The notes beneath the pieces are model-generated. The model made no database searches, had not been told where the DNA came from, and saw nothing but the letters and a program-made list of their open reading frames with translations. From Acidobacteriota bacterium (GTDB lineage Bacteria; Acidobacteriota; UBA6911; RPQK01; JADFOI01), in NCBI GenBank assembly GCA_963663035.1, contig OY760074.1:3520001-3584000 (forward strand): a stretch of 64,000 nt of DNA, in the 5' to 3' direction. Position numbers and translations under genes: made by a program. Within the stretch, counting starts at the first letter, position 1. Each line of letters starts with the position of its first letter. This document shows, piece after piece, positions 1-64,000 of this stretch.

Positions 1-370
1 GCGCCCGGAAAAGGACGCCAACAACATCCTCCGAGTCAAAGAATTGAAAGGTGCGCGAAAAATATGGATTATCGTCAAGCGCGATGTGGGTGATGATTTC
101 ATAATCCGGCGCACGAGCGTAACCTTGATGTTTAATTTCATCGACGGTTAAGTCGATAATAGCTGCCACACCACCCTCAAGGTCAAACAGTTGATCCACG
201 AGTCCGGCAGGCGCTTTAACGGCAAGGTCTTTTTCCACCAATTCTTCTTTGGTTTTTCCTAACAACACTTCCGCTTTTCTCTCGAGATTGCGTGCTTCGA
301 GCTTGATTTTCTTTGCTTTTTGAATCTTGGCCCGCAGTTTGGTCAGGAAAGGATCCTTTCCTGAATAGAG
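1..370 (-). pseudogene. Unknown protein fragment, 5' end removed by the IS3 element; runs off the window edge
   Basis: Minus frame is open from the IS boundary at 370 to position 2 (LYSGKDPFLTKLRAKIQKAKK...DVVGVLFRA) with no native start at the junction. Confidence 0.55.
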
Positions 371-399
371 TGACCTGCCCCCACGAACGAGTCCACCCT

Positions 400-1305
400 C
401 TATGCTAGACCCGGGACCATTTGAAGTCCACTCCAAGGGATTGGATCCAGTGCCTGCGACCTAGGTAGTTTGGCCTCTGGCGCCGGCGGCCGATAGGCCA
501 AGGCGCTGTGAGGCCGGATCTGATTGTAATCCCTCCGCCAGCGTTCTACCAACACCTTGGCTTCCCCCAGCGTGTCGAAGATCTCCATGTTCAGCAGCTC
601 ATCCCGTAGTTTCCCGTTGAAACTCTCAATGTACCCATTCTCCCAGGGGCTGCCCGGCTCGATGTACAAGGTCCTTACCCCAACAGCCTGCAGCCAGTCC
701 CGGACCGCCTGTGCCGTAAACTCCGATCCGTTATCGGACCGGATAAACTCAGGCACTCCCCGATCAACGAATAACTCCGCCAGCCGGTCCAACACGTCTT
801 GGTGATTCATCTGCCGTTTCACATCAATGGCGAGGCACTCTCTGGTGTACTCATCCAGGATCGTCAATAGCCGAAAGGCTCGCCCATCATGGGTCCGTTC
901 ATGCACGAAATCATAGCTCCAGACGTGGTTCTTGCGAGCCGCTCGTAACCGAACACAGGAACCGTCATTAAGCCACAGCCTCCTTCGTTTCGGCTGTCTG
1001 GACGGGACTTTCAGCCCTTCTTGTCTCCACAGCCTCTCCACCCGCTTAGGATTCACCTTCCACCCTTCCCCATGAAGTATCGCCGTGACCCGCCGGTAGC
1101 CATAACGCCCGTATTGCGTAGCCAACTCCACCATCCGGGCCACCAATCGGGCCTCATCATCGGGAATTTGCCTTTCCCTTCGCTGGGTCGATCGAACCTG
1201 TCCCAGCACTTGGCAGGCCCGACGTTCGGAGACTCGCTCTGCTCCTAATCGCTCTCGTACCCACATCACCGCTCGTCTCCTGTTCGCCGGGCCTAGAAGT
1301 TTCCC
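400..1305 (-). CDS. IS3 OrfB, DDE transposase domain (expressed as OrfAB through a -1 frameshift)
   Basis: RYGYRR, WSYDF, SDNGSEF and [10 protein letters not shown] motifs; slippery heptamer G GGA AAC at 1305-1299 just before the orfA stop. Confidence 0.92.
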
Positions 1306-1571
1306 GAGGACACTTCCTTCAGGATCTGCTTGTCCAAAGACAGATCCGCCACCAGCTTCTCCAACCGGGTATTCTCCTTCTCCAACACCTTCAACCTCTT
1401 GGCCTGGTCCAACCGGAGCCCTCCGTACTCTTTGCGCCACCGGTAGTAGGTCTGCTCGCTCACCCCCATCTGCTTCGACACCTGTCCCACCCTCTGTCCT
1501 TGGGCCAGACCCACCTCTGCCTCACGCAGCTTCATGATGATCTGTTCTGCCCTAAACCGCTTCCCTGCCAT
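1293..1571 (-). CDS. IS3 OrfA, helix-turn-helix protein
   Basis: [19 protein letters not shown] plus leucine-zipper LEKENTRL; RBS AGGAGG upstream. Confidence 0.92.
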
Positions 1572-1637
1572 CCTTGCCTCCTTCCTAAACCGGAAATCCT
1601 AACATTCAAACTGGACTCGTTTTAGGGGGCAAGGTCA

Positions 1638-3365
1638 ACTGCCGTTGCGCTGATCGAGCCCGATCCTGGGGACTACATGATCGGGGTCATCGGCACACCG
1701 GGAGAGCCCTTCTCGCTGTCCGCGTCGGTAGCCGATTTTCTGGGCAACGTCGAGGTTCCCCGCGTGGTCGAATTCCGGGCCGATGGCATTCTGGCGCCGG
1801 GCGGCAATGCATTTGATTTCGAGATCCGCCTGCGTTCTGGCGCCCCCGGCAGCGGGGCGATGCGTGCTGGCTTCGACGAAGCGACCTTGCCCGCCAACGA
1901 CGATGGGTCGACCGGCCTGGTCCCGATCGGGTTTACGGCTGACCTCTTCGGTACGCTTTTTGACTCAGTCTTCGTCAACAACAACGGCAACCTGACACTG
2001 GATGCGCCGCTGTCGACCTTCACGCCCTTCGATCTGACCTCGACAGGACGCGAGATTATCGCCCCCTATTTTGCTGATGTCGACACGCGCGTCGGCAATG
2101 TATTGACCTTCGGCAACGGCATTGTCGGAGGTCGGCCCGCTTTTGGAGTGACGTGGCCGGGAGTCGGGTGCTTTTCCGTTACCACATCGGTGCTCAACTT
2201 CTTCCAGGTCGTGCTGATCGACCGTTCTGATCTTGGACCGGGCGATTTCGACATTGAATTCAACTTCGATTCCATCCAATGGGAGACTGGCCAGGCCAGC
2301 GGCGGCGACGTCGTTTGCCAAGGCGGGGCTTCGGCCCGAGTCGGCTTCTCGAGCGGTACCGGCGACCCTGCGACCTTCTTCGAACTACCCGGATCAGGCA
2401 TCCCCGGAGCATTTCTCGATAACAACGCCGTCACGGGACTCGCCAATAACAGCTTCAACAGCCAGCAGATGGGACGCTATTTCTTTGCGGTGCGTAACGG
2501 TATGCCTGTCACCCAGGCCGACCGAGACCGGGACGGGGTTCCCGACGAGTTGGACAACTGCCCCAACACATCCAACCCGGATCAGGCGGACGGAGAACTG
2601 AACGGGATCGGCGACGCGTGCCAGAGCCCCGATCAACTGCATGCGACTTCCGGTGTCCTGCAGGCGCTGCTGGACGGGACGACTACGGGAGAACGTCGCG
2701 GCCTGACTGTGGCAGATGAACCAGGCCTCCTCGAACGGGTTGTGCGAATAGTGGACTTTCGCCTCAGAGAGGGTCTAGCTGATTCGGCAGAACAACTTAC
2801 CGCGAACCTGGTGGGCAGTCTCGTTGAAACCGGCTTGGTATCGCCGGAAGATGCAGACCAGCTCATTAGAGACGTGCTCCAACAAATCTTGACTCCGTTC
2901 GCCGCTTTCGCCGTCGATGTCGAAATTGAGGAGGACGAATTCGAGGTCGAGGGGAGCTTCACCCTTGGCCAGAGCAGCGATGGCATCAACCCTGTGACTG
3001 AGGATGTGAGCCTTCAGGTGGGGCCCTTCACCACCACCATCCGGGCCGGTTTCTTCGAGTTGACCAACTCCGGTCCGTTCGGGGAGTTCGAGTTCGAAGG
3101 GGTCATCCAGGGCGTGGATCTGGAGATTGAGATCCGGCCGCTTTGGGGCAACAACTTTAGGTTCGAGGCCGAAGGAGAGGGGGCGGATATGTCCGGGACG
3201 GTGAACCCGGTGACCGTGGTGCTCATCGTCGGAAACGACGGTGGCGAGGTCACCGTCGAGGCCGAAATAGAGAGGGACGACGACGGTGATGATGATGATG
3301 ATGATGATGACGATGATGACGATGACGATGACGGTCCTACTATCATCACCGTTGGAAGCCGTTGA
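1638..3365 (+). CDS. Acidic surface/secreted protein with nidogen-like (NIDO) domain, thrombospondin type-3 Ca-binding repeat and poly-Asp tail; N-terminus truncated by IS3
   Basis: FVNNNGNLT, IIAPYFADVDTR and NFFQVVLIDR NIDO-type motifs; DRDRDGVPDELDNCPNTSNPDQADGELNGIGDAC TSP3 motif; frame is open from the IS end (1638) through ATG 1677. Confidence 0.7.
   Translation, partial: TAVALIEPDPGDYMIGVIGTPGEPFSLSASVADFLGNVEVPRVVEFRADGILAPGGNAFDFEIRLRSGAPGSGAMRAGFDEATLPANDDGSTGLVPIGFTADLFGTLFDSVFVNNNGNLTLDAPLSTFTPFDLTSTGREIIAPYFADVDTRVGNVLTFGNGIVGGRPAFGVTWPGVGCFSVTTSVLNFFQVVLIDRSDLGPGDFDIEFNFDSIQWETGQASGGDVVCQGGASARVGFSSGTGDPATFFELPGSGIPGAFLDNNAVTGLANNSFNSQQMGRYFFAVRNGMPVTQADRDRDGVPDELDNCPNTSNPDQADGELNGIGDACQSPDQLHATSGVLQALLDGTTTGERRGLTVADEPGLLERVVRIVDFRLREGLADSAEQLTANLVGSLVETGLVSPEDADQLIRDVLQQILTPFAAFAVDVEIEEDEFEVEGSFTLGQSSDGINPVTEDVSLQVGPFTTTIRAGFFELTNSGPFGEFEFEGVIQGVDLEIEIRPLWGNNFRFEAEGEGADMSGTVNPVTVVLIVGNDGGEVTVEAEIERDDDGDDDDDDDDDDDDDDDGPTIITVGSR
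3276..3331 (+). repeat. GAT/GAC trinucleotide tract encoding poly-Asp
   Basis: gacgacgacggtgatgatgatgatgatgatgatgacgatgatgacgatgacgatgac. Confidence 0.95.
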
Positions 3366-3814
3366 AGTCCTTGTAAGTACTCCGCGTTTAAAGGCTTTCA
3401 GCCATTTCCTAATGTCCCTGCAAATCCCTCCCGAGGGCAAGACATGGTACTGTGCGTTTTATTGAGGACTTTGATTTCCCAAGAATTTCTATGCCGCCAC
3501 TGACCCAGTGTTCTCTTAAGTTTTTAACAGTTCCCGGGTTAGAGGGCACAGTCAGTCACGGCGTGGTCTGCTCAATTCGGCTTGCATCTAAGCTCGTTCT
3601 TAGAGATGGGAATCTGACAGATATATGGGTCCATTCTAGCGAACATATTGAAGCTAGACTCGCTCGTCGGAAGCCACTCTTTCGCCCACTTGGCCGTAAA
3701 ACGCCCTTACCGGAAAGAGCGGTGACCTGGTGTGCCCTGGAACCAATATGGAACCAATTCTACCGAACCATCGTGTGCAGTAGATCTGAGGTGACGATAA
3801 CATATTGAAAAGAT

Positions 3815-3890
3815 TGGTGGAGCTGAGGGGACTCGAACCCCTGACCCCCTGAATGCCATTCAGGTACTCTTCCAACTGAGCTACAGCCCC
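3815..3890 (-). tRNA. tRNA-Ala (GGC)
   Basis: GGGGCTGTAGCTCAGTTGG...CCTGA-ATGGCAT-TCAGG...GTTCGAGTCCCCTCAGCTCCACCA cloverleaf with CCA. Confidence 0.97.
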
Positions 3891-4181
3891 ACGGTGTTCA
3901 TTTTACAATCAGTTTCACGGATTCGCTAGTCCGCCAATTGCCTTCAGCCACCTCCCGGCGTCGCATGGGACATAACTGCACTAGAGTGAGCGGCCATTCC
4001 TGTCCTGGATCGCCACCAGAAAACTCAAAGCAGATAACCCGGTTCACAAACGTCAGTCTGTCGGATTCCCTTGCTGTGATACCGGACCTGCAGGGGGATC
4101 AATGCCAAGAGCGAGAAGGCCCGCATAGGCGCGCGTTACCGGTATAAACGGGTAGAAAGGCCATGGAAAAATAATCTGGCC

Positions 4182-4403
4182 TCACCGAAACACTAACACG
4201 CAAGAAGGGGCCAGCCACAGCATATGCTCCTTTGGCCAAGCCACGAAGAGAAAGATTATAGCCAGCGCCCAGAGCGATAAACTGGCAAGGCGTTTTGGTG
4301 GACTGGGGAAGTCACCGAGTCTCATAATTCTTCGCATATTAAGGGAAGAGAATAACGCCGATATCAGAACCAGGCCCCAGCTTACCCATCCTGTTGCTTC
4401 CAC
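4182..4403 (-). CDS. Small hypothetical membrane protein, possibly a fragment
   Basis: 73 aa ORF with hydrophobic segments. Confidence 0.4.
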   Translation of the reverse strand: MEATGWVSWGLVLISALFSSLNMRRIMRLGDFPSPPKRLASLSLWALAIIFLFVAWPKEHMLWLAPSCVLVFR

Positions 4404-4416
4404 AACGTTTTACCTA

Positions 4417-4695
4417 CTAAGAGTGCTTCGCTCTCCCGTCCTGGGCACTACGACGTATCAAGAAGAGCATGGCTGACCATACACCGGAGAACCGATAAGC
4501 AGGATCGATGTACCGCTCGATAACGTAGAATGCGAAGTAATAGAGTCGAGCCGACGCCCAGACAATCACAACCAGCAGGCCAGCGGTACGCCACATCACC
4601 GCCTCTAGCAGCACCAGAGCACAAGACGACAGAAGCAGCACCAGGAACAGCGCTGCCTTGAGGTACATCCACCTGGCGCTTTTGAGATCTCGCAT
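4417..4695 (-). CDS. Small hypothetical membrane protein
   Basis: 92 aa, two TM segments, RLYYFAFYVIERYIDP motif; GAGGAG upstream. Confidence 0.65.
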   Translation of the reverse strand: MRDLKSARWMYLKAALFLVLLLSSCALVLLEAVMWRTAGLLVVIVWASARLYYFAFYVIERYIDPAYRFSGVWSAMLFLIRRSAQDGRAKHS

Positions 4696-4734
4696 GCGAT
4701 CACCAGAATCACTCCTCGCGAACGACTTTGAATC

Positions 4735-5274
4735 TTATGGGAACTTCTCAGCCAGCTCTTTTCTTTTTCCGATAATCCCGACATCCTTGAACTGGCATCG
4801 TTTGAACATGCAATCGGTGAAGGTCACCACTCCCACGAACTCGTTTCGTTTAGCTTCGATGAGAACATGCTCTGGATCCCCTACGAAGGAGGAGTCGTTT
4901 AAGACATTTCCCGACCCAAAATGGATGACAGCGGGTCCCACAAACTGACGATTTTCATAGACTTGGTCTGTTACAACTGGAGTTTCTTCAGCCAATCGGG
5001 TCAGATAAATTCTTCCAGGTCCTTGATAGCTTGCCAGCAGAATCATTCCCACGCCGATTAAGGATATGGCGAGGGTTCCCCACCCCGTATCCAGAAACTC
5101 AATCCCGGCGGACATCCATCCTTCAGTCGAGAGATCGCCCAGGCTGAACAGTTGGGCAAAAAAATTCATATCGTCCAGAAACTCGAGCAATTGATAGATC
5201 GGCTTGGCCAAAAAGACACACCAGCCAATCAGGGCAATGGGTCTGTGGAACTGTCGAGTCGAATGCCCAGCCAT
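4735..5274 (-). CDS. Hypothetical membrane-anchored protein
   Basis: 179 aa ORF with TM segment and beta-rich C-terminus. Confidence 0.5.
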   Translation of the reverse strand: MAGHSTRQFHRPIALIGWCVFLAKPIYQLLEFLDDMNFFAQLFSLGDLSTEGWMSAGIEFLDTGWGTLAISLIGVGMILLASYQGPGRIYLTRLAEETPVVTDQVYENRQFVGPAVIHFGSGNVLNDSSFVGDPEHVLIEAKRNEFVGVVTFTDCMFKRCQFKDVGIIGKRKELAEKFP

Positions 5275-5414
5275 TCTTCCATTAGAACAAACAATTTGGC
5301 TTCTCTGCCAAAAGGGAACGAGTTGCCGCTCGCAATGGAGACTATGACGGCAGTGTGGCTGGGAGTTGTTTGTGTCGGAATTTCAGCCCCAGGATGGGAC
5401 AAAGCACTGAATCA

Positions 5415-7298
5415 TCAACCGGCAATCGAGTCCACGAGTGGTTGGTTGATTTGGATCTTATTCTCTTCGTACAGCGTGCTGATGACGTTTTGCACCCAGG
5501 CCGAAAAAAAGCTGCTCCGCTTCTCGTTGGTGATCTGCAGGAGGAGCTCCTCCTTGGCCTGTTCAAATTGCTCTTCGTCGACAGTACTCTTTTCAGCCAA
5601 TTGAAAAACGACATACTTTCCGGAAACTGAGAGCGCCGGGCTCAGCTCATCTTCCTTCATGCGGAAAGCCCGGCTGAGGATCTCCGCTGCGTATCCCAGC
5701 TCATCGTTAATCGAGGCATCTCTCTTGAAAAAGTCAGTCGTGGTCACCTGCAGACTCTCCCCAGCGGCCACCTCCTCAAAGTTGGGCTCTTCCTGGAGTG
5801 CCTGGGCGAAGGCAAAGGCCCTCTCCCGCGCTATGTCCTCACCACGGCTCAACTTGAGATCTTCGGTCACCTGGTCCTGGATTGTTTCGAATTCGGATAT
5901 CGCAGACGGTTGGATCTCCGTGAGTTGGGCGACAAGGTCTGTCCCTCCCTGGTCATAGGGTCCTATGGTTTGCCCCTGGCTCAGTGCGAAAACCTGTTGA
6001 TTGAAATCATTGCGAACCCGCAAATCAGGCAGCACATCTCCCAGGCTGAAAAAAGGAGATTCTTGAATTTCCAGGTGGTATCGCTCAGCCGCCGTCTCCA
6101 GGTTTGAGTCTGTTTCTATCTCGCGGGCAACTTTGGCCGCCAGATTTTTAGCTAACTTCTCACCCTCTTCTTGCCGCAAGGCGGATTCGGCCAATGCTCG
6201 GGAATCCACCATGTTAACCTCGGTGACCTTGATAATGTGAAAACCGTAATCGGTTGTCACCAGATCACTGATCTCACCGGGTTCCAGTGAAAAGGCCGCA
6301 TTCTCGAATTCGGGAACCATGGCCCCACGTCCGAAGAAGCCGACATCTCCACCATTGACTGCCGAGGCTGGATCTTCCGAGAGCTCCTTTGCCAGTTCTG
6401 CGAAATCCGCACCGGCACGAAGTTGCTCGAGGATTTCTTCCCCTCTCTCCCGGGCATCTGAGCTGGGAAGAGTCAGGAGGATATGACTGGCACGAACTTC
6501 CTGTTTTTCAGCAATGGAGGCCATGCGGATCTGAATCTGCTCTTCGGTCAGTTCCACCTCCTCAAGCTGGACTGGAAAAACGACGTATTTCACCTTTCTG
6601 AGCTCGGGAGTCCTGTAGCTCTCCTTCTGTTCTTCGAAATAAGCTCTCACATCCTCCAGTTCGACTGTCTCTGGAGCCACTGTCTCCGGGTCAATCGCGG
6701 CGTAGCGGATTTTGATTTCCTCATTGCGGTCTAGAAACTCTTGTCGCACTTCTTCGGGCGTAGCATTGATCCCGTCCGTGATCACTCTCACCAGTTTGTT
6801 GCCAATGATTTCTCGCCTCATATCATCTTCGAATTCCGCTGGTGTCAAGTTATTGGCTTGTAAGAGTTGAAGGTAGAGCTCCGTACCGATGAACTGACCG
6901 TTTTGTTGAAAGGTGGGAAGATTGGTGATGGACTCACGAATTTCCTCTGGAGTGGCTTCGATTCCCAGGGTCTCAGCGCCATATTGGATCGCGTAGTCGC
7001 TTATGAGCTGATCCAGTGCTTGCTGTCCCAGGCCAAGCTCTCTGATGGCCTCAGGATCTCCTTGAAGTAGCGGTATGATTTGTCCATAGCTGTCGTAAAC
7101 CTGGTTGTAAAGTCGTCGGAACTGGTTCGTGGTGATGGGGCGTCCTGCGACGACTGCTACATCACGGTTGCCGATACCAACTCCCACCCCTCCTGGAGTT
7201 TGAACAAAGAGAAAGAGCATACTCCCACCAAGAGCGACGATCACGAGCCAGAGGAGCCACTTTAAGCCCGCCTTTTTTTGTCGAAACAGATCCAGCAT
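5415..7298 (-). CDS. SurA N-terminal domain / PpiD-like parvulin peptidyl-prolyl isomerase
   Basis: N-terminal TM anchor; VRASHIL, GGDVGFF, MVPEFENAAF and YGFHIIKV rotamase motifs; likely start MLDLFRQ at 7298. Confidence 0.9.
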   Translation of the reverse strand: MLDLFRQKKAGLKWLLWLVIVALGGSMLFLFVQTPGGVGVGIGNRDVAVVAGRPITTNQFRRLYNQVYDSYGQIIPLLQGDPEAIRELGLGQQALDQLISDYAIQYGAETLGIEATPEEIRESITNLPTFQQNGQFIGTELYLQLLQANNLTPAEFEDDMRREIIGNKLVRVITDGINATPEEVRQEFLDRNEEIKIRYAAIDPETVAPETVELEDVRAYFEEQKESYRTPELRKVKYVVFPVQLEEVELTEEQIQIRMASIAEKQEVRASHILLTLPSSDARERGEEILEQLRAGADFAELAKELSEDPASAVNGGDVGFFGRGAMVPEFENAAFSLEPGEISDLVTTDYGFHIIKVTEVNMVDSRALAESALRQEEGEKLAKNLAAKVAREIETDSNLETAAERYHLEIQESPFFSLGDVLPDLRVRNDFNQQVFALSQGQTIGPYDQGGTDLVAQLTEIQPSAISEFETIQDQVTEDLKLSRGEDIARERAFAFAQALQEEPNFEEVAAGESLQVTTTDFFKRDASINDELGYAAEILSRAFRMKEDELSPALSVSGKYVVFQLAEKSTVDEEQFEQAKEELLLQITNEKRSSFFSAWVQNVISTLYEENKIQINQPLVDSIAG

Positions 7299-7342
7299 GA
7301 GTCTTTTCCTTATTCGGAGAAGCAATCAATATAACACAGTAT

Positions 7343-7484
7343 GGGGTGCTGCGGCCGGTCCTGAGCAGGCTGGTTGGCGGGTTCACTGGTGGCGTGCCTT
7401 TGTGACGATGATCACTTGCGAGCCTTCCCAACCCGTATACACTTCATCTGCGAAGGTTCAGGACAGGACTACGGCAGTGCTTTT
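7343..7484 (+). ncRNA. ssrS: Probable 6S RNA
   Basis: Long irregular hairpin with central bubble: GTCCTGAGC(7358-66)/GTTCAGGAC(7456-64), CGGGTT/AACCCG, GTGA/TCAC; G-U pairs favour the + strand; GCGGCCGGTCCTGAGC and GGTTCAGG resemble conserved 6S segments; TATAAC at 7330-7335. Confidence 0.72.
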
Positions 7485-7729
7485 GTCGTGAGGGAGTCGA
7501 GAAGAGAGCAGAAAGCGCTTTAACTTTTCTCGGTCAACAGGCTGTGCTCACTTTGATCTTGCTCCAAACAGAAGGAGAGAGGATAATAGCGTCTGGGTTT
7601 TCAAGGACCAACGGGGAAGAGAAGTGTCTCTATCTCGAGAGTCTGTAGCGGCTTGAGAAGTGATGGGATCTCAAATCGCCCAAGTAAGGAACCTCCTGTC
7701 ATGAAACTGTGCCATACTGAAAAGCGATA

Positions 7730-8758
7730 ATGTTCAACCTCCGCTCAATCTTCAGTTATTTTTCAGATGATCTCGCCATCGACTTGGGTACCGCCAATAC
7801 CCTGGTTTATGCCCGAGGGCAGGGAATCGTTGTTAACGAACCTTCCATTGTCGCGATCAATAAGTTGAGCAACAAGATCGAGGCGATCGGGCATGAGGCC
7901 AAGGACATGCTGGGCCGAACACCGGGCAATATTGTTGCCATCAAGCCCATGAAGGATGGAGTGATAGCGGATTTCGATATCACCGAAGAGATGCTGAAAT
8001 ACTTCATCAAAAGAGCTCATAATCGGAATCACTTACTGAGTCCCAGAATCGTCATTTGTATTCCTTCCGAGATCACTCAGGTCGAGAAAAGGGCGGTCAG
8101 AGAGTCGGCTCTCAGGGCCAATGCCAGCGAGGTCTATCTGCTGGAAGAGGCAATGGCTGCTGCCATTGGCGCTGGACTTCCCATTACCGAACCGGGGGGG
8201 AACTTGATCGTGGACATCGGAGGAGGAACCACCGATATCGCTGTCATCAGTCTGTCCGGCCAGGTTTACAGCCGTTCAGTCCGGGTTGCGGGAAATGAAA
8301 TGGATGAGTCCATCATCCAGTACATCAAAAGAAAGCACAATTTGCTGATCGGGGAACGCACGGCTGAGCAGGTGAAAATCCAGATTGGTTCGGCTGCACC
8401 ACTGGATGAAAAGCTGACCATGGAAATCAAGGGGCGCGATCTAATCGAAGGGATCCCCAAGACCATTGTCATCACAGATGAAGAAGTGTGCGAGGCCTTG
8501 TCCGATACCATGGACATCATCGTGAATGCCGTGCGGGTGGCCTTGGAACGGACACCTCCCGAACTCTCCGCCGACATTGTGGATAAGGGTGTGGTCGTGA
8601 CCGGAGGCGGAGCCCTTCTCAAGAACCTGGATGTGAGAATGAAGAATGAAACAGGACTTCCCATCTTTTTAGCGGAAGATCCTCTTTCCTCGGCAGTCCT
8701 GGGAACGGGCAAGATGTTGGACGACATCCCACTTCTGAAAAGAATCAGCATGCAATGA
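7730..8758 (+). CDS. mreB: Rod shape-determining protein MreB
   Basis: AIDLGTANT and IVDIGGGTTD actin-like ATPase motifs. Confidence 0.98.
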   Translation: MFNLRSIFSYFSDDLAIDLGTANTLVYARGQGIVVNEPSIVAINKLSNKIEAIGHEAKDMLGRTPGNIVAIKPMKDGVIADFDITEEMLKYFIKRAHNRNHLLSPRIVICIPSEITQVEKRAVRESALRANASEVYLLEEAMAAAIGAGLPITEPGGNLIVDIGGGTTDIAVISLSGQVYSRSVRVAGNEMDESIIQYIKRKHNLLIGERTAEQVKIQIGSAAPLDEKLTMEIKGRDLIEGIPKTIVITDEEVCEALSDTMDIIVNAVRVALERTPPELSADIVDKGVVVTGGGALLKNLDVRMKNETGLPIFLAEDPLSSAVLGTGKMLDDIPLLKRISMQ

Positions 8759-9579
8759 TCGAACTGCTTCAGCGCAAATCCCTGGTTCCATTAGCTTTGC
8801 TGCTGTTGACAAATATCTTGCTTCTCTCTGTGCAAGTGCGGAATGAGGAAGGCCGCCTGTTGATCCGATCCTGGAGTCTTGTGCTTTTCACTCCCGTCGC
8901 CTCCAGCCTGCACTTCCTGGTGGACGGAGTCACACAGGGATTAAACCGATATGTCTTCCTGTACGGGGCACAGGAGGAAAATCTCCAACTTCGGGCAGAA
9001 AACGCGCACTTGGGGGTTGAGTTGACCCAGCTGCGAGGAATCCAGTCCTTGCTATCGATCCGGGAAGATGGTCCTCTGTTCCAGGACCAGTTCCTCTTTG
9101 AGACGGTTTCAGTACCAGTCATCTGGAAAAGCCCTCCCTTTTATACCCACCGGCTGGTCATCAATGCTGGCACTCGACAGGGTATACAGAAAGATGACGC
9201 TGTGATTACCCCCAGGGGAATCGTCGGCAGAGTCTGGGCCACGACTCCCTTTACCGCTGAGGTGGAGTTGATTACCAACGACGGCGCTGCGGCCGGTGCC
9301 ATGCTGGAGGACTCGCGCTTGCAAGGGGTGGTGCAGGGTGACGGGTCAGTCATCTTGCAATGGGATTTTATTCCCAACTACGAGTCGGTGGAGGTGGGAG
9401 ACATTGTCTACACCTCCGGCACCGATCGAATGTACCCCAAGGGCTTTCCCATTGGCCAGGTGGTGGCCTCCCAGAAGAAAGGAACTGTTTATCGGGATAT
9501 CCAGGTTGAGCCCTTCGTTGATTATCTCAGGCTGGAAGAGATAATGGTTGTAGTATCGAAGGGAGAGGGGATTGAATGA
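8755..9579 (+). CDS. mreC: Rod shape-determining protein MreC
   Basis: TM plus coiled coil; GIVGRV and TSG..MYPKGFPIG motifs; operon position. Confidence 0.95.
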   Translation: MIELLQRKSLVPLALLLLTNILLLSVQVRNEEGRLLIRSWSLVLFTPVASSLHFLVDGVTQGLNRYVFLYGAQEENLQLRAENAHLGVELTQLRGIQSLLSIREDGPLFQDQFLFETVSVPVIWKSPPFYTHRLVINAGTRQGIQKDDAVITPRGIVGRVWATTPFTAEVELITNDGAAAGAMLEDSRLQGVVQGDGSVILQWDFIPNYESVEVGDIVYTSGTDRMYPKGFPIGQVVASQKKGTVYRDIQVEPFVDYLRLEEIMVVVSKGEGIE

Positions 9580-10072
9580 GACTATCCGTAACACGGAAGT
9601 GGCGCTTCTTTTGGCTGCCACGGCAGTGGCGGAGATTGTCTTTGCGAACTACTTCCCGGCAGCTCTTTACCTGGACATATCGCTGGTTCTTGCACTCTAT
9701 ATCGGCTGGAATTCTACACCCGTAAAGGGGGCAGTGCGCGGATTTACATTTGGGCTGCTGAAAGATGCGATCTCAGGAATCTATTTGGGGCTCAACGGCC
9801 TGAGCAAAACCCTGATGGGTTTTGGAGGGTCTTACCTGAGCAAGTGGTTGTTGTTGGAAGGCTTCCCTGCTCGGTGTGTTCTCATTGGGCTTCTTTCCGC
9901 ACTGGACGATGGGATCGTGGTGGGGATGGGAGCTCTGCTGGGACAGACCATCCAACGAGAGATTTGGCTGAGGACCCTGATTCAAGCCCCCATCACCGGA
10001 GTTGCAGGAGGGGTCGTTTTCCATGTCTATGATCGGTTCAAGTTTTCCGAAAAGGACTTTCGACGATTGTAG
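9572..10072 (+). CDS. mreD: Rod shape-determining protein MreD
   Basis: Polytopic 166 aa with GLLKD..SG..LGLNGLSK; lies between mreC and mrdA. Confidence 0.88.
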   Translation: MNETIRNTEVALLLAATAVAEIVFANYFPAALYLDISLVLALYIGWNSTPVKGAVRGFTFGLLKDAISGIYLGLNGLSKTLMGFGGSYLSKWLLLEGFPARCVLIGLLSALDDGIVVGMGALLGQTIQREIWLRTLIQAPITGVAGGVVFHVYDRFKFSEKDFRRL

Positions 10073-10081
10073 GGTGTACTG

Positions 10082-11929
10082 ATGCCCATTTTTCAAGATA
10101 ACCGCGATCTTCTCCATCGCCTCAACTGGCTTCGAATCTTTTTTGTCGTGATTTTCACCTGTCTTTTTACCCAATTGTGGTTCCTGTCGGTGCTCCAGTT
10201 TGAGCACTACGAAAACTTAGCGGAACGAAACCGTATTCGGACGCTACCTCAGATTGCCCCGCGAGGTCTCATCTATGATCGAGAGGATAGAGTTCTGGTT
10301 GACAACGTCTATGGCTTCAACCTTTTGCTTTTCCTGGATGAGCTCCGCGATCTGGACGGAACTATTCAGGTTCTGGTTGAGGGGCTGGATCTCACAGAGG
10401 AGGCTCTCCGGGAGCGGCTGAAGGAGGCCGGGAGTTATGGCATTTACCAACCGTTGGTGTTGAAGGAAAACCTTTCGATGGAGGAAACTGCCTACCTCCT
10501 TGCCCGCCAGTCAGACCATCCAGAACTGGAAATCCTGAAGCAACCTCGCCGGATTTATCGATACGGGAGCCTGGGCGCTCACATTGCAGGATACGTGGGT
10601 GAAATCTCGCGGCGTCAACTCCAGGACCCTGAATTTGCAGAAAATAGGGCTGGGGATGTCGTCGGTCAGTTTGGGGTGGAGCGGACCTATAACCGAGACC
10701 TGACAGGTCGTGACGGCCTACGGCGTGTGCTGGTGGACAGTCGTGGAAAGATTCTCCAGGATCTGGAGCAGATCGAGCCCATCCGAGGAACGGATCTGAC
10801 GCTGACCATTGATCTGGATATGCAGGCCATGGCAGAGACTCAACTGGGGGACAATGCGGGTGCAATCGTTGCCTTCCATGCGCGCACTGGCGAGATCCTG
10901 GTGATGGCCAGCCGACCCGCCTTTGATCCCAACCAGTTTGCTACCCGCATTTCCACGGTAGAGTGGGAGCAACTGCTGGAGAATCCTGATCACCCACTTC
11001 AGAACCGGACGATCCAAAACAGTTTTTCCCCGGGATCGACTTTCAAGATAATTCTGGCAGTGGCTGGACTCGAGCTTGGGATTATCGATGCCGAGACTTC
11101 AGTTTTTTGTGATGGTGGCATAGATCTCTACGGGAACCGCTTTCATTGCTGGAAAGAAGGGGGGCACGGACACGTCAGTTTACGGGAAGCGATTCAGCAT
11201 TCGTGCAACACCTACTTCTATGTTCTGGGACAAAAACTGGGCATCCAGGAGATTGCCAGCTTCAGTCGCCAATTGGGGCTGGGCGCCCCCCTGGGAATTG
11301 ATCTTCTGGGAGAGGCAGCTGGATTGGTTCCTTCAGAGGAGTGGAAAAGGCGGGTCACAGGAGAACCCTGGTATCCCGGTGAGACCATATCCTTGGCAAT
11401 CGGTCAGGGTCCGATACTGGTGACGCCGGTTCAAATTGCTCGCGCCGTGGGTATCATCGCAACAGGAGAAAGCCCCAGACTCCATCTGTTGAAAGGGGAA
11501 TCTCTCACCAGCTTGGCACCGGATCTGGGCTTTCAGCCCCCCGACTTGGCTCCGGAAAGCCTGCAAGCGGTCCGCGATGCGATGTGGAGTGTGGTCAATG
11601 AGGGAGGTACGGGTGCGGGTGCCCGGCTGGCCAATTTCCAGATCAGTGGAAAGACAGGAACTGCCCAAACGATCAGCCTTTCAACGCGTGAAAGTTTGTC
11701 CGAGAGTGAAGCTGAGAGTTTTGAGTCCAATGCCTGGTTTGTCGGTTTTGCTCCCAGAGACAACCCCGAAATCGTTGTCGCGGTCATTGTGCAAAGAGGG
11801 GGTTCAGGAGGAAGCGGAGCTGCCCCTTTGGCCAGGGAGGTTTTCAGAGTCTACTACGAGAAGCATAAAACCCGTGGGCCTGCCGGCCTGGAAGTTGCTT
11901 CACAAGGCCAGCCGGAGGAAACCTTGTGA
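10082..11929 (+). CDS. mrdA: Penicillin-binding protein 2
   Basis: PGSTFK, SCN and GKTGTAQ transpeptidase motifs. Confidence 0.97.
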   Translation: MPIFQDNRDLLHRLNWLRIFFVVIFTCLFTQLWFLSVLQFEHYENLAERNRIRTLPQIAPRGLIYDREDRVLVDNVYGFNLLLFLDELRDLDGTIQVLVEGLDLTEEALRERLKEAGSYGIYQPLVLKENLSMEETAYLLARQSDHPELEILKQPRRIYRYGSLGAHIAGYVGEISRRQLQDPEFAENRAGDVVGQFGVERTYNRDLTGRDGLRRVLVDSRGKILQDLEQIEPIRGTDLTLTIDLDMQAMAETQLGDNAGAIVAFHARTGEILVMASRPAFDPNQFATRISTVEWEQLLENPDHPLQNRTIQNSFSPGSTFKIILAVAGLELGIIDAETSVFCDGGIDLYGNRFHCWKEGGHGHVSLREAIQHSCNTYFYVLGQKLGIQEIASFSRQLGLGAPLGIDLLGEAAGLVPSEEWKRRVTGEPWYPGETISLAIGQGPILVTPVQIARAVGIIATGESPRLHLLKGESLTSLAPDLGFQPPDLAPESLQAVRDAMWSVVNEGGTGAGARLANFQISGKTGTAQTISLSTRESLSESEAESFESNAWFVGFAPRDNPEIVVAVIVQRGGSGGSGAAPLAREVFRVYYEKHKTRGPAGLEVASQGQPEETL

Positions 11930-13020
11930 AGTTTTCGGAACGAGGGATCCTCACACAATTCGATTACTCCCTCTTTTTGGGAGCCTTGCTTCTAACCCTG
12001 CTGGGAGCACTTGGAATCTATAATGCGAGTTCCGGAGGTGGGGACTACAGCATCTTCCTCCGCCACCTCTTGTGGATCGTCTTAGGAGTGAGAGTCTGTC
12101 TGTTTGTGATGTCCATCGATTATCACGTTCTGGCCGATCACGCCCTCCTTCTGTACGCTCTCTCGGCCTGCACCCTCATTGGAGTTCTCTTTTTCGGAAC
12201 TGAGATCAACGGGAGTAAGAGTTGGATCACTCTTGGCGGAGTGAGTTTCCAACCGTCGGAGTTAGCCAAACTCACCGTCATCCTCCTCCTGGCGCGCTAC
12301 CTGGGTGAACTCAATGAGAATCACCTGCGGCGCAAACATTTCCTCGTTCTCGCTGCCATCACTTTTCTGCCCATGATCCTGATCACCACCCAGGGCGATC
12401 TGGGGACTGCTCTCATGTATCTTCCCATTCTCTTTGGAATGATGGTGGTGTCAGGTGTCAAGAGGCGACTTCTTGTCAGTGTTCTGATTGCCTCCCTGTG
12501 CATCGTTCCCTTGAGCTGGTTTCTGTTGCAGGATTACCAGAAACAACGCATTCTGGCGACCTTTGATCCGGGACTGGATCCCCAGGGGATCGGTTATCAA
12601 TCCCGACAGTCTCAGATCGCCATCGGCTCGGGAGGCTTGTTTGGAAAGGGCCTTGGGCAGGGGTTGCAAAGCCAACTCGGATTTGTACCCGAGATCCATA
12701 CCGATTTTATCTTTGCCATCCTGGCGGAAGAAATCGGCTTTGTCGGTGCCATCATCATTTTGATGCTCTACTTGCTGATTCTGATGCGCTTGATTCGCAT
12801 TGCTGAGACCGCCCGTGATCGCGTCGGCATCCTGCTGATTACGGGGGTTGCATGCCTCATGTTTTTTCATGTGGGGATCAATGTGGGAATGACTCTTGGA
12901 ATCGTGCCTCCTATTGGTATTCCCCTTCCCCTGTTGAGTTATGGGGGATCCGCAACCGTCACCACCTTCGCTGCCCTGGGCCTGGCTCTGAGCGTCTATC
13001 AGCGGCGTTATTTCAATTAG
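11926..13020 (+). CDS. rodA: Peptidoglycan glycosyltransferase RodA
   Basis: FQPSELAK, TDFIF and LPLLSYGGS SEDS motifs. Confidence 0.96.
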   Translation: MKFSERGILTQFDYSLFLGALLLTLLGALGIYNASSGGGDYSIFLRHLLWIVLGVRVCLFVMSIDYHVLADHALLLYALSACTLIGVLFFGTEINGSKSWITLGGVSFQPSELAKLTVILLLARYLGELNENHLRRKHFLVLAAITFLPMILITTQGDLGTALMYLPILFGMMVVSGVKRRLLVSVLIASLCIVPLSWFLLQDYQKQRILATFDPGLDPQGIGYQSRQSQIAIGSGGLFGKGLGQGLQSQLGFVPEIHTDFIFAILAEEIGFVGAIIILMLYLLILMRLIRIAETARDRVGILLITGVACLMFFHVGINVGMTLGIVPPIGIPLPLLSYGGSATVTTFAALGLALSVYQRRYFN

Positions 13021-13561
13021 GGGACGCCTACCACAATTCCCTTGTAACGGCTGCACTTTACAGCATCTGGGCTCAATCGCTATAATAGTCCCTGTAATGA
13101 TTAGTACCTTCAATACTTTTAGAAGTTTTATGTAAGGCTGTTTTTTAAGCTGTATTTTAAATAAAAGTTTTATTTTCAACGATTTGGAGAAGCTTTTGGG
13201 ACGGCAGGCCGACGCAAAAAGACTAGCCTGCCTCGCTCACAAATGATCGATTACACTGGTGGAACCGTCTGCCGACAATGCGTTGCCCATGGGCGCTTGA
13301 CAGCACGACTGCAGTGGCCTCGGGGTATCCGCTTGCGGGTCGCGCGCCTTGTCAGATAGCTGTTTCTGCCCGTGTCTATGGAAGAGAGTTTTCGTGTCAA
13401 GTAGTTTTCGATATCTATTGCCCGCCCTTTCGAGCTGCCAGCGGAAATGAGATGATCTAGCCTCTTGAGGCCCATCTGCCGCTTGACGAAAAGGACTCTT
13501 CCTCCCTCCCAGCTTCTCCAGGTTGAACAGAAAGGCGAATGCGCAACACCTGGAAAGGACC

Positions 13562-15421
13562 ATGTCAAAAGAATTATTAATTACATCGACGAGTGTAGAA
13601 ACCAAGCTCGCCATCCTGGAAGACGATCAGGTCACTGAACTCTTCATTGAACGAGCTAAGAATAAGAGAATCCTGGGGAACATTTATAAAGGAAAGGTGA
13701 CCCGAGTGCTGCCGGGGATGCAGGCAGCCTTTGTAGATATCGGCCTGGGTCGGGACACTTTCCTCTATGTCTCGGATTTTTCCGAGGACTACGAGGAATA
13801 TGAGGAGCTTTTCGAAGACGAAAAGGAAGACCTTAGGGGACCACGCCAGGACGGCTCCCCTAAAGCGTCAGCTGACTCCGACCTGGCCTCACCCCAACTC
13901 CCGGTTCCAGAGCCGGCAGCAGAAGTTGGACAGATCCTGCCACAGAATCTGGAGATCCCGGTGAGCTCCATCTCTCAGCAGACAGCTGGGAGCAGCGGAG
14001 GTGACTGGCCGGCTCACAATGAGGAACAGGGTCCTCACATCATGCCCCGCTTCCTGCAGCCCATCGTGGAGCATCAGACCGGGGGTCTTCCTGAAGAGAG
14101 ACCGTCCCCTCAAACAGCTCTCCTGGAAGAGAAAGCCGATCTGCCTCAGGTCGAGTCGTCTCGCAACTCCCGTAAACCCAGGCGGAAAAACTCCAATCAC
14201 CGCAACGGGCAGGCGTTGATCGGTGACCTCCTGCAAAAAGGACAGGAAATATTGGTTCAGGTGGCTAAAGAGCCCATCGGTAAAAAAGGGGCTCGTATTA
14301 CCTCTCATAGCGTCTTGCCCGGACGTTACCTGGTTTTTATGCCGACCGTTGAACACGTTGGGGTGTCCAGAAGAATTGTGCGTGACACAGAGCGTAAACG
14401 CCTCAGAGACATGATTGTCAAGCTGCGCGGCGATTCCGAAAAAGGGTTCATTGTGCGAACGGTGGGAGAAAATCATGCTGAAGCAGATTTTCGCAAAGAC
14501 CTGCTCTATCTCACCAGGCTGTGGGAGGATATCCGTCGGAAGGCGGAGAAAAGCTCGGCTCCAGCCCTGGTCTATGCGGAACCCAGCTTGAGTCAACGGG
14601 TGGTGCGGGACCACTTCTCCAAAGATTACCGGGCCATTCGTGTGGACGATGAGGAGGAGTACACAAGGATTGTCGATTTTGTTAATCAATTCAATCCCGA
14701 GCTGGTTCAGCGAGTGCGCCTCTATAAGAAGAAGAAACCACTCTTTGATGCCTACCAGGTGACAACTGAGATTGAGAAGGCCTTGCGGCAAAAGGTCTGG
14801 CTCAAGAACGGCCGCTACATCGTCATCAATCAGACCGAGGCTCTGGTGGCGATTGATGTCAATACCGGTCGGTTCGTGGGAAACACCAGTTCCCTGGAAG
14901 ATACAATCACCAAAACGAATCTGGATGCAGTCAAAGAGATCGTTCGTCAGATTCGTCTTCGTGATCTGGGGGGGATCATTGTCATCGATTTTATTGACAT
15001 GGACGAGAAGAAGAATCGCCAGAAAGTCATGAGTGCGCTCCAGACGGAGTTGGATAAGGACAAATCACCTTCCAGGATGCTCGAAGTCAACGAGTTTGGA
15101 TTGGTGGCAATCACCCGAAAGCGAGTCAAGCAGTCGCTGGAGAGACTGCTGTGCCAGCCCTGCACGACCTGCCAGGGAACCGGTATGACAAGATCAGTGC
15201 GGACGGTTTGCTACTCCATTCACGAGCAAGTTCAAAAGATGATCTCCGGTTTGGGGGACAGCCAGGAACTCATGATTCGCTGCCATCCAGATGTCGGTAA
15301 GGCACTCCGGGGCGGCGAAAAAGGAGTGATGAGGGAGATGGAAGAGATGACCGGCAAAGCCGTTTCCGTTCAACCCGATCCCCTGATGCACATCGAACAC
15401 TTCGATGTCATCGAAATGTAA
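13562..15421 (+). CDS. Rne/Rng family ribonuclease
   Basis: GNIYKGKV..VLPGMQAAFVDIG, IDVNTG, GGIIVIDFIDM and CTTC Zn-link; start MSKELLI at 13562 after GAAAGGA. Confidence 0.95.
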   Translation: MSKELLITSTSVETKLAILEDDQVTELFIERAKNKRILGNIYKGKVTRVLPGMQAAFVDIGLGRDTFLYVSDFSEDYEEYEELFEDEKEDLRGPRQDGSPKASADSDLASPQLPVPEPAAEVGQILPQNLEIPVSSISQQTAGSSGGDWPAHNEEQGPHIMPRFLQPIVEHQTGGLPEERPSPQTALLEEKADLPQVESSRNSRKPRRKNSNHRNGQALIGDLLQKGQEILVQVAKEPIGKKGARITSHSVLPGRYLVFMPTVEHVGVSRRIVRDTERKRLRDMIVKLRGDSEKGFIVRTVGENHAEADFRKDLLYLTRLWEDIRRKAEKSSAPALVYAEPSLSQRVVRDHFSKDYRAIRVDDEEEYTRIVDFVNQFNPELVQRVRLYKKKKPLFDAYQVTTEIEKALRQKVWLKNGRYIVINQTEALVAIDVNTGRFVGNTSSLEDTITKTNLDAVKEIVRQIRLRDLGGIIVIDFIDMDEKKNRQKVMSALQTELDKDKSPSRMLEVNEFGLVAITRKRVKQSLERLLCQPCTTCQGTGMTRSVRTVCYSIHEQVQKMISGLGDSQELMIRCHPDVGKALRGGEKGVMREMEEMTGKAVSVQPDPLMHIEHFDVIEM

Positions 15422-15444
15422 AACAAGAGACTCTTCCTTCACCA

Positions 15445-16245
15445 TTGGGAAACTACTTTCAGAAACTACTGGACCTGATGGATACTCTGCGGGGACCGGA
15501 GGGTTGCCCCTGGGATCAGGAGCAGACCCGAGAGACACTGAAGCCCCTGCTGGTGGAAGAAGCTTTCGAAGTTCTGGAGGCTCTGGATGGATCGGACTCA
15601 GCTGAGTTATGTGAAGAATTGGGAGATCTGCTCTTCCAAGTGATTTTTCACAGCCGCATTGCCAAGGAGAAGGGAGAGTTTGATATCCACGACGTGTGTC
15701 GCAGAAGCTACGAAAAGATGGTTCATCGCCACCCTCACGTTTTTGGAGAGGAGTCTTTCCGGGATTCTCGCGAACTGTTGAGACAATGGGAGGATATCAA
15801 GACCGCTGAAAGGAAATCTGCCGGGCTGGAAACGACTCGGGAGTCCATACTGGATGGAATTCCAGAAAATATTCCAGCTCTGTACGCCACTTATCAGATG
15901 TCTTCAAAGGCGGCTCGGGTTGGATTTGATTGGAACGGTATCGAGGAGATCCGCGATAAGGTCCTGGAGGAGTTTGAAGAGCTTCAGGATGCGCTCCAAG
16001 GGGGAGAGGAGAATGAGATCCGGGAAGAGGTAGGTGACCTGCTTTTCGCCGCTCTCAACATTGCTCGTTATCTTCAAATTGATCCTGAAACGGCACTCAC
16101 CCGGGCCAATCGAAAATTCTCAGCACGCTTTAAGACAATGGAAAAGCACTTTACCTCTCAGGGGAGAGCTCTCAAAGAGATTTCTGTGGAAGAAATGGAA
16201 GCCTTTTGGAAAAATCAAAAAAGAACAGGGGAAGAACATGGATGA
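15445..16245 (+). CDS. mazG: Nucleoside triphosphate pyrophosphohydrolase MazG
   Basis: GCPWDQEQT, EELGDLL, HPHVFG; tandem MazG domains. Confidence 0.95.
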   Translation: MGNYFQKLLDLMDTLRGPEGCPWDQEQTRETLKPLLVEEAFEVLEALDGSDSAELCEELGDLLFQVIFHSRIAKEKGEFDIHDVCRRSYEKMVHRHPHVFGEESFRDSRELLRQWEDIKTAERKSAGLETTRESILDGIPENIPALYATYQMSSKAARVGFDWNGIEEIRDKVLEEFEELQDALQGGEENEIREEVGDLLFAALNIARYLQIDPETALTRANRKFSARFKTMEKHFTSQGRALKEISVEEMEAFWKNQKRTGEEHG

Positions 16246-16885
16246 CGAAAGAGAAGAACAGCAGCAGAGCGGATTCAAGGTGACCGATCGTCGCCAGTTT
16301 ACTTCCGAAGGGGAGACCCGCGAGGAGGATCCACAGCAGCCAGCTCCCCAGGAGCAAGAGCCTGCTCCCCAGGAGCAAGAGCCTGCTCCCCAGGAGCAAG
16401 AGCCTGCTCCCCAGGAGCAAGAGCCTGCTCCCCAGGAGCAAGAGCCTGCTCCCCAGGAGCAAGAGCCTGCTCCCCAAGAGCAACAGCCTGCTCCCCAAGA
16501 GCAACAGCCTGCTCCCCAAGAGCAACAGCCTGCTCCCCAAGAGCAACAGCCTGCTCCCCAAGAGCAACAGCCTGCTGCGGAAGCCAGTCAGGAAGAGGAA
16601 GCCTCGCAAGCCTCCCCACAGGACTCGTCAAGGTCAGTGGATTTTGCCTCTTTTCTTCTCTCCCTTGCCACCACCGGGATGGTCCATCTGGGGGAGATCC
16701 CCGAACCCAGTACGGGACAGAAATCCGAAGACCTGGAAGGGGCGCGTCAGATGATCGAGATCCTGGACATCATGAAGGTAAAGACAGAGGGAAACCTGTC
16801 AGGCGAGGAATCCAAGTTGCTGGAGAACTTGCTGTATGAACTGCGCATGAAGTTCCTGAGTAAATCCAAAGCCGTGGAGCTCTGA
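16238..16885 (+). CDS. DUF1844-family protein with Pro/Gln/Glu repeat linker
   Basis: FKVTDRR N-terminal motif and IL..KTEGNL..EE..LL..LLYELRMKF C-terminus; ATG at 16238. Confidence 0.8.
   Translation: MDDEREEQQQSGFKVTDRRQFTSEGETREEDPQQPAPQEQEPAPQEQEPAPQEQEPAPQEQEPAPQEQEPAPQEQEPAPQEQQPAPQEQQPAPQEQQPAPQEQQPAPQEQQPAAEASQEEEASQASPQDSSRSVDFASFLLSLATTGMVHLGEIPEPSTGQKSEDLEGARQMIEILDIMKVKTEGNLSGEESKLLENLLYELRMKFLSKSKAVEL
16340..16576 (+). repeat. 21-bp tandem repeat, 11 units: (PAPQEQE)6(PAPQEQQ)5
   Basis: CCTGCTCCCCAGGAGCAAGAG x6 (first unit one mismatch) then CCTGCTCCCCAAGAGCAACAG x5. Confidence 0.98.
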
Positions 16886-17640
16886 TGCGGGTCATCTTCC
16901 TAGGGACTGGAACTTCACGTGGAATTCCGACCGTGGGCTGTGACTGTAGAGTCTGCACATCCTCCAATCCTAAGAACAAGCGGCTGCGCTCTTCGATTTT
17001 AATCGAAGGTGAGGCCAACGTGGTGATTGATACATCTGTAGACTTTCGTGCCCAGATGCTGCGACAGAATGTGAAGCATGTGGATGCCGTCCTCTATACT
17101 CATTCCCACGCCGATCATATTCTGGGCCTGGATGATGTTTACCCCTTCAATCTGTGGTCCAAAAGAACCACCCGGCTCTATGCCAGCCCGGCAACCCTCA
17201 AGGAGGTGAAGATTACCTTCCGGCACCTGTTTAAGGGAGAGTTTCGATCGGGTGTCCCCTGTGTGGAATTGATTCCGATTGAGGGTCATTTTCGGATCGG
17301 GGATCTGGATTTTGAACCGGTGGAAGTCCTGCACGGTGATCTGCCGGTTCTGGGATTTCGGGTGGGCAGCTTCGCCTATGTGACGGATGTCAGCTTTATC
17401 CCGGAGAAGAGCCTTGAGCAACTGAAGGGACTCGAATGCCTGGTGCTGGACGGCCTTCGCTACGACAGTCATCCCAAACATTTCAGCCTTTCTGAAGCAG
17501 CTGAAATGGCGCAGAGACTGGGTGCCGGGAAAACCTATTTAGTGCATATGAATCACGATGTCGACCATGACGAGGGAAATGCCTGTTTACCCGCATCGGT
17601 GAGGTTGGCTTACGACGGTCAGATACTGGAGATTGCCTAA
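16885..17640 (+). CDS. MBL-fold metallo-hydrolase (PhnP-like phosphodiesterase)
   Basis: LGTGTS.G.P..GC.C.VC and THSHADH motifs. Confidence 0.9.
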   Translation: MRVIFLGTGTSRGIPTVGCDCRVCTSSNPKNKRLRSSILIEGEANVVIDTSVDFRAQMLRQNVKHVDAVLYTHSHADHILGLDDVYPFNLWSKRTTRLYASPATLKEVKITFRHLFKGEFRSGVPCVELIPIEGHFRIGDLDFEPVEVLHGDLPVLGFRVGSFAYVTDVSFIPEKSLEQLKGLECLVLDGLRYDSHPKHFSLSEAAEMAQRLGAGKTYLVHMNHDVDHDEGNACLPASVRLAYDGQILEIA

Positions 17641-17646
17641 CCCGTC

Positions 17647-18612
17647 ATGCAAATCATCCATGATCTGACCCAGTTTCCTCGATCTTTGAACTTTCCAATC
17701 ATGACCATCGGTGTCTTCGATGGAGTTCATCGTGGACATCAGGTGATCCTCGAGCAGTTAGTGAAGCGAGCAGGAGAAAAGAAAGGGACGTCGATTCTAC
17801 TGACCTTTTCCCCTCACCCCCAGAAGATCATTTCTCCCAACGACGCGCCTCCTCTTCTTCAAACAGAACTTCAGAAAGAAAAGATGCTGGAAGAGTTCGA
17901 ACTGGACTTGATCGTGTGCCTGCCCTTTACTCGAAAGCTTTCTCTTCACACTCCGGCAGACTTTGCGCGCCAGATCTTGCATAATCACGGGATCCGCGAA
18001 ATTCATGTTGGGAGCAATTTTCGCTTTGGCCACCGGCGCGCCGGAGACATAGAAACTCTCAGGTCCCTGGGAGAGGAGTTCCAGTTCGAGGTTCACGAGA
18101 TCGAACCCGTTTACTTGCGTGGCACCCGCATCAGCAGCAGTTACATTCGGGATCTGCTGAGAAAGGGAAGAGTGGCTCTGGCCAAGCGTTTGCTCAAACG
18201 CCCCTACCAGATACAGGGTCTTGTGGTGCGCGGGTCAGGGAAGGGAGTGGAACTGGGATTTCCAACTGCCAATCTGGAACTGGAAAATGAACTTATTCCT
18301 GCCAACGGAGTTTATGCGACCCGGGTTCATCTCGATGGGCAGATCTACCCCAGTGTCACCAATGTGGGACATCGCCCCACCGTGCATGAGGGGACCAGCG
18401 GTGCTCCCGTCGTGGAACCTCATCTGCTGGACTTCCAGGAGGATATTTACGGTAGACAGATGAAGCTGGATTTCTGTTTTCGTCTCAGAGCGGAGAAGAA
18501 GTTTGAAAGTATCGGCAAGCTTCAAGAACAGATCGCCAGGGATGTAGCTGCAACCCGCAAGTATCTGAAGCGCATCAAAGACAGGGGTTTAGGAGGGAAC
18601 AGTGCCCATTAG
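17647..18612 (+). CDS. ribF: Bifunctional riboflavin kinase / FAD synthetase
   Basis: IGVFDGVHRGHQ, ISSS.IR and LGFPTAN motifs. Confidence 0.96.
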   Translation: MQIIHDLTQFPRSLNFPIMTIGVFDGVHRGHQVILEQLVKRAGEKKGTSILLTFSPHPQKIISPNDAPPLLQTELQKEKMLEEFELDLIVCLPFTRKLSLHTPADFARQILHNHGIREIHVGSNFRFGHRRAGDIETLRSLGEEFQFEVHEIEPVYLRGTRISSSYIRDLLRKGRVALAKRLLKRPYQIQGLVVRGSGKGVELGFPTANLELENELIPANGVYATRVHLDGQIYPSVTNVGHRPTVHEGTSGAPVVEPHLLDFQEDIYGRQMKLDFCFRLRAEKKFESIGKLQEQIARDVAATRKYLKRIKDRGLGGNSAH

Positions 18613-18901
18613 CACCGCAGAAGTTGAGAAGATTGCCGAGCTGGCCAAATTGAAGTTCGATTCCCAGGAGTTGGAACGATTTGTCGACCAGTTCCAGGAG
18701 ATCCTGGAGTACATTGCCAAGCTGGAGGCGGTGCCGACTGAGGAGGTGGAACCCACCTATCAAGCTCTTGGCCAGGAGGAGGACCTGGCCACACCCACCC
18801 GAGAGGATGAGGTTAAGCCTTGCTTTCCCGTGGAGACGGCCCTGGCCAATGCGCCGGACTCCAGTGAAGACCATTTTCGCGTCCCTCCGGTGATTGAATA
18901 G
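18602..18901 (+). CDS. gatC: Asp/Glu-tRNA amidotransferase subunit C
   Basis: VEKIAELAKL, REDEV and LANAP...FRVP motifs; upstream of gatA. Confidence 0.93.
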   Translation: MPISTAEVEKIAELAKLKFDSQELERFVDQFQEILEYIAKLEAVPTEEVEPTYQALGQEEDLATPTREDEVKPCFPVETALANAPDSSEDHFRVPPVIE

Positions 18902-19065
18902 TGTCTCGTCCCATGAATAGCATGACGTTTGTGGCGAGCGCGACGGCATCGATTTCTTTGTCGCTCCTCCTCCACGATGTCACAGACATCGCGTCGTCGT
19001 CGCTTCGCGAACTCGACGCCGTCGCGCTCGCCACAAACGTCATGCTATTCATGGGACGAGACACT
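18901..19065 (+). mobile_element. MITE-like element with 47-48 bp perfect terminal inverted repeats between gatC and gatA
   Basis: 18901-18947 is the exact reverse complement of 19018-19064; TA on both sides; no transposase. Confidence 0.8.
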
Positions 19066-19069
19066 TAAG

Positions 19070-20542
19070 ATGAGCGAGCTTTGCCAGCTTTCCATCCGAG
19101 AACTCCGCCAGCGAATCCAGGACGGGGATTCATCAGTCACAGAAATCACCCAGAGCTTTTTGGATCGGATCCAGCTGTGCGACGAGAAGGTCAAGGCGTT
19201 CTTGACTCTCGAGCCGGAGTCGGTTCTCGCCCAGGCCGAAAAGCTGGATCAAGAGCTTGCTGAGGGGAAGTCCGGAAACGGACTTCTCACGGGAATCCCC
19301 ATTGCCATCAAGGACAATATGGTCACCCAGGGCGTTCGAACCACCTGCGCTTCCCGCATTCTGGAGAACTATATCCCTCCCTATGATGCCACCGTGATTG
19401 GAAAGCTGACTCAAAATGGAGCTGTTCTGATAGGAAAGACCAATTGTGACGAATTTTCCATGGGCTCCAGTACGGAAAACTCCGCTTTTTTTCCGACCTG
19501 CAATCCATGGGATCTGGAACGGGTTCCCGGGGGATCAAGCGGAGGTTCAGCTGCAGCGGTGGCTGCCAGGGAAGTGCCAGGGGCGCTGGGCAGTGATACG
19601 GGAGGCTCGATCCGCCAGCCGGCGGCATTCTGCGGAATCGTGGGTCTCAAGCCCACCTATGGCCGGGTGTCTCGCTACGGTCTGGTTGCCTTTGCTTCCT
19701 CTCTTGACCAGATTGGTCCGCTGGGTAGCAGCGTCTATGATGTGGCCATCCTGCTTCAGGCAATCGCCGGAGCGGATCCCAATGATTCCACTTCGGTTGC
19801 GCGTCCCGTGGAAAACTATCTGAGCGAGCTCGACCAGAACAAGGATGTCAAAGGTCTCAAGATAGGAGTCCCCAAGGAGTGGTTCGGATCCGCCCTGGAT
19901 CCACAGATCGAGCAGAGCATTCAAGCGGCTCTCCAGAAGCTGGAAGGACTGGGGTGTCCAGTGGTCGAGGTCAGTATGCCCCAGACAGAGTACGCCATCA
20001 GCACCTATTACATCATCGCTCCCGCTGAGGCCAGTTCGAACCTGGCGCGCTATGATGGGGTCAAGTACGGGCACCGTAGTGCCGGTCAGGAAGACCTTGA
20101 GAGTATGTTCAAGTTTACCCGCAGTGAGGGGTTCGGTGAAGAGGTCAAGCGACGGATCATGATCGGGACTTACGTTCTGAGTTCCGGTTACTATGATGCT
20201 TATTTTTTAAAGGCCGGCAAGGTTCGAACTCTTTTGAAAAACGATTATCTGGAAGCCTTCAAGAAGGTGGATTTCCTGGTGGGACCCACCACTCCTTCAC
20301 TTCCTTTCAAGATGGGAGAGAAGAAGACCGATCCGCTGGAGATGTATCTGACCGACATCTACACCGTGACGGCCAATCTGGCTGGCATCCCGGGTCTGTC
20401 CATGCCCTGTGGCTTCAGCCAGGAGGGCCTTCCCATCGGCCTGCAAATCCAGGCTCCTCACTTTCAGGAAGCAAAGCTCCTGCGTCTGGCTCATGCCTTG
20501 GAAGAAGCACTGGACGTCCAAAAACCGGCTCTAGCAGTGTGA
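19070..20542 (+). CDS. gatA: Asp/Glu-tRNA amidotransferase subunit A
   Basis: GGSSGGS and [11 protein letters not shown] amidase signature; NLARYDG; start MSELCQL at 19070. Confidence 0.97.
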
Positions 20543-20608
20543 GGGAAGTAAGGGCGGTCGGGAGAATGTGGGAGTGGCCTCAGGCCGCGAAGAGGTGTCG
20601 AACATCAC

Positions 20609-21436
20609 TTATCCTCTTTTGATCTGCGTTCCCTCTTTCCCTCTCACTCCCTCCAACAACGCATTCTCCTTCAACCCACTCAAGATCTGTACTGAACCCA
20701 CTCCTCCCTCCAGGACCCTGAGTGCGGTCTGGACCTTGGGCACCATACCGTCAGTTAGACCTCCCTGGCTCAACAAATCCTTGGCCTCGGTGGCACTCAA
20801 CTCAGAAATACAGCTGGAGGCATCGTGAATGTCCCGGTAGATTCCCTCCACGTCTGAAACGGAAATCAGTTGGCTCGCCTGCAGGCTGATGGCCAGTTCA
20901 GCAGCCAGCGTGTCGGCATTGATGTTGAGGATTTGGCCGTCTTTGTCGGCACCCAGGCAGCTCACCACGGGAAGGAAGCCGCTGTCCCAGAATTGCTGCA
21001 AAACAGACGTGTCAATACTGTCAATCTCTCCCACCAGCCCAAAATCAATCAGCTCGGCATGCTCATGGCCGGAGGAGTCGGTGGTCGTAATCGAGAGAGG
21101 CGGCCTTCTGTGGCAGCAAGTCAGCCTGGCATCGAAGGCTGAGATTCCTAAGGCCGACAAACCCAAGGCAACCAGATCCGCAACCAGATTGCGATTCATG
21201 GCAGAGAAGACCATGGTGGCCAGCTCCAGCGTGGCCTTGTCGGTGACACGGCGCCCCTGATGCTGGACGATCGGTATCCCCAGACGGTTGGACAGATTGG
21301 TCAGCTGTTTTCCTCCGCCGTGGACAACGATCAAACGGTGACCGTCTCGGTCCAACTGGACCAGCTGTCGGCACAGGTGGCCTCGCGGTTTGTCCTCCTC
21401 CAAGACCTTTCCACTCAGCTTGACCACCAGGATCAT
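20609..21436 (-). CDS. argB: Acetylglutamate kinase
   Basis: VVKLSG, VVHGGG, NINAD and GMVPK amino-acid kinase motifs; clustered with argC/argD. Confidence 0.88.
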   Translation of the reverse strand: MILVVKLSGKVLEEDKPRGHLCRQLVQLDRDGHRLIVVHGGGKQLTNLSNRLGIPIVQHQGRRVTDKATLELATMVFSAMNRNLVADLVALGLSALGISAFDARLTCCHRRPPLSITTTDSSGHEHAELIDFGLVGEIDSIDTSVLQQFWDSGFLPVVSCLGADKDGQILNINADTLAAELAISLQASQLISVSDVEGIYRDIHDASSCISELSATEAKDLLSQGGLTDGMVPKVQTALRVLEGGVGSVQILSGLKENALLEGVRGKEGTQIKRG

Positions 21437-22590
21437 ATGGTCTTGACGGCCTCCACAAAGAGATCGGCTTCACTTCGTTTCAGGACCAGAGGCGGCATCA
21501 GACGCAGGACCTGGGCATCCATTGAGGTCCCGGCCAGAATGTGCTTTTCGAGGAGCGCCCCCTGCAGTTCCTTGGCCGTCATTTTTTCACCCAATTTTAG
21601 ACCCAACAGAAGTCCCCGGCCCCGCACTTCCTCAACGTGGTCAATGCCGGCAAGAGCTTCCTTCAGATAGACGCCCATCAGGCTAGCGTGTTTGGCCAGC
21701 TCTTCCCTTTCGATGACCTCCAGCGTGGCTTCCATGGCGGCGCACCCCAGGGGGCCACCCCCAAACGTGCTGCCCAGGTCGCCGCTTCTGACCGTTCTGG
21801 CCAGCTTTTCGGTCACAAGCAGAGCACCCGCGGGAAAACCCGAGGCGATCCCTTTGGCTAAAGTCACCATGTCAGGATGAATCTTGAGGTGTCCGGAGAA
21901 GAGAAAGGATCCGGTTCGTGCCACTCCTGTTTGCACCTCATCAAAGATCAGGAGTGCTCCATGGTCTTGGCAGACCTCCTGGATCTGGCTCAGACAGTCC
22001 AGAGGGATCTCCTGCATTCCCCCCATGCTCTGAATCGGTTCGATCAGGACAGCTGCCGTTTTCTCAGAGACGGCAGCTGCCACTCCTGCTGCGGGCAGGA
22101 TCCGATGCATGGGCACCGGTGTGTTCAGGTAATCGAGATACTTGGGGATCCCGGTGCTGGAGAGACTGCCGTAGGTGCGACCATGAAAGGAGCCGGAGAG
22201 GGAAATGACTTCGCGGCGTCCAGTGGTGGCTCGCGCCAGCTTGATGGCGTTCTCATTGGCCTCGCTGCCAGAGGTGACCAGGAATGCCTGGTAGTAGGGT
22301 TCACCGGCCATCTCCAGCAACTTTTTCACCGCTCGCGCTCTAGCCCGGTTGTAGCTGACATTGGAGTAGAAAATCAGCTGGGCAGCCTGTTCTTGAATGG
22401 CTTGAACAACATGGGGATGGCAGTGACCTGTTGAGGCCACCGCATGAGCGCCGTAGAGATCAAGATATTGGGTTCCTTCCTGATCATAAACGTAGCACCC
22501 CTCACCTTTCTCGATGAAGAGAGGAAACTTGGCGTAGGTTTGCAGCTGATACCGGTCCTCGTAGCTCTTCAGGTCATCTACTGTCGTCAT
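21433..22590 (-). CDS. argD: Acetylornithine aminotransferase (class III PLP)
   Basis: FHGRT, IFDEVQTG, TLAKG and STFGG motifs. Confidence 0.88.
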   Translation of the reverse strand: MTTVDDLKSYEDRYQLQTYAKFPLFIEKGEGCYVYDQEGTQYLDLYGAHAVASTGHCHPHVVQAIQEQAAQLIFYSNVSYNRARARAVKKLLEMAGEPYYQAFLVTSGSEANENAIKLARATTGRREVISLSGSFHGRTYGSLSSTGIPKYLDYLNTPVPMHRILPAAGVAAAVSEKTAAVLIEPIQSMGGMQEIPLDCLSQIQEVCQDHGALLIFDEVQTGVARTGSFLFSGHLKIHPDMVTLAKGIASGFPAGALLVTEKLARTVRSGDLGSTFGGGPLGCAAMEATLEVIEREELAKHASLMGVYLKEALAGIDHVEEVRGRGLLLGLKLGEKMTAKELQGALLEKHILAGTSMDAQVLRLMPPLVLKRSEADLFVEAVKTI

Positions 22591-22639
22591 GGTTGGTCAC
22601 CGCTTTGCTGGATTCGTGCTTTCCTGCATTCGTGCACCC

Positions 22640-23650
22640 CTAAGGGTGCACGGGGGCTGTCTCCAGGCCTGTCTCCTCAGGAAAGTCGCAAATCAGGTTC
22701 ATATTTTGAACGGCCTGACCGGCGGCACCCTTTTGCAGATTATCCAACACCGACCAGACAATGAGAAAGCCATTTTGAGTTGCGGCGCCGATGTCTACGA
22801 AATTGGAGTGACGAACGAAGCTCACATTGGGAGATCCGGAGACCCAGCGAATAAAGAAATCTGAACCGTAGTAGGTTTCATACAGGTTGGCCACTTCCTC
22901 GGTGGTCACCGACTTGGCCAACTCCATGTAGTGGCTGGCGAAGATTCCACGCACGAACGGAGCCGAGTAGGTCTGAAAGATCAACGGGTAGTCGGGCTCA
23001 CCCAGGAGCTGTGTAATCTCGGGAAGATGCTGGTGCGCAAAAGGCTTGTAGGCGAACAGGCTGTTGGTGCGCCAGGGATGATGGGTGGTGGCGCCCGGAG
23101 AGTTTCCAGCTCCCGAGGAACCCGTTTTGGTATCGACGTAGACGGGTCCCTGGATCCACTTCTCCTGAAAAAGCGGATAGAGTGCCAGGAGTGTGGCACT
23201 GGCAAAGCAGCCTGGATTGGCAATGCGCCGAGCCGAGCGGATTTCTTCCCGCTTCAGTTCCGTGAGTCCGTAAACGAAGGCCTTCTGCTCCTCGGGGCAG
23301 TGGGGCGGAAAGCTGTAGAATTTCTCAAACACTTCGGGGTCTGCCAGCCGAAAATCACCGCTCAGATCGATGACCACCAGCTCGCCGGGCAGTTCCGGCA
23401 CCAGCTTCATCGCTTCCCCGTGGGGCAAAGCCAGAAACAGGACATCCAGCTGTGAAGCGGGCAGCTCCTCCAAAGGCGAGAAACGGAGCTTCAGCACCCC
23501 GCGCAAGTGTGGATAGACGCTTGCGACTTCTTTTCCGGCATGTTGTTGGGAGGAGATCCAAGCGATCGTGACATCGGGGTGACGCAGGAGAATTTGAATG
23601 AGCTCAATGCCTCCGTAGCCCGAACCGCCGGCTATTCCGATTTGAGCCAT
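22640..23650 (-). CDS. argC: N-acetyl-gamma-glutamyl-phosphate reductase
   Basis: GGSGYGG, IANPGCF, GSSGAG and DNLQKGAAGQAVQNMN motifs. Confidence 0.95.
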   Translation of the reverse strand: MAQIGIAGGSGYGGIELIQILLRHPDVTIAWISSQQHAGKEVASVYPHLRGVLKLRFSPLEELPASQLDVLFLALPHGEAMKLVPELPGELVVIDLSGDFRLADPEVFEKFYSFPPHCPEEQKAFVYGLTELKREEIRSARRIANPGCFASATLLALYPLFQEKWIQGPVYVDTKTGSSGAGNSPGATTHHPWRTNSLFAYKPFAHQHLPEITQLLGEPDYPLIFQTYSAPFVRGIFASHYMELAKSVTTEEVANLYETYYGSDFFIRWVSGSPNVSFVRHSNFVDIGAATQNGFLIVWSVLDNLQKGAAGQAVQNMNLICDFPEETGLETAPVHP

Positions 23651-24717
23651 GGCATCAGAGTCTCTAGAACGAAAGTGCAGATCGTGCCCGTGCCTTCCCG
23701 AGAATTGCCTGCCGGAAGGTCCCAGTGTTCCTCAATGTAACGTATGCCTTCCCCACTGTCCGTGACAGGTCCTGAAATGAGAATCGGATACTTCCTGGGA
23801 CCTTGCTTGGACAACCACTCCATAGCTCCCCACACACCCATCAAGTCATTGGCGCACACGATCATCGATACGCAGCAGCTCATGAATTGTTCATCTTCAA
23901 AGAGGGAGGCAACCTGATAGCCTCCCAGGACTCCGTCACCCATCTCCAGAACAATGAAGTCAGGGTGGGACTCGGACAGATAGTGCACCATGGAGCGGGC
24001 GATGGGGACAACGGTTTCCAGATGGGCCGTGGAAGGTATGCCGAAGTCCTGAAAGCTCAGAATTTTTTGAGCGCCGTTTTCCTTCATGGCCAGAGGGTCT
24101 TTCAAGCAACCTACCCCGGCAACTTTTCCAGCGTTGATGGAAAACCCCTTATCAGTGAACATCTTCAGGAGTTGTTGGCAAACGGCGGTTTTCCCGGCGT
24201 TCATGCAGGTCCCCACAACCATGACTACCGGAACCTCCAGGATGGGCTTATCGACTAGAGCGAGAGCGAAGTCTTTCAGATTAGCAGCTCGGCCGTTCCA
24301 GGAAACGGTGCCCAGGTACTCCAGTTGGGTGGGCCATCCTAAATCGCGATGGAAATCCGTGCATTCTCCTATGACACCACCCCGATTGAGCAGGTGAAGC
24401 TCCATGCCTGCCTTGAGCTCAGAGGGAGGATCGCCTGAAAATCCTTGCAGGGCTTTGCGGCTTCCCAAGGCTCCAATGATCAATTCTCCTCCACTCAGAG
24501 TCTCCTCCTCCCCATCCAGTGTTTCCAGCTTCGAATAGTCGGTATTGACCTTCTTGACTTTTACCAGGACCAGGTCCCCGTGATGGGCGGTCTTCTCCTC
24601 TGTCACCCTGAGAAGTCCGGCAAGGGGAACTCGACTGGTCACGGAGGCGATCAGATCAGGTCTGACTCCTTCAGGCTTTGAGGCAGATGTGGGATCGACT
24701 AAGACTTTAACTTGCAT
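23632..24717 (-). CDS. DUF1611/DgcN-like P-loop protein, first gene of the arg operon
   Basis: VGTCMNAGKT P-loop-like motif, GKVAGVG, FQDFGIPST and LEMGDG; start MQVKVLV at 24717 after GAGGT; overlaps argC start. Confidence 0.65.
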   Translation of the reverse strand: MQVKVLVDPTSASKPEGVRPDLIASVTSRVPLAGLLRVTEEKTAHHGDLVLVKVKKVNTDYSKLETLDGEEETLSGGELIIGALGSRKALQGFSGDPPSELKAGMELHLLNRGGVIGECTDFHRDLGWPTQLEYLGTVSWNGRAANLKDFALALVDKPILEVPVVMVVGTCMNAGKTAVCQQLLKMFTDKGFSINAGKVAGVGCLKDPLAMKENGAQKILSFQDFGIPSTAHLETVVPIARSMVHYLSESHPDFIVLEMGDGVLGGYQVASLFEDEQFMSCCVSMIVCANDLMGVWGAMEWLSKQGPRKYPILISGPVTDSGEGIRYIEEHWDLPAGNSREGTGTICTFVLETLMPWLKSE

Positions 24718-24745
24718 GGTTGACCTCGCTGAACGTTTCTTCCAG

Positions 24746-24763
24746 AGTGCATAATTATACATA
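24746..24763. promoter_or_regulatory. ARG box (ArgR operator)
   Basis: AGTGCATAATTATACATA fits WNTGNATWWWWATNCANW; a second half-site AGTGAATA lies at 24768-24775. Confidence 0.8.
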
Positions 24764-24781
24764 GTTTAGTGAATATGTCAA
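24754..24781 (-). promoter_or_regulatory. Sigma70 promoter of the arg operon
   Basis: TTGACA-N16-TATAAT on the minus strand, overlapping the ARG box. Confidence 0.85.
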
Positions 24782-24810
24782 GGATAAAGGTGTATAATCG
24801 CCTGAAATAT

Positions 24811-25659
24811 TCAGTGCGGGCGCCGCGACTTCAAGCGGACCACGCTGCCGTAGATCTCGCGCTTGGAGAGAGGGAGTTCTCGGGCGGCTCGCTGGATGGC
24901 TTCTTTTTGAGTGAGTCCTTCTACCTCCATCAGTCCTAAAACGTAGGCCGCTCCATCGACCTGAGGCGAAACCTCATTCTGTTGGGAGGTGCAACCTTCA
25001 AGAACCAGGGTATATTCACCCCGAGGACGTTCTTGCTCCAGAGTCTTGCGGACATCTTGGAGGAGACCGAAGTAGTGAGTTTCATGCAGCTTGGTCATTT
25101 CTCGGACCAGGAAAGATCTCCGATCACCCAGGATTTCCACAATCCTTTTGACGGTGGGAAGAAGACCATGCGGAGAGAGGTAAATCAGGAGGGTGGACTC
25201 CTCTCGGGAGAGTGTTTGCAGCAGTTCCCGTTGTGGGCCGGTTCGGCGGGGAAGGAAACCGACGAAGAGAAAGCGATGAGTCGGCAGACCCGAAATGGAG
25301 AGTGCGGCCGTGGCTGCCGAGGGGCCGGGAACGGAGTAGACGGCAATCTCCTTTTCTCGGCAGGAGACCACCAGGCGATGACCGGGATCGGAGAGAAGTG
25401 GAGTTCCGGCGTCCGAGACCAGCGCGAGGGCATGTCCCTGCTCGAGCTGGGTGATCAGAGCAGGGGTCTTGGCTGCTTCATTGTGCTCGTGGTAGCTGGT
25501 GGTTGCTGTGTGAATGGCGAAGTGGTTGAGAAGCTTGCGGGTGTGCCGGGTATCCTCACAGGCTATGAGGTCCACCTCGCCCAGGATCCGTACCGCACGC
25601 GGACTCAGATCCTCCAGATTTCCCAGCGGCGTGGCCACCACATATAGAATTCCCGACAT
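24811..25659 (-). CDS. rsmI: 16S rRNA C1402 2'-O-methyltransferase
   Basis: LYVVATPLGNLED, ACEDTR, VSDAGTP..SDPG and REMTKLHE motifs. Confidence 0.95.
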   Translation of the reverse strand: MSGILYVVATPLGNLEDLSPRAVRILGEVDLIACEDTRHTRKLLNHFAIHTATTSYHEHNEAAKTPALITQLEQGHALALVSDAGTPLLSDPGHRLVVSCREKEIAVYSVPGPSAATAALSISGLPTHRFLFVGFLPRRTGPQRELLQTLSREESTLLIYLSPHGLLPTVKRIVEILGDRRSFLVREMTKLHETHYFGLLQDVRKTLEQERPRGEYTLVLEGCTSQQNEVSPQVDGAAYVLGLMEVEGLTQKEAIQRAARELPLSKREIYGSVVRLKSRRPH

Positions 25660-25685
25660 ATCTCACCTCGAAGCGGAATTCCGGG

Positions 25686-26444
25686 TTAGTTCGATTGATC
25701 TTGTGTGGTCCGTGGGGTCATCGCCTCCAACATTTCCCGAACGGCCCTTTCCATTCCCACCAGTGCGGCCCTGGCTACAATATTGTGGCCGATGTTCAGT
25801 TCGGTAATTTGAGGAATATCCGAGACGGGACCAACGTTGCGGTAGGTGAGACCGTGACCGGCTAAAACGCGCAGCCCGAGAGATTCGGCCAACTGTGCCG
25901 CCGCCACGATTTTGTCCAGCTCGCTCTGGAACCCCTCATCGCTTTCCTTGAGTCCCTTGGGAACCGCCTCGGAATAAGCAGCTGTGTTGATCTCGATCAT
26001 GGTGACCCGGGTGATGGCGGCATGCTCGATTTGATTGCGTTCGGGATCGATGAAGAGGGAAACTTCCAATCCGCCTTCCTGCAATCTTTGCACTGCCCCC
26101 ATGATCTCCCTCTCGTTTTTGACCACGTCCAGGCCCCCCTCCGTGGTGACTTCTTCCTCCCGCTCCGGAACCAGAGTCGCGCTGTCAGGAGCCACTTCCA
26201 GGGCCAGGCTGACCATCTCCTCTGTGACCGCCATTTCCAGGTTGAGTCGGGTCGTGATCACCTCGCGCAGAAGTCTCACGTCTCGATCACTGATGTGGCG
26301 ACGATCTGAACGCAGGTGAACGGTGATTCCGTGTGCCCCAGCCAGTTCAGCCAGAACAGCCGCCGCCACCGGATCCGGTTCAGGCGCTTGACGTGCCTGA
26401 CGAATGGTGGCGATGTGATCGACATTGACACCGAGCGTAGTCAT
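25686..26444 (-). CDS. pdxJ: Pyridoxine 5'-phosphate synthase
   Basis: [32 protein letters not shown] and ELNIGH motifs; start MTTLG at 26444. Confidence 0.96.
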
Positions 26445-26451
26445 GAAAGAG

Positions 26452-26621
26452 AGAATACAGAATCCAGAATCCAGAATCCAGAAGGGGAAGGCCCGCAGGC
26501 TAAAGCCTGTGGCTCTGACGGAGCTGACGAGGCTCAAACAGAGCCGTGGGCTTTAGCTCCCGGAAACAGAGCCGTGGGCTTTAGCCCACGGGCCAGTTGT
26601 CAGCTGTCAGCGGTCTGCTGT
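26452..26621. repeat. Repeat cluster: heptamer tandem repeats plus three REP-like hairpins
   Basis: (AGAATCC)~4.5 at 26452-26483; GC-TAAA/TTTA-GC hairpins near 26491, 26544 and 26572; degenerate CAGCTGT heptamers at 26594-26621. Confidence 0.8.
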
Positions 26622-27358
26622 CCGTACCTCCCCCGGAAATCTTTCCATCTGATCCCCACAAGATCCCACGCCATCCTACCGGCATCGGGAGCGAATCGCA
26701 CACTGCTGCCCGGGACGTGCCGCCACACTACCGGGACCTCTTTGAGAGTGAGTCCCCACTTATGGGCCATATAGAGGATTTCCACATCAAACCCGAAGCC
26801 ATCGATGGTTTGCTTTCGAAAGAGGTCCTGGCAGCGGCCCATGTTGAAAAGCTTGAAGCCACACTGGGTGTCAGCGTAGGGAAGGCCGGTAGAGAGCCGC
26901 ACCAGCCGGTTGAAAATCTTTCCGCTGGTTTCTCGAAACCAGGTTTGGCGCACTTCGATCTGGGATTCTTCCATGTCACGAGATCCGAAAGCGATATGGC
27001 AGCTCCCATCGATAACTTCCCTCTCGAGTTTGGAGATCTCCTCGATCGGAGAACTCAAGTCGGCATCGGTCAACAGCGAGTAGGCGCCCTGAGCTTCCAG
27101 CATTCCACGTCGCACGCTGTAACCCTTGCCCCGGTTCCGGTCGTTGCGAAGGAGGCGCACCGTTCCCTCTGGATCATCCCTTGTGCCCAGCTCTTGGGTA
27201 ATTTCACCGGTCCGATCCTGGGAGCCGTCGTCCACCACCAGGATCTCGAAAGAACGGCTGCGCGATCTCAGGTACACGGAAATCCGTTCCAAGGTGGAGC
27301 CAATGCGCTGCTCTTCGTTGTAGGCGGGGATGACGACGGACAGGGACGGATGATTCAT
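26600..27358 (-). CDS. GT2 glycosyltransferase (dolichyl-phosphate beta-glucosyltransferase-like)
   Basis: VIPAYNEE, VVDDGS.D.T, NRGKG, DAD and DTQCGFKLF motifs. Confidence 0.92.
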   Translation of the reverse strand: MNHPSLSVVIPAYNEEQRIGSTLERISVYLRSRSRSFEILVVDDGSQDRTGEITQELGTRDDPEGTVRLLRNDRNRGKGYSVRRGMLEAQGAYSLLTDADLSSPIEEISKLEREVIDGSCHIAFGSRDMEESQIEVRQTWFRETSGKIFNRLVRLSTGLPYADTQCGFKLFNMGRCQDLFRKQTIDGFGFDVEILYMAHKWGLTLKEVPVVWRHVPGSSVRFAPDAGRMAWDLVGIRWKDFRGRYGQQTADS

Positions 27359-28806
27359 TGGAGAATGGTGAGGACCTTGCGCAGGCGCTGAAGAGTTCTG
27401 TCCTTTCCCAGGGTGACGATCACATCAAAGATTCCCGGGGCCGCTGTTTTTCCTGTTAAGGCAACCCGAATGGCACCAATAAATTTCCCTGCCTTGATTT
27501 CATGCCGTTCTCCCACTTCTCGCAGGACTTTTTCCGTTGCTTCCAGACTGAACTCTCCCAGGGCCTGATAAGCCTCGGAGAGTTCCTGAATTGCGCCGAC
27601 CAGGGTCAAGCGCTGCGCTGGTTCCTCAAAAGAAAGGAATTTTTCTATCGCCTGTTGCTCATATTCAAAGTCATCAGAAAAGAAGGGCCTTCCCAGATCG
27701 GCGAACTCGGTGAGCTTTTTAGCGCGGGACTTCAAGAGCTCGATTGTGCTCAGGAATTGGTCCCGACCTTCACTCTCCCAAGCCCGATCCCACAGCTTCT
27801 CCTCCTGAAGGAGGGACTTCACCTCTGGTTCCAGCTCCTGAGGTGTCGCCCGTGAGATGTACTGTCCGTTCATCCATTCCAGTTTTTGGGGATCAAACAG
27901 GGCATCGGCCTTATTAATGCGGCGGATGTCAAAGCGTTCGATCAGCTCCTCTTGGGTGAAGATCTCTTCATCCCCGCTGGGTGACCATCCCAGGCGAACC
28001 AGATAATTCTTGAGGGCGGCCGGCAGGAACCCCTGCTTTTTATATTCTAGAACCGAAGTGGCGCCATGGCGTTTGCTGAGACGCTTCTTATCCGGGCCCA
28101 GGATGAGGGGAAGATGCACATAAGAGGGCTTCGGCTGCGCGAAAGCCTGGTAGAGCAAAACGTGTTTGCTGGTATTGGAAAGGTGGTCAGCGCCTCGCAC
28201 CACATGTGAGATCTTCATTTCGCTGTCATCCGCCACCACGCAAAGATGGTAGGTCGGTGTGCCGTCGGAGCGAAGAAGGACGAAGTCTTCAATATTTTCG
28301 GTCTCCACTTCGATGGGACCATAGACAAGATCTTCGAAGTTAACCTTCTGCTGGTCGGGAACCTTGAATCTCACGGCAAAAGGCTCCCCGGCCGTCAGGC
28401 GTCCCTGGACCTTCTCTCTGGAGAGCTTGCGGCAGGTGCGGTCATACCGCCACTCCTGTCCCCCAACCCGGGCTGCCTGTTTTTTGCTCTCCAGCAGTTC
28501 GGGAGAGCAAAAGCAGCGGTAGGCGCCTTCTGACTCCAGCAGTTGCTGGCTGAGGGCACGATAACTTTCAAACCGCTGGGACTGATAGAAAGGTCCTTCG
28601 TCCCAATCAAGTCCCAGCCAGCCCAAGCCCTCCAGGATCCCCTCCACCATCTCGGCACTGGAACGCTTCACATCGGTATCTTCAATGCGCAGGGCAAAGG
28701 TGCCGCCCTTTTGACGGGCCAGCAGCCAGTTGAACAGAGCGGTGCGGGCCCCGCCAATGTGCAGGTAACCGGTCGGACTGGGTGCAAATCTGACTCTTAC
28801 GCTCAT
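27355..28806 (-). CDS. gltX: Glutamate--tRNA ligase
   Basis: RFAPSPTGYLHIGG and RLSKR motifs. Confidence 0.98.
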   Translation of the reverse strand: MSVRVRFAPSPTGYLHIGGARTALFNWLLARQKGGTFALRIEDTDVKRSSAEMVEGILEGLGWLGLDWDEGPFYQSQRFESYRALSQQLLESEGAYRCFCSPELLESKKQAARVGGQEWRYDRTCRKLSREKVQGRLTAGEPFAVRFKVPDQQKVNFEDLVYGPIEVETENIEDFVLLRSDGTPTYHLCVVADDSEMKISHVVRGADHLSNTSKHVLLYQAFAQPKPSYVHLPLILGPDKKRLSKRHGATSVLEYKKQGFLPAALKNYLVRLGWSPSGDEEIFTQEELIERFDIRRINKADALFDPQKLEWMNGQYISRATPQELEPEVKSLLQEEKLWDRAWESEGRDQFLSTIELLKSRAKKLTEFADLGRPFFSDDFEYEQQAIEKFLSFEEPAQRLTLVGAIQELSEAYQALGEFSLEATEKVLREVGERHEIKAGKFIGAIRVALTGKTAAPGIFDVIVTLGKDRTLQRLRKVLTILQ

Positions 28807-28898
28807 GCCATGCCCAGAAAAGGGAAGCTCGATTATAACGGCTTAGGAAATATGGGGACAGCTGAACAGCCCATGATAGAATTGGCTCCGCCTGCTGG

Positions 28899-28983
28899 GC
28901 CCGGGTGGCGGAATTGGCAGACGCACAGGACTTAAAATCCTGTGAGGGTTTCCCTCGTGAGGGTTCGAGTCCCTCCCCGGGCA
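28899..28983 (+). tRNA. tRNA-Leu (TAA), CCA not encoded
   Basis: GCCCGGGTGGCGGAATTGGCAGACGC, CAGGA-CTTAAAA-TCCTG, long variable arm, GTTCGAGTCCCTCCCCGGGCA. Confidence 0.96.
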
Positions 28984-29139
28984 CGCTTCTGACGCGGGTT
29001 TCAGCCAAGTTGAGTCTCCCTGACTCACCCTCCAAAACCCCAAATTGTGCCTGAATTGTGCCCGCGGCAAACTCACTCCAACTCACTCAAACCAAAATAG
29101 AGGCCATTTTTCATTGCTTTCAGGACACCTCAAGACTTA

Positions 29140-30660
29140 GCCGCAATTATTCATAAGTTTGGGGTGAGTGTCGATTTTCTGCGGAAGTTCAGGGCTGAGA
29201 GTGTGTTCAGGTGCGATTACAAGGCGTCCAAGCTTGTTGAGCCGAATAGAGATGAAGCGAGAGCCCCTTCCGGAAACAGCTCGGCCCGCAGGGGGCTGTA
29301 TATCTGTGTTGGCGCAGGGAGTCAGGGGACCGTCAGGTGGGACACAGACGGTGCATCAGTAATGCGAAGAGCTTTTGTTCGGGATAAGACGATGCCAGGT
29401 GCACCCAGATGCGACGAGAAGTTTCCCGAACCCGGGCACCGATTTTGAACAGGCGGCGGCGGAGCGTCTCAATCTCCAGGTTGTGCCAGGGAGTCCCGCA
29501 CAGGTAATCCCGCAGGCGCAGGATTAAGACATAGGCCAGGGCGTGGATGAAGAGTCGGAACTGGTTGGCCAGGAAACGGTGGCAGCTCAAGCGATCCATG
29601 GCCAGATCTTTTTTGAAAGCTTTCACGAAGTTCTCGCACTGGCCCCGTCCGATGTAGTGGTCATACAGCTGCCCGGCCGTGAGATCCTGGCGGTTGGTGA
29701 CCACAAAGCGACGGTTGAACCCGCGCTCGCTCACTTCCACCTTGGCCACCATGCGCCGCTCCCGGTCCCAACTGTCGGCCTGATAGACGAGCTCGGTGAA
29801 CTGGCGTTGCTTTTCTCCTGAGTCGTCATAGTCTGCTTGCACCTGCTCAACCAAGGGCTCGACGGTGGCCGCCAGCCGGGAGTTGCGGGCAAAGCCCACC
29901 ACATACTGCAGTTTTTCCTCCTCACAGAACTCGTACAGTGCCGGCGTCGCAAAGCCACTGTCGGCTCGCACTTCGATCGGAACATCGGATCCCAGAACCT
30001 GGCGCATCCGGGCCACCACCCGTTTGAGAACCGCCACCGCGTGGACGGCCGCCCCCTGGTTGCCGGGCCGCAGTAGCGCACATACCAGATCGCCCGTCTC
30101 GCCATCGAATAGCAACAGCGGATGATACATGTGCTCGCGATAATAGCCGTGGTAAAAGCTGAACTCCTGCTGCCCATGCGTGACGTCATCCGTGCTGTCG
30201 ATGTCCAGGATGATCTTCTCGGGCCGGCTCTTCTTGCGGTGCTTCAAGTAGGTCTCCAGCAGCCACTGTCCCAGGCGAGTGAGATCCTTCGAGTCCACCG
30301 AGTTCTCCAGTCGCGACAGCGTGGGTTGAGAAGCCAGATCCGGATCGCTTTCCGGCAGCCGATCACACACGGTCTTGAAGATGGGATCCGAGCGCAAGCT
30401 GTCGGCATCGTTGCAGTCCTCATAGCCGGCCACGATCTGAAAGCTGCGCTGGGTGAGCAGTTCGCGAATCTGGTGGCGGACGTAGCGGCTATCTCGAGCG
30501 TCCTTCAGGCAGGAGGCAAAGCCAGCCGTCAGTCCGTGCTGTTGATCCAGGGCGTACAGACACAGCAGCCCGGCATCGGAGGAGAGCCGGCCTCCATCGA
30601 ATCGAGCCACCACTTTTCTGTCAGGGTGAGATGGCAAGTTGATCTGGCAGACTGATGCAT
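29140..30660 (-). mobile_element. IS1380-family element lacking its 5' end
   Basis: Terminus GCCGCAATTATTCATAAG at ~29140; transposase runs directly into pyk coding sequence with no second terminus visible. Confidence 0.85.
29333..30637 (-). CDS. IS1380-family transposase (DDE_Tnp_1_4), native start apparently lost
   Basis: FDGGRLSSDAGL, LASQPTLSRLEN, LDIDST, VRADSGF, RGQCEN and FLANQFRL motifs. Confidence 0.92.
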   Translation of the reverse strand: MPSHPDRKVVARFDGGRLSSDAGLLCLYALDQQHGLTAGFASCLKDARDSRYVRHQIRELLTQRSFQIVAGYEDCNDADSLRSDPIFKTVCDRLPESDPDLASQPTLSRLENSVDSKDLTRLGQWLLETYLKHRKKSRPEKIILDIDSTDDVTHGQQEFSFYHGYYREHMYHPLLLFDGETGDLVCALLRPGNQGAAVHAVAVLKRVVARMRQVLGSDVPIEVRADSGFATPALYEFCEEEKLQYVVGFARNSRLAATVEPLVEQVQADYDDSGEKQRQFTELVYQADSWDRERRMVAKVEVSERGFNRRFVVTNRQDLTAGQLYDHYIGRGQCENFVKAFKKDLAMDRLSCHRFLANQFRLFIHALAYVLILRLRDYLCGTPWHNLEIETLRRRLFKIGARVRETSRRIWVHLASSYPEQKLFALLMHRLCPT

Positions 30661-32075
30661 CGCTGGGTCGTGTGCAGCTTCATCAAACTGGTGTGCCCCT
30701 TTTCCACAATCGGAGCTCCGGTCAGGATGATCAGGTTGTCGCCTTCTTCCACCTGATTCCGTTCCAGCAGAAGCTTTTCGAGCGCATCAATCAACTCGTC
30801 CACGTTGCTGATTGCCTGCATGCGTGAGGGCTGAACTCCCCAGTAAAGGGCCATTCGGTTCACGATTTCAGGGCTTGGCGTGAGGCCCAGAATCTCAGTT
30901 GAAGGTCGATATTTGGAGATCAAGCGAGCCGTGGAGCCGCTTTGGGTAAAGGCGACGATGGCACGGGCCTGAATAGATTTGGAGGCGTGATAGGCGGCAT
31001 CACAAACGGCTTCCGGAAAGGAGAGCGTCCGGGGTTTCCCAAGTCGCTCCGAATGTGCTCCAGCATCCATCTTCTCAACCTCTTTGATGATATTGGCCAT
31101 CATGGCCACGGACTCCACCGGGTACTGGCCCACAGCGGTTTCACCAGAAAGCATGACTGCGTCGGTTCCATCCAGGACGGCGTTGGCCACGTCCGAGGCC
31201 TCGGCCCGTGTGGGGCGGGGATTATGAATCATGGAATCCAGCATTTGGGTGGCGGTGATGACTAATTTCCCTTTCTTGTTGGCTTCCTTAATGATGTGCT
31301 TTTGAATGACAGGCACCTTTTCTGGTGCCATTTCCACCCCAAGGTCACCGCGAGCGACCATAACCCCTTCACAAACGTTCATGATGGCATCCAGGTTCTC
31401 TATGGCCATCGGCTTTTCCAGTTTGGCAATCACCGGCGCGTCCCAGTTTTTTCCTGCTAGCCGCTCCTTAAACTTGAGGATGTCCTGGGGCTTTCGAATG
31501 AAAGACAGGGCCAGGTAATCGATCTCTTGCTCTGCTCCAAATTCCAGGTCTAGCAAGTCTTTTTCAGTCAGGGAGTCAGCAGAGATGTCTACCTTGGGCA
31601 GGTTGATGCCCTGGTTCTGGGCCAGTGTGCCGCCGGCCACAACCTCACACTCCACACTGTTGCTGGTGGTCGTGAGCACCCGTAGCTCGATCAGACCATC
31701 AGAGAGGAGAACCCGATCCCCCGGTTGAAGGTCTTGAGGAAGAGCCAGGTACGAAGTCGAGACACCTTCCTTGTTGCCCGCAACAGAGTCGGTTGTGAGG
31801 ACAAACTTTTGGCCTGCAGTAAGCTCGACAGGTGTTCCATTTTCCAGCTGACCCGTCCGGATCTTCAGCCCCTGAAGATCTTGGAGGATAGCAACGGGCT
31901 TCTCCATCGCCGTGGAGAGCATGCGGATGTTGGCAATCGTCTGGCGATGGGAGTCGTGATCACCGTGAGAGAAGTTGAGCCGCGCCACATCCATGCCTGC
32001 CTGGATGAGCTTCTGAAGTATTTCCGGGGACTCACTGGCCGGACCAAGAGTGGCAACAATTTTTGCTCTTCGCAT
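30621..32075 (-). CDS. pyk: Pyruvate kinase (last residues derive from IS1380 sequence)
   Basis: KIVATLGPAS, RLNFSHG, MVARGDLG and AVMLSGETA motifs. Confidence 0.98.
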   Translation of the reverse strand: MRRAKIVATLGPASESPEILQKLIQAGMDVARLNFSHGDHDSHRQTIANIRMLSTAMEKPVAILQDLQGLKIRTGQLENGTPVELTAGQKFVLTTDSVAGNKEGVSTSYLALPQDLQPGDRVLLSDGLIELRVLTTTSNSVECEVVAGGTLAQNQGINLPKVDISADSLTEKDLLDLEFGAEQEIDYLALSFIRKPQDILKFKERLAGKNWDAPVIAKLEKPMAIENLDAIMNVCEGVMVARGDLGVEMAPEKVPVIQKHIIKEANKKGKLVITATQMLDSMIHNPRPTRAEASDVANAVLDGTDAVMLSGETAVGQYPVESVAMMANIIKEVEKMDAGAHSERLGKPRTLSFPEAVCDAAYHASKSIQARAIVAFTQSGSTARLISKYRPSTEILGLTPSPEIVNRMALYWGVQPSRMQAISNVDELIDALEKLLLERNQVEEGDNLIILTGAPIVEKGHTSLMKLHTTQRCISLPDQLAISP

Positions 32076-32140
32076 AAGAAGAGGGTTTAGGTTACCATAG
32101 AGCGCTGATTAGACTGATTTCCTCTGGAGCCTTTGCCCGA

Positions 32141-32722
32141 ATGAAAGTGGCCCGCCAAGATGCGCAAGAACTGCTGAACCAATACACCAAGGGTGAAAGT
32201 CTGATCAGGCACGCCCTGGCCGTGGAAGCAGCAATGCAGGCCTACGCCCGCAAGTTTGGTGAGGATGAAGAAAGGTGGGGGGTGGCTGGCCTTCTTCATG
32301 ATTTTGACTATGAACAAAACCCTGACCCCAAAGACCATCCGCGAGTGGGTGGCGTTATTCTTAAGGATCGAGGCTATCCGGAGGACATCATCCATGCCAT
32401 TCAGGCACATGCCGAGCATATGCACGTGCCCAGAGAAAGCTTGATGGATAAAGCCCTGTTTGCAGTGGATGAGTTATGCGGCTTTCTTACAGCCACTACT
32501 CTGGTGCGGCCAGGGAAAAAGATTGCCGAGGTGCCCGTGAAGTCGGTAAAAAAGAAATTGAAAGACAAACATTTTGCCCGAGGGGTCAATCGAGAGGAGA
32601 TTCGACAGGGTGCGGCAGAATTGAACATTGAGCTGGATGAGCATATCGCGTTTGTTCGAGATGCCATGGCCCAGGTGGCTGAGGATCTTGGACTGGCCGG
32701 GCCGGGCGAAGAGAAAGGGTAA
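32141..32722 (+). CDS. HDIG-domain metal-dependent phosphohydrolase
   Basis: H...V...M, GLLHDFDYE, DELCGF and FARGVNRE motifs. Confidence 0.88.
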   Translation: MKVARQDAQELLNQYTKGESLIRHALAVEAAMQAYARKFGEDEERWGVAGLLHDFDYEQNPDPKDHPRVGGVILKDRGYPEDIIHAIQAHAEHMHVPRESLMDKALFAVDELCGFLTATTLVRPGKKIAEVPVKSVKKKLKDKHFARGVNREEIRQGAAELNIELDEHIAFVRDAMAQVAEDLGLAGPGEEKG

Positions 32723-32731
32723 GGGGATGTT

Positions 32732-34771
32732 ATGAGTGAAAAAGACTCAGTGGAAGTCAGCGAAGCGGAAATTGCGGTTCACTGGCAGGAAGAGAAGTTA
32801 ATTCACCCTTCAGAAGAATTTATCGCTCAGGCCAACATGACGGATCCGGGTATTTATGAGCGGTTTAGTTTGGATCATTTCCCGGAATGCTACAGGGAAT
32901 ATGCTGACCTTTTGAGTTGGTATGAATCTTGGCAGACAACACTTGATACCAGTGACGCTCCCTGCTGGAAGTGGTTTGTGGGGGGCCAGATCAATGCTTG
33001 TTACAACTGCGTCGATAGACATCTGAAACAGTACAAGAACAAGGCTGCTTTCATTTATGTGCCGGAGCCGGAGGCTGAACCTCATGTGACCTTAACTTTT
33101 CAGGAGCTGTATGTGAGGGTCAATGAGCTGGCAGTGCTGCTCAGAGACTTTGCCGGGCTCAAGGCCGGTGATCGTGTGACGCTGCATATGCCGATGGTGC
33201 CAGAGCTTCCCATCACCATGCTGGCCTGTGCCAGACTGGGTGTGATCCACTCTGAGGTCTATGGAGGATTCAGTGGAAAAGCCTGTGGGGAAAGGATCGC
33301 AGACTCTGGAAGTCGTGTCTTGATCACCATTGATGGGTACTATCGCTCGGGTCGGCTGCTGGACCACAAGAAGAACGCCGATATTGCCGTGAAGGTGTCA
33401 CAGGAAGAAGGCCAAGAGGTCGACAAGGTCCTGGTGTGGAGACGCTATCCTGAGAAGTCTGTCTCTGAGGCCCCCATGGTGGCCGGGCGTGATTTCTTTG
33501 TGGACGAAGTGTTGAAGGATTTTTCTGGCAGCAGAGTGGATCCCGTCCCCATGCCCGCGGAAGACCCTCTCTTCATTATGTACACCAGCGGGACAACAGG
33601 TAAACCAAAGGGCTGTCAACACGGTATAGGAGGCTATCTGGCCTATGTGACCGGTACTTCCAAGTATGTTCAGGACATCCATCCGGAAGATGTGTATTGG
33701 TGTATGGCGGACATTGGTTGGATTACAGGCCATTCCTACATCGTTTACGGGCCGCTTGCCCTTGCTACCACCGGCGTCTTGTACGAAGGGGTCCCCAACT
33801 ATCCCGATGCCGGGCGCGCCTGGAGAATAGCCGAGCAGCTGGATGTCAATATCTTCCACACCGCGCCGACGACAATACGAATGTTGCGAAAAGCTGGCCC
33901 TGATGAGCCACGGAAGTATAACTACCGCTTTAAACATATGACGACGGTGGGAGAGCCAATAGAACCGGAGGTATGGAAGTGGTATCACAAGTCGGTTGGT
34001 AAGGGCCAAGCGGTTATCGTCGATACCTGGTGGCAGACGGAAACAGGAGGCTTTCTCTGCAGCACAATGCCGGCTCTTCAGCCTATGAAGCCTGGAAGCG
34101 CCGGTCCCAGCGTGCCCGGTATCCACCCGGTCATCTATGACGAGGAGGGAAATGAGGTTGAAGCGGGATCTGGTGTGGCGGGAAATATTTGCATCAGGAA
34201 CCCATGGCCTGGGGCATTTCAGACCATATGGGGAGATCGTGAGCGGTACGTGTCAACCTATTATGCCAAGTATTGCAAAAATGCCGACAGTAAGGACTGG
34301 CAGGACTGGCCCTATTTCACCGGGGATGCTGCAACCCAGGCTGCAGATGGCTATTTCCGAATATTAGGCAGAATAGATGATGTGATTAATGTCGCTGGCC
34401 ACCGGTTGGGCACAAAAGAACTAGAATCCGCTTGTCTGACTGTCCCGGCAGTTGCCGAAGCCTCGGTCGTCCCCCTGGCCGATGAAGTCAAAGGCCGAGT
34501 ACCCGATATCTATGTGTCCCTCAAGCCGGAGCACGAGCCCAGCGAAGAGATAGAAAAGGCAGTGACAAAGGCTATTGAGACCACAATTGGCAAAATCGCC
34601 AGGCCCAAACACGTCTATATCGTTCCCGATATGCCCAAGACCCGCTCTGGAAAGATTATGCGCCGAGTGCTGGCGGCTATTTCCAACGGAACTGACGTGG
34701 GTGATGTCACTACACTAGCGAACCCTGACATCGTCGAAGGAATTCGCAAACTGGTTCAGGGGAGTGAGTAG
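32732..34771 (+). CDS. acs: Acetyl-CoA synthetase
   Basis: YTSGTTGKPKG, ADIGWITGHSY, DTWWQTETG and PKTRSGKIMRR motifs. Confidence 0.97.
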   Translation: MSEKDSVEVSEAEIAVHWQEEKLIHPSEEFIAQANMTDPGIYERFSLDHFPECYREYADLLSWYESWQTTLDTSDAPCWKWFVGGQINACYNCVDRHLKQYKNKAAFIYVPEPEAEPHVTLTFQELYVRVNELAVLLRDFAGLKAGDRVTLHMPMVPELPITMLACARLGVIHSEVYGGFSGKACGERIADSGSRVLITIDGYYRSGRLLDHKKNADIAVKVSQEEGQEVDKVLVWRRYPEKSVSEAPMVAGRDFFVDEVLKDFSGSRVDPVPMPAEDPLFIMYTSGTTGKPKGCQHGIGGYLAYVTGTSKYVQDIHPEDVYWCMADIGWITGHSYIVYGPLALATTGVLYEGVPNYPDAGRAWRIAEQLDVNIFHTAPTTIRMLRKAGPDEPRKYNYRFKHMTTVGEPIEPEVWKWYHKSVGKGQAVIVDTWWQTETGGFLCSTMPALQPMKPGSAGPSVPGIHPVIYDEEGNEVEAGSGVAGNICIRNPWPGAFQTIWGDRERYVSTYYAKYCKNADSKDWQDWPYFTGDAATQAADGYFRILGRIDDVINVAGHRLGTKELESACLTVPAVAEASVVPLADEVKGRVPDIYVSLKPEHEPSEEIEKAVTKAIETTIGKIARPKHVYIVPDMPKTRSGKIMRRVLAAISNGTDVGDVTTLANPDIVEGIRKLVQGSE

Positions 34772-34937
34772 CGGGCACTTCTCACACCCGCTCTACTGCA
34801 TCGGCGCAATGATCCGACCTGACTGAGTTGCACGACCCGCAAGCGGGTACCCCTCGTGCGCCCGTGGGCTTTAGCCCACGGCTCTGTTTTCCGACCCTTC
34901 CGCCGCTTCGCTACGACCTGGTGTGAGAAATGCGGGC
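34771..34937 (+). mobile_element. MITE family B copy 1, carrying one REP-like hairpin
   Basis: Termini GCGGGCACTTCTCACACC and GGTGTGAGAAATGCGGGC; body near-identical to 42306-42502. Confidence 0.8.
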
Positions 34938-34953
34938 TGGCCCGCTTGCACCT

Positions 34954-36123
34954 TCATTCAAAGGCCGCAATTCCTGTGATGCTTTGGCCCAGAATCAGGG
35001 TGTGAATGTCGTGCGTTCCCTCGTAAGTGGAAACCGTCTCCAGGTTGGCCAGGTGGCGAAAGACGGGATAGTCGCTCAGAATCCCGTTTGCTCCCAAGAT
35101 GTCCCGGGCCACACGAGCCACCTTTAGAGCCATGGCCACGTTATTGCGCTTGGCCATCGAGATTTGGTCGTGGCGGACTTTCCCCGCATCTTTGAGCTGC
35201 CCCAGACGGAAGGCCAGTAGTTGAGCCTTGGTAATCTCCGTGAGCATGTTGACCAGCTTGTTTTGGACCAATTGGTGAGAGGCAATGGGCTTGCCGCCAA
35301 ATTGCTTGCGTTCCAGCGACCAGCGTCTTGCCGTCTCGTAACAGGTCATGGCGCTGCCCACAGCTCCCCAGGCAATTCCGTAGCGGGCCTGGTTCAGACA
35401 CTTGAGAGCATCTCTCAGGCCTTCAGTCTGAGGGAGAAGATTGGACTGAGGAATCCGGCAGTTGTCAAAGACTAGTTCCGAGGTGACGGATGCCCTCAGG
35501 GAGTGCTTGTTGTGGTAGTCCTTGGTTGCAAAGCCGGCCCTCCCTTTCTCTACCAGAAAGCCGCGTATGCGCTTGTCAGGGCAGCGAGCCCAGACAAGCG
35601 CAATATCTGCAATACTTCCGTTGGTGATCCAGGCCTTGGTACCGTTCAGGATGTAGTCGTTGCCCTCTTTGCGAGCGCTGGTTCGCATCCCGGCTGGATT
35701 GGAGCCGAAGTCTGGTTCGGTGAGTCCAAAGCAACCGATTGCTGTCCCCGATTGAAGTCGGGGCAGCCATTTCTCCTTCTGCTCGTCGCTCCCAAAAGTA
35801 AAGAGAGGAAACATGACCAGAGCACTCTGAACAGATCCGAAGCTGCGCACTCCACTATCGCCCCGCTCCAACTCCTGCATAATCAGCCCATAAGCAATGC
35901 TGTTCAATCCTGCGCATCCGTAGCCCTGCAGATTGGCTCCAAAGTAACCCAGTTCAGCCATTGGCTTGACCAGTTCCACGGGAAAAGTTCCCTTGATGTA
36001 GTGATCTGCGATGATCGGAATGACCTGATCTTCCACGAAGGAGCGGCCGCTGTCGCGGACGAGTATCTCCTCATCGCTGAGGAGATCTTCAATACCCATG
36101 AAGTCCACACCCTCGAAGGCCAT
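34954..36123 (-). CDS. Acyl-CoA dehydrogenase (glutaryl-CoA dehydrogenase-like)
   Basis: ELERGDSG.RS, GCFGLTEPDFGS and TYEGTHDIH motifs; start MAFEG at 36123. Confidence 0.92.
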   Translation of the reverse strand: MAFEGVDFMGIEDLLSDEEILVRDSGRSFVEDQVIPIIADHYIKGTFPVELVKPMAELGYFGANLQGYGCAGLNSIAYGLIMQELERGDSGVRSFGSVQSALVMFPLFTFGSDEQKEKWLPRLQSGTAIGCFGLTEPDFGSNPAGMRTSARKEGNDYILNGTKAWITNGSIADIALVWARCPDKRIRGFLVEKGRAGFATKDYHNKHSLRASVTSELVFDNCRIPQSNLLPQTEGLRDALKCLNQARYGIAWGAVGSAMTCYETARRWSLERKQFGGKPIASHQLVQNKLVNMLTEITKAQLLAFRLGQLKDAGKVRHDQISMAKRNNVAMALKVARVARDILGANGILSDYPVFRHLANLETVSTYEGTHDIHTLILGQSITGIAAFE

Positions 36124-36187
36124 GGCAAGGAAATATAACATACAAGGGGATGGCCAGTATTTTCAGCGAATGTGTTATAAAGGAGCG

Positions 36188-37189
36188 ATGCTCATTGGCT
36201 TAACGGGTCCCAACGCTGCTGGCAAGGGGGAGGTCGTTAACTTCCTCAAAAACAAGGGGTTTTACCCGTACTCCCTATCTGACGTCATTCGCGACGAAGT
36301 CAGTAAAAGAGGATTGGAGATCACACGCGAGAGATTGATTGAGGTGGGGAAAGAATTGCGTGGTGAGAACGGGAACGGTGTTCTGGCTGATCGGATTCTC
36401 GACGGAATCGAGGAGGATAAGAATTATGTCGTCGACTCCTTTCGGCACCCCGATGAAGTGAAGGTATTTCAGGCTCGTCCCGAGTTCTCACTTCTCTTGA
36501 TTCAAGCCAAGCCCGAAGTACGTTTCGCGAGGATTCGCGAACGGAAACGGGAGAGTGACCCGGCAACCCTCGAAGAGTTTTTGGATCTGGAGGAACGGGA
36601 AGCAGCCAGTAAGGATTGGCAAGGCCAACAACTTGCGGCCTGTGCAGCGATGGCTGAGTTTGAGATTGCCAACAACGGATCCCTGGAGGAGCTCACCCAG
36701 CAGCTTTCTGATCTGTTACAGCGCCTGATGGGCAATCTTGCCCGGCCGGATTGGGATGAGTATTTCATGAAATTGGCCAAGGTCGCGTCGCTGAGAAGTA
36801 ATTGTGTAAAGCGAAAAGTCGCTGCTGTAATTGTTCGAGATAAGAGGGTTATTTCCACGGGTTATAACGGAACTCCTCGCGGAACAAAAAATTGCTATGA
36901 AGGCGGTTGCCCACGCTGTAATAACCTCGCCGACAGCGGCACTCTCCTGGAAGAATGTCTCTGTTCGCATGGTGAGGAGAACGCCATCACCCAGGCCGCC
37001 TACCATGGGATGAGTGTCAAGGGAGGAGTGTTGTACACGACCTTTGCTCCCTGTCTGACCTGCACCAAGATGATCATCAATGCGGGCATTCAAGAGGTCG
37101 TTTACAATCTGGATTACCCACTGAACGAAACCTCTTTTAGGTTGCTCAAGGAAGCCGATGTGATATTCCGCCAACATCGGGTGGAGTAA
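36188..37189 (+). CDS. Fusion of P-loop nucleotide kinase-like domain and dCMP deaminase
   Basis: N-terminal IGLTGPNAAGKG; C-terminal RPDWDEYF, STGYNG, HGEENA and PCLTC; ATG 36188 after AAAGGAG. Confidence 0.9.
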   Translation: MLIGLTGPNAAGKGEVVNFLKNKGFYPYSLSDVIRDEVSKRGLEITRERLIEVGKELRGENGNGVLADRILDGIEEDKNYVVDSFRHPDEVKVFQARPEFSLLLIQAKPEVRFARIRERKRESDPATLEEFLDLEEREAASKDWQGQQLAACAAMAEFEIANNGSLEELTQQLSDLLQRLMGNLARPDWDEYFMKLAKVASLRSNCVKRKVAAVIVRDKRVISTGYNGTPRGTKNCYEGGCPRCNNLADSGTLLEECLCSHGEENAITQAAYHGMSVKGGVLYTTFAPCLTCTKMIINAGIQEVVYNLDYPLNETSFRLLKEADVIFRQHRVE

Positions 37190-37229
37190 ATGGGAAGGTT
37201 GCTAGCCGGGATTTTGCATAATTCCGGCT

Positions 37230-37493
37230 ATGGGAGTGACTTCCATGCTGGATCTTGTTTCGCTTTTCTTTTTCACCATGGCGACTGGGGGATTCATCCT
37301 TTTCATGGTGAAGTACCCACACGGTTCAGAGATTCGACTGTGGGGGATTCGGTTGAGCTATGTGCTGGGCTTTGTCGGCGTACTGGCCATGAGGCTCTAC
37401 CGGGGCTCTTTCAGTGAGCTCTCACTCCTGATCGTCTCTTCTCTGGTGGTTTCCCTGGTAGCCTTCGAACTCTCAGTCAAATACCTGGACTAG
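37230..37493 (+). CDS. Small three-TM membrane protein
   Basis: 87 aa hydrophobic ORF; start could be the later MLDL. Confidence 0.6.
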   Translation: MGVTSMLDLVSLFFFTMATGGFILFMVKYPHGSEIRLWGIRLSYVLGFVGVLAMRLYRGSFSELSLLIVSSLVVSLVAFELSVKYLD

Positions 37494-37495
37494 CC

Positions 37496-38872
37496 CTAAA
37501 GACCAGCACGGGATAGTTCATCGAGAAAGTAAGCGGCGCTTCTGACCCCAGCGAAGAAATTATCCAGGTCCAGCTTCTCGTTCGGTGCGTGGGCGTTCTC
37601 ATCCGGTAGGCCGATTCCCATGAGAACGGTGGGGATGTTCAGCAGTTCGGCAAAGGTTGCCACCACCGGAATAGACCCCCCCTCGCGCTGAAAGACCGGC
37701 TCCTTGCCAAATGCTTTTTCGAGAGCTTTTGCAGCTGCCACCAAAGCGGGATGATCCAGCGATGCAGCCCAGGGCTTTCCTCCGTGCATGCGGGTCATTT
37801 TCAGGTGCACCGATGGGGGAGCGAGTGAATGCACGTAATTCTCAAACAGATCTGCGATGGTGTCCGGATCTTGATCGGGAACCAGCCGCATGCTCACCTT
37901 CGCCATGGCTTGAGCGGGTAAGACCGTCTTAGCCCCTTCCCCGGTAAAGCCGCACTCCAGACCATTGATTTCGAAGGTGGGTCGCACCCAGAGCCGCTCC
38001 AGGGGCGTGTAGCCATCTTCGCCCGACAGTTGCGTTAGGCCAAACACTTGCTTGAAGTTTGCCTCGTCAAAAGGCAAGCGGGCATACTCCTGCCGCTCTC
38101 TGTCTGTGACTTCCCGCACTGCATCATAAAAGTGAGGGATCATGACCCGGCCGTTTTCATTCTTCATTGCAGTTAAGATCTTGGAGAGCTCAAATCCCGG
38201 GTTCACAACCGTTCCTCCAAAGGATCCCGAGTGGAGGTCGGTATTGGCTCCCTGCAAATCAAGTTGGAAATAAACCAGGCCTCGCAGCCCGTAACAGAGT
38301 GAAGGAACCCCACGGGCAAACATTGCAGTATCGGAAATCATGCCGACATCAGACTTGAGCAGGTCTTGGTGGGTCTCAATGAACTGATCTAAATGAGGAC
38401 TGCCGATTTCCTCTTCACCTTCAATGAGGAACTTGATATTCACCGGAAGTTGTTGGCGAGTGTTCATGAATGCTTCAGCACTCTTGAAGTGGATGAACAC
38501 CTGGCCCTTATCGTCAGCTGCCCCCCGTGCATAGAGCTCCCCCTGGCGAATGGTGGGTTCAAAGGGAGGCGTTTCCCAAAGCTCAATCGGGTCGACCGGC
38601 TGGACATCGTAATGCCCGTAGATCAAGAGGGTTGGTTTCGCTTCCTCCATAACCCGCTCGGCATAGACAATGGGATGCCCCTCGGTGGAAAAGATCTCCA
38701 CCTTCTCCATGCCTGCCTCCTTCAGCTGATCCTTGACGAATTCTGCAGCTTTTCTGACGTCTTGTGTGTTGGAGGGATCAGTACTGACACTGGGAATTCT
38801 CAAGAATTCTTTCAGTTCCTCCAGGTAGCGGTCCTGGTTTTTTTCAATGTAGTCGATGATCGCCTTCATCAC
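37496..38872 (-). CDS. M20 family dipeptidase
   Basis: YGHYDVQP, ARGAADDKGQ, EGEEEIGS, DLHSG and HAPNE motifs. Confidence 0.93.
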   Translation of the reverse strand: MMKAIIDYIEKNQDRYLEELKEFLRIPSVSTDPSNTQDVRKAAEFVKDQLKEAGMEKVEIFSTEGHPIVYAERVMEEAKPTLLIYGHYDVQPVDPIELWETPPFEPTIRQGELYARGAADDKGQVFIHFKSAEAFMNTRQQLPVNIKFLIEGEEEIGSPHLDQFIETHQDLLKSDVGMISDTAMFARGVPSLCYGLRGLVYFQLDLQGANTDLHSGSFGGTVVNPGFELSKILTAMKNENGRVMIPHFYDAVREVTDRERQEYARLPFDEANFKQVFGLTQLSGEDGYTPLERLWVRPTFEINGLECGFTGEGAKTVLPAQAMAKVSMRLVPDQDPDTIADLFENYVHSLAPPSVHLKMTRMHGGKPWAASLDHPALVAAAKALEKAFGKEPVFQREGGSIPVVATFAELLNIPTVLMGIGLPDENAHAPNEKLDLDNFFAGVRSAAYFLDELSRAGL

Positions 38873-40164
38873 GATCCAAAGACACGCTCGAAGATGGTGT
38901 CGACGTATTTGAGGGTGTTTTCAATGTTAAAGACCTGCTGCACTTCTTCTTGAGTAAGGTGGGTTTTAATGTCTGGGTCGCTCAAGACCAAGGTTTCGAA
39001 GTCGGCATCTTCATCCCACACTCGCATGGCGTTTCGTTGGATCCATTCGTAGGCTCGTTCCCGCAAGACGCCTTTCCGGACCAGCTCAAGCAGGAGTGTT
39101 CCAGAGAAGATCAGACCCTTTGTGAGATGGAGGTTGGCCTCCATCTTGGCTTCGTCAACTCCCAGATTGTGCAGGACGTTCCTGAGCTGGATGCTGAGGT
39201 AGTGGACCAGGATGGTACTGTCGGGAAGAATGATCCTTTCTACAGATGAGTTTGAAATATCTCGCTCGTGCCACAAAGGAATATTCTCGAGGGAGGCCAT
39301 GGCGTTGCTGCGCAGCAAACGAGACAAACCACTGATCTGCTCGCAGGTAATGGGATTCCGCTTGTGAGGCATGGCCGAACTACCCTTTTGCCCGGAAAGA
39401 AACGGTTCGCTGGCCTCCTGGACTTCAGTTCTCATGAGGTGGCGGATTTCCGTGGCCATCTTGTCATAGGTAGAACCCAGGATCGCTAGAGTGCACAGGT
39501 ATTCGGCGTGCCGGTCTCGTTGTAAGGTCTGTGTTGAGACGCGGGCGAAGTCAAGACCCAGCTTCACACACACCTCTTCTTCCACTTGGGGAGAAAGATG
39601 GGAGAAAGAGCCAACCGGGCCACTGATCTTCCCAACTTCCAGGTTTTCTCGGGCCCGCCGAAAGCGTTGCAGGTTCCGCTCCATCTCTGAATGCCACACC
39701 GCCAGCTTGAGCCCGAAAGTAATGGGTTCAGCGTGGATGCCGTGAGTGCGACCGACCATAGGCACATTCTTATATTGAAAGGCTTGGGCTTTTAGGGTGG
39801 ACAGAAGCTCTAACACTTCCTCTTCAATCAAGTTGGAAGCTTCTTGAATCTGCAGGGCCTGGGCCGTGTCCACCACATCCGTTGAAGTCAATCCGAAATG
39901 GATAAAGCGAGAGGCTGGCCCCACCTTCTCTGCCACAGCCGTGGTGAAGGCGATCACGTCATGGCGGGTCGTTTCCTCGATTTCTTTGATCCGCTCGACG
40001 GAAAAATCAGCTTTCTCTTGGATCTCAGCCAGCTCTTTTGGAGGGATCTCTCCCATCTCGGCCAGAACTTCGCAGACAGCGATCTCAACCTGAAGCCATT
40101 TCCGGAACTTGTTTTCCTCAGACCAGACCTGTCCCATTGCGGGCAAGGTGTATCGAGGGATCAT
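38869..40164 (-). CDS. purB: Adenylosuccinate lyase
   Basis: GRTHGIHAEP, GSSAMPHKRNP and WHERDIS motifs. Confidence 0.97.
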   Translation of the reverse strand: MIPRYTLPAMGQVWSEENKFRKWLQVEIAVCEVLAEMGEIPPKELAEIQEKADFSVERIKEIEETTRHDVIAFTTAVAEKVGPASRFIHFGLTSTDVVDTAQALQIQEASNLIEEEVLELLSTLKAQAFQYKNVPMVGRTHGIHAEPITFGLKLAVWHSEMERNLQRFRRARENLEVGKISGPVGSFSHLSPQVEEEVCVKLGLDFARVSTQTLQRDRHAEYLCTLAILGSTYDKMATEIRHLMRTEVQEASEPFLSGQKGSSAMPHKRNPITCEQISGLSRLLRSNAMASLENIPLWHERDISNSSVERIILPDSTILVHYLSIQLRNVLHNLGVDEAKMEANLHLTKGLIFSGTLLLELVRKGVLRERAYEWIQRNAMRVWDEDADFETLVLSDPDIKTHLTQEEVQQVFNIENTLKYVDTIFERVFGS

Positions 40165-40940
40165 AAGTCCAAGACTATGGAGGGTTTGCTTTGGTGAGTC
40201 AAGTGCAGCTGGCAGGATTTGGAGTAGAGAGGAAACGGTTTTGAAAGGGCCTCGGAAGCCTGCTCCAGTGCGATTTTGGGGTGATTATTATGGCGACTGA
40301 GATGAGCCAGAAAGATGTGGGTGGCCTGTCGGTCAAAGGAGTGGGTGAGGAAGGCCGACAGATCCTGATTGGATAGATGCCCGACTCGGCTCAGTACACG
40401 CTGCTTGACACTCCAGGGATAGGGCCCAATTCTCAACATCTGCTCATCATGATTGGATTCCAGAACTAACCAGTCACATCCTGACAGGCTTTCAATGACC
40501 GAGGCAGTCAGTTCGCCCACATCGGTGACCAGGGCTCCGGAAATGCCTTGTCCTGAGAAGCGAAAACCGACAGGCTCCGCGGCGTCATGAGGGACAGCAA
40601 AGGCTTCAACCTGAAGATCACCGACAGAAAAAGGAGAGTCGGAACCAAAGCTTTCCCATCCGTCAACGTTCTGAAGCTCAGACACTTCCTCTCGGGTTCC
40701 TTTATTCATGAAAATCGGTACCTGGTTGCGGGACAAAAAAGACGGTATTCCGCTGACATGGTCACAGTGTCCGTGGGTGAGAAGAATCGCATCAACTTTT
40801 GTGTTCTCCAGCTCAGCTTCCTGAAGCCGCCGTTTCAGACTCCGAGGACCAAAGCCCAAGTCGACTAAGATACAGGTGTTTTCTGTGGCGATTAAAGTGC
40901 AGTTTCCACTGCTTCCACTTCCCAGGACGGATACTTTCAC
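40161..40940 (-). CDS. MBL-fold metallo-hydrolase (YycJ/WalJ-like)
   Basis: LGSGSSGN, THGHCDH, HDA, LESNHD, GHLSN and LAHLS motifs; probable GTG start at 40940. Confidence 0.88.
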   Translation of the reverse strand: MKVSVLGSGSSGNCTLIATENTCILVDLGFGPRSLKRRLQEAELENTKVDAILLTHGHCDHVSGIPSFLSRNQVPIFMNKGTREEVSELQNVDGWESFGSDSPFSVGDLQVEAFAVPHDAAEPVGFRFSGQGISGALVTDVGELTASVIESLSGCDWLVLESNHDEQMLRIGPYPWSVKQRVLSRVGHLSNQDLSAFLTHSFDRQATHIFLAHLSRHNNHPKIALEQASEALSKPFPLYSKSCQLHLTHQSKPSIVLDL

Positions 40941-40991
40941 AGTGAGGTAGAATGTATCAGTTAAGTGTGAAAAAGACGAAGCGAGTGGCCA

Positions 40992-42347
40992 ATGGCTAAG
41001 AAATTTTACATTGCGACCCTCGGTTGCCGAACCAACCAGGCAGACAGTGCGGGCATGCGGGAGGAGTTTCTGTCTCGCGAGTATGAGGAAACCCAACAAT
41101 GCCGGAAAGCCGACTTGATTGTGGTGAACTCATGTACGGTGACGCATCGTGCTGACCAGCAAGTGCGCCAGTTAACTCGCAAATTGCGCCGCCAGAACCC
41201 GGCTGCATGCCTTGTCGTGGCAGGCTGTTACGCCCAGCGAGCACCTCACACTTTGGCCCGTCTCGGCAGTGTTGACCTGGTGGTTGGAAACAGTCACAAG
41301 AGAGATCTTGTTCAGATTGCCACCGCTTTCGACTCGGGAGAGATGGGTCTTCCAACTCATCGGGAGATCGCAGCAATCTACCAGGACGATTTTCGCAATG
41401 TTCCGGTCCTGGGAGTGACGCCGGCGACGCAGACAGCCGGAAGAACACGGCCCTTCGTCAAGATTCAGGATGGTTGTGATGCCAAATGTACCTACTGCAT
41501 TATTCCTCAGGTTCGTGGTCCGAGTCGCAGCGTGCCTCCCCAGATGGTGCTCGAGCATATCCGAAGACTGGTGGAGGAAGGATTCAAAGAAATCGTCCTG
41601 ACAGGCATTCACATGGGGAGCTACGGAATGCATTTGAAACCCCGTTTCTCGCTGGATCGCCTATTGAATGAGATCGTTGCTGTAGCGGGCCTCGAGCGGG
41701 TTAGACTCAGTTCACTAGAGCCCATGCAGCTGTCCCGCCGCTTTATTTCCCTGGCAGCAAGTTGTGAGAAAATTGCTGCCCATTTCCATATCTGCCTTCA
41801 AAGTGGAAGCGACCGGATCCTGAAAAAGATGCTCAGGCCCTACACGACAAGCCGATTTGCCAGTCTTGTGGAGGAAATCCATCAGCGTCTCCCCGATGCC
41901 GCGATCGGAACGGATGTGATTGTAGGTTTCCCGGGAGAATCGGAGGAGGACCACCGTCAGACTGTAGACTTTATGGGGCGGATGCCTTTCACCTATCTCC
42001 ACGTTTTCCCCTACAGTGATCGCACCGGCACCGCCGCTTTTCAGATAGCAGGCAAGGTGGAGTCCCGAGCGATAAAGTACCGCAGCGCGGAGTTACGGCA
42101 GATCTCAGAGGAGAAAAACCGGAACTTTCGTCGTCGTTTCCTGGGGCAGCTGCTTTCCGTATTAACCCTCAGCGAAAAGAAGGATGGGATGCGCACGGCC
42201 CTTTCCGGAAACTACCTGAAGGCCAAGATTGACCCAGAGGTGCCCAGCAACAGAATCGTGGAAGCCAAGGTGGTGGCAGAAGATCGAGATGGATACCAGC
42301 TGTTAGCCCGCACTTCTCACACCCGCTCTACTGCATCGGCGCAATGA
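40992..42347 (+). CDS. mtaB: tRNA t6A37 methylthiotransferase
   Basis: TLGCRTNQ, NSCTVT, KIQDGCDAKCTYC radical-SAM motif and HVFPYS.R.GT; C-terminus supplied by a MITE. Confidence 0.92.
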   Translation: MAKKFYIATLGCRTNQADSAGMREEFLSREYEETQQCRKADLIVVNSCTVTHRADQQVRQLTRKLRRQNPAACLVVAGCYAQRAPHTLARLGSVDLVVGNSHKRDLVQIATAFDSGEMGLPTHREIAAIYQDDFRNVPVLGVTPATQTAGRTRPFVKIQDGCDAKCTYCIIPQVRGPSRSVPPQMVLEHIRRLVEEGFKEIVLTGIHMGSYGMHLKPRFSLDRLLNEIVAVAGLERVRLSSLEPMQLSRRFISLAASCEKIAAHFHICLQSGSDRILKKMLRPYTTSRFASLVEEIHQRLPDAAIGTDVIVGFPGESEEDHRQTVDFMGRMPFTYLHVFPYSDRTGTAAFQIAGKVESRAIKYRSAELRQISEEKNRNFRRRFLGQLLSVLTLSEKKDGMRTALSGNYLKAKIDPEVPSNRIVEAKVVAEDRDGYQLLARTSHTRSTASAQ

Positions 42348-42502
42348 TCCGACCTGACTGCGTTGCACGACCCGTGGCGGGTACCCCTCGCGCGCCAGTC
42401 GGGCCCGCAGGCTTTAGCCTGCGGGCCCGTGGGCTAAAGCCCACGGCTCTGTTTTCCGGCCCTTCCTCCGCTTCGCGACGACCTGGTGTGAGAAATGCGG
42501 GC
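42306..42502 (+). mobile_element. MITE family B copy 2, carrying two REP-like hairpins, TTA target duplication
   Basis: tta|GCCCGCACTTCTCACACC ... GGTGTGAGAAATGCGGGC|tta. Confidence 0.85.
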
Positions 42503-42515
42503 TTAGCCCGTTTGA

Positions 42516-42890
42516 CTACTTCTCAAGCACTACCACCGCCACCGCCTGTTCAGAGGAGTGGGTAATGGAAATCCAGGTGGTTTGAGCCCCCAAGCTCGCA
42601 AAGACTTTCTGGGCCTTGGCGTGGAAGGTCAGTATAGGTTTCCCCCGATCGCCGTTGGTGATCTCTACATCTTGCCAGCTAATTCCCTCGCTCCACCCCG
42701 TGCCGAGTGCTTTTAAGGCCGCCTCCTTGGCGGCAAACCGTCCGCCGAAATGCTGATACTTGTTCTTTCGGCTGGTACAGAAACGAATTTCTTCGGGTGT
42801 AAAAACTTTCTGCTCCATAGTGTGAGTCCTCTTCAGAGCCGTTTGCAGGCGCTCAATGGATACGATGTCGATGCCAATGCCAATGATCAT
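42516..42890 (-). CDS. acpS: Holo-ACP synthase
   Basis: GIGIDIV, RFAAKEA..KALGTG and SITHS motifs. Confidence 0.96.
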   Translation of the reverse strand: MIIGIGIDIVSIERLQTALKRTHTMEQKVFTPEEIRFCTSRKNKYQHFGGRFAAKEAALKALGTGWSEGISWQDVEITNGDRGKPILTFHAKAQKVFASLGAQTTWISITHSSEQAVAVVVLEK

Positions 42891-42915
42891 GGAGTTGTGT
42901 TAGCCTTTCCTCTCG

Positions 42916-43668
42916 ATGTTCCGCGAAAAGAACCTGGGCCCTACTTCCTTTTTTGTGTTCCAGGAATTGGAAGAGATTCCGGGCTTTGTTCACGCCTTCA
43001 CTTCGCGGCGAACCGATTCTTCAATGAAAAGTGCTAATCGGTCCGGGGAACTCGCTCTCGACAAAGGACAATTTCTGCAAGCTATGGGCCTTCGGCTCAA
43101 TGAGCTTGTTTTCTTGGATCAGGTGCACTCGAGCCGAGTCGTCACGGTGAAGAGGCCGCCTTCGGAGTGTCCAGAATCCACTTCAATGGGTCCCGCAGAT
43201 GGTGTCATCACGGTTCGTCCAGCCCAATTTCCTATCATTCAAACGGCTGATTGCCTTCCAATTGTTGTTCTCCTGGCAGAGAAAAAGCAAGTCTGTGTTT
43301 TGCACACGGGTTGGCGCGGCACCCGCGATCAGATCACCGCCAAGGGGGTCGTTCAGTTCCTGCAAGAAACACAAGCATCTCCCAACCAGCTGATCGCTGC
43401 CCTCGGACCTTGCATCCAGAAGTGCTGCTACCAAGTGGGACCGGAGGTGCGAACTCAGTATGCGGAGGCAGGACATGATGTGAATCGCTGCTTCTCCGGC
43501 AGTCACCTCGATCTGGTGGAAGCCAATTCAGCCCAGCTCCAGGCACTCGGAGTGACGCAGATCCTGGATTCGAAAATGTGTACAGCTTGTCGGACTGACC
43601 TGTTTTATTCCTATCGCAAAGAGGGGAAAACGGGGCGCATGTGGCTACTGGCAGGTTTTCAGCTCTGA
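42916..43668 (+). CDS. pgeF: YfiH/PgeF family protein
   Basis: QVHS, ADCLP, HTGWRG, GPCI..CCYQVG, CTAC and FYSYR motifs. Confidence 0.88.
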   Translation: MFREKNLGPTSFFVFQELEEIPGFVHAFTSRRTDSSMKSANRSGELALDKGQFLQAMGLRLNELVFLDQVHSSRVVTVKRPPSECPESTSMGPADGVITVRPAQFPIIQTADCLPIVVLLAEKKQVCVLHTGWRGTRDQITAKGVVQFLQETQASPNQLIAALGPCIQKCCYQVGPEVRTQYAEAGHDVNRCFSGSHLDLVEANSAQLQALGVTQILDSKMCTACRTDLFYSYRKEGKTGRMWLLAGFQL

Positions 43669-44123
43669 CCCATCTTCTCTCGGCGTTCTTTCAGCTTTTG
43701 GGCAAGAGCGGGCTCACTGAGACTCAGGATCTGGATGGCAAAAAGAGCTGAGTTGATGGCACCCGCCTTGCCAATGCTCATGCATGCAACAGGGATTCCC
43801 TTGGGCATCTGTACGGTGGAGAGTAGAGAGTCCCATCCCTTGAGAGAAGAGGAGTCCAGGGGCACCCCAATGATGGGAAGAGTACTGTGAGCGGCCAGAC
43901 TACCCGCCAGGTGAGCTGCGAAACCCGCCCCCGCGATCAGCACTTGAATACCACGACTTTCAGCCGCCTGGGCATAGGCGGATGTCCTTTGGGGATCACG
44001 GTGGGCGGAAAGGACCTTTATCTCATAGGGAACTTCGAACTCTTCCAGAATTTTGGCGGCTTCACCCATGACCTCAGCGTCGCTCTTGCTGCCCATGAGG
44101 ATTCCGATTTTTGGGGCTGTCAT
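43659..44123 (-). CDS. purE: N5-CAIR mutase
   Basis: MGSKSD, SAHR, AAHL and VQMP.GIPVA motifs. Confidence 0.96.
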   Translation of the reverse strand: MTAPKIGILMGSKSDAEVMGEAAKILEEFEVPYEIKVLSAHRDPQRTSAYAQAAESRGIQVLIAGAGFAAHLAGSLAAHSTLPIIGVPLDSSSLKGWDSLLSTVQMPKGIPVACMSIGKAGAINSALFAIQILSLSEPALAQKLKERREKMGQS

Positions 44124-45403
44124 GTTGAGTCCTTTCTTCCCTTCGAGGCTATGTCTCTACGGCAGTACATCCCCTCAAAATTGATTTTGTTGACACCTTC
44201 GTAGGCGCCAATGATCGCTGCCTCGAGCGTGGGAGCCACGGAGGTAACCCCAATAACACGACCTCCATTGGTGAGGGCTTTCCCATCTTTCAAAGCAGTT
44301 CCGGCATGGAAGGCGATAGTGTTTTCATCCTCACTCACCATCTCCAGTCCAGAAATCTCCTGACCCTTTTCATAGGAACCTGGGTACCCTTTAGCCGCAA
44401 TCACAACACTGACCGCCGCATTCTGGTTCCAGCTGATCTTCACATCTTTTAAGCTGCCCGAAGCCATTGCCTCTAAGATGGCGAGAAGGTCACTCTCCAG
44501 GCGAGGTAAAATGACTTGGGTTTCCGGGTCTCCAAATCGGACATTGAATTCGAGAACCTTCGGTCCCTCGCGGTTGATCATGAGCCCAGCGTATAAAATG
44601 CCCCGGTAGGGACTTCCCTCCTCACTCATACCCCTTATGGTTGGATAGATGATCTCATCCAGGATCCTTCCCCGCAGCTCCTCCGAGAGGATAGCATCAG
44701 TGGAGTAGGCTCCCATACCTCCCGTGTTGGGGCCTCGATCTCCTTCGTAGATGGCCTTGTGATCTTGAGAGGGAACCATTGGCAAGATATTGATTCCGTC
44801 CGAGAAGACCATGAAAGAGACTTCCTCCCCGTCGAGAAATTCTTCGATGACAAGTCGATCTCCCGAGGCCCCGAATCTTCTTTCCTCCATGATCCAGCTC
44901 AGTGCCTGAAGGCTGAAATCACAGTCGGGGCAAATAAAGACTCCTTTCCCCGCCGCCAAGCCATCTGCTTTCAGGACCACCGGAAATTGAAAACGGTCGC
45001 TCTTGAGAGCCGCTTCCGCCAGCTCCAGCTGGTCGAAGATTTCATAACCTGCAGTGGGAATGGCGTGCCGCTTCATGAAGTCCTTGGCAAAAGCCTTGCT
45101 GCTTTCCAATTGGGCTGCTGCTCGGGAAGGTCCGGCAATCGACAAGCCAGCTTGCTGGAATCGATCGACGATCCCAGCTGCCAGAGGTGCCTCAGGGCCC
45201 ACCACCGTCAAATCAACTTGCTGGGAAACGGCAAAATCAAGAAGGCCCTCGATGTCATCAGCACCAATGGGGACATTTTGGGCGAGCTGTGCCGTTCCGG
45301 CGTTTCCTGGCGCACAGAAAAGCTTTTCTAGCTGGGGGTCTTGCTTGATCTTCCAGACGATGGCATGTTCCCTGCCACCGGCACCGACGACGAGTACTTT
45401 CAT
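44120..45403 (-). CDS. purD: Phosphoribosylamine--glycine ligase
   Basis: GAGGREHA, GPNTGGMGAY and EFNVRFGDPE motifs. Confidence 0.98.
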   Translation of the reverse strand: MKVLVVGAGGREHAIVWKIKQDPQLEKLFCAPGNAGTAQLAQNVPIGADDIEGLLDFAVSQQVDLTVVGPEAPLAAGIVDRFQQAGLSIAGPSRAAAQLESSKAFAKDFMKRHAIPTAGYEIFDQLELAEAALKSDRFQFPVVLKADGLAAGKGVFICPDCDFSLQALSWIMEERRFGASGDRLVIEEFLDGEEVSFMVFSDGINILPMVPSQDHKAIYEGDRGPNTGGMGAYSTDAILSEELRGRILDEIIYPTIRGMSEEGSPYRGILYAGLMINREGPKVLEFNVRFGDPETQVILPRLESDLLAILEAMASGSLKDVKISWNQNAAVSVVIAAKGYPGSYEKGQEISGLEMVSEDENTIAFHAGTALKDGKALTNGGRVIGVTSVAPTLEAAIIGAYEGVNKINFEGMYCRRDIASKGRKDST

Positions 45404-45427
45404 AGAGTGCTAGGCATCGGTGGCTCT

Positions 45428-45739
45428 TTAACTTTTAGAGTCACTCTTCCCAGTTCCGGAAGCGCTCTTTGAGTCTGAGGCACTCGTTGCTTTCTTTTTC
45501 ACAGTCTTGGCAGAGGATTCCTTAAGCGAGGATTTCTCTTTTGAGGAGTCCTTGCCGCCACTTTTTGGGTAGTCGTTAACGTACCAGCCAGACCCTTTGA
45601 ACTGGATGGTGGGAGCAGAGAGGAGACGTTCCAACGGTCCTCCACAGGCTTTACAGAGGTCGACTGGTGGATCGGAGAACTTCTGAATGATTTCAATCGT
45701 TTCTCCGCAGTCTTCACAGCGGTACTCATAAAGAGGCAT
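45428..45739 (-). CDS. FmdB-family zinc-ribbon protein
   Basis: MPLYEYRC..CG, C..CGG and FKGSGWY..DY motifs. Confidence 0.9.
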   Translation of the reverse strand: MPLYEYRCEDCGETIEIIQKFSDPPVDLCKACGGPLERLLSAPTIQFKGSGWYVNDYPKSGGKDSSKEKSSLKESSAKTVKKKATSASDSKSASGTGKSDSKS

Positions 45740-45898
45740 CTGCTCTCCTGCCGGGTGAAATAGGTGATCGCGACCCCAGATTAACCAAGTTTGTTTTGTG
45801 CCTCTTTATTGTACTGAAAAGGCGAGACACTTAACAGCTCCCGGCTGCCTTTCCTCGGCATTCCTTGCGTGCTATCATCCGCTCAACCAGGGAGAAAG

Positions 45899-46780
45899 GT
45901 GACTGTGAGAAGTGTTCGAAAGGCAGTAATTCCAGTAGCCGGGATGGGTCTGCGGTTCCTTCCGGCCACCAAAGCTATTCCCAAGGAAATGCTGCCCATT
46001 ATAGACAAGCCCACCATCCAGTATGTCGTGGAAGAGGCGGTGCAATCAGGACTTGAAGACATTATATTCGTCACCAGCCGGAGCAAAAGTGAGATTGAGG
46101 ATCACTTCGACTACGACTACAGGCTGGAGCACACACTCAGGGAGCAGGGGAAGCATGACCTTTTGAAGGTTGTGCAGGACATCTCGCAGATGATCACCAT
46201 AACGTCAATCCGTCAGAAGCAGCCACTCGGTCTGGGGCATGCCATCCTGATTACCCAGCCATCTATTGGAGAGGAACCTTTTGGTGTTTTTGTGGGCGAC
46301 GAGATTACTGCCGATGAAGTCCCTTGCATGAAGCAGTTGATCGATGTCTACGAAAAGCACCGGGCCAGCGTCGTGGCCGTACAGGAGGTCCCCCAGGAAG
46401 CCATTTCCCAATATGGAATAGTCGCTGTGGAGCCGGGTGAGGGTGAGGATGACCGCGTTCTTTTAATGAAAGACGTGGTAGAAAAGCCTCCTCCCGAGAA
46501 AGCACCTTCCAATTTGGCCGTGATCGGGCGGTACATTCTCACTCCCACCATCTTTCAGTGCCTGGAAAAGACGAAACCGGCCGCGGGAGGAGAAATTCAA
46601 CTCACCGACGCTCTCCGCAGCTTAATCGAAGAGGAGCCTGTTTACGCCTATCGCTACCAGGGTCCCCGATACGATGCTGGAAATAAACTGGCATATTTGA
46701 TTGCAACAGTTGAATTTGCTCTGCGCCGCGAGGATTTGGGAGAGGAATTTCGAACGTACTTGAAGAACCTCAAACTGTGA
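45899..46780 (+). CDS. galU: UTP--glucose-1-phosphate uridylyltransferase
   Basis: KAVIPVAG.G.RFLPATKAIPKEM, VEKP and GEIQLTDA motifs; GTG start after GGAG. Confidence 0.96.
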   Translation: MTVRSVRKAVIPVAGMGLRFLPATKAIPKEMLPIIDKPTIQYVVEEAVQSGLEDIIFVTSRSKSEIEDHFDYDYRLEHTLREQGKHDLLKVVQDISQMITITSIRQKQPLGLGHAILITQPSIGEEPFGVFVGDEITADEVPCMKQLIDVYEKHRASVVAVQEVPQEAISQYGIVAVEPGEGEDDRVLLMKDVVEKPPPEKAPSNLAVIGRYILTPTIFQCLEKTKPAAGGEIQLTDALRSLIEEEPVYAYRYQGPRYDAGNKLAYLIATVEFALRREDLGEEFRTYLKNLKL

Positions 46781-46786
46781 GACGCA

Positions 46787-48079
46787 ATGTTAGACAGAGC
46801 CTTGATCCGAGAAAACCTTGATCAGGTTGAGGAGCGGCTGAAAACAAAGAGTTTTGAGCTGGATCGGGAAGAGTTTTTAGGCCTGGATCAAGAGGAGCGC
46901 TCGGTCCGTCAAGAGTGGGAAGAGCTGCGAGCCCTGCGCAATTCCACCAGTGAGGAAATCGCCGAGCTGAAAAAGAAAGGCCAGGCAGCGGACCAGAAGA
47001 TTAAGCAGATGAAGCAGGTCTCGGCTGGCATCAAGAAATTGGATGAGCGGTTCAAAATACTGAACACCCGCATGGGTGAGCTTCTGGCTCTGATCCCAAA
47101 TCTTCCCCATGACAGCGTGCCTGTTGGTCCCGATGAATCCTCCAACACGCTGGTGCGGACAGTCGGCGAGCCACCCCAGTTCGATTTTCCGGTCAAGGAT
47201 CATGTTGAGCTGGGTGTGAATCTAGGAATCCTTGATCTGGAGCGAGCCAGCAAGATTGCCGGGGCTCGATTCGCCAACTATTACGGGGCTGGAGCGTTGC
47301 TGGAACGAGCTCTCATGAACTTCATGCTGCATGTACACACCCGTGACCACTCGTATTTGGAGATCCTTCCACCTTTTATGGCCAACCGCAACAGCTTTTT
47401 TGGAACCGGGAATCTACCGAAATTCGAAGCGGAGCTATTCCATGTGGAAGGGACAGATTATTTTCTGGTTCCCACCGCTGAGGTTCCCGTGACCAATGTC
47501 TTTGCAGGTGAAACCTTAGCGGATGAGGATCTCCCGCTGAATTTCGTTTCTCATACCCCCTGCTTCCGTAGCGAAGCAGGCTCTTATGGTCAGGATACCA
47601 AGGGGTTGATTCGGCAGCACCAGTTCAATAAGGTGGAGCTTGTCAAGTTTTGCAGACCCGACGATTCCTATCAGCAACTGGAAGAGTTGACCTCCCACGC
47701 GGAAGAAATCCTGAGCCGGCTGGAGCTTCCTTACCGGGTGGTCACCCTCTCCACCGGCGATATGAGCTTCAGCGCCGCCAAGACCTATGACCTGGAAGTG
47801 TGGATGCCCAGTCAGAACAAGTACCGAGAGATTTCATCGTGCAGTAATTTCGAGGACTTTCAAGCCCGCCGAGCCAACATCCGCTGCAAGGCGAGTGGCA
47901 GCAAGCGAACCCGCTTTGTCCATACCCTGAACGGTTCAGGATTGGCTGTGGGAAGAACCTGGGTAGCCCTCATGGAGAACTTTCAGGAGGCAGCGGGGAC
48001 GGTGCGGATTCCTGAAGTGCTGCGGCCCTGGATGTATGGGATGGAACAGCTAACCGAAGAGCCTTTTATGCTACCCTAA
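46787..48079 (+). CDS. serS: Serine--tRNA ligase
   Basis: [20 protein letters not shown] and TLNGSGLA motifs. Confidence 0.98.
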
Positions 48080-48129
48080 CATGACGGAATCCTGTAACTT
48101 GCCGGGCTCTGGTGAACCCTGATTGAAGA

Positions 48130-49086
48130 ATGATCAAATTTAATCTTGACAAGGAAGTAGCCTTAACTTTTTACGATCAAATTAAAGGGCAGCTTCTTTC
48201 CGCCATCTATTGCGGCAAGATCAAGGAAGGGGACCGGCTGCCCTCCATCCGAGAGCTGGCGGAGGCCCTCGATGTCAACTACAAGACAGCCCGCAAGGTC
48301 TATCTTCGCCTGGCTGAAGAAAACTACATAGAGATTGTTAAGGGCAGCGGGGCCTTTCTGCAAAAGGGAAGCGGAGAAAAGAGTTACGAGCAAATGCGTC
48401 GGCAGGCGATCTTCAAGTTGCTGGGGGAAGTCGCCGAAAGAGCTCAAAACCTGGGGTTGTCTTCGGGGAGATTTCTCCGGCTTCTGGAGGGCTATTTCTC
48501 AGGTACGAACCTGAAGAAACTTCACCTTGTGGTCATTGACCATGAAGAGGAGGCCTTTATTTTTTCACGCGAGCTGAAACTGCGTTTGGGGGTCGATGCT
48601 TCATCCGTTTCCTTGAACCAAATCCAGACCAACGGGGCAAACGACTTATTTACCAACGGTGATTACTTTTTAACCACCAGCTGGCACATGGAAGAGGTGC
48701 ATCGCTTAGCCGAGAAATACAAAAAGCAAGTGATGGAAATCAAGCCCAGTCACGAAATCTATACAGAGATCTTGAATGCGGCTCGTGATCGAAAGGTGGC
48801 CATTGTTATCCAGGACGAAGAGACGATGCACGCTTCCTGGGAAATCTTCATGAACATCTATCATCCTTCAACTGAGAAGCAGTTTTGGATTGCACCGATC
48901 AACCGGGAGGATATAATCGAGAAGATCATCCAGGAAGCAGAGCTTATCTTTGTTTCCCCTATGTGCTGGGATGAAATGAGAAGGCGCACCCCAGCAGAAA
49001 TAGAATTGAAAACCTACGAGAACTTTATTTCTCAAGAGACAATCGATTCTCTTAAGGAGCTTCAACTACTTGGGGTCCGGCCCTGA
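48130..49086 (+). CDS. GntR-family transcriptional regulator with long C-terminal region
   Basis: GDRLPSIRELA...VN..T..K.Y..L..E winged HTH. Confidence 0.88.
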   Translation: MIKFNLDKEVALTFYDQIKGQLLSAIYCGKIKEGDRLPSIRELAEALDVNYKTARKVYLRLAEENYIEIVKGSGAFLQKGSGEKSYEQMRRQAIFKLLGEVAERAQNLGLSSGRFLRLLEGYFSGTNLKKLHLVVIDHEEEAFIFSRELKLRLGVDASSVSLNQIQTNGANDLFTNGDYFLTTSWHMEEVHRLAEKYKKQVMEIKPSHEIYTEILNAARDRKVAIVIQDEETMHASWEIFMNIYHPSTEKQFWIAPINREDIIEKIIQEAELIFVSPMCWDEMRRRTPAEIELKTYENFISQETIDSLKELQLLGVRP

Positions 49087-50128
49087 AACTGTAACTTTTC
49101 GAGGGTCTGACCCTTCTGAGTACCTACGGCGTCTTCCCAAGGCGGAATTGCACCTCCACCTGGAAGGATCGGTAACGCCCTCGAGCCTCCTCGAGTTCAG
49201 CCAGAAGTATCAGACGGAATACCGCTCGCTCAGTGAGGAAGAACTCGACCAACAGCTTTTCCAGTACCAGGATTTCTATGCCTTTCTCGAGACCTATCGA
49301 ATTGTCTGCGAGCATCTTCGAGAAGCGGACGACTATGTGCAGGTGCTCGACTGGCTGGGAGAATATTTCAGGGAGGAAAACATTGGTTATGCTGAGATCA
49401 TTTACACTCCTTCTATTCCCTGGAAGTTTGAAAGAGACGGAAAAGAGGTTCTCATTGCTCTTCTGGAGAAGAGCCGCGAGCTCGAGTCAAACCAGGGAAC
49501 TATTATTCGCTGGATTCTGGATTGCGTGCGTCAGTTTGGGCCCGAGCCAGCCCGGCGAACCGCTGAGCTGGCAGAGGAGTTTCAGGACCAGGGCGTCGTA
49601 GGAATAGGACTTGGCGGTGATGAGAACTCTCTTGAGATGGAGGTGTATAGGGAGATCTTTGCCTGGGCCAAGGCCCATCGGCTATTCCTTCATGTCCACG
49701 CCGGCGAAGTTGGCGACGCACAACAGGTGTGGGACGCTCTGCTCATCCTGGGAGCCAATCGTATTGGACACGGTATTCAGGCCGCCCGGGATGCAAAGCT
49801 GGTGGAATATCTGCGCCAGCACACGGTTGGCCTTGATGTCTGCCTGACCAGTAACCTCATGACGGGAGCCTGGACTCCCATCTCGGAGAATCCCTTTGGA
49901 ATGCTTTTCCAGCGAGGGGTGCCGGTCTCCTTGAATACCGACGACCCAGGGCTCTTCCAAACCTCTTTGACCGAAGAGTTCGAGAAGGCTGTCCGTTTCT
50001 TTCACCTAAATCAGGAAGAAGTTCACCGCATCGTCCTGCAGGGAGTTCACTCATCCTTCCTCCCGCACAAGGAAAAAATGGTCCTCATGAAGCGGTTTCA
50101 GGAAGAGATCCACCGCCTCTCGGCTTGA
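49070..50128 (+). CDS. add: Adenosine/adenine deaminase
   Basis: LPKAELHLHLEGS, HAGE, RIGHG and SLNTDDP motifs. Confidence 0.92.
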   Translation: MGSGPETVTFRGSDPSEYLRRLPKAELHLHLEGSVTPSSLLEFSQKYQTEYRSLSEEELDQQLFQYQDFYAFLETYRIVCEHLREADDYVQVLDWLGEYFREENIGYAEIIYTPSIPWKFERDGKEVLIALLEKSRELESNQGTIIRWILDCVRQFGPEPARRTAELAEEFQDQGVVGIGLGGDENSLEMEVYREIFAWAKAHRLFLHVHAGEVGDAQQVWDALLILGANRIGHGIQAARDAKLVEYLRQHTVGLDVCLTSNLMTGAWTPISENPFGMLFQRGVPVSLNTDDPGLFQTSLTEEFEKAVRFFHLNQEEVHRIVLQGVHSSFLPHKEKMVLMKRFQEEIHRLSA

Positions 50129-51278
50129 GGCGGACATGGGTTGCCATGGCCAGAACCTTTCGCCGCAGGGCCTGACTACGGGAGAGAGCTTTGATCGTCT
50201 GGCGGCCTAAAAAAGGATATTGGATGGCAGCAAGCAGCAGCTGGGCCAGTTTAAAGGAGGGCCGAAAGTAGCTCTCGCGCAACTGAGTGTATTCACAGAG
50301 ATCTTGCTCAGAAAGCCTGTCGTTAGCCAGTCGTTCCTTCACTACCAGGCAGGCCAGTTCTGCGTCCTTTAAGGCCAAGGTCATACCCTGTCCCGTCACT
50401 GGATCGACTGCTCCGGCGGCGTCTCCCACCAGAAGCAGGCGCTGTCCATGACAGCGTGAAATCTCAAGGCTCACAGCACCAGTGCTTTCCACTGTCCTTT
50501 GGGGATAGGGAGTCCTCAGCCGCTCACAGAGTTCCGGGAAGAGCGTCAAATTCTCGAAATAGAGATCCGCTAGTTGAGTCCCCGGTGAGCGGCGGACTGA
50601 TCCATAGAGGAGAAGGGTGATCCGAGCCGACCCATTGCCCATGGGGGCAACGTAGGCTTCTCCTTTCTTGCAGCAGTGGACCTCCACCACGCCTTGTGTG
50701 CCTTCCAGTTGGTCGTACAGAGTACGCAGAGCGAATCTTCGAGCGCGCCGCTTTCGGCGGTGAATTCCAAAGCCGTTGTGAAATCGCGAGCGGATGCCAT
50801 CGGCCCCTATGAGCAGCCTTGCAGTGTGGGTCTGTAACTGACCTTGAGAGAGGCCGGTCACCTCCACCTGCTGGGCTCCGGTTCGAACCGATAGCACGTT
50901 GAAGCCTTCACGCAGTTGGACTCCCGGTTCTTGTGCCGCGAATCGAGCCAGTCGTGCATCCAGAATCAGCCGGGGGAGAACCCAGCCTCGAGCTGTATTG
51001 GAAAGTTCACGAAAATTCAGATTCAGGCAGCGGTTCTGGGAAAAGTGGAAGTGGATACCAGAGAAGGCTTGCCCTCCTTCGCCCTGCAATTCGGAGAGTA
51101 TTCCCAGCTTGTGCAGGATGTCTGCCCCGGCCGGCATGAGACCCTCTCCACATATCTTTTCTCGGGGGAAGGTGGCCCGTTCAACCAGAAGAACATCAGA
51201 ACCCTGTTGAGCCAGCAAGGCTGCGGTCGTGGAACCGGCCACACCGGCCCCCGCAACGATCACATCAAAATGGGCCAT
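50085..51278 (-). CDS. FAD-dependent oxidoreductase (geranylgeranyl reductase/monooxygenase-like)
   Basis: GAGVAG, FPREKICGEG, GADG and VGDAAG.VDP.TGQG motifs. Confidence 0.9.
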   Translation of the reverse strand: MAHFDVIVAGAGVAGSTTAALLAQQGSDVLLVERATFPREKICGEGLMPAGADILHKLGILSELQGEGGQAFSGIHFHFSQNRCLNLNFRELSNTARGWVLPRLILDARLARFAAQEPGVQLREGFNVLSVRTGAQQVEVTGLSQGQLQTHTARLLIGADGIRSRFHNGFGIHRRKRRARRFALRTLYDQLEGTQGVVEVHCCKKGEAYVAPMGNGSARITLLLYGSVRRSPGTQLADLYFENLTLFPELCERLRTPYPQRTVESTGAVSLEISRCHGQRLLLVGDAAGAVDPVTGQGMTLALKDAELACLVVKERLANDRLSEQDLCEYTQLRESYFRPSFKLAQLLLAAIQYPFLGRQTIKALSRSQALRRKVLAMATHVRLKPRGGGSLPETAS

Positions 51279-51389
51279 GTTGCCTCTCTTTGTCTGCCAG
51301 GGAGGATAGCATGCAGGAAAAATTGCCGCCCTGCACTTTTGAACAACGCGGATGCGTCTAGTAAAGTGAGAGAGAAGAGGAAGCTCAGC

Positions 51390-51479
51390 GGAGGAGTGGC
51401 CGAGTGGTTGAAGGCGGCGGTCTTGAAAACCGCTGTACTCGTAAGGGTACCGTGGGTTCGAATCCTACCTCCTCCGCCA
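51390..51479 (+). tRNA. tRNA-Ser (TGA)
   Basis: GGAGGAGTGGCCGAGTGG, GCGGT-CTTGAAA-ACCGC, long variable arm, GTTCGAATCCTACCTCCTCCGCCA. Confidence 0.97.
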
Positions 51480-51549
51480 AAACCCGTTTAGATTCAACCC
51501 CTCCGCGCCGATCTCAATTCGCTTTGGAAAATCCAGTCTTCTGCGCTGC

Positions 51550-51844
51550 TCAAGGTAGAGAGGCGATGATGTTCTTGTATTCCTCTTCTTTGAAAGCCCG
51601 AAGGGTTTCGACCTGTACGTTGCCCAAAGACCTGAGAGAGAGTGAGATGTTGGCACCGCTTTCGTCATCGGGTACTTCGATGACAGTCACCATGTCATAA
51701 GCTCCCAGCGTCATGTGAAAGCTTTTCACCTCACCCTCAGCTGGCCTCCACGGTCTCCTTGAAATTCTGGAGTCGAGAGGGACTCTCCCCGAGGTGCTCA
51801 ATACCTTTATCTGTCCACTTTGGCAGTATGACGAAAGTTGCCAT
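51550..51844 (-). pseudogene. GYD-domain protein, frameshifted
   Basis: Frame from ATG 51844 gives MATFVILPKWTDKGIEHLGESPSRL...VEAS*; the GEVKSFHMTLGAYD...GNVQVETLRAF half is in another frame; shift near 51742. Confidence 0.75.
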
Positions 51845-52156
51845 GCCATAGCCTCCTTTAAACCGTTCTTGTTTTAGATAACTGAAGGATCGATCTGGAT
51901 GGGGAGCTTAGCAAAGCCGTTGCCAATCTGCCACCTTGCGCTGAAAGTTTTCCAATAGACTTTTTGCAAGCGGCGGGAGCGTCTGAGCCTCCACTGGTAA
52001 TCGGGGAGGCTATCAGCCTATTAACCTCGGTGCCTTTCTTAATGCAGCTCTTGGTGTGGCTATGGGAGGCATTCTGACAGCCTGGCCTTTAGAGCAAAGC
52101 AAGTTTATCATTGGTGCAGAGGCAATGCATCCAATCTCTTCAATAGGAGGTGTCTT

Positions 52157-52708
52157 ATGCCAGCCAGAATGATTATCGCCATGTTGGCGGCACTGCTAAT
52201 TCCAATCTCTGCTTACCCTCAGGACGTTAATTCACAGTTGATTGAAGCGGCGAAGAGAGGTGACACGGTCAGTATAAAGGCCCTGCTCGAGGCGGGAGCC
52301 GACGTGAACGCTGAAGATGGCGACGGCGCGACAGCCTTGATATTGGCGGCACAAAAAGGTCACGCTGAACCCGCTCAGGCCCTGCTTACTGCCGGGGCCG
52401 ACGTGAGCGCGTGGGATAGGTTGTACGAAACGACGGCTTTAGGGTGGGCGGCAGAAGGAGGTCACAGGGAAACCGTTCAGGCCTTGCTCGATGCCGGGGC
52501 CGACGTGAACGCGAAGGATGGCTACGGAGAGACGGGCTTGATGTCGGCGGCACGAAACAATCACAGGGAAACCGTTCAGGCCCTGCTCAATGCCGGGGCC
52601 GTCGTGAACGCGAAGGGTGAGGACGGCAAAACGGCGTTGATGACTGTCGAGGAGTTGGGTCACGCCGAAATCGTCGAGATGCTCAAGAAGGCGGGGGCGA
52701 AGGAATAG
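52157..52708 (+). CDS. Secreted ankyrin-repeat protein
   Basis: Signal peptide; about five G.TAL..AA..GH...V.ALL.AGADVN repeats; AGGAGG RBS. Confidence 0.93.
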   Translation: MPARMIIAMLAALLIPISAYPQDVNSQLIEAAKRGDTVSIKALLEAGADVNAEDGDGATALILAAQKGHAEPAQALLTAGADVSAWDRLYETTALGWAAEGGHRETVQALLDAGADVNAKDGYGETGLMSAARNNHRETVQALLNAGAVVNAKGEDGKTALMTVEELGHAEIVEMLKKAGAKE

Positions 52709-52845
52709 CCTCCGTGACGACCCTCGGACCTGCTGCTGCGGATGAACTTGGAGCCGTGAGCGTCTGAGCCTCCACCTACGTCAGGCATTGTTTTTTGCCC
52801 TCCAGCACTGTAATATCTCTGGCAAATCACTCTGGTAGGGACAAG

Positions 52846-52986
52846 ATGAACTTTTTGGTGGCAATAGGTCTAGTTCTAAGCCTCATCGTTGTGGGCTTTC
52901 TCAATTCCGGTGGCCTGGATTATCTCCTGGTCAAATGGAACTCGCCGAAGACAACAGAAGAGGATGATCCACGTGAGGAAGACTAG
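52846..52986 (+). CDS. Small single-TM peptide
   Basis: MNFLVAIGLVLSLIVVGF... short ORF; weak support. Confidence 0.35.
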   Translation: MNFLVAIGLVLSLIVVGFLNSGGLDYLLVKWNSPKTTEEDDPREED

Positions 52987-53080
52987 GTGAGCAGCCGGTA
53001 AGGGCCTGTTGGGCTAATCGGGGTCGGTTCGCGTCCCGCTCGGGGAGACAATACCGGCGGGTTCATGACCCAACGGCTTG

Positions 53081-53515
53081 TTATGGTTTTGAAAGTTCAC
53101 ACGCTGTTGAGACGGATAATGTCTCAGAAATTGTAGTAACACAACTATATTTCTCTCCCTTCGTCTGAAAGGAGTGGTGCAACTCGCTGTCTTTCCACAA
53201 CAGAAAACCAATTTCACCGCACCATGATTCTGCCGGGTCTGGACAAACCTTCAGACCACCTTCAATATCAATTCGCTGGCGAAGGAGTAGGACCTGGCTC
53301 CCCGCACCTTTAGTGAAGTCTATGACTTCAACCTCCAGGTGCGGCCAAGTTTTTCCCCAAGACAGGACAGCTCTCCGGAACATATTATGACGACCTGGGA
53401 TACTGTTGGAGACAACTGTTTGAATACCCCAGCCGACGGCTGGTTCCTCCTCGCCTCGTGCAGGCCCAGCGAACCAAAGTGCGAGAGCTATTGAAATAAG
53501 TAGTGTCCCCACCAT
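53081..53515 (-). CDS. Hypothetical exported protein
   Basis: Signal-peptide-like N-terminus; AGGTGG upstream. Confidence 0.55.
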   Translation of the reverse strand: MVGTLLISIALALWFAGPARGEEEPAVGWGIQTVVSNSIPGRHNMFRRAVLSWGKTWPHLEVEVIDFTKGAGSQVLLLRQRIDIEGGLKVCPDPAESWCGEIGFLLWKDSELHHSFQTKGEKYSCVTTISETLSVSTACELSKP

Positions 53516-53671
53516 ACCACCTGCCCTTCATGAACCATGAAAAGGTTTATTCGGACCAGCATAGTATCCTCCGCATATGACGCAAGAAGAACCTGCCCCA
53601 CAGCCTGAATATTTTTCAAAAGTTATTGTGGGCGGCAGGAGTCACAGGCGAACCTCTTCGTTCAAAGTTCA

Positions 53672-53879
53672 ATCCAATACAACTGTACCATCACCCCTCT
53701 ATTCCGACCCCTTTCGAGTAATCATTCAGCTTCGCGAGCAACTCGTCGAAGTCGTCATACTGGTAGCTAAGCGGGAAAGGGACTTAAGGCTCATTGTTCG
53801 CAACAAACTCCTCTACGCAATCAATGCATGTCTCTCTGAGGTCTGAACGCGGTAGGACTAGAGATACTTTGTTCTTCAT
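53672..53879 (-). pseudogene. Probable GNAT acetyltransferase N-terminal remnant
   Basis: MKNKVSLVLP...VEEFVANNEP*VPFPLSYQYDDFDELLAKLNDYSKGVGI with an in-frame stop; resemblance judged by eye. Confidence 0.45.
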
Positions 53880-54064
53880 GTTGTGGCTTGATGATGATAC
53901 TGCTTGGCATCGCCTGCAAGTTGCTTTGCCTGCAGGTTAGCCTGCCCTGAGAAGGCTTCAAAAGTTTTGCGTGCAGCATGCGGCACCTGATGTTGGCGCT
54001 GGAGGAGTTCGACGCGCTCGGCTCATTCTCGCCCCACGCCTACCTTGCATCCAGCAATTAATCG

Positions 54065-54703
54065 TCATTGAGAAGCAAGAATGGTGGGGAGTTCCTGTAC
54101 CGAGTCTAATACTTTCCAGGCCTTTGAAAAGTCTTGTGATGATGTGAGGCGATTCTTGACAATGATGCAGTCTAGTCCAGCAGCATGGGCCGCCTGAAGA
54201 CCTCTCGCAGAATCTTCGATAGCGATTGCCTGAGCAGGGTCAGCATCGAATCGCCGTAGTGCCTCTAGATAGGGGTCTGGATGAGGTTTGGAATTGGCGT
54301 AATCTTCTCTCGTAATGGTGAACTCGATGTAATCAAGCATCTTTCTTGATTGGTGTATGAGATCAAAATCCTCTCGTCTGGCAGTTGTGACAATCGCCAT
54401 TCTGTATGTGCGTCCGAGCTCTATGAGTACATCCAGGACCCCATCGATTTCTAAACTCTCAGTCTGAAGATACTCTTGATACTGGAGGTTCCTTTGCGTT
54501 TTCTGGGAGGAAATTTCTTGCTCGGAGGTGCCCTTGTTGCGCGCCAGATCCCAGCATGGGCGACCTTCCGCCATAAACTCAAGATATGTCATTTCGTTGA
54601 GGCTGACACCGAGCGGAGCCAGTGCTTCGCGTGTAGCGGCGAAATACCACTTCTCAGTGTCTACCAGCACACCATCGTTATCCCAGAGGACGAATGTTCG
54701 CAT
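54065..54703 (-). CDS. HAD-family phosphatase
   Basis: WDNDGVLVDTE, IVTT, KPHPDPY and IEDS motifs; start MRTF at 54703. Confidence 0.9.
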   Translation of the reverse strand: MRTFVLWDNDGVLVDTEKWYFAATREALAPLGVSLNEMTYLEFMAEGRPCWDLARNKGTSEQEISSQKTQRNLQYQEYLQTESLEIDGVLDVLIELGRTYRMAIVTTARREDFDLIHQSRKMLDYIEFTITREDYANSKPHPDPYLEALRRFDADPAQAIAIEDSARGLQAAHAAGLDCIIVKNRLTSSQDFSKAWKVLDSVQELPTILASQ

Positions 54704-54809
54704 CCTTTTCAAGCCTACATTTTGAACACACAGTCTAACAGCTTGAACTTCGCGAATCATGAGCCATAGCCTTATGCCTCTTCCACTCTTCGTTCTGGCT
54801 ACAAGTGTC

Positions 54810-54837
54810 TTGACACAAGTGTGGCGCGTGCTATTCT
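54810..54837 (+). promoter_or_regulatory. Sigma70 promoter with extended -10
   Basis: TTGACA-N16-TATTCT with TG upstream of the -10; overlapped by ACAAGTGT direct repeats. Confidence 0.7.
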
Positions 54838-54845
54838 AGGGAGTC

Positions 54846-54920
54846 ATGAAGATCACGGCCCACCACTACAGTTGGATTGTTACTCTTCTAAAGCAGACAG
54901 GAGAATGCCCAGGGCCTTAG
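54846..54920 (+). CDS. Putative attenuator leader peptide MKITAHHYSWIVTLLKQTGECPGP
   Basis: 24-codon uORF between promoter and terminator; ATT GTT ACT CTT CTA run; 3' end is complementary to the terminator 5' arm. Confidence 0.65.
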   Translation: MKITAHHYSWIVTLLKQTGECPGP

Positions 54921-54944
54921 TCACGCTGCTTGCATAGCTAACCT

Positions 54945-54976
54945 AAAAAGGCCCGATTATTCGGGCCTTTTTTTTT
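54945..54976 (+). terminator. Intrinsic terminator within the leader (attenuator)
   Basis: AAAAAGGCCCGA-TTAT-TCGGGCC-T9, about 30 nt upstream of the methyltransferase start. Confidence 0.9.
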
Positions 54977-55008
54977 GCCCAAACAACAAAGAGGTAAGGG
55001 TAAACGCC

Positions 55009-55695
55009 ATGGAAAAAGTCAAAGAGCACTTCGAAGATGAAGCCCACAAATTTGATCAGATTATTCGACAACTCACTCCCTACTACGATGAAATGCTGGA
55101 TGCTCTCATTCTTGCTCTTTCCTTTAGTGTGTCCGGGGCAACTCAGGTGATTGATCTCGGTTGTGGCACAGGCACGGTGGCGAGACGAATCAAAGAGACT
55201 TTCCCAAACGCAAGTTTCACCTGTGTTGATATAGCTGAAAACATGCTCGCAATGGCGAAGAGAAAGCTAGGAACTAACGCTCGATATCAGCTTGCTGACT
55301 TTAGAAGCTATGAGTTCGATGGGACTTACGATCTCGTTGTGTCGTCTCTGGCTCTGCATCATCTGGAAACAGATAAAGAGAAGAAGATCTTCTATGGAAA
55401 AATCTTCAATAGCTTAGCTCCGGGAGGCGCTTTCTTTAACGCTGATGTCATTCTAGCTTCAAGCAGTCGTGTTCAGGAAGGATACATGAAGAAGTGGAAG
55501 GACTTCATGCGCAAGCGGGTGTCGGATGATGAAATTGAGAGTAAGTGGATTCCGATTCATCACGAGGAAGACCGACCAGCAAGACTTACAGCACAGCTGT
55601 CCTGGCTCTGCGACATTGGTTTTACTGAAGTCGATGTCGTCTGGAAGTATTACAACTTTGCAGTTTACGGAGGCAGAAAGGGATTAGGAAAATGA
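55009..55695 (+). CDS. Class I SAM-dependent methyltransferase
   Basis: IDLGCGTG, VDIAENML, YDLVVSSLALHH and LAPGG motifs. Confidence 0.92.
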   Translation: MEKVKEHFEDEAHKFDQIIRQLTPYYDEMLDALILALSFSVSGATQVIDLGCGTGTVARRIKETFPNASFTCVDIAENMLAMAKRKLGTNARYQLADFRSYEFDGTYDLVVSSLALHHLETDKEKKIFYGKIFNSLAPGGAFFNADVILASSSRVQEGYMKKWKDFMRKRVSDDEIESKWIPIHHEEDRPARLTAQLSWLCDIGFTEVDVVWKYYNFAVYGGRKGLGK

Positions 55696-56249
55696 ACTCA
55701 ATTAGGCACTTGAATTTAGACCAACTGAATGAGGGGTTGTCTGAGATTCGCCAATCACCTAAAGACGATGGTGTCCTGAAGGCCATTGTTTTTCGCCCAG
55801 AGGAGAACCAGCGAAGCTCCCCGACTCAATGCCAGCTCAGCCCGGAGCTTGGACTAGCGGGGGATCGCTGGGCAAAGGGTTGTTGGCTCTCATTGCCAGA
55901 TGGAAGCCCACATCCTGAAGTCCAGGTCACGATCATGAATGTACGGTCAATTGCTTTAATTGCCCAGCAGGCAGGCCGCTGGTCCCTTGCTGGGGATAAC
56001 CTCTACGTCGATTTGGATCTCAGTGATGAGAACCTTCCCTGCGGTCAACGCCTGTCCGTTGGTTCAGTTGTCCTGGAGGTTACTGAGAGGCCTCACACTG
56101 GGTGCAGCAAGTTTGCCCAGCGGTTTGGAAAAGCCGCCATGAAGTTCGTTAATTCTGCAGAAGGAATCAGACTGCATCTTAGGGGGATCTACGCCAGGAT
56201 TGTTCAGGCCGGCACTGTCAGCATTGGTGACAAGGTCAGAAAGATCTGA
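55692..56249 (+). CDS. MOSC-domain protein
   Basis: GLAGDRW, GDNLYVD, PHTGCSKF and RGIYARIV..G.V..GD motifs; ATGA overlap with the methyltransferase. Confidence 0.88.
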   Translation: MNSIRHLNLDQLNEGLSEIRQSPKDDGVLKAIVFRPEENQRSSPTQCQLSPELGLAGDRWAKGCWLSLPDGSPHPEVQVTIMNVRSIALIAQQAGRWSLAGDNLYVDLDLSDENLPCGQRLSVGSVVLEVTERPHTGCSKFAQRFGKAAMKFVNSAEGIRLHLRGIYARIVQAGTVSIGDKVRKI

Positions 56250-56338
56250 TGTAGAGAAGCTTGTCACTGGTTCTTCTTAAGTGCACACCAATAGTTTAGT
56301 GAGTGAGCTGGAAAATCTAAGAGGCAAGAAAGAGAGAC

Positions 56339-57277
56339 ATGTACTCCAATATAGGCAAGGTGTATCTCTTCCGCTTTTTCAAGGAAATTCACTTCTTCGG
56401 GGCGGTAGGCGTACCCTTCTTTCTGGACTGGCTGCAGGTAAGTTATACGCAGATATTTCTGCTGCAAGCGTGGTTTTCCGGCTGGGTCTTTCTGCTGGAG
56501 ATTCCTACCGGGGTTGTGGCAGACAAGCATGGGCGAAAGATATCCCTTCTTCTCGGCGTCTTGAGTATGTTCTCCGCCTGGTTGCTCTTTGGATTAGTGA
56601 GGAACTATTATGCGCTGTATTTCGCTGAGTTCGTAGCTGCAGCAGGGTTCGCCCTCGTTTCCGGAGCGGACAGGGCACTGCTATATGACTCCCTGCTAGA
56701 AGAGGACAAGAAGGACAAGAAGCTGTATCTCTCCCGGTATGAGGCAGCAGCTACCTTGGCGACGTTGGTCGGGTTTCCCGTTGGCTCAGCTATCGCGAAT
56801 TCTTCAATTCTCGAGTATCCTGCCACACTCCCTCTAACTTTTCTTCTTACCGCAGCGACAGCTTTGGTTGCAGCCGTTATTACCTGTACTTTGAGAGAGC
56901 CGAAACGAAAGACACTTCAAGAGAAGCCGTTACAAGCAGGCATTGAAGGGTTCAAGTTTATCTTCAGAGAGCAACGCTTGCGTCCGTTTGCACTGAACTC
57001 CGTTATTATCGGTGCACTGACTTTCTTTATCTTCTGGTTTTATCAACCGATTCTGGGAGAAGCCAAGGTGTCACTGCGATATTATGGACTGGTGGCCGCA
57101 GGTTTCAATCTGCTTGGATTTCTCTTACTCCTTAACCTCAGGAGAGTCGAAAACTACTTCTCGATGGAGAGCATCTTGCTCTATACCGCTCTCATCCCAG
57201 GGATACTGCTGGTTGGAATGGCTGTATTCAACAATGCTCTGTTTGTCATTTTTGCCATTATCGGAGCTGGCGGGTGA
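56339..57277 (+). pseudogene. MFS transporter, 3'-truncated by IS3
   Basis: LEIPTG.VADK.GRK.S and SGAD.ALLYDSL motifs; the stop TGA is the first three bases of the IS. Confidence 0.85.
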
Positions 57278-58541
57278 CCTGCCCCCACGAACGAGTCCAC
57301 CCTCTATGCTAGACCCGGGACCATTTGAAGTCCACTCCAAGGGATTGGATCCAGTGCCTGCGACCTAGGTAGTTTGGCCTCTGGCGCCGGCGGCCGATAG
57401 GCCAAGGCGCTGTGAGGCCGGATCTGATTGTAATCCCTCCGCCAGCGTTCTACCAACACCTTGGCTTCCCCCAGCGTGTCGAAGATCTCCATGTTCAGCA
57501 GCTCATCCCGTAGTTTCCCGTTGAAACTCTCAATGTACCCATTCTCCCAGGGGCTGCCCGGCTCGATGTACAAGGTCCTTACCCCAACAGCCTGCAGCCA
57601 GTCCCGGACCGCCTGTGCCGTAAACTCCGATCCGTTATCGGACCGGATAAACTCAGGCACTCCCCGATCAACGAATAACTCCGCCAGCCGGTCCAACACG
57701 TCTTGGTGATTCATCTGCCGTTTCACATCAATGGCGAGGCACTCTCTGGTGTACTCATCCAGGATCGTCAATAGCCGAAAGGCTCGCCCATCATGGGTCC
57801 GTTCATGCACGAAATCATAGCTCCAGACGTGGTTCTTGCGAGCCGCTCGTAACCGAACACAGGAACCGTCATTAAGCCACAGCCTCCTTCGTTTCGGCTG
57901 TCTGGACGGGACTTTCAGCCCTTCTTGTCTCCACAGCCTCTCCACCCGCTTAGGATTCACCTTCCACCCTTCCCCATGAAGTATCGCCGTGACCCGCCGG
58001 TAGCCATAACGCCCGTATTGCGTAGCCAACTCCACCATCCGGGCCACCAATCGGGCCTCATCATCGGGAATTTGCCTTTCCCTTCGCTGGGTCGATCGAA
58101 CCTGTCCCAGCACTTGGCAGGCCCGACGTTCGGAGACTCGCTCTGCTCCTAATCGCTCTCGTACCCACATCACCGCTCGTCTCCTGTTCGCCGGGCCTAG
58201 AAGTTTCCCGAGGACACTTCCTTCAGGATCTGCTTATCCAAAGACAGATCCGCCACCAGCTTCTTCAACCGGGTATTCTCCTTCTCCAACACCTTCAACC
58301 TCTTGGCCTGGTCCAACCGGAGCCCTCCGTACTCTTTGCGCCACCGGTAGTAGGTCTGCTCGCTCACCCCCATCTGCTTCGACACCTGTCCCACCCTCTG
58401 TCCTTGGGCCAGACCCACCTCTGCCTCACGCAGCTTCATGATGATCTGTTCTGCCCTAAACCGCTTCCCTGCCATCCTTGCCTCCTTCCTAAACCGGAAA
58501 TCCTAACATTCAAACTGGACTCGTTTTAGGGGGCAAGGTCA
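57275..58541 (-). mobile_element. IS3-family insertion sequence, copy 2 (orfA 58197-58475, orfB from 57304)
   Basis: Same termini and length as copy 1; two substitutions noticed (58236 and 58265); no target duplication. Confidence 0.95.
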
Positions 58542-58543
58542 CA

Positions 58544-58636
58544 GCTGGTGTTGACCATAAGTTTGTTGACTTTACGGATGATTTCTCAACCTGGGTATTT
58601 TTTTATGGACCTGAGGGAGGAGAGAAGGAACAGTGA
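58544..58636 (+). pseudogene. C-terminal fragment of a cupin-domain protein
   Basis: AGVDHKFVDFTDDFSTWVFFYGPEGGEKEQ*, cupin motif-2-like, starting right at the IS end. Confidence 0.65.
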
Positions 58637-58694
58637 TGGTCTCTTCCATAGCCCTTGATCGCCTGACCAGGCTGTTAGGCACTGTCCTTACCAA

Positions 58695-59375
58695 ATGAAA
58701 CGACTGGTCGTCTTCGATGTGGATGGAACGCTGACGCTCTCCAGGGAGTCTGACGAGAGACTGTTCGCTCAGTCTATTAGAGAGGTTCTTGGCATAAAAA
58801 GTGTCGATACCGAGTGGACCACTTATCGCAATGTGACTGACGTCGGGGTGATAGCGGAACTCATTGAAAGACACGGTCTGGAGCGGACAGTCCAATCGGT
58901 GCATGACCGTTTCATTGCTCTTCTTCGGTCAGAATCGGCTGTGACTCCAAACGCATGTTGCGAGGTCCCAGGGGCGGCAGGGATGCTTTCAGTTCTTCGC
59001 GAGCATCCAGATTTCGAGTGTGCGGTCGCAACAGGAGCCTGGTGCGACTCAGCCCTAATGAAGCTAGAGGCCGCGGGGTTAGAGATCGGCGGTCTGCCAT
59101 TAGCTACATGTGACGATTCTCCTCAACGCGAGGAGATTGTCCAGCAGGATATTGAACGCTCTCGCGCTCAATATCATTTGCCCACAGACACACCAGTCAC
59201 CCTGGGTGGAGATGCTCCGTGGGATGTTCTGGTAGCGACCAACTTGCAGTTCCAGTTTGTAGGGATTGGCAGCGGTCAGCAGGCTGAACGTCTAGTGGAG
59301 TGCGGTGCCAGGCATGGAAAGGAAAACTTCAACGACGTGGACCGCTTTCTGGAATTGGTCGCTCACGTTGAATAG
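58695..59375 (+). CDS. HAD-family hydrolase
   Basis: VFDVDGTL, VATG and GDAPWD motifs. Confidence 0.85.
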   Translation: MKRLVVFDVDGTLTLSRESDERLFAQSIREVLGIKSVDTEWTTYRNVTDVGVIAELIERHGLERTVQSVHDRFIALLRSESAVTPNACCEVPGAAGMLSVLREHPDFECAVATGAWCDSALMKLEAAGLEIGGLPLATCDDSPQREEIVQQDIERSRAQYHLPTDTPVTLGGDAPWDVLVATNLQFQFVGIGSGQQAERLVECGARHGKENFNDVDRFLELVAHVE

Positions 59376-59395
59376 ATGAGCACCAACATCCGCGT

Positions 59396-59848
59396 TCATT
59401 GGGAAACAATATCTGAGTGCAAGCCGATATGTGCCTCTGCTGCCTCTCTTGGGAGAAGCCTGCCGACTGTGATCTCCTTTCCTGGAATGTGGTCAAAAAC
59501 ATGCAGGGTAAACTCTTGGAATGTATCCATCATGGCCTGGTCTATCTCTGGAGCTTCTCCTGGTAGAGCAGCCAGGACGTTGTGGTCTTCGTCGCCGTCT
59601 TCAATCTGTTCAAGCAGCGCTATTGGTTCACATTCGACGAGCGTTCCAGTCTTGAGAGACTGTTCCGTGATCACGTAGCAGTCCAAATTGTCACCGTCCT
59701 CACTCGTGGTGTCCAGAATGAAGCCGTAGGGAAAGGGATAGGGTCGAGAGACAGTAATCGTACGCTTGTATTCCAGGGTCTTCTCGTCATGGAAGTGCTT
59801 CTGATCTGATCCAGCTTCGTTCTGAATGAAGACCTTAATCATCACCAT
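59396..59848 (-). CDS. Family I inorganic pyrophosphatase-like protein
   Basis: YPFPYGFI..T..EDGDNLD and EDGDED motifs; GGAG upstream of ATG 59848. Confidence 0.82.
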   Translation of the reverse strand: MVMIKVFIQNEAGSDQKHFHDEKTLEYKRTITVSRPYPFPYGFILDTTSEDGDNLDCYVITEQSLKTGTLVECEPIALLEQIEDGDEDHNVLAALPGEAPEIDQAMMDTFQEFTLHVFDHIPGKEITVGRLLPREAAEAHIGLHSDIVSQ

Positions 59849-59931
59849 GTCTCCAAACCGCAATATAGCACGTGAGGTTGAGTCTAGCCCCTCCCCAGTT
59901 GGCTCGCCCGAGTGTTAATATTGCTAAAGCG

Positions 59932-60447
59932 ATGTCGACGGTCCATTTGATCACGGGGCTTCCCTGTGCTGGGAAGACGACTTACTCGGAGAGTCTCAAG
60001 GCGGAAACTGCTGGTGTCCACCTGTCCTTGGACTATTGGTTAATCACCTCATTTGGACAATATTCCATTGATGAAGTTGGCCATGAGAAACATCTTGATC
60101 GGGTTATGGCGTGTCGGAAGTTGATTTGGGATGTGGCAACTGAATTACTCAACAGAGACATAGACGTGATCCTGGACGATGGCTTCTTTCTACGCGAAAC
60201 TCGTGTGCAGTACTCGGAATTCGCGATCTCACTGGGTGTGGGGAGTAGGACTCATTTTCTGGACACGCCCAAGCACATAATTCGTTCAAGAGTGTCTGAG
60301 CGGAACTTGGCTTTGCCTCGGTTCAATTTTAAGATTCGTTTGGCTTTGCTGGATTGGTTTTTCGAGACTTTTGAGAAACCCTCAGCAACCGAAGGCCCTG
60401 AGTTAGTGGTTATGGCGGAGGACGTGCAAAAGCCGACCGTAAGATAG
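59932..60447 (+). CDS. AAA_33-type P-loop kinase
   Basis: ITGLPCAGKTT, VILDDGF and FEKP...E motifs. Confidence 0.82.
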   Translation: MSTVHLITGLPCAGKTTYSESLKAETAGVHLSLDYWLITSFGQYSIDEVGHEKHLDRVMACRKLIWDVATELLNRDIDVILDDGFFLRETRVQYSEFAISLGVGSRTHFLDTPKHIIRSRVSERNLALPRFNFKIRLALLDWFFETFEKPSATEGPELVVMAEDVQKPTVR

Positions 60448-60452
60448 ACACC

Positions 60453-60920
60453 TCAGCATCCATCCTCGATTTTCAGATGCACTATGAGAATGCCTCTTTG
60501 TTGAATCTCATGATCTAGCAGCAACAACAGAGTGGTTCCGAAGTCTTGCTCGATGGTTCCGGCCATTCTATCGCAAGTGATTCTTCTGTTGAGCTTGTCA
60601 TCATCTAGGGAAATTATGAAGTCCTGCCTCACTTTCTTCAGCCTTTCCAGTTCCCTGATCAACTGGTCATATTCCTCACGGTCTTTGACGATTCGACAAC
60701 CACTACGGCCCAGGTTCTTCCCCAGAAGCCCTGTCTCGAGGGCAGACATGTATGCCTGATCAGAATCGATGAGATGCTGGGCGATATCCGCAAAGCTCAT
60801 CGTTGCATCTGTGCGCTTCCAGTTTTCCTTTCCCTGAGGAACAGATCTTAAGCGTTTCAGCGGGGACTCCCTGATCGAAGATGAGAAGCCTGCCAATCGC
60901 CTGAGGGCATCTTGGTCCAT
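60453..60920 (-). CDS. DinB-family protein, possibly degenerate
   Basis: MSFADIAQHL; HEIQQRG in place of the usual HE.HHRG. Confidence 0.7.
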   Translation of the reverse strand: MDQDALRRLAGFSSSIRESPLKRLRSVPQGKENWKRTDATMSFADIAQHLIDSDQAYMSALETGLLGKNLGRSGCRIVKDREEYDQLIRELERLKKVRQDFIISLDDDKLNRRITCDRMAGTIEQDFGTTLLLLLDHEIQQRGILIVHLKIEDGC

Positions 60921-60943
60921 AAGCTCGTTGTTATGATGACATG

Positions 60944-61591
60944 CTAGATGAATGCGGTCTTCAGATCGGCCGGGGTTTCCATAGTCAATTCCGGCCCAGC
61001 CTGCACAATCTCATTGTGATCGCCAAAACCCCAAAGCACACCCGCAGAGTCGAGATGGTTCAGCCGGGCCGCTTCGATATCTATGGATCGATCTCCGATC
61101 ATGATCGACCGGTGCTCTATGACGTTACGCTTTAGTAAGCCACCCAGTTGGTCCGACTTACTAATGCCAATATCCCCGCCGTCGATGAACTTGAATAGTT
61201 CCAATAGATGAAAGAGGTCTAGTATCTTCTCGGCGAAGTCCGCTCGTTTGGAGGTGCATAGTCCCAACCTAAAACCATTCGACTTTAGTGTTTTTAGTGC
61301 ATCGACAATCCCGTCATAAAGCCTGTTTTCTGAGTAGCCGACGTCGTGATATCGCTTGCGGTAGTCGGAAACCAGGAGTACAACTTTAGCTTCGTCGGCA
61401 TCGGGAGCTAAAGTGCGGAAAGTCCAATCTATCGGTGGCCCGATGAATTGTGAGACAGTGTCTTCGTTGATCTTGTCGTAGCCCTGCGACGCTAGGGCAA
61501 AGTTGATGCTTCTGCTAATCCCTTTGCTAGGGTTACTAATCGTTCCGTCTAAATCAAAAATGAGTGTGTGATATTCCACTGTAGGCTTCAT
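60944..61591 (-). CDS. HAD hydrolase (phosphoglycolate phosphatase / 5'-nucleotidase-like)
   Basis: IFDLDGT, FIGPP, CTSK, MIGDR..D and GVLWGFG motifs. Confidence 0.9.
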   Translation of the reverse strand: MKPTVEYHTLIFDLDGTISNPSKGISRSINFALASQGYDKINEDTVSQFIGPPIDWTFRTLAPDADEAKVVLLVSDYRKRYHDVGYSENRLYDGIVDALKTLKSNGFRLGLCTSKRADFAEKILDLFHLLELFKFIDGGDIGISKSDQLGGLLKRNVIEHRSIMIGDRSIDIEAARLNHLDSAGVLWGFGDHNEIVQAGPELTMETPADLKTAFI

Positions 61592-61654
61592 AACCGAAAG
61601 GTCTCAGCACGTTCCAGTTAACAGACTTTGTGGCAGCCAGCTCGAGCAGCACTT

Positions 61655-62104
61655 CTAGCTCGATTTCCACTTTCTGCGCTTTGGTTCTCCGCCTTCATAG
61701 ATCGTTGAGATGACTTCTTCGACACTCAGTCCGAACAACACGTAACGCTCCCTAGGATTAAATTCGATCTTTCTGGCTTGCGCAAAGGCCTTTTCCCGGA
61801 CGTCGCTATCCTCAACTACTCGAGCTTGTCCGCGGACGAGAAATTCCCCCTGGCCACCAGCGCTATCTTCAGCCGCACAGTGCATTGCGTACCATGGATT
61901 CCTACGCAGATCCTGACCTTTCGGAGAGCTCGGTTCCATGTACACATACAGATCGCCATATGAGATGAAAGGAGATACCGGATGGACTCGGGGCGTTCCG
62001 TCACGACGTGACGTGCCCAAGTATGCAATCCTTGAATGAAGTCGCTTCCTGCCGTAAGAGGCTAGATCAGGCGCAGACGTTTCGAATTCTTCCCAAGTTG
62101 CCAA
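61655..62104 (-). CDS. Pyridoxamine 5'-phosphate oxidase-family flavin-binding protein
   Basis: YLGT.RRDGTPRVHPV and SPK..DL.RNP motifs. Confidence 0.82.
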   Translation of the reverse strand: MATWEEFETSAPDLASYGRKRLHSRIAYLGTSRRDGTPRVHPVSPFISYGDLYVYMEPSSPKGQDLRRNPWYAMHCAAEDSAGGQGEFLVRGQARVVEDSDVREKAFAQARKIEFNPRERYVLFGLSVEEVISTIYEGGEPKRRKWKSS

Positions 62105-62137
62105 AAGAAAACCTTCCTACGTGCTTTGGACGGACGG

Positions 62138-62785
62138 CTATTGATCGTTCAGGCAAAGTGGCAGAATCTCTGCCAGCCTGTGTACCGTCGGCACATTGTC
62201 CGTCGTCAGTGTCCAGTAGGGGACGAATCTCCATACGGCGACCAGACCAGCTCTCTTGGCGCCCGCCACGTCCACCTCTGGATGATCCCCAACAAACAGT
62301 GCTTCGCCTTGCTCGACACCGCATCGCTCGAGAGCCCGGTGAAATATCTCCGATTCTGGCTTTCTCACACCCTCGGATCCAGATATGAGGACCGTGTCAA
62401 ACACCGATGATATCCTCAAGAACTCGAGCTTCTTCCGGTGCTCCTGCAACGTCTCCAACGTGGTCCGTGTGTCATCGGGCAGGCGAGGTTTTGGCGTTGC
62501 GGGATCAACCTTGCAACGGCCATCGTAGTCTGACCAGAAATGCTCAAGAAGCCGGGCAGCCAGTTCCGGGCCGGCCCCCCATTCTTCGGCCGCCTGTCTA
62601 TACGCCTTCAACTTACTACCGTAGCCATGATTCTCCAGCTCGAGGAGTCGCTGTACAAACTGGTCCTTGCCTACGCCGTCGAGCTCAGCCCGAAAGACCT
62701 CAAACTGATAGGAAAAGAGGTCCGCAACAAAGGCATCGCGATCGTACAGGGTGCCATCTAGGTCGAAAAACACAGCCTTTATCAT
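62138..62785 (-). pseudogene. HAD hydrolase with apparent in-frame deletion of motif II
   Basis: FFDLDGTL, RKP...IF and VGDHP..DV.GA are present, but no (T/S)NG motif II in TLQEHRKKLEFL. Confidence 0.65.
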
Positions 62786-63219
62786 TCACGCTGGCAAGAG
62801 GGGACCAATCAGTCCAGGCGTCACCTATTGAACTGCGAATCTGCGGTCTTCAGACCTCCACCTACTCCTTTCTGCTAATTTGTCTACGACATTTCTACCA
62901 CAGAGTGGCCCGAAGCAGAGGAAAAACAGGGTGAAGCGGTCCAGTGTGGGACCGGAAGACGCTGGGATGTTGGATTACGACACGGAAAGGGAGAATCGGG
63001 GGGAGCAGGTCACAGCAACTAGCTGTGCACGGTTTCATGCCTCACATGGTGAGAAGGACACAGCCCAGGCCCTACTGCTGCGGATCAATCGAGAGCCTTA
63101 GCGGCTAGCAATTAACCCCAGTCTTCTCTTGCTGCTATCCAGGCGGTGAGTGTGGTGACGGCTACAATTGACATCATGAAGATCATGTTCTTTTTATACC
63201 CTAAAGGGCTGGGAGACGC

Positions 63220-63235
63220 TGTGACCCAGGTCACT
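63220..63235. promoter_or_regulatory. CRP/FNR-family-like site
   Basis: TGTGA-CCCAGG-TCACT, one mismatch to TGTGA-N6-TCACA, about 100 nt upstream of ORF 63332. Confidence 0.35.
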
Positions 63236-63331
63236 AAACTCTTTGGGCGAGCAGATCTGCGCGGAGAGAATGAAGGTTCGTAGTGACATTTCGAAATTCG
63301 AAGCGTTAATATCTAGTACAGTTTGTAGCTC

Positions 63332-63880
63332 ATGCATTCTAGCCCACCCAACTCCAGAGGCAAGTTCACAGGTTCCCGGAGTTACGAGACGTGGGTTTTC
63401 TTGCTCATTAATCTGGTTGCCGCTTACTTTTTTACGCAGCTGCGATTTGAGTTAGGCCGCGAGTACCCAAGGGCCTCTTACACGGCTCTTGCGGATTTCA
63501 CTGCTCCTCTGCCATTCCAAGCCCGAGTTCTTATCCCAGCCTTAATTCGATCTACTGGTTCATTGCTGGGCGGAGAGGTTGCGCCCATGCTGTTGGCCTG
63601 GATTTTCGATTTCTTCGCCATTGTGTTGGCAGTCATTGGCTTTAGGAGATACCTCAGGGCGTGGCTTTCACCTTACAGCTGCTCCTTCGCCGCGATACTA
63701 CTTTACCTCCTTCTTCCCTTTCACTTTCTTTTCCTTGGTCAACGTAACCTCTACCCCTATGACTTACCCGCTCTTGCCTTTATCGCATGGGGGCTTGTGT
63801 TGGGGCGAGAGCGAAATTGGAAGTTCTATTACCCCCTCTTCTTCTTTGCCTGGAGCTACCCTCAAAAGGTGTGTAAATAG
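63332..63880 (+). pseudogene. Polytopic membrane protein truncated by an IS end
   Basis: PFQ.RVL.P and YPYD.P..AF segments; last codons come from the IS-like terminus. Confidence 0.6.
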
Positions 63881-64000
63881 CACAGGCGGTGATTATCCTT
63901 CCGGGTGAAAATAAAAACCCGGGCGGAAGAGCCCGAAAGGAAGGAGTCACACCGCCATGAGCAAGAAGAACATTGATCACAGTGTGGAGTCAAGAGTCTG
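63852..64000 (+). mobile_element. Probable left end of an IS256-type element, transposase start at 63957
   Basis: GGAGCTACCCTCAAAAGGTGTGTAAATAG terminus-like sequence, then AAGGAG RBS and ATG; cut off by the window edge. Confidence 0.45.

Follow-up and report, generated by a model that had tools for sequence, protein, structure and literature searches.

Which enzyme carries out the first step of arginine synthesis, the N-acylation of L-glutamate, in an Acidobacteriota genome that encodes argB, argC, argD, argF, argG, argH and argR, and from which the known enzymes for this step are absent? The source genome is a single contig of 3.59 Mb, 96.6% complete. Profile searches of it found neither ArgJ nor classical ArgA, with argB as the only match to the classical ArgA model, and LysW was likewise not found. 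Of the models for short GNAT-type ArgA, NF005921 had no match in the genome and NF005840 reached only 17–19 bits. An earlier note on this locus had seen no argA or argJ in the window (the whole 64,000-nt stretch of DNA that was analyzed); a Pfam scan of the window's 47 other ORFs, which revealed no ArgJ or GNAT domain, confirms this, and the genome searches extend it to the whole contig.

The gene proposed in that note, here called geneX, is the strongest candidate for this step. Comparative genomics indicates that geneX probably N-acylates L-glutamate, whatever the acyl donor, and this role is well supported by the absence of known step-1 enzymes, the phyletic exclusion with ArgJ and the synteny with argC. 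The protein would thus be a non-GNAT, non-ArgJ replacement of ArgA and ArgJ. It resembles ArgA in its proposed reaction and in its place in pathway and regulon, but has no sequence or fold relation to either ArgA, a GNAT enzyme with an amino-acid-kinase domain, or ArgJ, an ornithine acetyltransferase.

geneX heads an arginine operon

The operon geneX-argC-argD-argB lies entirely on the minus strand. geneX (23632–24717) encodes a two-domain P-loop protein of an unnamed family, 361 aa from the ATG at 24717 and a candidate N-acyl-L-glutamate synthase. It is followed by argC (22640–23650; TIGR01850, 366.1 bits, cut-off 233.6), argD for the class III acyl-ornithine aminotransferase (21433–22590; PF00202, 327.8 bits) and argB for N-acylglutamate kinase (20609–21436; TIGR00761, 203.3 bits, cut-off 151.3). 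The reading frames of geneX and argC share 19 nt (23632–23650), those of argD and argB 4 nt. These coordinates and profile scores bear out the gene order of the earlier note, and the three motifs it listed for a P-loop-like protein of about 361 aa (GTCMNAGKT, GKVAG and LEMGDG) are all present in the translation. An alternative upstream start, ATG 24762, falls within the promoter, and alignments with relatives begin only at about residue 17.

The promoter itself matches the sigma-70 consensus at 12/12 positions, with a −35 hexamer TTGACA (24776–24781, minus strand), a 16-nt spacer and a −10 hexamer TATAAT (24754–24759, minus strand). Counting both strands, the 3.59-Mb genome contains only six perfect TTGACA-N16–18-TATAAT sites, this one included, where 0.6 would be expected from base composition. 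Over the −10 lies a 16-bp ARG-box-like palindrome, ATGTATAATTATGCAC (24747–24762), a putative ArgR operator, so that promoter and box are both as the note had described them. The second arginine operon of the genome, argR-argG-argH-argF, has a near twin of this box, ATGTATAAATATACAT, over its own −10 (G000:C1:1807393). These two are the only sites genome-wide with at most one mismatch to the ARG-box pattern, a count that is circular because the pattern was built from both. Similar boxes, TTGTATAAATATGAAT and TTGTATAAATATGCAT, occur at the equivalent place in L058 and L059, two relatives that share the four-gene operon, and the source genome encodes an ArgR homologue (116 bits). Together, twin box, boxes in relatives and ArgR homologue make the suggested control of the operon by ArgR plausible. 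From one such ArgR-repressed transcript, ArgB, ArgC and ArgD would be made along with geneX and would take up the acylglutamate.

Arg-type geneX and ArgJ exclude each other in sampled genomes of the phylum

Conservation of geneX was analyzed in 201 genomes of the phylum, with arg-type geneX defined by a score of 355 bits or more, a threshold chosen after seeing the gap between 355.8 and 270.7 bits. argC is present in 111 of the 201 genomes, and among these 47 carry arg-type geneX, 47 ArgJ, none both and 17 neither, in counts that ignore kinship among related genomes. All 94 genomes with arg-type geneX or ArgJ carry argC, and classical ArgA scores above its cut-off in only one of the 201. The predicted anticorrelation with argA/argJ is thus seen for ArgJ, as is the predicted clustering with argBCD: of 29 4-kb loci from the phylum, the source locus not counted, 28 have argC directly adjoining geneX (27 of 28 without L010, which comes from the unpublished genome G024), and each of the 18 arg-type loci of 19 kb is an arginine cluster. 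In one genome (G171) geneX and argC are on different contigs. In the library protein P0146 (626 aa), a geneX homologue (38% identity) is fused to an ArgB-like kinase; this fusion is known from one N-terminally truncated protein record.

Four of the 17 argC genomes with neither gene were inspected. Two of them have a lysine-type setting: the neighbor of argC is a LysX-type ATP-grasp gene in G010 and a dehydrogenase of the isocitrate/isopropylmalate type in G004, where neither LysX nor LysW was seen. G053 has an eroded cluster, and G181 has an intact argC-argD-argF'-argB cluster, yet no geneX was found there. Low-scoring geneX paralogues are located outside arginine clusters, and one distant relative, P0258, bears a response-regulator receiver domain.

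ArgJ is bifunctional and supplies step 5 as well as step 1, so the anticorrelation alone cannot say which of the two geneX replaces. The 47/47/0 pattern would also fit a geneX that takes over the other function, as an acyl-cycling transferase or deacylase on N-acyl-ornithine or N-acyl-citrulline that perhaps returns the acyl group to glutamate, with step 1 primed by an unrecognized enzyme. In favor of such a role, 10 of 15 argF'-containing clusters inspected have no M20 deacylase within 19 kb, and the source genome has no dedicated ArgE above the cut-off. However, geneX and an ArgE/DapE-type M20 gene stand side by side in five clusters (L048, L049, L052, L054 and L057), which argues for different jobs of the two; geneX precedes argC, with which it is coupled in translation, and does not adjoin the late genes; the P-loop fold is not known to have an amidohydrolase precedent; and the genome would still be left without step 1. 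We therefore consider this explanation very unlikely, the least probable of those weighed here.

A P-loop domain between DUF1611 and BioD

geneX scores below every Pfam and NCBIfam cut-off, including DUF1611 (12.4 bits versus 25). Its N-terminal all-beta domain (residues 1–156; 24250–24717, minus strand), with conserved S25, E65, G85, R87, G95 and P98, has no match among solved structures (best VIA-align Z 3.2, best Foldseek E 0.44). Structure and profile comparison place the C-terminal domain (residues 157–361; 23632–24249, minus strand) among SIMIBI-type P-loop domains. Its Walker A loop GTCMNAGKT (residues 169–177; 24187–24213, minus strand) has an invariant G175 followed by K176 and T177, each conserved to 90% or more. 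At least 90% of the 67 family members retain a second lysine, K198 (24124–24126, minus strand), 22 residues past the Walker lysine, and the end of the LEMGDG strand carries an invariant glutamate, E258 (23944–23946, minus strand), which aligns with the invariant glutamate of the DUF1611 "EGQG" motif.

The earlier note had called the protein DUF1611/DgcN-like. What stands of this is a remote homology, of the P-loop domain only, to DUF1611_C (hhalign 92.7%, E 4.4e-7, 183 columns). Like geneX, DgcN (PDB 7XRJ) and other DUF1611 proteins (PF07755 plus PF17396; 2G0T, 2OBN) have two domains in about 340–360 aa with a C-terminal SIMIBI P-loop; their GTxxxxGK(x)T and E-G-x-G motifs line up with those of geneX, and VIA-align superposes about 180 residues at Z 16.1 (2g0t), 15.4 (2obn) and 15.0 (7xrj). 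DgcN, itself a true DUF1611 member (E 1.3e-64) with a PDB entry titled N-acetyltransferase, also N-acylates glutamate, as proposed for geneX. In contrast, membership of geneX in DUF1611 was rejected: only 14 of 67 family members show a weak PF07755 match, the all-beta domain is unrelated and gave no hhalign alignment to the DUF1611 N-terminal region, and geneX reads K-L-T-G where DUF1611 reads A-T-G-Q-T-G. Alanine stands at the K198 spacing in the three solved DUF1611 proteins, among them DgcN, and the DUF1611 consensus derived in this analysis lacks a lysine there. The substrates would differ too, D-glutamate for DgcN versus L-glutamate in a biosynthetic pathway for geneX.

The same domain superposes equally well on dethiobiotin synthetase (BioD; 3OF5, 1A82 and 3FGN, Z 14.6–15.7; 3of5 15.7, 1a82 14.8). 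The Walker A spacing GT....GKT is identical in BioD, and K198 aligns with the "KP" lysine of the Mycobacterium tuberculosis enzyme, which is catalytic. A profile search of PDB sequences yielded BioD (E 1.9e-4) and no DUF1611 chain among the 38 matches listed. geneX could therefore belong with ATP-dependent ligases such as BioD, CobQ or formyl-THF synthetase. It would then activate free succinate or acetate by phosphorylation and transfer the acyl moiety onto the L-glutamate amino group without acyl-CoA; formyl-THF synthetase, which likewise N-acylates at the expense of ATP, is among the structural matches (Z 12.6). The conserved Walker residues K176 and T177 and the strand-end E258 fit ATP use, but are conserved in DUF1611 too and so do not discriminate between ligase and acyl-CoA chemistry. 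Moreover, a lysine at position 198 could equally bind CoA phosphates or a succinyl carboxylate, and DgcN, the only characterized relative that N-acylates glutamate, is named an acetyltransferase. BioD itself differs from geneX in being a single domain of about 220–230 aa, whereas geneX adds a 156-aa beta domain, scores only 12.2 bits versus 27 for AAA_26 and has no biotin context. Overall, we regard the ligase as a real but rather unlikely alternative.

An acyl-CoA:L-glutamate N-acyltransferase feeding ArgB, ArgC and ArgD, with later deacylation to ornithine, is ahead of it at slightly under even odds. In such an enzyme the P-loop domain may bind the acyl-CoA by its nucleotide end, as in DgcN, and the family-specific beta domain may bind glutamate through the conserved R87 and E65. 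What weighs against it is that the connection of geneX to DgcN is weak and no stronger than that to ATP-dependent BioD, that K198 is of BioD type where the three solved DUF1611 proteins have alanine, and that geneX differs from DUF1611 in its N-terminal domain.

The fold also resembles that of accessory SIMIBI NTPases. SRP GTPases rank top in Foldseek, and UreG (Z 14.0), HypB (13.5) and MeaB-like MMAA are structural neighbors, which, with the receiver domain of P0258 and the paralogues outside arginine clusters, would suit a non-catalytic regulator, scaffold, metal-delivery factor (as UreG, HypB or MeaB) or arginine/N-acylglutamate sensor. This is improbable: step 1 would be left without any candidate in a genome having all other steps, the exclusion with ArgJ would be unexplained, and the conserved beta domain with its invariant arginine and glutamate looks more like a substrate-binding domain.

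Acyl group and late steps

For geneX as the step-1 enzyme, succinyl-CoA would be the likeliest donor and acetyl-CoA a less likely one. The carbamoyltransferase in the clusters of relatives passes the acyl-ornithine model NF003384 in five of five cases tested (380–427 bits versus 288). At its specificity residue, position 92, 15 relatives have A, P, S or V (12), T (3) or E (none), and such residues are read as succinyl-type in Appendix 2 of the GapMind 2026 preprint (10.1101/2024.10.14.618325). The relatives thus favor N-succinyl over N-acetyl intermediates, so that of the acetylated ornithine route assumed earlier, argC, argD and argB stand and the acetyl group is less likely.

This argument does not apply directly to the source genome, which has no acyl-ornithine carbamoyltransferase (ArgF') from which the acyl group could be read, and instead encodes a canonical OTC in the argR-argG-argH-argF operon. 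Its close relatives likewise have only geneX-argC-argD-argB, lack ArgF' and encode their canonical OTC in another operon; the succinylornithine carbamoyltransferase that most related clusters contain has been lost in this lineage. N-acyl-ornithine would consequently have to be deacylated to free ornithine for the canonical OTC. The candidate deacylase is the genome's sole ArgE/DapE-type M20 hydrolase (G000:C1:1702669-1703775).

Relation to a previous prediction

A step-1 role for such a protein is not new. Appendix 2 of the GapMind preprint independently predicts an "alternative N-succinylglutamate synthase", which supersedes the earlier view of an undescribed variant of arginine biosynthesis. 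Compared by description, the two families share hallmarks and are very probably the same: a hypothetical protein within arginine clusters (argB, C, D, F', G, H, R, sometimes argE), exclusion of the usual step-1 enzyme, a neighboring ArgF' with a succinyl-type residue at position 92, and a weak Foldseek match to DgcN 7XRJ (rmsd 5.6 Å, E 1.4e-7 in the preprint; 5.6 and 1.1e-5 for geneX). Appendix 2 and the matched passages of the preprint make no mention of a separate N-terminal domain or a BioD-type lysine. Unlike the family described there, the source genome and its close relatives do without ArgF', carry the canonical OTC in their second operon and would need an acyl-ornithine deacylase.

The geneX operon and its promoter

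The earlier note had described a gene for a protein of about 361 aa that overlaps argC and is followed by argD and argB, and this arrangement was confirmed: four closely packed genes occupy the minus strand at 20609–24781 of the window. The first of them, an unnamed gene for a 361-aa P-loop protein which we call geneX (23632–24717, ATG at 24717), overlaps argC (22640–23650; NCBIfam equivalog, 366.1 bits vs. a cut-off of 233.6) by 19 nt. It is followed by argD (21433–22590), a class-III aminotransferase whose nearest models are acetylornithine/succinylornithine, which in turn overlaps argB (20609–21436; NCBIfam equivalog, 203.3 bits vs. 151.3) by 4 nt. A GAGG motif lies 6 nt before the geneX ATG, and an alternative ATG at 24762 falls within the promoter, so that the length of about 361 aa is correct.

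The consensus promoter with an ARG box over its −10 that had been reported from the sequence was likewise found. A perfect TTGACA-N16-TATAAT promoter, one of six in the source genome (0.6 expected), lies 5′ of the operon, and a 16-bp palindrome, ATGTATAATTATGCAC, overlaps its −10 at 24747–24762. A second arginine operon of the genome, argR-argG-argH-argF (contig C1, 1803395–1807388), has a TTGACA-N17-TATAAA promoter with the palindrome ATGTATAAATATACAT across the −10. Sites with at most one mismatch to the palindrome pattern are confined to these two promoters within 3.59 Mb, a count that is circular because the pattern was derived from the same two sites. Moreover, two relatives that belong to different families within the order and carry the identical four-gene operon have TTGTATAAATATGAAT and TTGTATAAATATGCAT at the same position. 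Because palindromes cover the −10 of both arginine operons and recur at this position in the two relatives, control of the geneX operon by ArgR through this putative operator can be soundly inferred. An ArgR homologue is encoded in the genome (116.4 bits, below the cut-off of 130.45).

A palindrome with two mismatches at C1:2800612 was rejected as an ARG box, as it seems to belong to a different type of operator, made up of ATGCAT repeats; several palindromes containing ATGCAT follow one another at C1:2800590–2800640, directly before a small ORF, and resemble the operator of another regulator. The 16-mer ATGTCTATTTACACAC occurs at about 23 sites of the contig (e.g., 5588, 7549, 64876, and 267789), none of them inside the geneX operon region, and presumably belongs to a dispersed repeat or insertion sequence.

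A probable enzyme for the first step of arginine synthesis

The first enzyme of arginine synthesis is seemingly missing from many bacterial genomes, and pathway reconstruction has long had a gap at this point. The textbook enzyme for this step, the N-acylation of L-glutamate (step 1), is either a GNAT (ArgA) or ArgJ. In the source genome (G000; one contig, 96.6% complete), we detected no ArgJ, no LysW, no mycobacterial-type short ArgA, and no classical ArgA, the model of which is matched by argB alone; NF005840 gave just generic GNAT matches of 17–19 bits. The earlier observation that the window lacks argA and argJ was thus borne out, with no ArgJ or GNAT among its 47 other ORFs, and holds genome-wide. 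All remaining steps of arginine synthesis are encoded.

Conservation analysis covered 201 genomes of the phylum, including the unpublished G024, G049, and G152; related genomes in this sample are non-independent. The geneX family profile matches in 56 genomes with a bimodal score distribution, at least 355.8 bits in 47 genomes and at most 270.7 bits in the rest, and the threshold for arg-type geneX was chosen after this gap had been seen. ArgJ is present in 47 genomes, argC in 111, and classical ArgA above cut-off in a single one, which is not among the 47 with arg-type geneX. All 47 genomes with high-scoring geneX and all 47 with ArgJ carry argC, and the two never occur together. Hence, the proposed mutual exclusion holds insofar as ArgJ and above-cut-off classical ArgA are absent from the 47 geneX genomes, but it leaves 17 argC genomes with neither geneX nor ArgJ. 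The proposed clustering with arginine genes is clearly seen: of the 29 non-self 4-kb loci (which include L010 of the unpublished G024), 28 have argC next to geneX, the sole non-adjacent case being G171, where the two genes lie on separate contigs, and the arg-type 19-kb loci are arginine clusters in 18 of 18 cases.

Four of the 17 argC genomes without geneX and ArgJ were inspected. The neighbor of argC in G010 (locus L078, contig C298) is a LysX-type ATP-grasp gene, and in G004 (L077, C1) it is an isocitrate/isopropylmalate-type dehydrogenase gene, with no LysX or LysW seen there. Both look like lysine-type contexts, so that the argC counts slightly overstate arginine pathways. G053 harbors an eroded second arginine cluster (L076, C29:1–9000) with argD in two short pieces, a partial argG, and an N-terminal geneX remnant of ~70 residues; another argC is found elsewhere in this genome. 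G181 is a genuine exception to the association of geneX with argC: it has an intact argC-argD-argF′-argB cluster (L075, C1:334000–346000) preceded by mlaE/ABC/mlaD genes, but no geneX anywhere in the 98%-complete genome, though four genomes of the same genus carry one.

The low-scoring geneX homologues are found in nine genomes, of which two have ArgJ and six lack argC. Two of them were inspected (L061:8940–10172, minus strand, and L062:9002–10015, plus strand), and neither is part of an arginine cluster. The neighbors of one are a 7TM-transglutaminase/ATP-grasp gene, an HlyD-like gene, and a YheC/D ATP-grasp gene, and the other is barely above the DUF1611_C cut-off (26.2 bits).

The step-1 role suggested in the earlier note appears right in substance, judging from synteny, regulon membership, exclusion of ArgJ, and the lack of a known step-1 enzyme in the genome. 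Regardless of the acyl donor, geneX probably performs step 1, since no other reading both closes the pathway and accounts for synteny, regulon membership, and the mutual exclusion with ArgJ. It is against this that a function as an accessory NTPase has to be weighed, which we consider quite improbable. An ArgJ-like acyl-cycling activity is similarly improbable, or marginally more so.

geneX combines a P-loop domain with an unmatched N-terminal domain

No Pfam or NCBIfam model reaches its cut-off with geneX, and weak P-loop matches are to MobB, DUF1611_C, AAA_26, and CobQ. In a 50%-identity protein library, the family comprises 1145 representatives at E≤1e-3, 727 at ≤1e-10, and 94 at ≤1e-30. 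Its named members are hypothetical proteins from Acidobacteriota, Chloroflexota, Planctomycetota, Balneolales, and Sumerlaeota, and one UniRef entry is labeled “DUF1611 domain-containing”. A scan of genome contigs with the single protein also listed L002, from a Myxococcales MAG (40% identity), among its matches. Clusters resembling geneX in the Atlas are mostly from Pseudomonadota and serve as a lead only.

An AlphaFold2 model based on a 67-member alignment (pLDDT 94.7) predicts two domains, an all-beta domain from residue 1 to about 156 and a P-loop alpha/beta domain at 157–361. The N-terminal domain modeled separately (pLDDT 88.3) had a best VIA-align Z of 3.2 (LexA C-domain) and a best Foldseek E of 0.44 against solved structures, a lack of matches to the predicted model which does not establish a novel fold. 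A search for longer fused forms found none, which is weak evidence. The library protein P0146, one truncated record without DNA, combines a homologue of geneX with an ArgB-like kinase, a fusion that would fit consecutive pathway steps. Two distant family members are also fused to other domains: P0197 (939 aa) to a methyltransferase and a TauD dioxygenase, and P0258 (503 aa) to a response-regulator receiver domain.

The earlier designation of geneX as DUF1611/DgcN-like stands for the P-loop domain alone, and there at superfamily level. When nine genuine DUF1611 proteins of the same phylum were combined into a profile, hhalign aligned it with the geneX family profile at a probability of 92.7% (E 4.4e-7), restricted to the P-loop domain (positions 146–346). 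The same nine-protein profile identified DgcN as a DUF1611 protein in a PDB search (E 1.3e-64). In contrast, the geneX family profile retrieved no DUF1611 chain among 38 matches to PDB sequences; the relation is visible only through hhalign and structure. PF07755 (DUF1611_C) scores 12.4 bits, under its gathering cut-off of 25, and PF17396, the model for the N-terminal part of DUF1611 proteins, is unmatched in geneX and all 67 relatives. Furthermore, 2OBN, 2G0T, and 7XRJ read A-T-G-Q-T-G after the second strand, where the geneX family consensus is K-L-T-G-V-A. Homology of the P-loop domain to DUF1611_C is therefore likely from the profile-profile comparison, whereas the DUF1611/DgcN label overstates the family assignment. 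A literature search on DgcN and DUF1611 yielded no study of how DgcN works.

Acyl-CoA transfer or ATP-dependent ligation

In Foldseek searches with the geneX model, SRP GTPases ranked first and DgcN (7XRJ) fourth (E 1.1e-5, rmsd 5.6), with BioD and HypB next. The VIA-align Z scores over model residues of about 160–355 (2g0t 16.1, 3of5 BioD 15.7, 2obn 15.4, and 7xrj 15.0) are ties between DUF1611 and BioD. By the precedent of DgcN, which also acts on glutamate (acetyl-CoA-dependent N-acetylation of the D-form), geneX would transfer the acyl group from acyl-CoA to L-glutamate, and we tentatively place this mechanism slightly ahead. That geneX is instead an ATP-dependent ligase for step 1 seems rather unlikely, but is suggested by the equal structural similarity to BioD and by a BioD-type lysine. 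As in BioD, a GT....GK[TS] Walker A motif (GTCMNAGKT, Walker lysine K176) is followed 22 residues later by a second lysine, K198, which is conserved in at least 90% of the 67 members and pairs in the alignment with the “KP” lysine of BioD from M. tuberculosis (3FGN). It sets geneX apart from DUF1611, as 2OBN, 2G0T, and DgcN have their A-T-G-Q-T-G motif at this spot. The BioD “KP” lysine is catalytic. On the other hand, AAA_26 scores only 12.2 bits with geneX (cut-off 27), and BioD-like enzymes are single-domain proteins, unlike geneX with its extra 156-aa N-terminal domain. The BioD-type lysine and the unmatched N-terminal domain offer a direct way to test whether acyl-CoA or ATP is used.

Relatives with ArgF′ point to a succinyl group

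Of the 18 arg-type 19-kb neighborhoods, 15 have the order argR-argG-geneX-argC-argD-argF′-argB, at times with an M20 gene and argH. The argF-like gene of these clusters passed the model for acyl-ornithine carbamoyltransferase (ArgF′) in five of five tested cases (380–427 vs. 288 bits) and failed the models for canonical ornithine carbamoyltransferase (OTC). In the PDB, the Xanthomonas enzyme is represented by two variants, with E (3KZC) or P (3L04) as chain residue 112, which corresponds to position 92 given a presumed 20-residue tag. The GapMind 2026 preprint (10.1101/2024.10.14.618325) describes position 92 as the acetyl/succinyl switch and reports 70 ArgF′ proteins as succinyl-type. Position 92 in the 15 cluster proteins is A in eight, T in three, P in two, V in one, and S in one. 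As 12 of the 15 thus have A, P, S, or V and none has E, the ArgF′ of these relatives look succinyl-type by sequence. The source genome has no such succinyl-type ArgF′ beside geneX, as it has no ArgF′ at all and canonical OTC instead; by orthology with the ArgF′ clusters, we lean towards a succinyl group there as well.

A probable pathway variant with canonical OTC

ArgF′ is above cut-off in 36 of the 47 geneX genomes. It is lacking from the other 11, namely the source genome, nine more from its order, and G063 from the same class, each of which has canonical OTC. Among 41 sampled genomes of the order, geneX is found in 36, of which 12 have ArgF′ and 24 do not; OTC is present in 22 of these 24, and the assemblies of the two without it consist of 650 and 950 contigs. 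The argF of the source genome scores 385 bits with NF001986 (cut-off 306). With canonical OTC and no ArgF′, its pathway would have to run via free ornithine and therefore need an N-acyl-ornithine deacylase.

The sole M20 protein of ArgE/DapE type in this genome is encoded at C1:1702669–1703775; four other M20 proteins were rejected as deacylase candidates since they are not ArgE/DapE-like. Orthologues in the order, tabulated by eye, are present in 24/24 ArgF′-less geneX genomes, 3/12 ArgF′-bearing ones, and 2/5 genomes without geneX. The protein may be DapE, ArgE, or both, and is possibly just DapE because a DapD-like gene (201.9 bits) is present. Conceivably, but doubtfully, geneX might act as a succinate:L-glutamate ligase that depends on ATP, rather than as a DgcN-like acyl-CoA transferase. 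Such an enzyme, composed of a BioD-type P-loop domain and the unmatched beta domain, would start a series of succinyl intermediates leading to N-succinyl-ornithine; a desuccinylase of DapE/ArgE type, which would also serve lysine synthesis, would then release free ornithine for canonical OTC. If so, the pathway topology of this lineage would be one so far undescribed.

On the same contig, an acyl-CoA ligase appears to be split into overlapping N- and C-terminal ORFs (L042:6579–7610 and 7510–8310, both minus strand; C1, about 1704578–1706309), which may reflect a frameshift or sequencing error.

Relation to a published prediction and implications

The idea of an undescribed variant of arginine synthesis turned out not to be new, as the step-1 role has already been predicted: in its available part, the GapMind 2026 preprint (10.1101/2024.10.14.618325) proposes ACG33_RS14135 of Steroidobacter denitrificans (UniProt A0A127FCT3) as an alternative N-succinylglutamate synthase, a prediction without experiment that rests on the same grounds as reproduced here. 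Hallmarks of that family recur in geneX: homologues in arginine clusters (28/29 and 18/18 for geneX), no co-occurrence with the usual step-1 enzyme, and weak similarity to DgcN 7XRJ (Foldseek rank 4, VIA Z 15.0). A further hallmark, a neighboring ArgF′ whose residue 92 is A, P, S, or V, is seen in most geneX relatives compared (12 of 15) but not in the source genome. From these shared hallmarks, rather than from sequence comparison, we infer that geneX very probably belongs to the ACG33_RS14135 family; Steroidobacter is not among the named sources of geneX family members. A literature search on a missing N-acetylglutamate synthase in Acidobacteria returned nothing relevant among the matches listed. 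Novelty here is limited to four points: the ArgF′-less pathway variant linked to OTC, the conserved layout of the promoter with its ARG box, a lysine of BioD type, and an N-terminal domain without a match.

If the step-1 role is true, a P-loop enzyme serves this step in 47 of the 111 argC-bearing genomes sampled and also in bacteria from several further phyla. Auxotrophies predicted for uncultured bacteria from soil and sediment would then be corrected, and the SIMIBI P-loop fold would gain a new catalytic use. The source locus offers a clean four-gene operon, apparently ArgR-controlled, that is handy for cloning, in a lineage whose pathway is rewired to canonical OTC.

Elsewhere in the window, two ORFs with near-identical rve-integrase scores (400–1440 and 57304–58173, both minus strand), which suggests copies of one IS element, and one DDE_Tnp_1_4 transposase (29333–30637, minus strand) are encoded. 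The plus strand carries genes for an ankyrin-repeat protein (52157–52708) and a NIDO (nidogen-like) domain protein (1677–3365), both of which are uncommon in bacteria.
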